A stretch of 49,073 bases of DNA from Oopsacas minuta (lineage: Eukaryota > Animalia > Porifera). Of the stretch, positions 1-49,073 are shown piece after piece. The notes under the pieces are model-generated. The model was not told the origin of the DNA. It saw only the letters and a program-made list of their open reading frames with translations, and ran no database searches. The number at the start of each line of letters is the position of its first letter. The stretch's first letter is position 1. The stretch covers positions 1 to 49,073 of the forward strand of contig JAKMXF010000050.1 of the NCBI GenBank assembly GCA_024704765.1. Direction: 5' to 3'. Position numbers and translations under genes: made by a program.

Positions 1-57
<57 letters not shown>
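1..57. repeat. (ATT)n microsatellite, probably intronic
   Basis: 19 perfect ATT units, followed by an AG acceptor at 65-66. Confidence 0.97.
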
Positions 58-66
58 TACACATAG

Positions 67-452
67 AAACTGTGGCAGAGAAACAACCTCAATATGCTAT
101 AGTTGCTGCTAAACAAACTCAACCTAAATACTCTCTTATAAAACTTATGTTAAATGGAAAATTTCAAGAATTCTATTCATTGAAACAAGTAGATGATCCT
201 AATACTCTCATAGGAGAATTGATACTCTGTAGATCTAAACTGAGTTGTGATTATGTAGTTGGTACTCTGAAGGTTATTATACCAGTACAATACCAATACG
301 ATAAGACAATAGCAGGAATAGAGTTTATTGACCCATTAGGAAATAGCAATGGTGAGTTTAATGGAAAACGTTATTTCAAAACTAATCATTTTTGTGCTAT
401 TTTCTTGCCAATTAATGAGGTTTATATGTGCTATAACAAACAAACGATATAG
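67..452 (+). CDS. Terminal exon of a CAP-Gly domain protein (5' part outside window)
   Basis: Acceptor catAG at 65-66; translation GTLKVI...AGIEFIDPLGNSNGEFNGKRYFKTNHFCAIFLPINEV fits the CAP-Gly pattern GVELDEPxGKNDGSVxGxRYF...GIFV. Confidence 0.75.
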
Positions 453-784
453 AGATCTAGAGAATAGCTTTATTTGTGAACGTTTCTACGATAATATCTA
501 ATGCATTTTATGAGAACTAATTAGTTGTGTTAGCTTATAGTGTACTAGCTGTAATATCCTAACTTTCCCTAAAATTCAATTTGATATTTGTATATATTAT
601 TTTATTCTTAATTATTAATGTTTTGAATTTGATAAGTAGTAATGCAATTATATATAAACATAGATTGGGACATACGGGTTATATAGACTTTTGGACATAG
701 TGAGTTTTCTTATCAGTTAGATAATTCAATGATTGTATATTAAATGCAAAATCTAGCTGATATTTGGAACAGCTGACTCTATGA

Positions 785-1779
785 ATGGCGTCATATAATC
801 AGATGAAAGTGAGATTGCCTATTAGTGCTAGTTCAATTCCTCACAGACACCCAGCTCCCCAAAAGGAATGGGAGTGTCCTTTTTGTGGATCTGTATTCGA
901 TGGAGAATGGACTAAAGATATTCACATGAATTCCTGTAAGAGAAAATCACTTAATATACAACAACAACAACAACAACAACAACATGATACAGCTTGTCTT
1001 CCCGCACAAACTCAGCCTAAGTGTCCTCAACCTACAAGTCAGTTATTATCAATTTCTGTATAATAATAGGAGATATTTCTTACCATTCAATCTTAATAGA
1101 ATCTGAATATTCAATATTCCTGTACATGAGATTACAGCAGAATAATGAAAACATAGTTTACATCAGTGAAACTAATGAACAATACTCTCTCGTTTGGAAT
1201 TCATCTAAATTTCAATACACGGGTCATGCGGTCCTCAGTCCTGGACTGCACACAGGTCGTATTCACTTCAGAACATCTAACAGGTTTAGTAAAGTTAAGA
1301 GTTTTCAAGTTTCTCCGTCTACGAATGACATAGAAATATTAATACAAGATCCTCCAGTAGATAATGTTACAACACGAAAACCTGTCAAGAATATAGCTAG
1401 ATCAACTAAGCAGGTTTTAAACTCTCCACCTTCTCAACCTGCAGAACCAGTTAAGAGTAGTTATGATGACGGACAGATATACGCTAACATTAGTAAATCT
1501 GCCGATAATATTCGTCTTCAATACGCAGTAGACCATTACAAGGAGAAGGTTACAAAGCTTGAGGGAGAGAACTTTAAATTGACAGAAGAGAATGCAAAAA
1601 TGAAAGATATTATTGACTCGTTTCACATTAAGATGAGAGAATTAGAGTCTGAAGTTACACGCTTATCAGTATTAGAAAGCAAATCCAATGTCTCTAAAGA
1701 CAAGCCACAAATAACCCCACCTCCTGTCTCACCTCGCCCTGATATCTACCAAACATCTGTCAAACAGCGCAAGAGTTGA
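785..1779 (+). CDS. Paralog A: CCHC zinc finger + polyQ + unassigned beta-domain + coiled coil + Pro-rich tail (~320 aa)
   Basis: Exons 785-1037 and 1070-1779; a 32-nt phase-1 intron (GTCAGT...TAG) joins two ORFs in frame; CPFC-x12-H-x3-C; domain homologous to paralogs B, C, D. Confidence 0.8.
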
Positions 1780-1873
1780 ATCTTATTTTTAATATTTTAT
1801 TATTTGTATATATTTTAGCTAATAATATTTCAAATAATTGAGTGTTTTATTTAGTTTGTACCCAAATATTAGA

Positions 1874-3616
1874 ATGTCAATACAAGATGATAAACACACA
1901 CAATCTCAGAGCTCACTAGCCAAATGGGGACAGTACCCTCCTTCCAATAGCGGGTACCAGTGGACCTGTAATCTCTGTAACAGCATATTCGGAACTCTAG
2001 AGCAGAGAGAGAAGCATCAGCACGAATGCCCTGGGATAAACCTTCCTAGCCACCAGTCTCAATGGAACAGCAGTGTGTCAAGCAGACAACCCTCCCCTCT
2101 TTATGGTGGAGCAGATATTCTACATAAATATTATCCTCCTATAACACAGCCTCAAATGCCTCTAATACAGGGTATTATATCATTATATGTTATATGACGT
2201 ATTAGTTGAGTTATGAAATAATTCATTTGCTAGAGACTATAAGGCTACCACCACCACAGCTTCCAGTTACTTTAAATCAACACACTACTACACCTGCTAT
2301 GTATCAGCAAACAGCAATAGCACCTGGATATCTACACAATACTACACCTGCTATGTTTCAGCAAAGAGCAATAGCACCTGAATATCTACACAATACTACA
2401 CCTGCCATATCCCAATATACAGTATCAGTTCCTGAATATCTACACACTACCACACCTGCTATGCATCAGAACACAGTAACAACACCTGAATATCAAAACA
2501 CCTATACCTCTGCTACATACAATTATTCAGCAGCCACAGTTCCTGAATACCAAAACACTATTACATCTGCTATGTATCAGCACAAGTCTAAAGAACATGC
2601 TTATCAACATACACCTGCTGCAATTGAATCTCACACAGGAAGTATGTAATGGTGCTCTTTATTCCAGTCTGATACTTGTAGAGATTATTATATTATATAT
2701 TTAGGTAGGAGAGTTGAGCTGTATTGGATGAAGGAGAGCCCTACTCTAGATATACAGGTTACATACATCGACGAAGTTTACGGAGGAATAGTACTGCAGT
2801 GGAATTCAAAATCTGAGATATTTGAGGGTGTAGCTGAGCTATCTTTAGGACAGCACACCGGATGTTTAACACTATCTACTAATGACACCATTCTTCCTAT
2901 TAAACAATTCATTGTTGAGCAAGGAAGTCCCGATCCACAGAAAATCATGATAACTACTGGACAGAGAAGAGTGGTTACACCTCAAACAGGTGAGTTACTA
3001 GACTAGATATAAGATAGGAACATTATAACAATAGTATCGTATATTAGTGACATATGTTGAATCAGATAGAGGAAGAGTAACTAGTGAAGAGAAAAGAAGT
3101 TTACAGGATGATATTAACAGATTAACAGCTGATCTGGATAATAGGAATAATGAACTTGTACAACAGAGACAAGAATATCTCAAATACAAACAAGAAAACA
3201 CAGATCTAACTAAACAAGTAGAGTTACTTCTTAAAGATAACAAAATATTGAGAACAGCAGGTAAACCTGTTGTTAGCATACCTGTAGAGATTGAAACACT
3301 ACAGCTAAAGATTCAAGAATGGGAGAAGAAATATGGAATATTAGAAAATGAAGTGATTAAGTTTAAAGAGGAGAAGAACTCTGCTAATGAATACTCCGAT
3401 TATTTGTATCAACAAAAACAGCAGTTTGAGGATAAGCTACAGGAAGTTCAGCAAAAGTTGAATACGTCTCAAATACAGATTACTGAGTTGAAAGCCAACC
3501 TTCAGGAATTTGTAAAAGATGAGAACGCCCCTCCCCCTCTCCCTACTCGGTGTAAGCCTGTACTCAAAGAGGAAACTCAATCAGCTGATAAAGAAGTAAA
3601 AGAGTCAGAAAATTGA
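1874..3616 (+). CDS. Paralog B: CCHC zinc finger + 18-aa Tyr repeats + unassigned beta-domain + coiled coil + PPLPTR (~519 aa)
   Basis: Exons 1874-2171, 2234-2641, 2705-2989, 3048-3616; all introns GT-AG phase 1, frame continuous. Confidence 0.82.
2287..2630 (+). repeat. Coding tandem repeat, ~54-bp / 18-aa unit, ~6 copies
   Basis: ac(t/c)acacctgc core at 2287, 2341, 2395, 2449, with degenerate copies after; peptide TTPAMxQxxxxxPEY(L/Q)(H/N). Confidence 0.85.
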
Positions 3617-3814
3617 AACTTTTGTATATTTATGCATTGTCTCATCAAACTGTATCGATTATATTCCATATATTTCCTGAATACTTCTCGCCCCCCAACC
3701 GATGCTTGATTTGCCAATTAATGTAATTATATTTGTATTCTAAATAAGCTACAGGAGAATATTTATGGAATTATATGTTAGTATCATTCACACTTATTAG
3801 GGTAATTTAATTCT

Positions 3815-5209
3815 ATGGCAGATAGTAAAGGCTTTTATTACTCCAATCCTCCCACCAGTAAAAGAAAGAGTCTCAAGAATTCAACCGCAGAAGAAAAATT
3901 TGTTCTAACAATTTCAGAGCTTAACACTAAACAGGGACGCTGTCCTCCTTCTAACCCTCCTCCTATCTCTCCTAACAAACCACAATTTTCTATTTTATAC
4001 CCTGAACAAGACAGAAGTATGAATTCATTTTTGTGCAGATCTTGGTGTAGTTTGATTAATTGTATTAGTTCTTACAGGTCCTGTGAAACAGCCGGTTATG
4101 CTGATCTGGACGAAACAGCAAGACACAATTAACAATTATGTCACTTACTTCGATAACCTAGACAATCCATGCAATCTAGAGTGGGATAAATTGAAAGAAT
4201 TATACTCTGCCCTTGTTCATCTAACCTGTGGAGAGCATAGGGGCTGTCTGGCTCTCAGTGACAGAGACATCACTTCAGAAATACAGAGCTTTTCAGTTAT
4301 AGAGAAATCTCAAACTCAGTCTGTAATCCTCTCTATAGTAAAATCACAAGTTAAACCTGGGCTGGTTAAAAGTAGGTCACAAATTTACATGTTAGTATGC
4401 AATAATTATATTACGTGTATGTTTGTGTGTATTAGGTAAACACGTTCCTAATCCGAAGTTAGGAGAGAAGAAGAGGGAGGGAGAGGAATTGCAACATATG
4501 AGAGAAGAGAGAGAGAAATTAATCAAAGAAATAACGTCAATCTCTGCTCAACTGCAGAAGGAGAAAGACTCTTCAAAAATATACAAGAAAGAAATAATTA
4601 GTTTGAGAGACCAAGTAGATAAATTAAAGAAAAAAAATGCGGATAATTCTGAAGTAGCTGCTGGAGAGAGGAATGAAGCTAGGCTAAGAGAGGCTAGATT
4701 AGAGGATGAGATTAAAAAGCTCAAAAATCCAGGTAGACATAATTTACACATGTTATTACATGACTTATAATATTAAATACAGGTTGTGTTTACTAGTTTT
4801 GGATGAAGCTCAACAGAATAATAGCTGGAAACATGTTAACTCTGCTTCTGATAATCCAGTGCCAGCTAAAACAGCTCCTAAATCCTCAGATTATATTAAC
4901 TTTGATACTCTCACACAATACACTGAATATTACACAGAGTTTAAAGAATTAGAGAAATCTAAAAATAATCTTTCCAAAGCTAAAACGGAATCTGAAACAA
5001 AAGCAGCTAGATTATTAGACTTCCAACACGAAGAGAGGAAGAAATTAGAAATTGAGTTAACACAAACCAAGAAAGAATTATCAGAGTCAAAACAAGAAAT
5101 TGAAAAATTGAAAGAAAATGTTCATCGTCCTCCTCTCCCAGCCAGATCTCCCAAACTTCCTATATCTCCTGCATCTCAACAGCAATGCCTCACTCACAAT
5201 TACAAATAA
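3815..5209 (+). CDS. Paralog C: Pro-rich N-terminus + unassigned beta-domain + coiled coils + PPLPAR (~401 aa)
   Basis: Exons 3815-4016, 4078-4371, 4436-4732, 4797-5209; all introns GT-AG phase 1. Confidence 0.82.
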
Positions 5210-5332
5210 GCTTTCTAATTCATTTCACACAAAACTACGTATATATGAATATGACGGACAGTTTATTGAATGATTTGTTTGTAAATTTTGATTCATTTTT
5301 AACATTTTGAATATACTTATAATTTGAATGTA

Positions 5333-5433
5333 CAGTAGAACTCGGATAAGACGTACCCCCTCGGGAAACAGAAATTAGTACGTCTTAACCGAGTGTACGT
5401 CTTAACCGAGTACGTCTTATCCGAGTTCTACTG
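5333..5433. mobile_element. 101-bp MITE, Tc1/mariner-pogo-type (TA target duplication)
   Basis: Perfect 24-bp TIR CAGTAGAACTCGGATAAGACGTAC (5333-5356 / 5410-5433), TA on both sides, internal GTACGTCTTAACCGAG repeats. Confidence 0.9.
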
Positions 5434-5631
5434 TATTTAAATTGATTTTTGTGTTTAGTTTTATGTTATTATGATATGCTCTGGCATAACTCCTGAGCTT
5501 TATCACCTCGAGGAAACACATGATTAAGATGTGATTATTTATATATGTACCTGAGTTAACATTTCTAGTTTCTAGTTTCTACTAATCCATGTCATGATGA
5601 GTTGTATTGCTGTAATAGATAATATACTAGT

Positions 5632-8600
5632 ATGAGTGAATCTACAGGAGAGAGCTTGCCCTCTGTAGCTCCCCAGTCACCTCCAAAGGATAATACCTCT
5701 CTAGCTGAGATTAGCTCCTGGTGGGAGGTGCCTTGTATTGCGCAATATTGTCTAACCTTCTCAGATTCACTCGAGTTACCAACCTTTGAGATAGAAGAGC
5801 TAGAGATAGCTCTGCTACCCTCAGATGAGAATACAGACATACATCCTCTTATTGTCAATATACATGTAGCATTTCTAAAAGGAATATTAGAGAAGAAAGA
5901 GATTGGTGAGTTCTATGTGTGACTATTAAGATTTTATTTTATTAATTATCTGCATTCCTTAGGCCCAACAAACTGGGAGCTGTTGCTAAGATTACACTTT
6001 GTGTGGAGAAGTGAGTTTTTGAATGAGAAGTATAATCCAATGGGAGAAGTTAGCTACCAGCAACTGGACACCAGGACTAAGGTTGAGATTCTCTATAGAT
6101 TATGTCACTTGCGTATGGAGCTAGATGACGTCGCAGAGTGTATCAAGTATTTGGAAGCTTACGAAATGCGTTCTGAAGACTTGGGCATGGACAAAAGGGG
6201 AAACAAGTTATGGTACTTCTACGGAATGAGGCTCTATAGAGAGAGCAAGGAAGCACAACAGCACAACAAACGGTTGGTTGTATTTACTGAATATTCGTAC
6301 TTATTAACCGAGTGTACTTCTCCGAGTTCTACTGTATTTCATTAATCGCGTTTTCTTATAGTTACAAGGGTTCCTCCAGTTTGAAGTCTAGATCAGCTGA
6401 TTCACAGAGGAAAGATCCTGCTACACCTAATATCAAGAGCAAGAACAGCACCCCTAGGACAAGAAATAAGAATCAGCTGAGAGGTATCTGTGTATCTTCT
6501 GTAATGATGTGTTATTTATATGATGTGTTTTTTAGCTGTGATTGGTGACCTGGAGAAGGAGGACAGCTGTGCATCAGCTGATGAGACCTGTAAACAGACA
6601 CCCAAGAGAATTACCAGGTCTGCTAATTTGACATCTAAGTTAGCGAATGATACTACTCAAGATAACACAGGTAAGGATTGCATTACAACTTGCATTGTAG
6701 TATTGTGTTGTATTTATCTGCATTATGTAGATAGTAATCAGACAGATATTCCTATTACTGATACAGCAACAAGTTCAAGTGATACAACCTTATTTGCTGA
6801 AGACAATGAATTCTCTCGTAGGACAGGTGAGTATCTCTATTTATACTATTTGATACTAGTTTTATTGATGACGTATCGTAGGATGGTCTATTGTGTGTAC
6901 TGACCTGAAAGATTGGAATCAGCTATTGAGCTCAATGGAGAAATCCTCTCATAATTGCGAGGTAGAGTTTGTGAAATATGTGAGAAAAGAGTTACTTGAT
7001 ACTCTAACGGAGCTTGACAACAATAAGAAGTCAAATGGAATGTTAACAGGTATGTTTAGTACATCCATTTGACTTGATTAACTTTGTGTTGGTAGAAAGC
7101 GATAGCTCTATAAGAGCTACAAGGAGATTGAACAGCAAAATAAAGCCTAGCTATTCTAGCGAGCAGATTGACTTCACGGGAGTACCAGAATATCCTCGCA
7201 AGAACAGACATGTAGAGTTAGAGAGTATTTCAATGGATGAATTAGTAGCATCAGAGAGTGACAGTATTGATACAGAAGTAGAAGAGGAGAGGAAGAGGGA
7301 GAGAGAGGAAGTTAGAGAGAAGAGAATGTTGGAATGGAAGGAAGCATATTCTGGTACTTAAGACAATTCTATATTGTAACAGTCCAAAGAATCTTTAATA
7401 TTATTTATTGTTAGGGAACATCCAGGGACCCAGGAAGAAGGCTAACCTCCCTAATTCAGCTACTGTTGTTGATATGGAGGAAGTTATTATAGGAGAAGAT
7501 CTACGGATTGCAATGCTCAAGGTTAGCACGAGAGTTAAACAAATTATTATTTAATATATTACAGAAATTAATAGGTAGTTGATGAGCTCAGGAAGCATGA
7601 AGATTGCTGGCTATTCGTAGACCCCGTAACAGAGGCGATAGCACCTGGGTATCATGACGTCATTAAACACCCCATGGATATAGTTACTGTAGAGAAGAAG
7701 TTGAAGAATGAAGAATACTCAAACAAGGTTAATTATCAATTTTCGATAGTTTTCAATTTAAAGTAGACCCTACGTATGTACGTATGTGAATTGTTACAGG
7801 AACAATTCGTGAGAGATTTCAAGATAATGTTCAAGAACTGTAGACGATATAACGGACCAGACAGTGAGTATACAGAAATGGCACACACTATACGACAACA
7901 ATTCAATAGGTTATTTTGTAAACATTTTTCACAGCCAGGTAACACAGGTGTTAATTTACACAAATGTGTCGTATAATATAATTAATCTATTGTGTAGGGC
8001 CCAATGGTAGAGCTAGATCTCCTATCCCTGGTATCGGGAGCAGTTCTGACTCAGAAGAAGAAGTTACGTCATTTAAGTCTCCAGGTACTATATGATTCAC
8101 ATATTTATAAGTCTTACTATATAACGTAGAATTTCCAGTTGTTAAGAGAGTAGGAAGCGCAAGACAGAGGCTGATGGGTCCATGGTTCAGAAGTCCAAAA
8201 CTCCGAAGAGACCGAGAGGAGGGACAGGAGAGGATCTGACTGGATATTCTCGGTACCCTCCTCCGTTCTACCCTCCCTATCCTCCTTACTCAGACACAGA
8301 GACAGGTATACAAATATGAATATTTAATATTATTACGTATTTATTGTCTGATAACCTCTCTCTTGACAGGACACAAATATCCTCACTTCCCTCACGAGTT
8401 TCCGCCCTTCTCCTATTTCCCACCTTTTATGTCCTCCTCCCATCCTCCATTCCCTGCCTACCCTCCTTATTGGGGAGCAGAGCATCAGTACAAGTCCTCT
8501 CACAGGGGAGCTGCTACTGAAGGCTATACAGCTGGATCTACGAAGCAGAGGAGAGAAGAGGAAGCTAAGTTACAGACTGTTATCCGTTCTCAAGGTAATA

Positions 8601-10809
8601 CACTAATCAATATTTGTGATAAATTGATGTTAATCATTATTTAGGTCTGCTGGGTAGCAACGTAGAAGGTAAGCAGAAGAGAGAGAGAGTGTCATCCACT
8701 ACAGCTGAACAGAAGACAGCTGAGCTTTCAAGTCCCGAATCCCTGACACCTGTCACTGAACAGACATCTGATCCTGCAACTCAGAGAGAAGATATTGGGT
8801 CTCGTACCAGTAGCTCCTCATCTGCCGGTCAAGGGTTCCCTCCTCTCTCCCACAGAGCTCCGACAGGACCTTACCACACCCCTGGACCATACGGACACAT
8901 GCAACATCCTTTTCATAGTTAGTCCTATTTATTCACACCCAGTGTCGATTCTAGTATTGATTATGCATCTCTACTCTATAGATCCTTACTATCCTCCTTA
9001 TATGGACTACATGATGGACTCCTACTATCCTCCATCTCCCTTCTTCCCTAGACAGGGACAATACCCTCCTCCTAGACACCATAGAAAGCATAAACACACA
9101 GAAAAACCCTCTAATGGTAAGTATTATGTACGAACAATTAGCTATCACATACAATATGTAGAATTGTTAGACAAATGTGATGGAGTAGCTTCTGTTGGTG
9201 ACTCGGAACAAAAACAAAAACAACAACAACAACAACAACAACAACAAAAATCACTTGAGAACATCCAAGATAAACAAACTCAACCAGACCGGAACAGTCC
9301 AGAGAAAAAGTATTGTATTTATGTTCTTTAATGAAAATTTGAATTTAAATCTGAACAATAAATTAATATAGAAATTCTATGGAGATATGTGCTACAGATT
9401 CCATCCATACTCCTAACCCATCTCCTGACCAGTTCTCATCACTAGATGAAGCTAACACATCTCTTAAGGCTGTATCTCCTACAAATATCAATATGGAAGA
9501 GCAACCTCACTCTACTACTGAAGAAGTTATCACTGACATTGAAAGTAAGATAATAATATGATACTACATTAGTAATTTCTTTGTTATATTTTCTCTTATC
9601 AAGAACACAAATCAATTCCACAAATTGTCAAGCAGCCTCCCTCCCCTTCTAACTCTCCAGATACTTCTTATGTTAAAGCAACATCCTCAAAATCCAAGCC
9701 TCCTATCCCGTGTATGTACCCTCACAGACCCCCCTACCCTCCTATGGGCTACCCGTACTACCCCCCATCCCCCTATCCTCCCATGGGATACCCGCACCCC
9801 TCTTATGATCCATATATAGCAGACATGATGGCTTGGAATCAGCAGCAGACTTTATCTCAAGGTATCTCTAAAATATAATTGTTCTATCTTCCTAATTATA
9901 TGTCCTCACAATTAGGAACACAGTCCTCCAAAAAGAAATCCTCTCGCACTCTCCCTCCTTCTCAGATGGATCCTAGATACCATCAAAACTCTTCCGAGTA
10001 TATGCATAGACTGCCTCCTTTTCCAGGAGCTCCCCAATCACCAGAAGACATCTCCCCTTACTCGTACCCTTCTGCACCCCCTCATCTATCCAAGTACCTC
10101 AAGAAATCTCACTATGAGACAGACGTGCTCCCTCCTCCAGCTGGGTACTGTCTGCAGCCAGACCTCCTCAAACTACCACAGATCGATGATCCCACAAATT
10201 CCAATGTACCTAACTACAAGGAATCATTAGCTGATTACGCATTGCATTTAGCTGGTAAGTTAATTGTTTGTATGATCCTACTCTTGTACTATGTATGTTT
10301 GTATGTGTATTATAGGTGGTAAACCAAGTAACCTTACAGCTGATCCTCCTACTCAGGAACAGATAAGTGAGGATACTATACTCAGCCCTCTCTTCATATC
10401 TTCACAGCAGATACCTCTTAATACCCATGTAAACAATAATAACAACAACAATAACAATAACAATAACAACAATGAGTTAAATTTAGAATCTATTGGGTCT
10501 TCTTATTTTGATTCAGTATCACTAAATTATCCTCCCTCATATCCTACTCAATCCTATCAACCTTACTCAGCATCACGCCCCAACACTCTTCGTTCTTTCT
10601 TCCTACCCTCTGTTCCTCCAGCCCCTCACAGGACAGACCTCAAGCTAGATCTGCTCAAATGTGAACAAAATCGATTCAACCAGTGGCTAGCTAGAAATAG
10701 TATTGAGTCTATGAGCAGGTTAACTTATCAGATGGGTCAGCGAGTTCAAAGCAAACAGGACACTCCAGAAGCTGCTAATACTACCCCAGAAGAACCCTCC
10801 GAGCCTTAG
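5632..10809 (+). CDS. CECR2: CECR2-like chromatin remodelling subunit (DDT-type N-terminus, bromodomain, Pro/Tyr-rich C-terminus), multi-exon
   Basis: ISSWWEVPCIAQYCLTFSDSLELPTFEIEELEIAL and LWYFYGMRLYRE match CECR2; spliced bromodomain DELRKHEDCWLFVDPVTEAIAPGYHDVIKHPMD...KIMFKNCRRYNGPDSEYTEMA (7577-7936). Some 3' exon boundaries are uncertain. Confidence 0.88.
6297..6336. mobile_element. Right-end fragment of the 5333-5433 MITE family in a CECR2 intron (6273-6361)
   Basis: AACCGAGTGTAC...CCGAGTTCTACTG-TA matches the MITE internal repeat and terminus. Confidence 0.7.
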
Positions 10810-11117
10810 CTTAAACGGAAACGTGACAGCTGATTGTGCCACGTGGCAGCTAATGATTGCTCATTTCTGGAATTAATTCATTTCATAGGACAGAATGATC
10901 TGTTTTTGATTCTAACAAATTGCAACAGCATTTTAATTTATTTATATAGCAAGCGACTCACTCATCATAAATACATGTGCTTACATGTTTGATTAAAAAG
11001 TTAAAACTCTTAAATAATATTCTATACACGAACTATTATAGTAAATTTTAAAACTTTTGCATTCTTGATTTCATAATTTAGAACGAAGAGCTCTCTACCA
11101 ATAAATAGTACAGTTTG

Positions 11118-14100
11118 ATGCTAACAGGTTTTGTCTCTAACTTATTACGTCATATCACGAAATTAAGGTATCTAATGGCTGCTAAGCACCCTTCCCCCTC
11201 CCCTCTTGTCTTTCCTCTCCTCGCTCTTGTTGACTTCTATCCAGTATCAGACAAGCTCACCATCCAACTGACTCTCAATGGGAAAGCTAGATCCATGGAG
11301 CGTTCTGGCTCCGAGCAGCTCAGCAAGTGCCTAAAGAGGATACAACTGAATGCCTGTGACAAGAAACAACGGGGTATTAACAAGAAAAACAAATCAACAG
11401 AACCTATGCCCTCCTCTCCTATCACTGACCTACTATTCAATAAAATTCCTATTAACTCAGAGCTAAGTAATTCAGAAGCTTGGAAGGAAGATTGTGTACT
11501 TAGAGTAGGTACAGAGGAGTTCCATGTTAGGGTAAATATTCCTAGAGTATTGGTCATCTCTCTACCGAGACACACCCTTCAGGCCTGTCCAGTCGTTCCT
11601 CAACCCCAGTTTAGTCGCTGCGAGATGCACTCTTGTCAATGGAGTTGGTGTCGAGTAGAAGACCCTGAATTCTGCGAAAAAACTCTCTTACAGGCCCTCT
11701 CCCATGGTAGGGTTGAGCTATCCGATCAGCTGATGAGTACTTTCAAACTTGTCAAAATATCTGACAGCTATGTATACTGTCCTGACTCAGTAGACGTGGG
11801 TTACAAACTATTAGTGTTATGTCAACCTCTTGATCCTATTAGTAGACAGAAAGTCGGAATTAATTGTTATGCCATTAGTTCAACTCCAGTACAGCTGTTT
11901 CCTGAGACGGAGGGACAGGTTGACAGGTTTATGCATACTAGACAGGTGACAGATACAAACCATCTACGTGTAATCTCTTACAATGTAAGCAGGGTAGCAT
12001 TACTAGCATACTCAGTTACTATAGTATATCTATCGATTTAGTAAATATGTGTAGATACTAGCAGACATGTGGGCAAATAGCAAAGACTGTCAAACTGTAA
12101 TCTATCCTCACTGCTCTCCTCTCTCTCTAGATTCAGATTACAGACGAGCACTGACTAATCGAGAACTCATTAACTATCATCCAGACATTGTGTGTCTACA
12201 AGAAGTTAGCAAGTATAGGTACACTGACTCAATAATGCCTGCGATGGAAAGTGTCGGCTTTACAGGACATTTTGCATTAAAAACCGGTGAAATGCCGGAA
12301 GGAGAGGTGATTCTGTACCGCAGAGACCGGTTTGAAGTTATTGACGTGTACTCCCTCCACTCAGGTATATTCTTTAATCAGAGTAATGCAGTATTACAGT
12401 AGCGCTAGGGTTTCATACAGGTTCTCAGGTCCATACGCCTAAAAATGGATTTTAATTCATTTCATACGCATAGACTATACATTATGCATTATGGTATAGG
12501 AGTTTCTGCCCCTAGAGAGATATTTTCATACGCTTAGATAACACCCTGAGTAGCGCGGTAATTCCCCAAGATATATGTCTAGACATTCATTCTCATATTC
12601 CACCGCAGAGACTAAGCATTTAAAGAATCTTGTAGAATTTTCGCGTTCCTGGATTTACATTAGCTGAAACTATTGAGCCTGTATATACCCTAATATATCC
12701 TAATATATCCTTTGGGAGGTACACTCATTTATATGAAAGAGAATTATATACATACGTATATACACAGTCTATTATAGAATTTGTGATTTAGGACTGTTAT
12801 GATTTTTTGGGTGTATCTAGTAACAACTCCTGCACACCAGCTGATAACTGTAGAGAGAATGGTTGTACTGTAGGTAGAATATCACTATCTCCTAGGACAA
12901 CATCCCGTGATGATCTCCTAAACTCATTTCCACTTGCTTTGATTGGAAGCATTCTCCCGTCCATTCTAGAGCTATACTGCCATTTATATTGTCTATGTAC
13001 TCAATGCAGGTGTTAAGAGTTGCATACTGCTTCTTCCAAATAAGTTGTACGTTCTGCTTCGTCTCCTCTATCTTTGTTAGAGTTGTCTTTTTGAATTCTA
13101 CAGAATATACAACAATAACAATGCACCATATTTATCCTATTTAATAAGTACTGTACCTGTAAAATCTGACTCAAATTCTTCTTTCTGCACATGTAAGGTC
13201 AGCTGCTGTACACCTGTTTGTATATCTTTAACTTCAAAGGTGTCAATTCCTGCACAAGTATTCGTGTCACTAATCCAGAGAGATCCCATATGTATTCCCA
13301 CACTTAATTCAATGTTTGATTTTTCAAAACATTCTCCATTCCACTCTAGTTTAAAAGTACCGTTTAAGTTGTCTGCGTAGACTATTTCCCTCTCTAGGGT
13401 AGGTAGCTCTTTCTCCCACGAGATGATGCTTGGTCTCTTCTCTGTAGAAACAAATAATTCAATTCCTGATAGGTCAACATGTACAGCAACGTAAACTGTA
13501 TTTATTTACTTATCTATTTTATCAGGTTGACTCTATATTTGTGTAACTTACTTGTTATTATCTCCTTTTTTGTAATGTTATCTCCTGTTATGACTTCACC
13601 CCCGCTCCAGCTAGTAGTCATACGTTCAAACTTTTCATCAGTTGATTCTGAAGTATCGAAACTTGCTATTGACATTGATCTACGTTTCACTTCTACAAGA
13701 AAGATATCATAGTATACTTAAGTCATTGCCTTAGTAATCGTAAATTAAAATTACTCATCATTGACCTGCTTTAACATTTATTTCACATATTTTTTCAAGA
13801 CACACGAATAGGTTTTGAATATTCCACTTGACCTCAATCTTAGGTATAGTCCAATTAGGCTTTTTCTTAACAATCTCGTCATCCATACGTATAAAGCAAC
13901 GATCTAGGGAATCTGCTACTGAAATACTTTGTAGCTGGTCTTTTAGGAATTTTCTACTTTCAATTAACTTTTTGTAATCCTCAAATTCTTTTTTATTTGC
14001 TGTTCTGATTCCACCAAAATGTTATCTAACTTTTCAAGCAAGCAATTCTTCTTTTCAAGGAAAGCAGTATTCAGCTCAGTGAATCTGTTTTCTATAATAT

Positions 14101-15279
14101 TCTTTTCTCTTTTAATAATATCTCTCAGCTCGGAGAGCTTAGATTCTAACTCATCCGGTAGAGACTCCATTTTCAGTGTCTTAATATTTGGTAACTAATA
14201 TTATTTAGTTTATCAGTTAATTATTTATTTATTTATTTAATCTAACAATTAATGGATTTATTATTGCCAATGCATATTGGCTGATAATAATTTGATCCTT
14301 TTTGATTATTTATTAAATCTATCGTAATGGTAACAGAATATTCTATGTAGTAATCTCTATTCAGTATTCGCTGTATGTTTTTGTAGGGGAGTATATGAGG
14401 GTTGAAGAGAATTCGGTTCTATACAACTCTCTGTTACTTTGGGGAGAAGAAGTTTCATATCACTTCTTATCACTGGGTACTATATTCCAGATTTGTATTC
14501 TAAAAGACAAATCTAATCCTAAGAGAGTTTATCTAGTTGCTAACACACATTTACACTCTAGACCTTCCGTACCGTATCTACGTCTATTCCAGATGGCTCT
14601 GCTAATCACACATATGGAGAGACTGGTAGAGCAGTACAAGAAGAGAGAAGGAAAGGAAGCTTGTGTTTTGCTCTGTGGAGATTTCAACTCTACCCCTGAC
14701 ACTGGACTAATTCAGTTCGTACAAACAGGTGAGATTGATGTAGAATTAAATAAGAAGTACAATACACCTCATTAAACCGACACAGTAATGCTTTTCTTAT
14801 TAAAACCTTTGTATTACTCTTCAATAATACAATAGAATAGTATAGAGCACCTGTACGCTAGGTAATGGTGTAATTTAATTGATATCGGAGTTTGCAATTG
14901 CGCCATTATATTTATGATATTATTAAGCCATTAACGAGTGACTATAGTACAGTTAATTCATTTAATAGGAATGATTGAATCGAACAATATTGACTGGCAA
15001 CCGTGGGCTCTGAATGTACCGACCAAGTTTGTATTCCCAGGGATTGCTATGAGTCATTCTCTCCAGCTGTTCAATGCCTGTGGACCGACTCCTTTCACAC
15101 ATTTCGCTGGCCACTACACTGGGACTCTAGATTACATTTACTGTGATACACAACATTTCAAAATACATGATGTAGCTCCTATGCCTGCCCTCTGGGAAGT
15201 GAGCAAAGAAACTGCCCTTCCTAACACTTGGTTTCCCTCAGACCACCTCCCAATTGTATGCACCTTGAATATTGTTTAG
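11118..15279 (+). CDS. PDE12: 2',5'-phosphodiesterase 12 (EEP/CCR4-family deadenylase)
   Basis: Exons 11118-11984, 12055-12364, 14387-14728, 14969-15279; motifs SYN|ILAD, CLQEV, NTHLH, LCGDFNS, TLDYIY, PSDHLP; PDE12-type N-terminal extension. Confidence 0.92.
12797..14170 (-). CDS. Paralog D, nested in PDE12 intron 2: N-terminal coiled coil + two copies of the unassigned beta-domain (~377 aa after correcting two 1-nt frameshifts; may be a pseudogene)
   Basis: Minus-strand exons 14170-13766, 13692-13552, 13441-13157, 13097-12797 with GT-AG phase-1 introns; exon 3 reads KRPSIISWEKELPTLEREIVYADNLNGTFKLEWNGECFEKSNIELSVGIHMGSLWISD. Confidence 0.75.
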
Positions 15280-15433
15280 AATCAAAATTGTATTTCTAAA
15301 TAGATGCATATATATACGTATTTGTACTAGATGTTAGCAATTCAATTACACAGAAATATTACTCAAACATTCGTAAAATGTATTCATTTATTCCTTTATG
15401 TGATTATTAGCAAATATTGTTATAAGAAAATAG

Positions 15434-15724
15434 ATGGCAGACGAGAGACTGGAGAAATTGGCTGAACAATTGGAGCAGCCATTAGTAATCCAAACTCCTG
15501 GATTTGATGCAAGATTCCCGAACACTAACCAAAGCAAGAATTGCTGGCAGAACTTTGTTGACTTCCAAAAGTGTGTAAAGCTAAAGGGAGAAGATTACGT
15601 TCCCTGCCAGTACTTCAAACGCACGTACGAGTCCCTTTGTCCAAACATATGGGTGGAGAAATGGCAGGACCAGCTGGAAAAGGGAGTATTTCCAGGACTC
15701 AAAGAGAGGAAGGCTCACCACTGA
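15434..15724 (+). CDS. COX6B: Cytochrome c oxidase subunit 6B
   Basis: TPGFDARFPNTNQSKNCWQNFVDFQKCVKLKGEDYVPCQYFKRTYESLCPNIWVEKWQDQ; intronless. Confidence 0.97.
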   Translation: MADERLEKLAEQLEQPLVIQTPGFDARFPNTNQSKNCWQNFVDFQKCVKLKGEDYVPCQYFKRTYESLCPNIWVEKWQDQLEKGVFPGLKERKAHH

Positions 15725-16259
15725 TAGATCATGTTAAATCAACATTGAGATCGATATCCTACTTCATATATTATAGACTGTAATTTGTATTTGTGTCGTA
15801 ATATTGATACTAATAGATTATTTCGTCGGTTACTGTATTTCTAGTAATTATCTCTTCCCTTGGGCTTCTTAAAGGAAGTTTGACTGAATTATTGTATTAC
15901 TGTATTTGCACTTATAGAGTCTTGTAACACCATTGATTGTGCAATAAAAAATTGGTTTTTCAAGAGAGAAATGTTCGATATTAAATTACAAATTTAAATC
16001 TTTATTGGTTTTGTGTTTAACAAATGCCCTCGGAGTACTTTAGGAGATTGGAATGTTCAAATCACGAAATGAAAGTTAATTATTGTCTAGTATGTGGAAT
16101 AGTTATTGCGATTAGTGCAATATATTACTGAATTGTTAACACATCATAATACATCAAGTAACCACCCAAGTAAAGACTAGTGTCTTATAGCAAAAAATAA
16201 AATTTATAAATATTCCAATCTTAAAATAATATAATTAAGAATCGAAATCTGAAAAATAA

Positions 16260-16661
16260 ATGTCTAAACTAGAAATATCTCGAAAACATAAATTTGAGAA
16301 TAAAAGCAATAAGAGAATTGATATCAAATTGCTTTTGGAAATAACTGAAAATGATTTGGTTGACTTTCCAATAGCTTATCTCCGTAAATTGCTAAAATCA
16401 AAATGTGAGCAGAATCAGATGCTCGACACCACGGCTCTCTTTGAGAACTTGTCAGAGACTAGGAAGCTGGCTAAGAGGGAAAGACGTTGTCAGGTTGAAA
16501 CCGAGCTGACAAAATTCGATAATTTTTGTGTCCAATATTCTATGCAAATAACCGAACAAACTAAAGCTTCACTCCAGCAAGAACGTGACCAGCTAACTCG
16601 AGAGATTGTGTTTTACAAGAATGAGATTACAAAGTTGATTTCCTCTCATAACTCGGCTTAG
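16260..16661 (+). CDS. Divergent Maf-like / bZIP-related small protein
   Basis: TENDLVDFPIAYLRKLLK resembles the Maf extended homology region; TKASLQQERDQLTREI is zipper-like; basic region non-canonical. Confidence 0.5.
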   Translation: MSKLEISRKHKFENKSNKRIDIKLLLEITENDLVDFPIAYLRKLLKSKCEQNQMLDTTALFENLSETRKLAKRERRCQVETELTKFDNFCVQYSMQITEQTKASLQQERDQLTREIVFYKNEITKLISSHNSA

Positions 16662-16988
16662 CTTAGATAACTTTCCATGAGTTAAATAAGTCATTCATTG
16701 ACCTGCACCTTTTTTATTGCAATACATACATGCATAGCTTTTTACACCTTGACTATATTGTCTCCTGCTTAAACAGCATTACTTCTAAAATTAGATATCT
16801 CCTGATGCCTGTAATTTGTTGTTATATACTATTATTGTTTTCGTAAATACACCCAATATGGTTACAAGTAATACATAATAGTAATTATTTAATTAAGAAA
16901 GGTATTTCCATTGAAAATCTGCAACAATTTGTCAATACATTAATAAACTCAACAAGAATTGACTAAACGTGTATTACATATAGTGTTA

Positions 16989-17559
16989 TTAACTGGAAGC
17001 AGCAGAAGCAGCAACAATGATAAATTGGACCACAACAACAACCAGGGAAAACACAAGGCTAGACAGTCCAAGTCCGATTGCAAATCCCCCGAACACCTTG
17101 ACCAATTTGGCATTTTGTCGAGCTCTCTCATATTCGAATCTCTTTTCATTGTCGTATCCAGCGAATGCAAATATCAACGCTAGAATACCGAAAATAGGGC
17201 AACACAAGAGCGAAGTGAATGCCACACACCATAGACAACCAGTGATTACTGTCTGTTGCGGTTGGTTGTAGGGAGGCTGGGTTTCATGTCCTTGATATTG
17301 GTAGTAAGGCTGTTGATGAACCTGTTGGGGCTGTTGTTGATGTTGTTGATGTTGTTGACCTAGAATTAAAATTTTGAATATAGTTAAATACACATTTAGT
17401 CAAAATCTATTAATTAAACACTAAAGGAATCTGATTGGCTATACCTGCGTAATAACCCTGTGGAGCTGTAGGCTGAGTTGGTTGTGTTTGCTGGACTGGA
17501 GCTGTTGGCTCGTATGCAGGAGGGTGCTCTTTTGTTGGTAACAGAGTTTCTGTGTCCAT
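16989..17559 (-). CDS. CD225/dispanin-family membrane protein with Gln/Pro-rich N-terminus
   Basis: Exons 17559-17445 and 17359-16989; FTSLLCCPIFGILALIFA...ARQNAKLVK followed by a C-terminal TM helix is the CD225 pattern. Confidence 0.85.
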
Positions 17560-19010
17560 TGCTTAATTAAGATAATGTGTAATTCTAGGGTAATACTAGC
17601 TGAAAATGTAATTTATTATATCCTTCTGCCTATACCTAAAGATATATGAAACGGATCTATCCCTTACAGATTAACTCGTGATCTAGGTAAACTGATCTCA
17701 TTAAAATTACTCTTACACAAGTTTGCGTTGCAATTCTTGTAATTACATCAAAAGTTTTCTTTCTATATTCTGGATCTAAGCTTCTGCCTCCTTTTGTGGA
17801 CAATATTTTGTGAGGACGAGACCTACATAAAACCTGCTAACATGTAAAAATTAATTGAAACCCAAATAGCAATTTTAAGTATTTCTTAGAATTGTGTATA
17901 TTTCACAAACTATATACAATGAATAGAATGAATGGATTATGCACAAATGCGTTAGTCCTGACTATTAGGCTGTGTGGAGTTCTTTATAAAAGCTTTATTG
18001 TATTCAAATTTCATTAGTTTTGTGTTTTCTCTTTTCAACTTTAACGAATTCTACTTAATAAATAGTCAGGTACAAGTAGGGAAAATATTTATCGCTGATT
18101 ATTAATAAATTTATGGATTTATTGGCAGAAATTTATTATCTTTTGACATTTTTGCCTTTGCTAGGAGTTGACGATATTCTGAAGCCATTTTCACATTACG
18201 TAGCTTATCTATTTGCACGAGAACTAGTAGTAGAATCTTAGTAAAATACAAATAGTTACAGGGGCTTCAGTTTATCATAGCTTTCCTGCAAGAACAATAT
18301 CATATAAACATTCAACTAAAAATTACCTTGTTAGGCCTTCATAACCTTTCTTAGATAAATATATTAAACAAGTTAACATATACAGTCAATCCACTTAATT
18401 GGGATTTCTGTTACGCTATTTCTTGCAACAATTCAGATCCAAATTATGGAAATTATACAAAAAATAGGGTAAATGGAGACTTAACTAATCAGGTCAACTA
18501 TCTGGAACGGAATTGTACGAATTAAGCAGTCTGCTGTAGCTCATTAATTAATTAATTAATTAATACTAGTTATCGCTTACTAGGTTACTTGAGAATATAA
18601 TATTAACGAACCTTTGGCTCGTCGCTTCGCGATGAACTCGGCGTATTGTGCCTCGAGTTATCCATTATTCTCCAAATTGACAGCCCTTTTGAGTATTATA
18701 ATATAGATATATTTAGAACAATATAATTCACAATTATACGTGTATGGCATAAATATTAATGAATTATTTTGTAAGATCATCCCCCTTTGAAGCGGTGAGG
18801 ACAAATATGTATGTAAAGGTTACTACAACAATTTCTACTGTCCATCTGGGACAAAATTAATGTGATCAATAAACTTTCGCACGAAACACTAACTTTACTA
18901 AATAGATTGTTGAATATTTGTAGAGACAATAATTAAGCATAATCTATTCTCCATCATCCATTATGCCGTTTCGAGCTTCTTTAAACAAATATTCTATGGT
19001 TTCGATGATT

Positions 19011-19292
19011 TCTTTACTTTATAGTAATAAAAACAACAATAAATGTATATATCAACGGACAAAGAACAAACAATGCCATATTCGGACTCGGCATACTCGA
19101 ATACCCCAACATAGTCGTTGAAAGCATGATTCTATCTCAATTTTGAAATTTGTTTACTTTATATTCATAAAAACAACAATAAATTTACATATGATTAATC
19201 CAAAAGTGTGAAAATCAGAATTAGCATGTTCGATATCCTTTCCTTGACAAACAAACAAACAAACAAACAAACAACAATTGAGATCTAATAAT
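19011..19292. repeat. Dispersed repeat (inverted homolog at ~36425-36583) with internal direct repeat and (CAAA)n
   Basis: tttactttatattcataaaaacaacaa...acaaacaacaattgagat matches the reverse complement of 36431-36510; 18761-18778 is the exact reverse complement of 36566-36583. Confidence 0.6.
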
Positions 19293-19343
19293 ATTGATTA
19301 TTTGTACTATGTAGGATATTTGCTAGCTCGATAGTCTGTCAAG

Positions 19344-20553
19344 ATGAATGTCTCTGAGATAATATTTCGTCTCTCCTTTGTCTTACTCAACCTGTTAGTC
19401 ATTGTGAGTGAATAGATAGCAATAATTATATAAAATGAATTTTCTTAAGTTTAAACATATACCCATAGGTGGGAGGAGTATGTCTGATAATCGTAGGAGC
19501 TGTTCTCATCTCCTTCTCCTCAGCACTGCTGGAGGACTTTAACATGCTTGTGTCAGGAAGCGGATTCGATTACACGTAAGCTTGTACAATGTACATCTAT
19601 TTCCAAAATATGTTTGTTAACAATCTTCCATCCTAGCGTGTTCCTGAACTCTGCCATAATTCTCATCGTAGTAGGACTGATTCTGGTGGTGATTGGACTC
19701 GTTGGAATAATCGGAACCATCAAGCACAAAATATTTGCATTTCTCTTAATAGGAGTAAGTTTATTTCAAATATACTTATCACTGTAGTATCTTATCTGTA
19801 ATGTATCTACTAGTACATGGTTGTTCTGGGGATTATCATCGTACTGCAAGTTGTTGGAGTAATCCTAGCTTTCGTTTACCAGGCACAGGTTAGTTAATTA
19901 TCTTACAAATTATTATTTTCCAAATCTTATGCTCAATGTCTGTTTAGGTTATTGAAACTATACGGGAAGATCTTGGCCCTCAGCTAATTGAGCAGTATGG
20001 TAATAACGATACTGGTGTTATAAGTGCTCTTAACTTTATACAAATGAGAGTAAGTTACCTGTATTGAATATACTACTACAATACAGCTTATTTTAATGGT
20101 GTTACTGGTTGTAGTTGGAGTGCTGTGGAATAAATGACACATACAATGACTTCACAAATCAGAATATTTCTATCCCAGAGAGTTGTACCTGTGAAGGTTC
20201 TGCCCCCTGTATTAATGTAATAGGTGTTGATGCTTTGCTAAATCCTTACAACGTTACCTCTGCTTATGCACTCGTGAGTTCAGATTCTGCTTATTTTACT
20301 ATTTTATTCGTTGTTATTAATGTTTGGTGTGTGTAGGGTTGCCTCACTACAGCTGAAAATCTTCTGGAAAACCGCACCTACCAGTACGTGTTGGGTGGAC
20401 TAGGGCTAGTATTTCTAGTGTTCGAGGTGAGTATCTGTGCTTAACTAAACTAATGCAAATTATAGAATTTATTGGAATTTCTTTATTCTACAGATTGCTG
20501 TAATCTTGTTCGCTCTTTGTATCATCTTTATGGATTTCAAGGGAGATGATTAA
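19344..20553 (+). CDS. Tetraspanin (8 exons)
   Basis: Spliced product has four TM segments and an EC2 loop with LECCG, PESC and GC; all introns GT-AG, frame intact. Confidence 0.92.
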
Positions 20554-21393
20554 TTCTCTGCTATTTTATCTTTGGTATTGTTTATTTAACTTTATGTGAC
20601 CCATTTCTTTACTCCAGTAATCGCTAGATTTGTACTCATAATAATATTACTGATCAGTTTGTTCTTTGTTTCTGTGGTTGTTGTTTATATTTATTAATTT
20701 ATTACTTGTTTAGACTAATAGACTCATAGCAATTCTATTAATTTAAGACATAATCGTAACAAAATTGCTAAAAATATCTGACTAATGCACACAAACAATT
20801 ATATCATACGTTTGGCTGGTTTAATGCCTTTATAGAGTTGGCCTGATAATAAATACAAGTTTGTTTCATAGAATAATAAATCTATTGACGCAACTAAGAA
20901 ACCAAACTCGATGGAAGCTACATTTTAGCAAATATCAGGATTCCGAACCCTTGATTATTTGTATTAATGTTTGGTTAGCGACTAAAATCCATCCAAAAAT
21001 GTTGTAACTGTGATCATCGAGATGCAACTTCAAACATATACGTAACATTAATTATTACTACTATTATTAATAATGTGGTACTTGACAGGTAGTTACAATT
21101 GTGTGATTTAAATTTTCGATTATTCACACCTGAGAATTATTGATTTATTTTATTAAATAACCAATCATTCAGAAAGCATTCTTTCTATAGATATATTTTC
21201 AAATAACCAAACTGTGTGCTCATTGATTCGGTATGAAGCAGCTATCCATAAGGATTCATGCCATTCATTTCTTTGTTGTTTGCAGAGAGCTAATGAGATT
21301 CTGAAACTCAACAAGTATCTATCCACACACGGATTAATATTGTTTAGTATAAAAGCAGTATTTACCAAAATGCGATATTAAACAATTTATCAA

Positions 21394-24300
21394 ATGAAAA
21401 TATCTTTTATAATTCCAGCATTGCTCTTCGAGCTTCTTCTCTGTACTACAGTAATAGGACATACTGATTCTTGCCCTGGTTATCTTAACGCCAGTTTAGT
21501 TAGAGAGGTTATATCACTCACTATTTTCATACCAGAAGGAGATTTATCCTCTTACACACCCTCTACAATATATTATAATTGCTTTGGAAATTCAAGAGAG
21601 TTAGGAAAATATTCTTCACTCTCAGCTACTCTAGATTTTGAGCTCGATGGAGAACTTCAATATACACGCGAGGACTTTACTTGTGTTGACAATCAATGGA
21701 AACCTAACGGTCTAGCAACTGAGTACTTTAATCCTTCTAATACTCCTTCTCAGAGCAGAAGTGCCAGTTTCTTCAAGGAAGATTGTGCATTATGTGATAA
21801 AACAGGTGAGATATGTACGAATGCTTACGGACTAAATACGCTATTTTCTGGTTATGAATTAGATTATTTATTAATTGCTTACTATCGTATTTCTAAGAAT
21901 AAGTATTCTACTCGATCGAGTGCTTAGCTCAGCTATTATTTAAATTCGCCATATTCAGTGCAGGTGTTGCAATAATTATATAATTAGTTCATGCATACAG
22001 TTGCGCGACTAACTAACATTTTTATGCGATATAACTACTAATCTTTGAGGGTACTGGGGGCTCCCTCCTTCAACTCCATCAACACATATGGACATTATAT
22101 GCACAACACCCAATTACTCATTATTTGGGTTGTACTTCACTCGATTTGAAGTGAGCCCCTGCATAATTGTATTAGTCTAGCCACTCTGGCTTGTCAAAAT
22201 GGAACAAGTCGGCTTTTGGAAAGTTTCAGATGACTTGACACTTAAAATTCGAAAAGTGTAACGACCCACCAAAATGGGAGTGGTGACAATATGTAATGTA
22301 TGAATGGTATTTTAGAATCGACAGATGGCAACCATTGTACAAATTGCTCAGAAGTTTGTAAAAACACACTTTCTAACTATCCAGTTTGTTTCGGTACAGG
22401 AAGTGATAAATGCTGCAACTTACTGCTTGATGATTATTGTGTTAATATTTGCCCGTATCGCTACACAGTTTCTAGCCAGGACCCATCTTTGTGTGTATGT
22501 GCAGACTTCTGGACAGGAGGCAAGTGTGAAACTTGTTCTCTCTCCTGTGTTAACGGAGGAACATTAAATGGGGACTGTTCGGGCTGTATGTGTACCCCTG
22601 GTTTCACAGGGGTTATGTGTGAGACTGAAATTGATTACTGCACTCCCCTGCCATGTTTCAACAACGGAACCTGTTCATACGATCGTTACGGTTACAACTG
22701 TAGTTGTACACCTGGATTTACCGACACTCAGTGTTCCACTAAGATTGACTTCTGCTACCCATTTCCTTGTTTAAACTTTGCTGTCTGTGAAAATTCTCGG
22801 TATGGATTTACTTGTCAGTGTCAAGATGGAACTTCTGGTTCTCTGTGTGAAGACATTAATTATTGTTTTTCTAATCCTTGCAAGCACAACGGCATCTGCT
22901 CTGATTACAGTGATAGGTATGAATGCCAATGTCCTCTTGGGTATCTAGGGATGAACTGTGGAATTATAGATCACTGCTATTTGAGTGTATGTGAGAATTT
23001 CGCCACTTGCGTCAACTATCCCGACAGATACGAGTGTAACTGCACAGAGGGCTTCTTCGGAGAGTTATGTCAATACGAAGTTACTTCTTGTAATCCTAAC
23101 CCCTGTCTCAATCATGGGTTATGTAGTGAGGACACCAATGGAGGAGATAGATTCGTTTGTAATTGTCAGAATGCTTTCACTGGCAAGATATGTGAGGAAG
23201 AAATCGACCATTGCGAAAATGTAACCTGTCATAACAACGGCACCTGTTCAAATGAATTCTACGGATTCCTTTGCAAATGTATAGTTGGGTTCGCAGGAAG
23301 GAACTGTAAAGATGAGATAAATTACTGTGTATCTGATCCCTGTGAAAACGGGGGCAAATGCAGTTATGACAGGTAAGAGCTCATTCACCTTTTAAGTACT
23401 TAGCATACCGGCAGATAATTATATTGTTATTTAGATACGGATATTATTGCAGTTGTACAGCTGGATTTTATGGAATTAATTGTTCGGAATTAATTTGTGA
23501 ACCTAGTCCCTGTAAGAACAACGGAACCTGTTATAGCACTGCTCTAGGCTATAACTGTAGTTGTCAGCTGGGATATACTGGAGTCAATTGCGAGGTTAGT
23601 TTGCATTACAAAAATACTAACTGATATATACAGAGTAATTTACAATGAATCTATTCTAGATAGAGATTGAATATTGCAAATATTCTCCTTGCAAAAGAGG
23701 AAAGTGTATCGATACAGTTGGAGGCTACTACTGTATCTGTGATATAGGTTACATGGGGGAAAACTGCTCTCAGCTGATTGAGGAATGCTCAGAAGGGGTG
23801 TGTCTTAACGGAGGAATTTGTACGGAATTGAATAGAAATTTTTCTTGTGAATGTAGAGATCCTTTTACAGGTTTACGATCAATTTCATATAGTGTATGTG
23901 TGTATGTGTATATCTATTCATTCATCAATAAATTATCTATTTAGGAAGGCAATGCGAGCTAATTAACCCAGAAAATATCTGCAACCATCTCTCGTGTGAG
24001 AACGGAGCCAGCTGCAACTACTCTCTGCTCCAAACTGCTGATCAATCCCAACTCAAACAACTACTGGACGGACAACAGGCAAGTGTTAATGCCTGTGAGT
24101 GTGAAGGATATTGGGAGGGAACGTTTTGTGACAAATGCGGTATCTGTGATAAACCTAACTCAGATTGTTCGAAATGCGAGTAAGCACTGACTTATCAGGA
24201 TTAATGTAAAGTACAATTATTACTCTTTTGTGTAATTTGTAGTTGTAGAGGCCTCTGGTCTGGTCCAGACTGTACAGATTGTTCTGGACACGAAACTAGC

Positions 24301-24977
24301 CAAGGGGAGTGTGTGGAAAGCCCGAATAATCCAAGTGACACTACTAACATAGTTCCTATTTTAATCCCTTCACTCTTGGGTCTGGGAGGCATAGGGTCTA
24401 TCCCATTTATTGCTTGTATTTCTTTCAAATGTAAGAAAAGTTGCAAGAGAAGAAGGAGGCCAAAGATTAACGTACATGTCATCCATAGAGACCCTGAAAG
24501 CAATGGTATTATTAGTATAACAACTAAAATACATGCTAAGTTACAATTGATTATTTTTGCCATTTTCTAGGTATTTCAAAATTGAAAAAGAATGACAAAA
24601 TAAAATTGAAAGATCAAGTTTCCCAGCAATTATGTACTCTAACAAATGAATGTGAATTTAGTCCCACTCGCTCAATTGTCAGCGAATTTACTTCTTCGGA
24701 AAAGAGCAAATACTCAGACCTTCCTGAATATTTGGCTTCAGGAGTTTACGATAGATTGCCCCCAATTTCTGATTCACATCGATCTTCAAATCCTGTATCA
24801 GTTCGATTCGGGAGTCAGAGCTCTGGCGGTTTGAAAGTAAAGCTACGCTCCCCCCTAACTTCTGTACCTGACGAGAGTGAATTAAGACTGATTGCTTCTT
24901 CTGAACTCAGTGAGGAGTCTATCAAGCGAGGTTACACGAATCAATCTGAAAGCTCGTTAACTGAACAAGCTATCTGA
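21394..24977 (+). CDS. Type-I membrane protein: signal peptide, unassigned N-terminal domain, ~12 EGF-like repeats, TM helix, ~150-aa cytoplasmic tail
   Basis: Signal MKISFIIPALLFELLLCTTVIG; exon 1 21394-21805, exon 2 from 22325; six-Cys EGF units; TM IVPILIPSLLGLGGIGSIPFIACISF then KKSCKRRRR; last exon 24571-24977. No DSL, LNR or ankyrin motifs seen. Confidence 0.88.
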
Positions 24978-25539
24978 ATACACAGAACACCACGAATTCA
25001 GATTTGCGGCTATTCTATTATGGAGTTTTATTTTGTTTTACTCAAAGCTAGCCATTCTTCTAAATCGTAATGAAGCTTCAATTGGTTTAGATATCCAAAT
25101 CTATGACGTATAAAGCACATGTGTGAAATGTTATTATTATTTTGTAAATGTTGTAATATAATTAATAGCATTGATACATTAATTGTAAGATCTCTATGAA
25201 ATTATATATACAATTACAGATTACGCCTATTTATGTAAAAATAAGTTATATGGCATACATAAGGGCTAAGGCACTAACACTCCTCATATTATCACATTAG
25301 GGCAATGACCAGAATTAATTGATTGTATATCTATATTTCAAAGTTATAATTATACAAACAAACGCGAACCGACACGACTATCAGAGAGTTACTATCGTAA
25401 AGCGATCCCGTATCAAATAAAGCAACAAGTACACACAAACAAATGCTAATTATTCACTAAGCAACATAAAAACTAAACTAATTCAAGTAATAATTAACTG
25501 CGGACGATTCAGGCAAACTTGAGAACAGCGACTTATGCT

Positions 25540-25686
25540 TCAAGCGGATTCTCGGTTGACAACGTCCTCCTTAAACGCGTTAATTTCGTTGATTAACACA
25601 CGTTTCGCATCTTCAAGTTGTTTCTTGTAGCGTCTTAGCTCGTCGACTAACTGTGCTAGCTCTTCAACTTCTGATTTGTCATACAT
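25540..25686 (-). CDS. Candidate 48-aa coiled-coil microprotein
   Basis: MYDKSEVEELAQLVDELRRYKKQLEDAKRVLINEINAFKEDVVNRESA*; GC-richer than its flanks; TATA-like TTTATATAA upstream on the minus strand (~25744-25752). Confidence 0.55.
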   Translation of the reverse strand: MYDKSEVEELAQLVDELRRYKKQLEDAKRVLINEINAFKEDVVNRESA

Positions 25687-26390
25687 CCCTGCTGCTGCCT
25701 CAGTAAAGTAACTTAATTTAATTAGTGAAGTTGTTGTTCCTAATTATATAAATAGCAATACGAGTTTAACTATTTACATAAATTCAGTCATGAATGGATA
25801 TTTAATACTATTTTCTCTTACCAGCGAGACCTATGTAGTCTCAACTTGTCTACTCCCAGCAGTTCTTCAGAATGCCTAATGATAATTGGAGTTCATAGCA
25901 CTTCAATGCTATTCAATGCATTGAGTGCAATGCAATATTGTTATATGGAAAGAAATTGGTCAAATACTATACTAAGATTTGTTATGATGCTAATGGGATT
26001 GTGTTTATCGTTTTATTGTTATGACCAGCAAATATATATATATATATATATATTACATCTGTTTGTTACTGAGAGAGTTTAATTAATTAAGCACTAATAA
26101 CATAGAAATAATAAATCAGCTAAGTACAAATGACGATTCATTCAAGCAGCTTTCTGAAGGCAAAACATCTATAATACGTTAGTTTCTACGGCTAATGAGA
26201 GGAAATTGAGCAAGAAGACACAGAGCTATGGTAGAAAGTTACGCTGAGATTTGAGATTTTTCAATCTGTATCTTAATATTTATCATGCGTATATAATAAA
26301 TTAATTAATCATATTTTCACATCTTTTGGGTTACCTCATCCCACAAATCAGCCCCTGGTGACTAGTCAGAGTATTAGGGTGAAAAAGACC

Positions 26391-26542
26391 CAGGGCTGTT
26401 GGAGCCAGTATGGCAGACACGGTGCTTCCCGCACCAATAATTGACAATTTTTGTTAATATGGATGGTAAGATGTGATGAATGCCTCAGCAATACAATATA
26501 CCCTGCCAGCCGCAACACCAATATATTCTTCCTACGTCCCTG
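26391..26542. mobile_element. ~150-bp MITE-like element, same family as 45529-45675
   Basis: Ends CAGGGCTGTTGGA / TCCTACGTCCCTG; shares CCGCACCAATAATT and GTGATGAATGC...ACAATATACC with the 45.5-kb copy. Confidence 0.65.
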
Positions 26543-27776
26543 GGACCTCTTTATAAAGATAACTCACAATTTGTTATTAAATTATTTTCTCTCACAACCT
26601 TGTATTAATGCCAGGCATGTTTTCAATACTTTTATAGACAAGACATTTTGCAGATCAAGACAATACTAGTATTTAGTGACCAAACGAGTTCTTAAATAGT
26701 GTTTCAACCCTGCTAAGTCTGCAATTAAATGGGCTAAACGATACTAATATGATTCTTATGCTGGTGAGTAAAGGCCAGCTGAGGAATCATACTTGCCAAC
26801 CTGAAAGTATTCAACGAATCAAATATACCCCAAGACAATAAACTGTATTGTATTGTATAGCAAATTAGCTAAAATGTCAATACATTCAGGATTTAAACAG
26901 CTCAATGGTTGGTACATATATAGAAGTTGGTTATTAGATACACCAGGGACAGTCAAATTATAATTTTTATTAGTGAGTTAGCTAGGGTTTCAGGGACCTG
27001 GTTCAAGAGTTATGGCTGAGATCCCATCCACGGTTCAAAGTTGTGTCTGCATTTTAAGGGTTAGTGGTATGCCTCCCTGGAAATATTCGGAAACTGCATT
27101 TCCCACATTCTGACAGCGCTCTTCAGCAAAATTTAAAGGTATAAAACAAGTATTTAATGCATTTTTATCATTCAATACGACAAAAAAAGTAGTTTATGGA
27201 TGAATATATCGCGTAGATTTCTTCTATGTACTATGATGACAAGTGTCTGTTAAGAAATTTAGTTTACATAAGTGTACAATTTCTTTATTTCCAACTTTAA
27301 ATGAAAATCTGATAATATAAGATTGTGGTAGAGGCATAAACTCACCTTGTGCAAGCCACTAAAATATATTTCTGGCTACTTTGCACTTGTTATAATGGTT
27401 TTGTAAATATTAAATCGTGAGACAGATTAGATTTTTGAGAAATCATTAATTTATATTTTAGTAGGATATAATTTGTTAGTGAAACAACTACCGACGATAT
27501 TCTAAGCAACGATATATCTGAGAACAAATTTTGGGACGACAAACCGTTTGCAAAAGATAATAAAGTATCATATCAAGGTAATGTAATGATAAATATTTTA
27601 ATTATTAAACAATCCATGAAAATCAAACTGTATAAACAATAAACTGAATTTTGAAAAGTGCATAAAGATTGATAAAAGCAAAAAGCTAAATAGAATGAGT
27701 AAATTATTGAATGATCATAGATGTGTGAATAAAATGTTTGTACAATAACTTGATTTATTCAGAATAATAGTGCATT

Positions 27777-30700
27777 TTATTTAAAGTTGATTGGACAAAT
27801 TTCGAACTCTGAAGAATTATTGAGTATTTCTGGAGATTTATTCGGAGTTTTTGGCTTTGGTAGCTCTGCCTCAAAGAATCCCTCATCATCGACGGATTTT
27901 AAGAAGACTTCATCGTCTGTAACCAGAGAGTCCATGTCTATACAAATACTCCCTTCAGAAGTGTATGAGAGGATTGGGCAGGTCTCAGGCAATGGAATAA
28001 ATGTTTTAAGTGAGTACTCTTGAATATAACCTGGGTGAACATACGTAAATAAAATCATTAGATAATATTCTCTTGTGCAACAAATTTCAAGAATAATACG
28101 TTAATATCATCAGTATGCAAAATTAGCGAGTGAGTCAGGCAAAATTACTTTACACATAATTGCTCATTAAATAAATAGTTTTAGTTATTTAATCTAGTCA
28201 CAATATGGAGGCAAACAATGTAACTAACATATACGTATCTATCTAGCAATTATTGAAACTAACGATTCAACGTAGGCTATAACCAGACGGCACCACCACG
28301 CATCAATAAATATTACTGGATACCAGACAGACTGGCCCTTATGTCTTAGCTAAATTATTAACAACTCAGCAGTGCTTTAAGACTTAATTAAATAAGCAAT
28401 AGTAAAAATTATGCTTAAATAGGCTCACGTTGATTAATTAGAAACCGCATTGCATCTCTGTACCCCTGACGGTAAAGCTCATCAATGGCTTCTTCAGAGG
28501 AAGGGAAGAGTCCCCTGTAAACGTTTTGCAAATTAAACCAAGAAAAGTCAAGCCTAAAGGGATATACGATTTGTAAAACAATTCATTTATTAAACAAATA
28601 TGTATTATACAATCATATAAAGTTACTAACTTGTGTCCTACGAATGGGAAACACCCCGCGTTATATTTCCCATTGTGGGGGTCTATTGGCAGATGTCAAA
28701 GTCTCCTGAGAGTGGAGCTATCGTTATAGTGCCCAGGTCGTTAGCATAAGGCAGATTGTTGGTCAGTCCTCCATCAACGAATTTCTGTACGAGAAAAGAT
28801 AATAATATATAAACCCGAAGCATTACACCTGAACAAAACCCAAATAAATTACTCACCTCGCCTTTGTAGGAAGGGAAGTCTAGTCCCATGTATCCAGGAA
28901 TGTAGCTGGATGCAAGAATAGCCTAATTAGAAGACAGTCATTAAATTAGCAGACGTAATTAAATTCTGTTGTGACTAATGCAGATTAATTATCCATCTTG
29001 TGTATAATTTACGGTTAATATCATTCACGGCTATAATACACGAATATAATAATATCGGATTACTTACATGTCGGCGGCCTACATTGTCGGCTAGCCGACA
29101 AATACGGCTAACCTATTGGAAATCAAGTAATAATTCTTAACATACATTTCATTTTCCTTTTTACAGAATACTATTATTTGTATACGGATTGTATATGGCA
29201 GAGCCAATTTATTATAACGATCAAGATTATTTTGCTGCTATTACTGCCCAAAGTTATACACTTGATTTTCAAAGGACCTCACCCTCAGTACCTGACGATA
29301 ACCAAAATGATGCGATTATATCATTCGATGATTATGTATATGATGATGATAACGAAACTTGTATATCTAAATTTCCTCAATTTATTGGTGAAAATACAAA
29401 AAATGTTTTGGCTGAGGAGACTGAAGGTTTACAAAGTCACACCTCAGTTGAGGATTATGCCAGATCTGACAGAATAACAACATTATCTGGCTTTCGTAGA
29501 ACAATTGTTGATTTAAGGCGGGTCAGATCTATTGGATTACCTGATGATACGCCTAAAAGACCGTGGGAATCACATGCAACAGCAAAAATGGAATTAAATA
29601 CATGGGCTAGTGACTTTACAACTGGTGGGGGGCGATTCAATCTTGTTTGGACCTCTACTTACAGACAAACATCGAGGAAGGGGAAACAAAGAATGTTATC
29701 TTGTTACAAATCAAGAAAAATGAGTTTACACAATGATGTACGTATGACAGTTACTTAGAGAACTAACTGTCCTTACAATATTCGTATTGAAGATTGTGTT
29801 GAAGGATGGGCAATTGCGCATGCTAACTTTTTCCACAATCACAGTTTAGTGAAAAACAATAGTGGTAGTCTAGCACAAGCCTCACTTAGAGAATTCCCTT
29901 TAGAATTCAACCCACTAGGGTTTGAACTAACGCGCGCTGGTCTCTCAGCAACTAAAATCAACCAAGTTTTTATTAGCAAGGCTCAGGATAAGAATTATCC
30001 TATCACATGGACATATCAAGATGTCTATAATCGATTCCACCCAAGTGTTGAAGAGAGAAGCTTTGATGCTTCAAATTTTATTGACTACCTCCAACAGAGA
30101 CAATTCAGCAAAGGCCTATATTTTTCTGTTCAAACGGTCGAGGACGGCTCCCTGAATGCAGCATTTTGGGCAGTAACTGATAACCTTGAACGCTGGGCCC
30201 AGAATCTTGATCATAATCCACTAATATTTGATACAAGTCATGGAACGAACAAATACGCTCTTAAATTCTCAGCCTTTACAACAATTGACAATGACGGAAG
30301 AACTCAGATTTTAGCTTGTTCTCTACTCGATCGTGAAACCCAGGAATCTTTTGTATGGGTTTTCACTGAATTTCTAAAAGCTTTTAAACAACCACCAAAA
30401 GTAATAATCATGGATGGTGACCCAGCAATGGCTGCTGCTATAAAGACATCGTTTCCTTGCATTGTACACCTCCTTTGCACATTTCACATTGGGCGAAATG
30501 TAATGTTGCATATGAAACCCCTATTCAGTGGGAGAAGTGAAAATTTGCGTAGAAGTTGGAACTCGTTCTTGCAAAGTTGGTGGATCATTTGCAAAAAGCA
30601 AGATTCTAATTCTCGTTTGTTATTTGATGAAGAGTGGAATCGTTTGTTAGAACAAGTTCAACACAGGCAAGAAACAACCACCGAAATTCATTACCATTCA

Positions 30701-31129
30701 GTTGAAAAATTTCTATACTCTCTCTACGAAAAAAGGAAACAGTGGGCTGCACGGTGGACCTGGGAAGTCTTTACTTTGGGTGCTCACTCCACCCAACGTT
30801 CTGAATCAGTACATGCCTCTATAAAACATTACTTAAATTCTCATACTCTACTTACACACCTAGCAAACAGAATTGATGAGAATAGAGATACTCTTTCAGA
30901 ACAAAATAAAGGGCGTGCAACCCGGTTGGCACTTAAAATGGCTACTTATTCAACTAAGCATCCTATAGAAAATAACTTAGATATAACCCCATTCGCACTT
31001 ACAATTGTGAGAGCTCAAATTGCTCAATGTATGCAGTATTGTGTTGATGAAGTATCTAGATCATCTGAAGAGCTAGTTTTTGAAGTCAGACACATATTAT
31101 CTCGAGAAGACCTCTCAGGTAATTTTGAG

Positions 31130-31187
<58 letters not shown>

Positions 31188-33288
31188 GTGCAGCTTCAAG
31201 TGTTATATGTATGATTTGAATCTTAAGCTGTGTAATACGTCCTTTGAAGCAAACACAGAGGCGTGACTCGTTTAGAGATTGTTAGGGCCATTGGTGAGGC
31301 CTTTGGTAAGGCCATGGCCATGACCTTACCAACCATTCCATAGCCTACGCAACATATTACATTCTATACATAAACACGTAAAACGCACTAAATTATGTGT
31401 ATTATTTACTAAGATATTGTGCTTTATTTCACTTTCTTAGTTGCTCGAGAGGAATATGATTATCAAAATGATGATTCAGAGAAGTTAATAGCAATTGATT
31501 TGGGTCTATATTCAACAGTGTCAAGAAGATCAACACGTATAACAACATTGACATCTTGCACTTGCCTGTTTCCATCATCATGGGGTTTGCCATGTCGGCA
31601 CATGCTACTAGTTTACCATCAACAAAGATTGACTGATGTACCATGCAATGCAATAGCAGATTTTTGGAGGGTAAGACTACTGATATGCATTTTAAAATTC
31701 ACTGAAAAATCTATTCCAATACTTTGTGCATTAATTAACATTGTTCTTCTACGTTTAGGCTAAGAGTCGTGAAGATAATGGTTATGTCCTATACAATTTC
31801 ATATGCAATGACAACAATATACAAAACATTAGAACTGTGGAAACTGATTCGAATATTTCAAAGGATGAAAGGTATGCAATAATGACAACAGAGTTTAAGA
31901 ACATAGCGTATATTGCCTCTTTCGATCAGAGTTCTTATAATATGGTAAAAGAGAAACTAGCTGATATCTACCATCTACTAGCTGTCGATCACCCCGAAGC
32001 ACAAATAGCACACAAGACTACTTCGAATATCACTAAAGTAAAGAATCCTAGACATGTTAAGAGTAAAGAACGTCCACCAAATAAACGGAAGCGGATATTT
32101 ACCGAGATGAAAACAAAAAAGAAAAGACAATTTGACAGACAATTGTGAACTTAATTGATTTAGTTAGTTAATGCATACTATTTCCAATAGGTTAGCCGTT
32201 TTTTCGGCTAGCCGACAATGTAGGCCGCCGACATATAAGTAATCCGTAATAATATTATTATGTTAGTTTTTAAGTAAAGAATTTTCATTAGCATACACTA
32301 AAAGAGATATTACTTATCGTCCTACGCAACTCGATTCATTAGAAAGTGCATAACTACTAAATAGTTACTCGAACAATAAATATATCACAAATATTAAAGA
32401 ACTTCTAACCAAATATTTGCGAGTGTCAGTTAATAAGGGATTATCACTGTTTTGAAATTTTGGCAACTTATACAAATATAAATTATTTGGCGTGTCACGT
32501 GTCAATCTTGAATCCTTGATATTGATATATTGGTACAATCGTGTCGTCTCTTGCAATCATTATAGATTAGTATATTAGATAATTCCTAATATTCGGAACC
32601 CTCGATAAGCACGTCACTGAGCTAGCGAACTTAATTCAAATCAACCTACTTTTACGCTATACTTCTGTGATCGCCAAACACGTTAATCACAATTCTACAA
32701 TCCCGTAAAAGTGCTAATATTTCACTGTACAAAGATACATAGAATATAACTTACATCAATGAACTCTTCTCTCGTGTCGTAGTGAGTAATTATTTTGTTG
32801 CAATTGTTTCCTGTGACAGAAAGGTGTAATCTGTTTGTTGCTATTTTATGTGCATGTTTTGGGAACAAGAAATCAATACCGACTCTCAAGTGCTCTGTGA
32901 GAAGAAAGTTTGGGCTGAAAGGACCTAGGTAGCTCGACTGCATCTCACGTACCTAAAATAAGAATTATCCAATCGTGTTATGGAATAATTCAAGCTTTTA
33001 TACATATGTCAATAATTAAACTAATAAGGTAATAACTAACCATTTGCCTCATAAAGTTGAGTGCTTTGTCAACTGGACATTCCATTAGAGTAACAGCTGC
33101 ACACAAACCTCCAGCCGAGGAACCGCAGAACACTCTATCTGCTCTAACAGGTCTCTGCCCTTATCTCTGAAACATTGAATTACTCCCAAGTGATAGGATG
33201 CTCTGAAGCCGCACCCACTGAATGACATCTTACGGACAGACCCGTCCCATTCAGATATCTTACTAACTGATTCATGGATGTCAGACAT
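27777..33288 (-). CDS. PNPLA2: Patatin-like phospholipase, PNPLA2/ATGL-like (two 1-nt frameshifts in this sequence)
   Basis: Six exons: 33288-33041, 32952-32755, 28922-28857, 28784-28631, ~28554-28426, 28030-27777. FSGCGFRASYHLG; GSSAG after +1 correction at 33123-33124; YLGPFSPNF; ASSYIPGY; FVDGGLTNNLP; DICP after +1 correction at 28688-28689; QGYRDAMRFL. Subfamily assignment is by motif similarity only. Confidence 0.8.
29195..32148 (+). pseudogene. MULE transposase (FAR1-type DNA-binding domain, DDE core, SWIM finger), ~847 codons with one in-frame TAG
   Basis: Exons 29195-31118, 31441-31670, 31759-32148; TAG at 29756-29758 just before RTNCP...HNH; LIFDTSHGTNKY, IIMDGDPAM, LCTFHI, TQRSESVH; SWIM CTC...LPCRH. 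Confidence 0.88.
31130..31187. repeat. (AAT)n microsatellite in transposase intron 1
   Basis: ~19 perfect units; it produces the spurious poly-Ile tail of ORF 29849-31219. Confidence 0.97.
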
Positions 33289-35083
33289 AATAGTTGAAGT
33301 AGAATTCTTGAAATAATTTAGTTGTTTGCTTTCAATTGTCTCAATGGCTATAATCTAGCTTATATACTACTGAGTGTGTAGACGCAAGAGCTCTCCTGTG
33401 TGAACGATACAACGTAATTGAATCCACTATATTCAACTAGTGACTAATAATAATTGCAATTTAGTCAGTACAACTTCTACTTGAAACCGGAGAATATGTT
33501 AGAGTTCTCTGAACCTAAATCAACAAATTGGACGAAGACAATTATGAAGTGTAATATAGCATTTAGAGCATTACATAACTTAATAAATGAAATTTATGAA
33601 GAATTGTCATATAAATATCGAGCACTTAAGGGCCAAGAAAAATGTTTACAATTAGCACATACGTTTACTATAATTAATTAGATCGATTGTTCGATGAAAA
33701 TGAAAACTAATCTTAGAGATAATTATATTAATTAGAAAACACATTGGAATTGCAAACCTCATTCATTTATATATACATAAGTTACCGTGCAAGTTGAATA
33801 TCAGCAAAAAAAGAACATTTCGTCGCCAAATACTCAATTTGAAAATTTGGAGGAGACAAACATAGTATAAGAAAAATGTATTTATTAAAGACATAGAGAG
33901 AACTTGGTTAGTACATAGCCAGCATAAGACGTACTCTCGAATAATATTAATTACTTTGCTCTGATATTTTTCATATCAGGTCCATTATATATGATGTCAA
34001 ATCTAATTTTCTGCCGAATGAACAGAATGTATTGATTTTAGTTCTGTTAGTACGCAGTATACAAAATTATGAATGGAACTCGGTTAACATTATTGTTATT
34101 ATCCAACGAAAATATTAATTCCAAATTATTCTCATAGAAGTATTCATACTGTGAAGACGGAAAGATGCTAGTACGTAATTTTAGTGATCAAACCAAGTTC
34201 TATAATACCCACACATCAATTAATGATTTAAAATATTTAAATATTAGCAAAATTGACATAATTATACCTGAATACTTCAGAAGTTGATGAATTGAATACG
34301 TAACCTCTTCAATTGACATTGCATAGCAAATGAAGTTCTAAACAAAACCGAGAGATATAGTAAACTAATGTAAATACGTATGTAGTATATTGATATGAAA
34401 TTTACCAATACAGTTAGAACGACCATTACTCAAGTCTTTTCGTCCAAATTAGGGATCTGTCCATGTTTTTTGTATATTCTTTGAGATTTCGTCATTTACT
34501 TTAGATATTGTATCGTGAGAACTGACAATGACATAAAGGAAAATTATTAAGCAGACTCCAGAGGCCCCCTGTATATGTAGGTTTACGATTCCTTGAGGCT
34601 ATATAGAGTCCACTTTTGAGGCTCAGCTGTTTCATAGTGGTGTTGCAGCCTGTTGGGTATTTATGGCTCGGAAAAGAACTAATTGGACAGACAATTTATC
34701 AATAATATTCCCTTTAATGTTTCCTTAGATAATTTTTTATACGTTTATCATCATGTACAAAAAAATATTTTATCTCAAGGCCTCACTATTAATATTGTAG
34801 AACTCTTATTGCAATCTGAAAATGCTCTCTTTAGTTCATGTTTGAACTTTAGTATATTGGCAAGATAATGAGCCGGAATTGAAAAAAAAAACTACTAATT
34901 ACAATCATTACATATAGATTCTATATAAAGAATATACACAGAAAAATAATACTTGAAATAAAACAATTTTAATTATACATATACTCATTTGATTAAAATT
35001 AAAGAAGCAGTCTAATCGACTGGCAATATTGCTTGGGAGTTCATTCATCAGGTAGACATTTGGGATAGAAGAGTGGACTTGTG

Positions 35084-38000
35084 TTAGCTTGAATCTGCTT
35101 GAGGTATAACCCATAAAATAATCTCTCGGTCTCTGCTCGAGCAGTAACGTAATCGTTCAACTGCGAATTGTAAGGGTTTCTAAACAATATTTATTAATAA
35201 ATATAAATAAATTAGGTCAACTCTTATGACAGAAAATATAGAAAAATTTGAAACTAAGTTATACTTGGAATATTATAAAAATACTATTCTCACGTCTTCC
35301 AAGGAGAAACTGTTAATACCAATGATCTCGTCTCCTCGTGTGATGTCACAGCGCTCTGCTGCACCTCCAGACATTATCTCTTTCACGAGGACAGGCAGGT
35401 TTCCAAATGGACTGTCAGCTCCTCCCACTAAGCTAAGTCCAACATACTTCATCTGAGAGAGATCTAATATCACTTTCCTGACAGATCTACAATGAAATAT
35501 TTATGAAATAATTAACTTCACTACTTGCAAAAGATGGCACTGAGAAGGCATTTTGTTAAATGTGTAGGTACTTTTATCAAAGATTACGTAATCTATAAGT
35601 AAGAATATTAGCTTACTGGGAGGAAAAATACTTGTTAGCCAATTGTTCGAAGTGACAACCTGAGTCCACCAGATCTCCTCCACAAGTGATACCCTCAACA
35701 CTGTTGGATAAATTGAGACGATCTTGTGAGTTCAGTGTATGGCTATAATTCTCTGACTGGTTAATGTCGAAGTCAGAATCTCTGTTTGGAGATAATGTGT
35801 CTCCAGAATTAATCAACTTCAAATCTCCATATGAAGAATCTTCTAGATAGAAACAAAGTAAGCAGAGTTTAATCAATTGTTTAATCAGTCTATAACCAAT
35901 TCGAATGACTACGGATAATAGGATTTATTCTGCCCATTTGAGGCTATTGTAACAGTGTTGAAATGTGAATACGTATGACTCAATAGTCGGATAATATATT
36001 TTAAACAGCAGAATAGAAATAGTCGAGTGATTGTAGGTAATTTCTCTGAATCTGAGATACGTAGTGAACAGGTTGGAAGAGATGGCAGAGGCCAAAGCAC
36101 GAGGACTGATAAGTGAGTGATAATTATTACAATATACCACCACTGTGTGAGTACATTCGTACAGTGTCCGTAGAAATAGCAGTGATAAGTAGAGAGTATG
36201 ATTTATTGAGAACTTTTGTAATAGCGGAGGGGGACAAGTAAAATTAGTAAAACAGCTTGGAAAGACATACAAACATACTGTATTGTTAATTAGTGGTTTG
36301 TTGTTATTGTAGAGTAGTAGAGGTACATCCGAAGATGTAGTCAAAAATACAGATACTGAACAAAAGTAACACCAAATAAATCTTGGCACAAAAGGCTATG
36401 CGATATTTATGACAACACGTATATTATTATCTCAATTGTTGTTTGCCTGTTTGTTTGTCCGTTGATATGTAAATCATTGTTGTTTTTATGAATATATAGT
36501 AAACAAATAAGCAAAATGTAAAAATTTACTTAGATACTTGCTCTCAACGGCTACAAAAGGGATTCGATCTTACAAAATAATTCAATAATATATATATCCA
36601 GAGAGCTTCGCGATTAAACCGCTACAGCTACGTGCATTACACCGCACTCCAGTGCTATTATGGAGCAATCAAATCCATAATGTACTGTCTATATAATATC
36701 AGCTGATTAAATACCATTGTTAGATCAATTGATTATATATCAAAGATTAGTACAAGTAGCATCTGCTAATGGGCAACAATTGTTCAGTGAAATATGCGAC
36801 GGATTAAAGACTAAAATAATCGTTCCACTTCGCGAGCGTAACATGGAAGAGAGGTTCACTAATTTATAAATTAGCTCTATTGGGTCATAATCAAGCCAGG
36901 CCAGAAGACCCCTGCCCCACCTGGATAAGGAGCCTATGAGTATCGATCATGATTCGATACACAATCTAATATTCCTAACACATATACATTTGGTTAGGAA
37001 TAAAAGGTATTCCATTTATCCCAAATGAGTATCAAAACAAAAGAAAGGGAGATAACTCCAAGAGGCCAAATGTTTCGAGGTGGAGGTTTGAATCAGAGCG
37101 ATATCTTTCAAAGTATCTGAGAAATGTGATAAATGTCCTCATTCATCCGATTTGAAGGTTTACCATTATGTGTAGACTGATATTCTATTTAGTTTATTCA
37201 TGCACAAGCTACGTAGTGCTTCGTATCCATTTGTAATGCCTACGTGATACTGTGATAAATTGATTGGTTTGAGAAGTGCATATGTTTAAATGCGATTCTG
37301 ACAACTTGATTAAATTAGGGGATTATAACACACTCACAAAGTTATACAGTACATATTACATAATTAATATACTGTAGTAATATGTTGGTTATAATGATAT
37401 GTGTCACTATACGAGTTCCTAAGGACTGATTTCAAGTTTATGAGAAACGTGTAATATCAGCTTATAATGATAAATAAACCTTTTAAGAGTAAAAGATTAG
37501 TTTATTCGTCACTTACCGGTAAAAGAGCTATCAGATAAGATGGATTTAATATCCTCATGATGGGCTAATAAGGGAACAAACTCAGGACTTAAGTTCCTAT
37601 CAGGAAAGTTGTTACTAGAATAGTGTTGAGATGATTCTAAATGCGTAATATTTTCCGTGTAAGTCAAGTCTGTGACGGAGTCAGTTTGATTACTATCATA
37701 ATCACTAGATGTGGGCAAGAAATACAGAGAATGCCTCGGCATCTTACAGATTGTATTCATAAATAGTTTTCGTGTTGGACTATCCGATTCAATTTTGTCT
37801 TTGGAATCATTTAGAGTATCAGCAGAGGAATATTTGTCCGCTTCGGGAATGAGATCGTAAGTTCTGCAGCGGGGTTTCCTAATAGCTAAAATAGGTGATC
37901 GTTATTCAAATACTGACATAAAGGCTTGATTAATAATAATTGTTGAACATATTAACTTACATTTGTTACGTCTTATTATCTTTTTGAGAGAAAACGTGAG

Positions 38001-38759
38001 TGGGAGAGTAGCCTCTGAGCATCTTCTGTTCAGAGATAACTTTGGCCTCATAGGTACATTTTTACTTTCTCCAGATGTAGATTGTTTTTGGTCTCTCTTT
38101 ACACATTCACTTTCTTCATTCCCATTTTGATTCGGTAAAGTTGTCTTAAGGATTGGCGGTAGATTGTCATATTTTTCTATTTGTGTGTCATTACTATCGT
38201 TAGTTTGAGGTACTGATTGAGTTACAGCACTATCAACCCTCTTATCATCGAAGAAATTGTCATTTGGTGTGACTGAGCGACGGAAGTGAGGGATGCTTTC
38301 CATGAGGCGTTTTTTCCTGTCAGCAATGGATAACTCTGGTAATTCTTCATCTTGAATATAAGGGGACCTCCCAAAACTTTGAGTACTGGTACTATTAGTA
38401 AGTATTTGATTTCTAACAAGGTGTAGTTTACAAGGTTTTCGGAGTATTGGCCATCCGTCGCAAAGATACGGATGTGTGGAGCTATTACGAGGAAGCAGTT
38501 GTGAAGTATATCTATTTCTCGAAGCTGATACAGTTTTGGAGCGGATGGGAGTTGATACCTTTTCAAAATCAGAATCAGAACGACTCTGCATTTGGGTCAT
38601 TGATTTCTGTTTGCAGTTTATCAATACATTCTGAGAAGAGTAGGAAACTGATTTGATATTAACATTGTAGTTATTTTTGCTTGAAGTGAATTTGGAACCT
38701 CTGCATAAGTATGGAAAATGAGATAAATAAATATGCAAATGGGTAGTTCCTGACGTCAT
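35084..38759 (-). CDS. Protein with a long Ser-rich disordered region and one C-terminal PDZ domain (5' end uncertain)
   Basis: Exons ~38759(or 38600)-37970, ~37885-37517, 35842-35632, ~35486-35292, ~35179-35084; spliced PDZ VRKVILDLSQMKYVGLSLVGGADSPFGNLPVLVKEIMSGGAAERCDITRGDEIIGINSFSLED|KPLQFAVERLR. Confidence 0.75.
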
Positions 38760-40822
38760 CAGTTAAGTTGAAAGTTTTGCAATTTTATAGACTGGATTAT
38801 TCAATTAGAACAAACTGGACATCGAAACCATTTATACATTAGACAACTCTATGTGCAGATTTTACCCATTATACAACAGCATCGAATATATACTTGCAAC
38901 CTGATCTACCTTTAGTTGATGAACCAGCGATGTGCAGAGGAATGGATAAGAAATGAAGAAGTAATGCTCACGAACATATTAAAGCAACACATATAATCCT
39001 AAACCTCTTATAATAAACAAATTCAAAGTAGGCTTTTATTACCACTTATAAAGAGTTCAATTATGCGATTATAACACCACAAAAATGTAACAATCTATGA
39101 TTGTGATAATAGTTAAATAATTGAATAAAATATTCAGCTTAAAAGCTGGAATTATGAATGCTAAAATTTTAGAAATCATTCGAAGAGAGACACGGAGAAC
39201 AGAATACTTGTATACTTAAATCAAGCTAATATTGTCATAATAAATATTTTGGTTTTAGGCGATGTATCATGTAGAGTCAACGAAGTTGAGCCACTAGACA
39301 ACCTTCTATAATTATTGATTAGTTTATCAGAAAACTGTCAATTCTTAAAACAGCTGAAGAGAACAAGTCAAATCTTACAACGAACACGAACAACAATTGA
39401 AACCTAATAAACCAAGTAAATTCGTTTTAGTGGTAGCTATTCATGTTAAATAATAAGTAAATGATTAATAGGTTTGTGAGGAAACCACAATTTCAGCCTC
39501 TTCAATGTCTTTCAATGAAAATAGTTCAGTTAATACGGGATGAGTACAAATTTCATCAATCCCGGGTGTTTTTATTAAATACTAATATTGAATACTGTAC
39601 AAGTATAATGTAGGACAGTTTAAGTAACAAATTAACTGGCCATTCAGACCCTACTCCGCGACCTCACCAAAATTTATAGCGACTCAAGCCACAATTTTGT
39701 GAGCTCTTAACTCCCCAAACAATATTCTAGATCCACTCAGTAATCGTAGTATATACTCTATTTCGCTATAAAAATTTTTGATATTTCAATTACTATAAAC
39801 TTGAGCTCCAAGAAACTAAATGAGCTAATATTTATAGGTAGAGCAAAGCCTGATTGGTTCATAAACATACTACAGTAACACAGAGAGTCTAAATTATGTA
39901 ATAGTTGAGTAATTGGCAATGTAAACCTCTGAATTAATCACCTGTATAAAATTCGTGACTTATGTAATGAGGTAATGACGTCAGTGCTAGCTCTCGAGAA
40001 ATATTGTCCTGTTCTTGTCTTTTACCCAAATATTCTGTTGAGCCATTGGATCCTAAGATTGAAAGTAAGTAGTACATAATGTAAATATAAGTAGGTACTC
40101 TAAGCTCCCAAGTATACTGCCCGCCCCTCTTAATTGGAAAATTATTTCACTTGACGTAATTGTTCCAACCAAGTGTATTCGATACACACAAGCAGTGGGC
40201 GAAACGAGCATTGCATTGAGGTTGAGGAGGTAATTGCCTCTTCGCTAATGGGCTTGTCGCTTCACCTCCCTATTCTCATTGTCTCATTTATCGAGGCAAG
40301 ATATATGCTCTTCCGTGCCTCCTTAAAGTCACGCCCCAGGATAGTGATTTCAACAAACAGTTATATTATCCACAGTCGTGAATAAGTAAGTTACCCTCAG
40401 TGGATTATACACAACAATTATGTATATCAAAAAGGAGGATAAATGATCAACTTTCGTTAGTACAATTGGCTGAAAGGAATAATATGAAAAGAATCGCATT
40501 ACTTGTATGTTGGACTTTTATTTGGTGTGATTCTACACCATCAGAGTCCTTGTAGGTATTAATGGATTCTGTTAAAATAGCTGTCTGGTGTGTATCTCTG
40601 TCTAATTTGTCAAGAGACGAGTTTGGCACCGGAAGTTGATTATCTTTAGCACTAGCGCCTCCATCCATGTCCTGGAATAGGGAAAAATAATCCTTAATGT
40701 TAATTGGATAAATTAAGAAAATTTCCAATCAACAGAGTGGCACTTGATAGTGCAGCAAGCAGTCAGTTTCCTACTAAAAATAGCCTGAATACTTCGAAAA
40801 ATTTCTAACACCATTTTGAATA

Positions 40823-41058
40823 CCGTAAACTGGGGCTACTTTGGCCCACTGGGTTTGCTTTAGCCCAAATATGAAAGCTCCAAAGAAACTAGATTGGATT
40901 CAGCATTGTACTTGAAAATGACTTGCCAAATTTTTAACGAGTTTTCAAATATCAGCAGATAATTTCGAATACAAATACAATATCTATTCGATACGTAAGC
41001 AAATTTCAATATTTGGGCTAAAGCAAACCCAGAGGGCCAAAGTAGCCTCAGTTTACGG
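40823..41058. mobile_element. 236-bp MITE, pogo/Tc1-mariner-type
   Basis: ~50-bp TIR CCGTAAACTG(G/A)GGCTACTTTGGCCC(A/T)CTGGGTTTGCTTTAGCCCAAATAT with 2 mismatches; TA at 40821-40822 and 41059-41060. Confidence 0.92.
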
Positions 41059-42640
41059 TATGGTAAAACATAATTTTCGTCGCCAGATAATTCGTTATAT
41101 TATTATTAGTAACAAATAAATAATTATATCGTAATATACACCATGGAAAAAGATAACGGCTTACTTTGGACAGTACAGGCTTCTTCTTTGAACATTGCTT
41201 AACTCGGCGTTTTTGTAACTTGTAGCTGATTCCGTGCTTACTTCCTCCTACGCCCATCTCATAAAAGCAACTAATTAGACCAATGCAATGCATACAAATT
41301 GCATAGTTGGACAGAATATCCATTGCGTCAACTATTGAGTATACTTACAATAAATTCCCTATAAACATTTTGGGAAATGCTTCTTAGTATCCGAAAACGG
41401 ATGTAAAGCATCTTAATAAATATCAAATGGATTCGGGGATATACTCTTGATAAATATTTAGACATAATTGGCCAGAATTTGGGCAAATTTCAGAATACAG
41501 TGGCCTCGAAAATACGAACACCAATGGACGGGCAAAAGGTTATCCCTTGGTATGATAATGATCATATCAAGGGATAATGGGAAACTGAATAAATTTTAGA
41601 GGCTATGCCCCCCAAAATCATGTTGCTATTACGCCTATGAGTAATACCAATAGAATAACCATTGTATGGCCCTGATTTTGTGTAAGTAGTCGTTCGTCTT
41701 ACCCGGAAATTCGTATTAATGAGGTTCCTCTACATTCCTAAATAATTGGTGAAAAGAACGATTAAGAAAATTCAGTCATTAAGCAAAACGAACTAATATA
41801 GAATTTTAGAAATTACTTATATGGAAGAGACAATACACAGATTCAAGCCTAGCACAATAAATAGAACAGGTAGACATAAGATAAATGCATATATTTGTAG
41901 TAATCTTGAGAGAGCCTAGGATTACATCCTTGCCGCAACTGAAAAGAAACAGTCTGTTCATCAGATAGGGTGTTGGTAGAAAATGAATAGATATAGGTAA
42001 TTTGAGTTGTAAAGTAACCATATGAATGTACCGATTGTTTACACACAAGGCCCTGTAATGGGGTATTGTTTCGGCCAAACAAGGAATATTTGTAAGAATG
42101 ACGGTAGGCAACGTTTCATTATTAATTCGAAATATTTACAATGACTAGACATATTTAAAGGTAAATAATGGCCCTGTGATTCCTACAAAAATTTCAATCC
42201 CGTCTTATTCAAGTGTTGATTTAGGAGCGCCGTACGCTCCTCTAGGCGTATGATCTTGACGAAATCATATATAAGAAGTGAAAATTGAGGATCTATAACA
42301 TAACAGTAATTTAGTTATTTAGGCGTATGAAAATTTGAGAGGAGCCTGCTAAGAATAACCTGAATAATCCCTGGTGCTATTAGATTTTAGATTGTAAAAG
42401 ACGAAACACATTAGTGGTGGAAATAATCAAACAGTTGATAATCTAGATAGATTAATGTACAATAAATGTTACCATTCTTTCAACAAACAGATCCTAATTA
42501 ATTACCATATGGCATTGATAATTGATTATACATAATAAGCGATCTCATAATAAAGCACAAATAAATAATATCCAGAGAGAGAGTAAATCTAGCCTCAATA
42601 TCGAGATTGCCTATTTCGGAGGCATCAGTGGGAGTAGTGG

Positions 42641-43715
42641 TTAGTTAATGAGACATGAAATCAACAGGGTAGACATGGAGATAAGCAAGAAAATTAGGAA
42701 ATTTGCAGAGATAACTACAGCCAGTAATATCCAGTAGAAGAGAGAGAAAGTATGATCAACCAAGGATCTGCATCCCTTTTCACCATAGTAGTCATCACTG
42801 TTAACACTACAACTTGCAGTCTGAGATTCGCAGCATGAGAACGGTCGGAGATCAAAGTCAAGTTGTGCCTCAAGCCAGTTGCTGCCTAGATATAAATGGT
42901 AGGTGTCAATTTAGTGTGCTATTTATATTCGTATAGGATTCGGTCACAGTACTTACCTAAATAATCGTCTCCAGTATAGTATCCACAGCAAGTACCGGTA
43001 CGCTGGAGGGAATTGATAGATCCCGATACGATGGCAAAGGTAGGTTGCCCGTAGTTCTGGAGCAGAGAATCTTGATACATAGCTCCTAAATAAGACTATA
43101 GGGAGGAAATGGATAAAATGTATAGTTATAAGGATAAAATAATGTTAGCTAAAAAGGCAAAAATACTCACTCTTGAAAAGTAGAAAGAATCCCATTGTAA
43201 GGTTAGAGCAATTATCCCTGCTGAATAGAGCAGAGTTAGCGCTAGAGAGTAGAGAAGTAGAACAACTCTGGCCAGAAACTGTGATCTGGGATGTATAAAG
43301 AGACTGAGGATGCCACCCAAAATACCATGCAGAGCAAATACAAACATCATTGAACCACACACTATGAAAGTTATCAAAATAAATTCAGATTGTTCCTGAA
43401 AATAAAAAGGAAACTTTTCCTGAATAATATAGAGCCAAGTTGTGACGCCTATCACTGCCAACCCCATTAGCGCTGCTAAAACATTAACAAGCATGAGACA
43501 AACACCAAGAAATACACGATAAAATCCCTGATTTGCATACTTTTCTCTCCCATCGTAGATTTTCTGAAGGTGATAGATGTTGAGAATATAATAGTGAATA
43601 ATTGGTAAATATTGTTAGTAATTTATAGGAAATGAAACAATCAATCTTAGAGCGATAAGGAGGTGAGAACAATAACAACCTTTGTCTCTAGTCGTGAGAA
43701 ATCAAAGCAAACCAT
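42641..43715 (-). CDS. Second, divergent tetraspanin
   Basis: Three TM helices in ORF 43126-43494; exon 43095-42957 with GTCCG; last exon with PFSCC, C, GC and TM4, stop at 42643-42641. The first exon (ATG 43715) is tentative. Confidence 0.8.
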
Positions 43716-44495
43716 TGTCTCTTGGAAGTAATACATATTTTAGAATAGTAAGGACGAACAATAGATACTATTATCTCAGTCCTTGATCAATCGTTAAATA
43801 ACCAGAGGACTAAATGTTCTAATAAATTACAAAAATTAATTGCACATGTCTTAGAAAGACGGAAATATAATAGTATAAAATTATTACTGATCAAATGGTA
43901 TGGTTATACAACAGATAAATCAAATAGCAAGTTACCACTAAGCCCATCGTACCATCCAAGGTTATATTTAGTACAGAAGATAAAACAAATCAAAGAAGAA
44001 CTAATGAAAGATAATGGGATAATACAACGGGGAAATCAAAAGGTTTATGGATAGGGTGATCAGGTAACAGAGGTATTGAAACAGTAGAAAGCATTCTAAA
44101 GAAATTAAGTAATTAAACACCGCTAAAAATACCTACGTGTAATGAAAAACAAATTGATAGATTTATACGGGAAGGCCACAATTTTGTGCGTCATACTATA
44201 TTGGAAAATATTAGAAAAGTACATTAAAGTATTCGCCTGGTACGATCATGTGAACAAACTTGTAGTAGTAGTAGAAGTATTGTGTAATAGTATTCTATGA
44301 TTGGAATTCACCTTCCTAAAGGTAGAAGAGTACTCTGTCCGCCAATTTAAAATTAAAGGTTGCGACAAATGAAACCTAGAAGATAACAGAACACATTAGA
44401 ATTGAAAAACGAAAGTAATAGAACCCATATAAATACAAGGCAATGGGCTAAAGGGTCAGGAGGTTAATAAAACACTAATGAGCATATAAAGGCCA

Positions 44496-44876
44496 ATGCA
44501 AAAAAAAGGTAGTAGATTAATGGAAAACAAAATGAACAAACATGCACTTTTACCAATCGCGAAAGATGGCTTCACATATGAAAGTATGAGGGAAATGACA
44601 CTGATCGAAATAATCGACGAGATAAAACTTGCAACCAGAGGTCTCCTGGAAGTTAGATCAATTTACAACAGAGCGAGACTTACAAGTGCTGAGCGAGATA
44701 TGATGAAAAAATGTAGAAAAAGGGTAAGGACACGACTAGCAAAAAGGAATATTAGAAATCTGAAGCAAGAACAAGATTTCACTGAAATTAGAAAACTGAT
44801 GAAAGAAAGAGACGACCTAGTAACTGAAAAGAATAGCCTCATACAAGAAGTGACAACACTGAAAAGTACTTATTGA
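44496..44876 (+). CDS. Divergent CNC/Maf-like bZIP protein, intronless
   Basis: LTSAERDMMKKCRKRVRTRLAKRNIR resembles CNC LTxxQxxxIRDIRRRGKNKVAAQNCR; heptad zipper IRKLMKERDDLVTEKNSLIQEVTTLK follows. Confidence 0.6.
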   Translation: MQKKGSRLMENKMNKHALLPIAKDGFTYESMREMTLIEIIDEIKLATRGLLEVRSIYNRARLTSAERDMMKKCRKRVRTRLAKRNIRNLKQEQDFTEIRKLMKERDDLVTEKNSLIQEVTTLKSTY

Positions 44877-45528
44877 ATTGAATAAGATAAACTAATCACA
44901 GCTGCAAGCACAAAATTACACCATTTCAGAATAATTGATTTAATGTGCTCAATATATTGCTTAAATTACATTGCAAAATGAAAACATACATACAATAGAG
45001 CCTCGCTAATACGAACAGGGTCAAGGAGTAACTCTGGATAAGGAGTATGATTTTAGGCAGTCCTCCTGTGTACGTAATAACCACAGTCTACTGTAAAATA
45101 ACCCAATATAGTCTGGTTAGTTCACATAATTGTGGGGGTTAGAATTGTAATTTGAATATTTTTAAATATTTGGGAAACATAAAATTGAACGCTCCTAGAA
45201 TAGTCTTATGAATATCTATTTCAGAGTAGGAAATTACAAGGAAAGTTTTCAAGAAATTACGAGGGAGGTTTATACAGTTTCGAAGTAAATTAGAGCCACA
45301 AAATTGTGCAGAATCATTGCAAATGTCGAAAAACGCCATTAGCTATGTAACATATTGGAATCTATAAGAAATCCTACAACATTGGGCTAATATATACAGA
45401 ATTAGATCATACTATCATTTGCTATAGCCATCTAGATATTGCTTTACACACATTACAATGTACCAAGTACCATTAACCAATGTTAAACCATTTAGAAGAG
45501 GTTGCCAGGTTGAAAAAAGAAACCATCC

Positions 45529-45675
45529 CAGGGCGTAGGAACCGGGGCGGCAGGTGCGACGGTCGCCGCACCAATAATTTCCAATTTCTGGCATCACAGA
45601 TCTAGAGAGTGATGAATGCAGCGCCATTACAATATACCCAGCAGGATCAATTATTGCCCGCTACCTACGCCCCTG
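45529..45675. mobile_element. 147-bp MITE-like element
   Basis: Ends CAGGGCGTAGG / CCTACGCCCCTG; internal similarity to 26391-26542; no TSD identified. Confidence 0.7.
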
Positions 45676-47319
45676 AATCTATATACAAGCGTCCCACGAT
45701 TGCCCCATGTGCATTGAAAAAGGAATAATCAATATATTGCCGAGAACTTAAATGGAGTAAATTCACAATTATTTGAAAAGGTAATGCAATGCACACTAAG
45801 CAGGTGATAGAATTGAATTTTGATTGGATTATTAAGCTAGCTTGGCTTTGGCCGAGACTGCGGCATTTAAATTACACGTTTTTGGATAACAGTTCTTCTT
45901 CCTTGTCACTAGCAACTGTGGCCGTAATACTACCTGAAGTGTCTAAAGATTTACGTTGAAGGCCGCTGAAGTTCCTTTAAGCGCATGGAAATGCAGCTGG
46001 ATGTCACTAAATGGACGAACTAGCCTAGCCAGGAATCCCAGCTTCTATGCTCACCATGGAGAGACGGAAAGTATTTTTTGAAATACAATCATAACTTTTC
46101 ATTTACAGAATGAATACAACAGGGTGCACTTTACACAACTTTCGACTATTTATAGCCTTTTCAGCTGTCTTGTAGTAGAGTTTTGTTGTGATTTGGCGCC
46201 TAATTGTGCCGTAAGTCTCTACTGTGTCGTGAGTGTGTGTATGGATTATACATATACTGTGGATCTGTATTGTGAAATGTATTGTAGAATAGCTGTAGTG
46301 GATATTTCTATATCGGATTATTGTGTATTTTTCTATATAGGATTGCTGTAGTGTATATTTCTATGCATAGTTGCTTTTACAGTATATCTTTGTATGGTGT
46401 TTGCTTGTTATACATCGCTGTACTGTTTGTGCAGCATTGCTTTCTATGTAGTGTATATTTCCTTGTAAGGATGCTGAGCAGCTTAGTCGTACAGTGAGTT
46501 TAATTTTCTTGTGATATTCCTGATTGCTGATTATTGTTGTTGCTGTTGGAGATATTCTTTTCAGAATGTGTTTGAGGTTGAGGTAGAGGTCTTCAGATAT
46601 TGATGGCATGATTGTTGAGTGATTTACAAGAAGTTCTTGGCAGTCAGGGATTTGTTGCTTGTGAACCAGTTATTGTTTAATATCTTGTATGCATGTGATT
46701 GGATCCTATATCTTTATGGTGAAATAATGACAATATTCTTGCAGTAGCTAAATCAGAAGTGCTAACAGTGTCCTTATAAGGTAATGTTCCTATAATTATA
46801 ACGAAGGTCAAATAGGTATAAGAGAATATTCTAAAAATAATTAATCAGGGGCCTTATAGGTTCTCGCTCAGAAAAATTAATAGAGTATTCGAAGTAATAT
46901 ATTAATTAACCTATTTGTCAATGTTACAAATTGCACTGATAATTACAAGCATAGAATATTAATAATATCTCGGTAATAGTCCGTAAGGAATGAAGCTGAG
47001 TTTAATGGGATTCTAGCTGAGAACTTGTACGCCTGGGGGACGGATATGGATCTAGGTAATGAAGCCGCTGATGTGTCTGACTTGAGTTTGCCCGGTAAAT
47101 AAGTTACTTTTAATAGTTCAGATTGCAAATTAACAGAAGTGAAAAACATTAAACTTTCGTGTATTTATACACTTTTCAACTGTACTGTGGGTATTAGATT
47201 TCAGCTTTGGGAATGTGCCTGTAATTATGCCCATAAATTGCCTATTGATATGTGTCTGTATTGTGTCATGTGTGTGTGCATTATGTGTCTTCTGGTGAGC
47301 ATTGGAAGTAGTGCTGTGC

Positions 47320-48010
47320 TGCAATGTATTGCTGTGTTGCAAAGTATTACTGTTCTGCAATGTAGTGCTGTTGCAGGATACATTGCAAATGTTGTAGTGG
47401 AAATGTTGTAGGTGAAATGTTATAGTAGGAAAGTTGTAGGATATTGCTTGTATACTGTGTTATATTGCTGTTGTAGTAAGATTTATATTGCAAATGTTGT
47501 TGTAGAAATTATGCTGTATTGCAAAGTGTTGCTTTACCGTTTGCATTGTGGATGTTATGAAGGGAAAATTGTAGGCTATGTTATAAACTGCTGTTGTTGG
47601 AATTTTGCTGTATTACAATGTATTGTTGTTGTGTTGCTGTTAGTTTGAGATTAATGTTGCAAATGTTGTTGTAGGAATTATGATGTGTTGCAGTGTATTG
47701 CTTAGATGTTGTAGTTTGCAACTGTTGTTGTGGAAATTGTTGTGTTGCTGTTATTTGGAGATTAATGTTGCAAATGTTGTTGTAGGAGTTATGCTTTGTT
47801 GCAATGAATTGCTTATGTGTTGTAGTTTGCAAGTGTTGTTATGGAAAGTATGCTGTATTGCAATGTATATCTTTGCATTGTAAATGATGTTGTAGAAGTT
47901 GTCCTGTATTACAATGAATTGTTGTTGTATTGCTGTTATTCTGAGATTAATGTTGCAGGTGTTGTTGGAGTATTGTTGTAGAATACTTTGTTGTTTATTG
48001 CAGGTGTGTA
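47320..48010. repeat. Degenerate tandem repeat, ~111-bp period, G/T-rich on +
   Basis: TTAATGTTGCAAATGTTGTTGTAGGA at 47651 and 47762; weaker copies near 47382, 47485 and 47947. Confidence 0.7.
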
Positions 48011-48758
48011 GAGCTGATGTTTGAATGTTGTGTAGCTGTTATGTGATTTGTTTGTGTTATAGATGCTATCTTTGTTTTGAATAGAATATTACTTGTACTC
48101 CTTGTAGGGGCTTTGGGAAACAATGCTGAGAGCTCTGAGGTGGTGTTTGCAAGCTGGTGTTCTCAAGCTCATTGTTTAAGAAGGATAGATGTAGAGGATA
48201 TTTGTGTGAATATGTTATATATGTAGAAAGGTATGTTAGTAGTATGATCTTATGTTAATGGATAATAAAGTTTGCAAATTGGGGACCTGTTAATTTTTCG
48301 TATGTTAAATTGAGCTAACTGTTCTGAAAAGTGAAATGGGTGACAGAAGAAGACGATTATAGATGAATATGAAAGAATTATAGAAACCAGGGGTTGATAG
48401 GAGCGGGACGAGACGGGACTTTTTATTTTATTAGCTATAGAAGGGGCGCATTGGAAGGGGGTATGGTTTTTTAAAGAACGGGAAATTTGGGGTCTAGGTG
48501 TCCTCACTGTATTAAATAGAACCAATTCAAGCACAAGGAGAAGTCACTAAATGGAAAGAAAAGGAAATGAAGAAGAGAGCGATAGATCCACGTCACTAAA
48601 TCAAGCGAATGGAGACAGCTAAGGAAGCTTTTATTGTATTAGTTCCTAACTGTTTCGTCCTGAGAGAGAGTGTAGTAGAATAAATGGAGAGGGAGAGAGA
48701 CTACTTTCTTATTGTATTAGTTATTAGCTTGGTTGTTATAGACACAATCAACAACAAC

Positions 48759-48860
48759 GATGGATAATGTGTATTAAATGATACAAATATTGTTGTAGAT
48801 AATGGATAATGTGTGTTAATATTAGAAATGTTGTTGTAGATAATGGATAATGTGTGCTGA
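48759..48860. repeat. ~41-bp tandem repeat (further copy at ~49037)
   Basis: TGTTGTAGATAATGGATAATGTGTG at 48791 and 48832. Confidence 0.7.
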
Positions 48861-49073
48861 TGTTCTAATAATGAAGGCAAAAATGAAAGGATACTGTAAC
48901 TAAATGATTGAAATAGAGATGCAGTGAATGATTTTGATGTCATTGTAGAAGGATTTCAAGGCTGTGAGTCGATTGATGGATTTTTTTTGATTCAAAGCTG
49001 GGTTATGGAGTGTCTTCCTAGTATTAGAGATAAATAGATAATGGATAATGTGTATGAATGTTGAATTATTGTT

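Follow-up and report, generated by a model that had tools for sequence, protein, structure and literature searches.

A glass-sponge family of coiled-coil proteins with a predicted starch-binding-type fold, apparently spread mainly by gene duplication

A complete contig from the glass sponge Oopsacas minuta, the 49-kb window (the whole stretch of DNA analysed, 49,073 nt), carries five copies of a domain of about 90 residues in four neighbouring genes, A to D. The locus raises the questions of what this domain is and whether it reached its hosts as a mobile exon or by descent with them. Glass sponges are a class of animals that branched off early, have a syncytial body and are poorly sampled. 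In the reading we favour, with a probability of roughly 0.6, the domain defines a family with the fold of starch-binding domains (SBDs) restricted to hexactinellids, genes A to C are tandem, shortened paralogues of a longer protein, gene D is a second architecture, the introns beside the domain were inherited by descent, and the domain would act as a ligand-binding head.

The first-pass annotation had claimed five similar copies with a common sequence pattern, and all five share it; blastp between pairs of copies gives E-values from 9e-4 to 1e-17, and a profile built from the copies retrieves exactly these five from the six-frame translated window, the next match having E > 1. Genes A to C are covered by spliced RNA contigs without indels, and all seven of their introns are phase 1 by RNA joints and gene models. 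This agrees with the phase-1 introns proposed at the start of the domain copies, with two exon starts shifted. The exon of copy 1 starts in phase 1 as described, but at 1100 (joint 1037>1100) and not at 1070, and that of copy 3 is indeed a symmetric 1-1 exon, but of 303 nt (4069-4371; joint 4016>4069) instead of 294 nt (4078-4371), with a loose RNA end at 4374 that fits a donor at 4371/4372. The 285-nt 1-1 exon of copy 2 (2705-2989) agrees with the joints 2641>2705 and 2989>3048, given by contigs of run X4, and the deposited model P0001 reproduces both the 285-nt 1-1 exon of copy 4 (13441-13157) and the phase-1 start of copy 5 at 13097. Copy 5 itself is not intact and contains an in-frame stop. 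The features are as follows.

72-452, plus strand: CAP-Gly open reading frame (Pfam CAP_GLY over 72-449, E 1.3e-9, 38.3 bits against a cut-off of 26.5)
785-1779, plus strand: gene A (LOD99_10651), 310 residues, exons 785-1037 and 1100-1779 (RNA joint, open frame, deposited P0004)
869-937, plus strand: CCHC zinc finger of gene A, W-x-C-x2-C-x12-H-x3-C (alignment of seven family fingers, with W, C, C, H and C invariant)
1100-1365, plus strand: domain copy 1 (profile 107 bits; blastp against the other copies E 6e-9 to 9e-4)
1874-3616, plus strand: gene B (LOD99_10652), 519 residues, exons 1874-2171, 2234-2641, 2705-2989 and 3048-3616 (RNA joints, model, deposited P0045 and P0002)
1961-2029, plus strand: CCHC zinc finger of gene B (family finger alignment)
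2234-2641, plus strand: Tyr/Thr/Pro/Gln-rich repeat exon of gene B, a disordered linker, also 1-1 (translation)
2705-2989, plus strand: domain copy 2, 285-nt phase 1-1 exon (RNA joints on either side; orthologues P0009 and P0014)
3048-3616, plus strand: coiled-coil exon of gene B (weak matches to many coiled-coil families)
3815-5209, plus strand: gene C (LOD99_10653), 404 residues, exons 3815-4016, 4069-4371, 4436-4732 and 4797-5209 (RNA joints, loose end 4374)
4069-4371, plus strand: domain copy 3, 303-nt phase 1-1 exon (RNA; orthologues P0005, P0006, P0008 and P0011)
12797-14170, minus strand: gene D (LOD99_10656), 319 residues as deposited, exons 14170-14031, 13953-13766, 13692-13552, 13441-13157 and 13097-12895 (P0001 threaded onto the window)
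13157-13441, minus strand: domain copy 4, 285-nt phase 1-1 exon (profile match, deposited model; orthologue P0012)
12797-13097, minus strand: domain copy 5, in frame until the stop at 12894-12892; the stop of the other frame is at 12799-12797

An exhaustive profile search of 1.84 billion protein representatives returned 44 matches, about 35 of them true family members and 22 at E ≤ 1e-10. Of the clusters looked up, those with a named taxon came only from the glass sponges O. minuta and Vazella pourtalesii (a transcript), in line with the earlier proposal of a lineage-specific domain. Relatives also occur in at least four further assemblies, the taxa of the ENA assemblies being assigned from synteny; in ERZ20067936, the gene order is that of the window (cluster, DDT gene, PDE12-like gene). 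The domain had been called unassigned, and Pfam searches with 31 members drew no match to any family up to E = 10. These searches support a previously undescribed sequence family that appears so far to be confined to Hexactinellida.

The expectation of a beta-rich domain is supported by two AF2 models of different members from different alignments, both all-beta, with pLDDT values of 84 (copy 2, model m7aaf94b2c4e4) and 88. In every structural search, those with Foldseek included, the top matches are starch- or glycogen-binding modules (among them STBD1, laforin, GPCPD1, AMPK/SNF1 beta, SEX4 and PTST2/FLO6), and the modelled domain superposes over its full length on solved SBDs, beta-sandwiches of about 90-100 residues. 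Over 66 residues, the SNF1 beta CBM48 (2QLV_E) fits at 1.8 A and is 20% identical, matches to a CBM_20 cluster in the ESM Atlas reach TM 0.66-0.71, and language-model features of the domain of the long paralogue P0019 point weakly toward CBM_20 among named clusters. The domain is therefore predicted to fold as a small beta-sandwich of the starch-binding type (CBM20/CBM48-like). At the level of sequence, the Pfam profiles CBM_20, CBM_48 and AMPK1_CBM match none of the 31 members or five window copies at E ≤ 10, a profile search against PDB sequences came back empty, and neither SKICH nor CALCOCO appeared in the Pfam results, nor SKICH among the 50 best structural matches of either search.

Could the likeness to SBDs reflect only a common beta-sandwich, the domain being an independent Ig-like/E-set offshoot near Big_7/PKD-type repeats that serves as a spacer or protein binder? 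The only non-family sequence matches of the profile search are bacterial Big_7/PKD-type Ig repeats, which share the strand motif L-x-x-G-x-H-x-[IL]-x-[LV], and no Foldseek E-value falls below 1e-3. However, for both of the independent models and by three search methods, CBM20/41/26/48 modules hold the first five to nine ranks with the longest and tightest alignments, and we consider such an origin unlikely.

Conversely, the domain might be a working alpha-glucan (glycogen) module, a very divergent CBM20/CBM48 that tethers glycogen particles to scaffolds of coiled coil and CAP-Gly, in the manner of plant PTST (coiled coil plus CBM48) or animal STBD1, which target their partners to starch or glycogen. 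The ranking of starch- and glycogen-binding modules in every structural search, the SNF1 beta superposition and the language-model preference all speak for it. Against it stand the lack of profile-level similarity to any CBM family and the nature of the conserved columns (W in strand 1, Y in strand 2, L-x-W in strand 3, G-x-H-x-G and F-x-V), which look like core and turn positions. Moreover, by motif inspection, the loop positions expected to form the glucan site, which in site 1 of AMPK beta or glucoamylase are two platform tryptophans and a lysine, appear variable and non-aromatic. Since the canonical sugar-binding residues are not evident, the head would more likely bind protein than glucan, and a glycogen-binding role seems improbable. 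A fold of the starch-binding type would then sit in a coiled-coil protein inside the cell, where the residues that usually contact sugar seem to be missing from it.

The long paralogues of the family provide the context for genes A to C. Their order is CCHC zinc finger, disordered region, domain, long coiled coil, Pro motif and CAP-Gly, an architecture that is named in no database. A C-terminal CAP-Gly is present in P0013, P0019, P0020, P0031, P0035, P0044 and P0062, and Pfam CAP_GLY scores 35-42 bits in six long paralogues (cut-off 26.5). At the position of GKNDG, which serves EEY/F tail binding in canonical CAP-Gly domains, the family tails have G-D-S-D-G, G-N-S-D-G, G-N-C-D-G or G-N-S-N-G; the canonical motif was not found in the tails compared, which would weaken a reading as a tubulin or EB tail binder. 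The finger keeps an invariant W-x-C-x2-C-x12-H-x3/4-C spacing across the seven family fingers aligned. It was compared with UBZ4 and NEMO-type CCHC ubiquitin-binding fingers (C-x2-C-x(9-12)-H-x3-C); its profile retrieves generic matches only, namely rubredoxin knuckles, C2H2 fingers, RNF125 (E 0.03) and SLX4 (E 0.8), and no Pfam family reaches threshold.

Genes A to C repeat this order in part. Gene A, with a single phase-1 intron (62 nt, GT..AG), has a finger 50% identical to that of P0019 (E 1e-5); its copy 1, without an intron on the 3' side, is the most divergent of the five and sits on a very long tree branch. The finger of gene B matches long-form fingers at E 2e-3, and the long paralogues have Tyr/Gln/Pro-rich stretches between finger and domain similar to its repeat exon. 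Its coiled-coil exon ends in a PPPLPTR motif without a CAP-Gly, whereas its orthologue (L005:8683-9837) continues from the same Pro motif into a CAP-Gly tail. Gene C, whose model is identical to deposited P0003, lacks a zinc finger and has RPPLPAR at its end; the Pro motif 3' of the coiled coil is conserved among orthologues. Pfam and a family CAP-Gly profile detected no CAP-Gly in genes A to D, and the latter matches, at E 1e-10, the tails encoded by the orthologues of genes B and C in the syntenic related genome. These orthologues retain the CAP-Gly end, which was apparently lost from genes A to C in O. minuta, and gene C seems to have lost its finger as well. In the domain tree, orthologues from further assemblies cluster with each of the window copies, and splice-site consensus is found at the corresponding phase-1 positions in L004 and L005. 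Judged from these comparisons of sequence, genes A to C appear to be shortened paralogues of the long protein, in a tandem array that is old and whose synteny is conserved. The open reading frame at 72-452, which aligns with the CAP-Gly tails of long members and has an orthologue (L005:5769-6071) immediately upstream of the syntenic cluster genes, is probably the final exon of another upstream paralogue truncated by the contig start.

Gene D alone has a truly different partner and a domain-level rearrangement, in which two copies in tandem stand behind a coiled coil at the N-terminus. It lies antisense within an intron of the PDE12-like gene, as does its orthologue in L004, and this nesting is kept in assembly ERZ25072740. 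Copies 4 and 5 each group with an orthologue of their own, the two groups being sisters, and both copies appear to descend from an exon duplication older than the split between O. minuta and the related species. In copy 5, the stop comes directly after G-M-L-S while the conserved last third goes on in another frame to 12797; as the orthologue P0007 (L004:5001-5258) is intact and reads through, the disruption amounts to a frame break of a single base. Assembly L006 again shows a D-like arrangement, with a coiled coil upstream.

Symmetric 1-1 exons are a hallmark of shuffled animal protein modules, and the domain had accordingly been proposed to be a mobile module that joined a CCHC finger, Tyr repeats and coiled coils on separate occasions in unrelated host genes. 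The 1-1 domain exons of genes B, C and D, the different N-terminal partner and tandem exon duplication of gene D, and the recurrence in L006 would fit such shuffling. However, the partners belong to one ancestral architecture: the finger, the order of domains, the coiled coil and the Pro motif are common to genes A to C and the long forms, and the claim of different partners is mostly not supported, gene D being the exception. As all introns in genes A to C are phase 1 and each internal exon of genes B and C is 1-1, the symmetry is nothing peculiar to the domain exon. In addition, the long paralogues P0019, P0013 and P0044 encode the domain in a single intronless open reading frame, O. minuta included, and the orthologues of the copies in other species indicate that the arrangement is old and stable. 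A mobile module is thus unlikely; the copies apparently spread mainly by whole-gene duplication, and within the subfamily the phase-1 introns beside the domain would come from common descent, not from repeated exon insertion. Phase-1 symmetry alone had pointed to shuffling, a caution for similar analyses, while intronless paralogues and syntenic orthologues reveal duplication and domain loss.

From architecture alone, we infer dimeric coiled-coil adaptors with a ligand-binding head. The ancestor would have had an N-terminal CCHC finger, Tyr/Gln/Pro-rich disorder, the domain, a coiled coil of several hundred residues, a Pro motif and a C-terminal CAP-Gly. Dimerisation of the coiled coil would present two beta-sandwich copies and the zinc finger as a head for ligand or cargo, the Pro motif and CAP-Gly tail would link to partner proteins and possibly the microtubule network, and the CAP-Gly-less O. 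minuta paralogues might act as adaptors or as modulators pairing with long forms. A glass-sponge cargo-to-cytoskeleton tether, in which SBD-fold head, dimeric coiled coil and microtubule-end-binding CAP-Gly are regulated by the short paralogues, is a highly doubtful extension; if true, the head would carry glycogen-like particles or other syncytium-specific cargo, and the family expansion would parallel microtubule-driven cytoplasmic streaming in the hexactinellid syncytium.

Among known systems, CBM20 modules (Bacillus cereus beta-amylase 1CQY/1B90, glucoamylase, STBD1 8X8K, GPCPD1 and laforin) share 7-13% sequence identity with the sponge domain, which has no Pfam CBM_20 match and no evident binding-site tryptophan pair; they sit in glycoside hydrolases and glycogen enzymes, whereas the sponge domain sits in intracellular coiled-coil proteins. 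The first ~70 residues of the sponge domain superpose tightest on CBM48/AMPK1_CBM modules (AMPK beta, Sip2/Gal83, SEX4 and PTST), and its hairpin motif is similar to the L-x-x-G-x-H of AMPK beta, but there is no profile match, the Lys/Trp sugar positions are by inspection apparently not kept, and the C-terminal strands fit CBM20 better. CAP-Gly linkers such as CLIP-170, p150Glued, CYLD and KIF13B join a CAP-Gly to a long coiled coil as the long paralogues do, although the sponge CAP-Gly differs in being extreme C-terminal and without GKNDG; we know of no CAP-Gly protein with this beta-sandwich or finger. The CALCOCO/TAX1BP1 adaptors likewise combine a small beta-sandwich (SKICH), a dimeric coiled coil and a zinc finger, in reversed domain order and as a likeness of design only, and plant PTST/FLO6, like the sponge proteins, combines a coiled coil with this fold.

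An earlier first-pass annotation had described an unassigned domain of about 90 residues in five copies across four genes, and five stretches with the reported pattern were seen when the window was translated at those places. As that annotation had proposed, the copies were aligned and used for profile searches. In pairwise blastp among them, copies 4 and 5 gave the best match (E = 1e-17) and copy 1 with the truncated copy 5 the weakest (E = 9e-4), and a profile built from all five recovered the same five at 91-139 bits from the six-frame translation of the window, in which no further copy was found (next-best match, E = 1.7). The repeat is therefore real, and the window holds exactly five copies. 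The window is an entire contig (49,073 bp) of the glass sponge Oopsacas minuta, assembly GCA_024704765.1. The database entries for the four genes are hypothetical proteins (LOD99_10651, 10652, 10653 and 10656) in a published genome based on a hybrid Illumina/PacBio, Pilon-polished assembly with few introns per gene (10.1101/2022.07.26.501511).

Exons of the four genes carrying the domain.
785-1037, 1100-1779, plus strand: gene A (copy 1), 310 aa; from RNA joints
1874-2171, 2234-2641, 2705-2989, 3048-3616, plus strand: gene B (copy 2), 519 aa; from RNA joints
3815-4016, 4069-4371, 4436-4732, 4797-5209, plus strand: gene C (copy 3), 404 aa, equal to the deposited protein P0003; from RNA joints and a loose end at 4374
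14170-14031, 13953-13766, 13692-13552, 13441-13157, 13097-12895, minus strand: gene D (copies 4 and 5); from the deposited protein threaded onto the window, not from reads

Four public runs from one sample contain the region. Runs X1-X3 cover the introns and carry Nextera adaptor ends, and are therefore DNA, while run X4 lacks the intergenic segment 3626-3779 and contains six GT..AG joints, and is therefore RNA. The models of genes A-C were built from the X4 joints plus the one loose end at 4374, and their frames are open. This RNA-based check of the junctions matched the proposed cassette at 2705-2989 exactly, but moved the start of the copy 1 exon from 1070 to 1100 and extended the copy 3 exon from 4078-4371 (294 nt) to 4069-4371 (303 nt), leaving its end in place. 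Genes A-C have seven introns, every one of them phase 1, and the four internal exons of B and C, among them a Tyr-rich repeat exon and a coiled-coil exon, are 1-1 without exception; phase symmetry is thus a property of these genes, not peculiar to the domain exon. Between 700 and 5300, the assembly differs at dozens of single bases from the public runs made from the same sample; several of these differences recur in DNA and RNA runs alike, suggesting that they are allelic. Within genes A-C, the runs showed no indels relative to the assembly.

For gene D, the exons first proposed for copies 4 and 5 agree with the threaded deposited protein. The domain frame of copy 5 meets a stop at 12894-12892 directly after G-M-L-S, and the rest of the domain, to the stop at 12799-12797, is readable in a different frame; the break (12892-12900, minus strand) sits in a short C run after this motif. 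The other break is in an A-run near 13990 (about 13985-13995, minus strand), which the deposited model bypasses via a 77-nt intron (14030-13954). At locus L004 of assembly ERZ25072740, the orthologue of copy 5 reads through without interruption to the same end point, and the orthologous sequence at the second break is one continuous 151-residue ORF. Because conserved residues are still encoded in both shifted frames, the breaks would be either a very recent truncation or assembly errors. A word-based homology search with the N-terminal half of gene D returned only the self-match. Gene D lies antisense inside an intron (12403-14394) of a PDE12-like gene (11115-15279, plus strand), and its L004 orthologue is likewise antisense and nested in the same intron; at locus L005 (assembly ERZ20067936), this intron is only ~270 nt long and contains no gene.

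Relatives of the window genes include long proteins encoded by single uninterrupted ORFs in three genomes, O. minuta among them. Most share an N-terminal finger, W-x-C-x2-C-x12-H-x3/4-C, and after the finger come a Tyr/Gln/Pro-rich stretch, the domain and 600-800 residues of coiled coil. Seven of them, P0013, P0019 (O. minuta LOD99_6799), P0020, P0031, P0035, P0044 and the transcript P0062 of Vazella pourtalesii, end in a CAP-Gly domain that scores above or near the Pfam threshold. Against PDB and Pfam, the finger profile found only generic knuckle or C2H2 similarity, and the finger may be of the UBZ type. Once the domain is masked, gene A's finger still matches P0019 and P0013 (E 1e-5 to 2e-5), gene B's finger matches that of P0019 (E 2e-3), and the coiled-coil/Pro-motif ends of A, B and C remain similar to each other (E ~1e-3). 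The finger, Tyr repeats and coiled coils, which had been read as separate partners of a mobile exon, are instead parts of one ancestral protein that were variously lost.

Comparison with L005 bears on the CAP-Gly domain. L005 and the window share the order of family cluster, DDT/bromodomain gene and PDE12-like gene, and their neighbouring exons are 53-72% identical. The L005 orthologues of B and C (L005:8683-9837 and L005:11207-11839) keep the proline motif and then a degenerate CAP-Gly tail, matched by a profile of family tails at E ~1e-10; the same profile finds no match in O. minuta A-D, where B and C end soon after the proline motif. Only one CAP-Gly occurs in the window, in an ORF that precedes gene A at 72-452 (Pfam E 1.3e-9). 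Since its L005 counterpart lies just upstream of the syntenic genes, this ORF is probably the tail of an additional paralogue that the contig start truncates. A pure (ATT)n microsatellite at 1-57 opens the contig, where the gene with the CAP-Gly exon is cut off, and probably stopped the assembly there.

Several neighbouring features were also observed. The large gene at 5632-10809 (plus strand) has a DDT-like exon (5632-5922), a bromodomain-like exon (about 7776-7976) and poly-Gln/poly-Asn coding runs (about 9195-9371 and 10400-10470); its syntenic counterpart in L005 is a Pfam-DDT ORF. Upstream of the L005 cluster, the ORF at L005:1586-2050 encodes PxxP motifs, a coiled coil and, at its C-terminus, a W-x-C-x2-C...C-x2-C finger similar to the RanBP2/NZF type. 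At loci L003, L001, L008 and L009, the long CAP-Gly paralogues adjoin BEACH/neurobeachin-type genes in two species and stand in tandem arrays of two or three in other assemblies; downstream of LOD99_6799, the BEACH gene model of O. minuta matches the family-type CAP-Gly weakly (L003:8741-8929) and may be a merged model. A 237-residue member with a disordered region and C-terminal domain (L006, L007 (ERZ25072730) and the P0026 cluster) is spread over many contigs in 12 or more nearly identical forms, with the same ORFs on either side, a coiled coil upstream and one of 260 residues downstream, and together they look like a recently amplified multi-gene unit.

In the maximum-likelihood domain tree, copy 2 groups with P0009 and P0014 (support 100/98), copy 3 with P0005, P0006, P0008 and P0011 (85/92), copy 4 with P0012 (100/99) and copy 5 with P0007 (99/90), the last two pairs being sister to each other (91/87). 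This grouping with orthologues places the divergence of these species after the origin of the paralogues and after the duplication inside gene D. L004 and L005 also have GT/AG sites in phase 1 close to both domain boundaries, a few residues ahead of strand 1 and past the last strand, as in O. minuta, from which we infer that the flanking introns were inherited. The exon duplication inside gene D is the only event clearly using the symmetric exon, and gene D together with similar upstream-coiled-coil genes in L006 is the sole sign of domain-level rearrangement.

In the proposed arrangement, the coiled coil would be a dimer, one end of which displays a pair of beta-sandwich heads along with a pair of small zinc fingers, while the opposite end carries the proline motif, plus the CAP-Gly in full-length forms; such a design is probably a linker or adaptor. 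Since the canonical GKNDG motif is missing from the family CAP-Gly, it cannot be taken for granted that this domain binds tubulin or EB tails. The CAP-Gly is wholly missing from the O. minuta cluster genes, whose products may be adaptors via a PxxPxR-like motif or partners of the long forms.

The view of the domain as a lineage-specific beta-sandwich outside Pfam, in an adaptor-like family, held up: Pfam was empty, relatives were few and the models were all-beta. Pfam gave no match to the five copies at E <= 10 and none for the domain in 31 family members or in the other exons; matches of the helical parts to coiled-coil families were weak and taken as composition rather than membership. Profiles of 5 and 31 sequences found no solved structure in PDB, only chance matches or none. 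In the proposed database search, exhaustive HMMER against 1.84 billion cluster representatives returned just 44 proteins at E <= 1e-3, about 35 of them clear relatives; the non-family hits among those scanned were bacterial Big_7/PKD-type Ig repeats with a common short strand motif and one spurious bacterial HTH_40 repeat protein. Named taxa among the members are O. minuta and Vazella only, and a search with the Vazella protein returned only O. minuta and ENA assembly proteins. The 31-sequence alignment is nearly gapless, with V-x-L-x-W-x-K, T-L-E, T-Y-F-D-N, L-x-W, G-x-H-x-G-x-L and F-x-V conserved.

Structure prediction and Foldseek, also proposed earlier, yielded all-beta AlphaFold models (copy 2 with four paralogues, pLDDT 84, pTM 0.73; P0019 domain with 31 sequences, pLDDT 88, pTM 0.79) with starch-binding-type matches.

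Matches from structural comparison of the models (pairs given as x / y).
Bacillus cereus beta-amylase starch-binding domain: 9.5 (rmsd 2.2-2.3 A, 81-85 residues)
Glucoamylase CBM20: 9.2 / 8.2
Human STBD1 CBM20: 8.9 / 8.4
Maltogenic amylase domain E: 8.3 / 8.5
CBM26: 8.2 / 7.3
Laforin: 8.1 / 7.1
CBM41: 7.9 / 8.0
GPCPD1: 7.8 / 7.2
SEX4, SNF1/AMPK beta (CBM48): about 7
First unrelated fold: 7.4-7.5

Foldseek was in accord (E 3e-3 to 0.1, TM 0.55-0.62), and a CBM_20 cluster ranked first in the ESM Atlas shape search (TM 0.71 and 0.66). By language-model features, CBM_20 made up 77 of 100 named neighbours of the P0019 domain, the scores (0.72) being only a lead. SKICH, PEGA, filamin and FN3, suggested by architecture, did not rank with the starch-binding domains. 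Glucan site 1 of AMPK beta or glucoamylase consists of two tryptophans and one lysine; these were not evident on inspection of the conserved columns, and sugar binding by the domain is therefore doubtful. We assign the predicted fold to the starch-binding-domain type, and common descent with CBM20/48 is possible.

Follow-up and report, generated by a model that had tools for sequence, protein, structure and literature searches.

The window analysed here, a whole 49-kb contig (49,073 nt) of the glass sponge Oopsacas minuta, includes a gene on the minus strand within intron 2 of PDE12. This nested gene is real and is older than the split of O. minuta from its relatives. The product implied by homology is a protein of ~377 residues in which a predicted TRIM-type coil is joined by a linker of 47 residues to a tandem pair of β-sandwich domains of ~90 residues each. 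However, two apparent one-base deletions, in the A-run at 13994-13989 and the CC run at 12896-12895, break the reading frame in the sequenced genome. Given these deletions, the locus would most likely be a pseudogene of very recent origin, or else a null allele, of a conserved chimeric nested gene, a conclusion that is drawn with about even confidence.

PDE12 lies on the plus strand, and its exon 2 (12055-12364) and exon 3 (14387-14756, 3' end approximate) match consecutive parts of human PDE12 (4z0v), residues 139-228 (E 7e-19) and 258-346 (E 1e-12), respectively. Exon 2 begins after the acceptor of the 70-nt intron 1; the GT donor at 12365-12366 and the AG at 14385-14386 delimit a phase 1 intron 2 (12365-14386). 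At 2022 nt versus 70 nt for intron 1, this intron is unusually long, as originally predicted. The proposed splicing of exon 2 to 14387 is likewise borne out, as the GT-AG, phase 1 join (..SLHS-G-EYMRVEEN..) is open and stop-free. The two host exons are unbroken and flank the minus-strand guest, and the antisense nesting in PDE12 therefore stands. Outside the nested gene, the same intron includes a dispersed ~132-bp repeat (12407-12538) with at least 40 copies in the genome at 74-90% identity. No Rfam family or tRNA was detected in scans of the intron. A DNA search of the genome with the whole intron did not detect a second copy of the nested gene; hence, no recent parent copy or haplotig is available for comparison.

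The minus-strand ATG expected at 14170 is present, and the three predicted junctions (13766/13692, 13552/13441 and 13157/13097) are exact, each with GT-AG boundaries in phase 1. Exon 1 encodes the coil in two frames: its first part (13988-14170), in the ATG frame, covers coil residues 1-61, and its second part (13766-13994), in a shifted frame, covers the rest of the coil with the IPKIEVKWNI motif. The second exon (13552-13692, phase 1-1), equivalent to exon 3 of the GenBank model described below, is an open 47-codon linker with GT-AG flanks, and no paralog of it was found elsewhere in the O. minuta genome. The exon for domain copy 1 (13157-13441, phase 1-1) is intact and has 95 codons. In the last exon, the first part of domain copy 2 (12895-13097) extends to ..GDHHGMLS, and the last ~32 codons (12797-12895) are in a shifted frame that ends with the TAA at 12799-12797. 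The N-terminal coiled coil and two tandem ~90-aa copies of the domain, which are 49% identical to each other, were thus correctly recognised in the original prediction, as was the location of the duplicated domain on symmetric phase 1 exons. Across the copies of the domain, identity is 27-49%, and synonymous sites are therefore saturated. The exon lengths sum to 1129 nt, and 1131 nt would correspond to 377 codons. Exons were searched singly, the database protein P0011 being the sole full-length sequence used.

The N-terminus had been likened to the coil of TRIM/NHL proteins, and it proved to share homology with the TRIM-type coil found in the RING-less coiled-coil/NHL family of this sponge. 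Exon 1 matched this family in searches of the O. minuta genome with E values of 5.7e-4 and 1.25e-3. The first part of the exon aligns with positions 15-70 of the family profile (29 bits) and the second part with positions 72-141 (23 bits), as well as with residues 81-153 of the coiled-coil/NHL protein L011. Neither half of exon 1 matched Pfam TRIM_CC (PF25600) at E≤1, and P0006, a member of the coiled-coil/NHL family, scored 19.1 bits against the PF25600 cut-off of 30. No RING, B-box or NHL repeats were detected by Pfam in P0011 or in any exon, and the coil is at the very N-terminus of the protein.

Domain copy 1 matches paralogs in the window at 2719-2940, 4086-4355 and 1153-1311, and others on four further contigs. 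The domain is a seven-strand unit of ~90 residues whose signature comprises L-x-W, G-x-H-x-G and a conserved Phe. Copy 1 retains all invariant columns, and its AlphaFold model has seven strands and a pLDDT of 91.7. Copy 2 includes LEW and GDHHG, and the frame breaks straight after these. Pfam searches with every exon and 23 family members, a PDB profile search and the ESM Atlas yielded no match for the domain. CBM20/CBM48 structures were the consistent top matches of the domain model, with a VIA-align Z of 8.2 (rmsd 2.3 Å over 80 of 93 residues) and a Foldseek E of 9e-4 (TM 0.58), but a Z of ~8 is described by the tool as common for models without a match. As judged from these models, the domain would be a seven-strand β-sandwich closest to CBM20/CBM48, a likeness that is borderline. 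The ancestral protein may have been an oligomer formed via the coiled coil and presenting two binding domains.

The original prediction described an intact four-exon ORF at 14170-12797, and the assembled sequence has two frameshifts, a feature that it had named as evidence against such a gene. Translation from the ATG ends after 68 codons at a TAA (13966-13964) in exon 1, the frame of domain copy 2 stops at a TAG (12894-12892) in exon 4, and three frames are needed to read the whole gene. Although that prediction placed the three introns and the two domain copies correctly, these in-frame stops leave virtually no chance that the sequence as given encodes the four-exon ORF literally.

Break 1 lies in an A6 run (13989-13994), at which profile segments 15-70 and 72-141 adjoin in successive frames. 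In paralog C111, a single ORF carries both exon 1 matches without a gap (436610-436774 and 436775-436993). As the homology to the coiled-coil/NHL family runs on in another frame, this run would lack one base. Break 2 (12892-12896) consists of the CC run at 12896-12895 and the premature TAG that follows it, and the remainder of copy 2 is in the third frame. In the ortholog P0037, GMLS-LSDSD is encoded in a single frame, whereas here GMLS (ending in TCC) and LGDSD (beginning with CTA) share the C at 12895; P0066 crosses the position in one frame as P0037 does, and the window requires a shift at TCC/CTA. The two lesions are thus defined against the paralog family for break 1 and against P0037 for break 2. 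The possibility that a short intron accounts for break 2 was considered and discarded, as the sole GT..AG option is ~35 nt, shorter than every local intron (at least 52 nt). Outside the two breaks, no damage is seen in the start codon, the splice sites or the terminal stop, and each of the correct frames is free of stops; after ~20 neutral substitutions, the probability of finding none is only ~0.33. The O. minuta branch for domain copy 2 is not lengthened. The lack of extra stops, together with the branch length, is compatible only with an artefact or with a gene lost very recently.

Orthologous exon ORFs were found in two other assemblies, on contigs that match in size those carrying COX6B; P0037 and P0039 are carried by a contig of 728,632 bp, and P0066 and P0067 by one of 1,000,046 bp. 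Domain copy 1 is 59% identical to the orthologs P0039 and P0067. Domain copy 2 is 67% identical to P0037 over the 51 residues before break 2 and 61% identical after it, and the two share the position of the stop codon (after ..LLDTPKKS and ..LLDTPSKQ, respectively). As similarity is equal on the two sides of break 2, the damage is either very recent or an artefact. The occurrence of the orthologs on COX6B-size-matched contigs argues that placement in the PDE12 intron would be old rather than the result of a recent move. A JGI metagenome scan with COX6B returned only distant animals (≤63% identity). In the homologous-protein search, domain copy 1 retrieved P0039 only and P0011 retrieved only itself; the second half of exon 1 had no match there, a blank that carries no weight.

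The gene had been presented as hidden, but it is already in GenBank as LOD99_10656, a hypothetical protein of 319 aa (P0011) with a five-exon model. The model shares the locus, strand and start codon, and its introns 2-4 are the three introns of the original prediction. It differs in having five exons rather than four, as 77 nt that code for part of the coil (13954-14030) and include break 1 are treated as an intron, P0011 mapping to exons 14170-14031 and 13953-13766, and in stopping at the TAG of break 2. Its product is therefore short of ~27 residues of the coil and of the C-terminal ~32 residues of domain copy 2. If the sequence is correct, the locus could still be expressed as this product ending inside domain copy 2, the frameshifted coil stretch having turned into the 77-nt intron or, alternatively, into one of 50 nt (13968-13919). 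GT-AG bounds for such introns exist, 50-77 nt is a normal size (local introns, 52-76 nt), and the coil, linker and domain copy 1 would stay intact. The model also passes BRAKER, which used RNA-seq hints; however, the BRAKER/Augustus annotation of O. minuta needed RNA support only for models of <100 aa, not for those of at least 100 aa, and gene predictors routinely invent introns of this kind. Moreover, the purine-rich acceptor of the 77-nt intron is the worst of 13 local introns (pyrimidine content 0.27, the lowest), removal of the intron deletes 27 family-homologous positions (profile positions 56-82), and the product would end in half a β-sandwich without the last strands. Expression of the 319-aa product is thus considered unlikely. 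The 77-nt intron and the C-terminus of LOD99_10656 are probably spurious, and the model would represent a workaround by the gene predictor that combines this intron with a premature stop.

A more serious alternative is that the two missing bases are artefacts of assembly or consensus, or belong to a minor allele, and that the species has an intact four-exon gene of 377 codons. Losses in homopolymer runs are the type of error that usually remains in assemblies aided by long reads, and both breaks are single-base losses in homopolymer runs, which counts against a pseudogene. The same is true of the absence of further damage, the undiminished identity past break 2 and the unlengthened branch of copy 2. 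The orthologous exons are, in addition, intact in the two other assemblies. The O. minuta assembly was produced with SPAdes from Illumina and PacBio reads and polished with Pilon (PMC10280926); the PacBio component leaves room for such errors, but the Illumina polishing speaks against them. Two errors within 1.1 kb are also improbable, given that the PDE12 exons and the ORFs of ~17 of the 21 coiled-coil/NHL paralogs are unbroken. Among MULE copies, 78 substitutions were counted versus 7 one-base indels, a natural-looking ratio that is not dominated by error, and one-base homopolymer indels would therefore be normal mutations in this genome. A second comparison (L008 with L009) gave 16 substitutions and 2 indels, which does not inform on assembly error. 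Artefact or a minor allele is accordingly regarded as possible but not probable, and the preferred conclusion is that both frame breaks would be real mutations that have only very recently made the gene a pseudogene or given rise to a null allele. LOD99_10656 merits a flag as disrupted, or a re-check against the reads.

A broader proposal, offered tentatively, is that the locus is a live adaptor gene kept antisense in PDE12 across glass sponges, in which the coil would present two CBM20/48-like domains as a binding head and the breaks would be artefacts or a null allele. In this genome, the RING-less coil carries NHL propellers elsewhere, and the adaptor could then add a further module to a recognition repertoire of the type 'one coil, swappable heads'.

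Antisense nested genes are common. Like other intronic antisense nested genes of metazoans, the gene in PDE12 is a complete gene inside one host intron on the opposite strand, and the frame breaks are its sole unusual trait. Any link to the function of PDE12 would be hypothetical, and the wider interest of the nesting is modest. The locus is a clean case of domain shuffling in a glass sponge, combining the TRIM-type coil of the expanded coiled-coil/NHL family with a duplicated β-sandwich domain. The N-terminal ~135 residues encoded by the nested gene are collinear with the coil (profile positions 15-141) of the O. minuta coiled-coil/NHL proteins, which are RING-less and B-box-less (for example, KAI6657359.1, ~430 aa, single exon), and share with it the motif I-P-x-[IV]-E-[LV]-K-W. 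Unlike these proteins, the nested gene is multi-exon and has no NHL propeller, the coil being followed by the two β-sandwich domains. CBM20 (1b90, 1cqy, STBD1 8x8k and laforin 4rkk) and CBM48 (AMPK β, 1z0n) are the closest structures to the domain model but have no sequence relation to the domain in Pfam or PDB, and the likeness is one of fold only. The ~90-aa domain, with L-x-W and G-x-H-x-G on one symmetric phase 1 exon, is shared with paralogs A-C in the window (P0021, P0014 and P0012) and with CAP-Gly proteins (KAI6649078.1 and snail A0A2C9LH93); in all of these it is single, whereas in the nested gene it is doubled. In the paralogs, the domain lies upstream of a long coiled coil and, in P0021 and P0014, after a zinc-finger-like motif, whereas the coil of the nested gene is of another type and is N-terminal to the domains. 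In the long CAP-Gly proteins, the domain is paired with a C-terminal CAP-Gly; such proteins, with this β-sandwich domain at their head, occur in sponges and in a snail.

The window spans the whole of contig C50. Proteins encoded in it and at paralogous loci match exactly GenBank entries of the hexactinellid glass sponge Oopsacas minuta. Human PDE12 (4z0v) residues 139–228 and 258–346 are matched by plus-strand ORF pieces at 12067–12363 (E 7e-19) and 14389–14775 (E 1e-12), respectively. PDE12 intron 2, with a donor GT at 12365 and an acceptor AG at 14385–6, is 2022 nt long (intron 1 is 70 nt), and the join of exons 2 and 3 is in phase 1 and free of stops. The nesting of a minus-strand gene within this intron, as in the original prediction, therefore holds. 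The coupling to PDE12 by opposed transcription that was also proposed is conjectural. The same intron includes, downstream of the nested gene, a dispersed repeat of ~132 bp (12407–12538) with at least 40 copies genome-wide at 74–90% identity. The repeat matched neither tRNAs nor Rfam families, nor were terminal inverted repeats detected in it.

The nested gene begins at ATG 14170 on the minus strand, and its three predicted introns at 13766/13692, 13552/13441 and 13157/13097 (73, 110 and 59 nt) are exact GT-AG phase 1 introns with pyrimidine-rich acceptors like those in neighbouring genes. The middle two exons are symmetric (141 and 285 nt). Of the two tandem domain copies predicted, copy 1 is a single whole copy of the ~90-aa domain (13441–13157, minus strand), and copy 2, encoded by the last exon, is 49% identical to it, but the frame of copy 2 is broken. 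The one open four-exon frame expected from ATG 14170 was not found, as TAA 13966–13964 and TAG 12894–12892 interrupt it and three frames are used. The four exons sum to 1129 nt, and one additional base at each break would give 1131 nt, or 377 codons.

In exon 1, the ATG frame extends for 68 codons to the TAA at 13966–13964, and the remainder (KKEFEDYKKLIESRKFLKDQ ... IPKIEVKWNIQNLFVCLEKICEINVKA) is open in a different frame. Both halves show a weak but specific match to the coiled coil at the N-terminus of a large protein family, whose members (~430 aa) are each encoded by one exon and carry NHL repeats after the coil. Against a profile of 14 N-termini from this family, the first half aligned with positions 15–70 (29 bits) and the second with positions 72–141 (23 bits); in a paralog on contig C111, the two coil matches abut within one ORF (436610–436774 and 436775–436993). 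The frame switch lies in the A6 run at 13994–13989, which is one base short as compared with the family reading. The N-terminus is a TRIM-type coil, that of the sponge's coiled-coil/NHL family, whose members lack RING and B-box, so that homologs in the genome itself bear out the predicted resemblance to a TRIM/NHL coiled coil. Pfam TRIM_CC gave no direct match for the nested gene, and a member of the coiled-coil/NHL family scored 19 bits against it (cut-off 30).

The gene had been described as hidden, though it is already listed. The domain-profile search recovered P0011, a protein of 319 aa with two domain stretches from a contig of 49,073 bp, recorded as ‘hypothetical protein LOD99_10656 [Oopsacas minuta]’; this was the sole full-length sequence in searches otherwise run exon by exon. 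Its five exons map to 14170–14031, 13953–13766, 13692–13552, 13441–13157 and 13097–12895 on the minus strand (957 nt, 319 codons). An extra 77-nt intron (14030–13954) lets the model bypass the break in the coil; the acceptor is purine-rich (pyrimidine fraction 0.27, the lowest among 13 local introns), and excision loses coil-profile positions 56–82. An alternative 50-nt GT-AG phase 1 intron (13968–13919) likewise restores the frame. The C-terminal end of P0011 is the premature TAG produced by the second break. The O. minuta annotation was made with BRAKER1/Augustus using hints from unstranded RNA-seq, with RNA coverage demanded only for models of <100 aa; hence, the P0011 model is no evidence for splicing. 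Continued expression of a truncated, re-spliced product is considered improbable.

In copy 2, the frame encoding ..LEWTGECFQSKQVEMSLGDHHGMLS ends at TAG 12894–12892, and the rest of the strands (LGDSDILPTVQPFSLQLSAGVQELLLDTPKKS, then TAA 12799–12797) sits in a third frame. P0037, an 85-aa ORF from another assembly (P0066 is near-identical), carries ..GNHHGMLSLSDSDSLPLVELFSV..GVQEVLLDTPSKQ and its stop in a single frame, and the window is collinear with it except at 12895, where a single C both ends codon TCC and begins codon CTA. Copy 2 is 67% identical to P0037/P0066 over 51 residues upstream of the break and 61% over 31 residues beyond it, and copy 1 is 59% identical to its ortholog ORF, P0039/P0067. 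The ENA contigs that carry these ORFs measure 728,632 bp and 1,000,046 bp, and orthologs of COX6B (P0005 and P0004), which lies just past PDE12 at 15434–15724 in the window, are carried on contigs of identical sizes. Synteny with COX6B is suggested solely by this match in contig size. In the domain tree, for which alone copy 2 was entered as a read-through with X at the break, copy 2 clusters with P0037/P0066 (support 91/96) and copy 1 is closest to P0039/P0067. Ortholog path lengths are 0.68–0.83, as compared with 0.3–0.96 for other paralog-ortholog pairs, and the branch leading to O. minuta shows no extra length. From the ortholog ORFs, tree grouping and path lengths, both the gene and the duplication inside it are older than the divergence of the species. 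The frame lesions are either very recent or not real.

There is about an even chance that the nested gene is a young pseudogene, or a null allele in the sequenced genome. An assembly error concealing an intact gene of 377 codons is a less probable explanation, for which it can be said that both breaks are base losses in homopolymers and that the nested gene has no further damage. However, Illumina and PacBio reads were combined in a SPAdes hybrid assembly that was then polished by Pilon (PMC10280926), and no breaks are seen in the PDE12 exons on either side or in most coiled-coil/NHL paralogs. The MULE copies at 29047–32255 in the window, C26:52887–55707 and C310:1340526–1342767 are 95–96% identical, and the window and C26 copies were compared to gauge the spectrum of indels that arises naturally. 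These two differ by 78 substitutions and 7 one-base indels, nearly all in short runs. This ratio looks natural, which also stands against an error; loss of one base in a homopolymer therefore belongs to the normal indel spectrum and is, alone, no sign of one. By the same ratio, two indels correspond to ~20 neutral substitutions, with a probability of ~0.33 that no new stop arises, a value consistent with a lesion as well as with an artefact.

The domain occurs singly in three tandem plus-strand genes at 785–5210 in the window (P0021, P0014 and P0012; domains at 1153–1311, 2719–2940 and 4086–4355), which have introns of 52–76 nt and encode the domain on one exon, followed by a coiled coil; P0021 and P0014 open with a C2H2-like zinc-finger motif. 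Single copies are also found on contigs C22, C55, C113 and C322. On C55 (L008, 2330–3207) and C113 (L009), the family member adjoins a Tc1/mariner-like transposase split as two overlapping ORFs, and these loci are 99.1% identical across 2.1 kb, falling to 81% beyond. Long proteins of 800–1200 aa also carry the domain, namely P0013 (O. minuta KAI6649078.1, locus L006 on C322), P0019, P0020, P0034, P0040 and P0058 (Biomphalaria glabrata A0A2C9LH93). In most, the domain lies in the N-terminal part, whereas P0020 and P0034 have it mid-chain; a long coiled coil comes after it, and a CAP-Gly domain forms the C-terminus. The match in the snail (E 6e-5) places the domain outside sponges as well. In P0047 (232 aa, ENA assembly), the domain precedes sequence resembling a protein-kinase N-lobe glycine loop and AxK motif, a possible further case of head-swapping in this family.

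The ~90-aa domain had no match in Pfam, PDB sequences or Atlas, and the hits in the weak tail of its profile search are bacterial proteins with Ig-like repeats. An AlphaFold model from a 23-sequence alignment is a confident seven-strand beta-sandwich (pLDDT 91.7, pTM 0.79). The intact protein would most likely form a coiled-coil dimer or oligomer displaying tandem binding domains. The structures nearest to the model are the starch/glycogen-binding modules CBM20 (beta-amylase, glucoamylase, STBD1, laforin) and CBM48 (AMPK beta), and glycan binding by the domain is speculation. VIA-align gave Z 8.2 (rmsd 2.3 Å over 80 residues), where Z ~8 is the background of the tool for unmatched models, and Foldseek gave E 9e-4. 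The likeness of the predicted domain to CBM20 and CBM48 is one of fold class, not of function.
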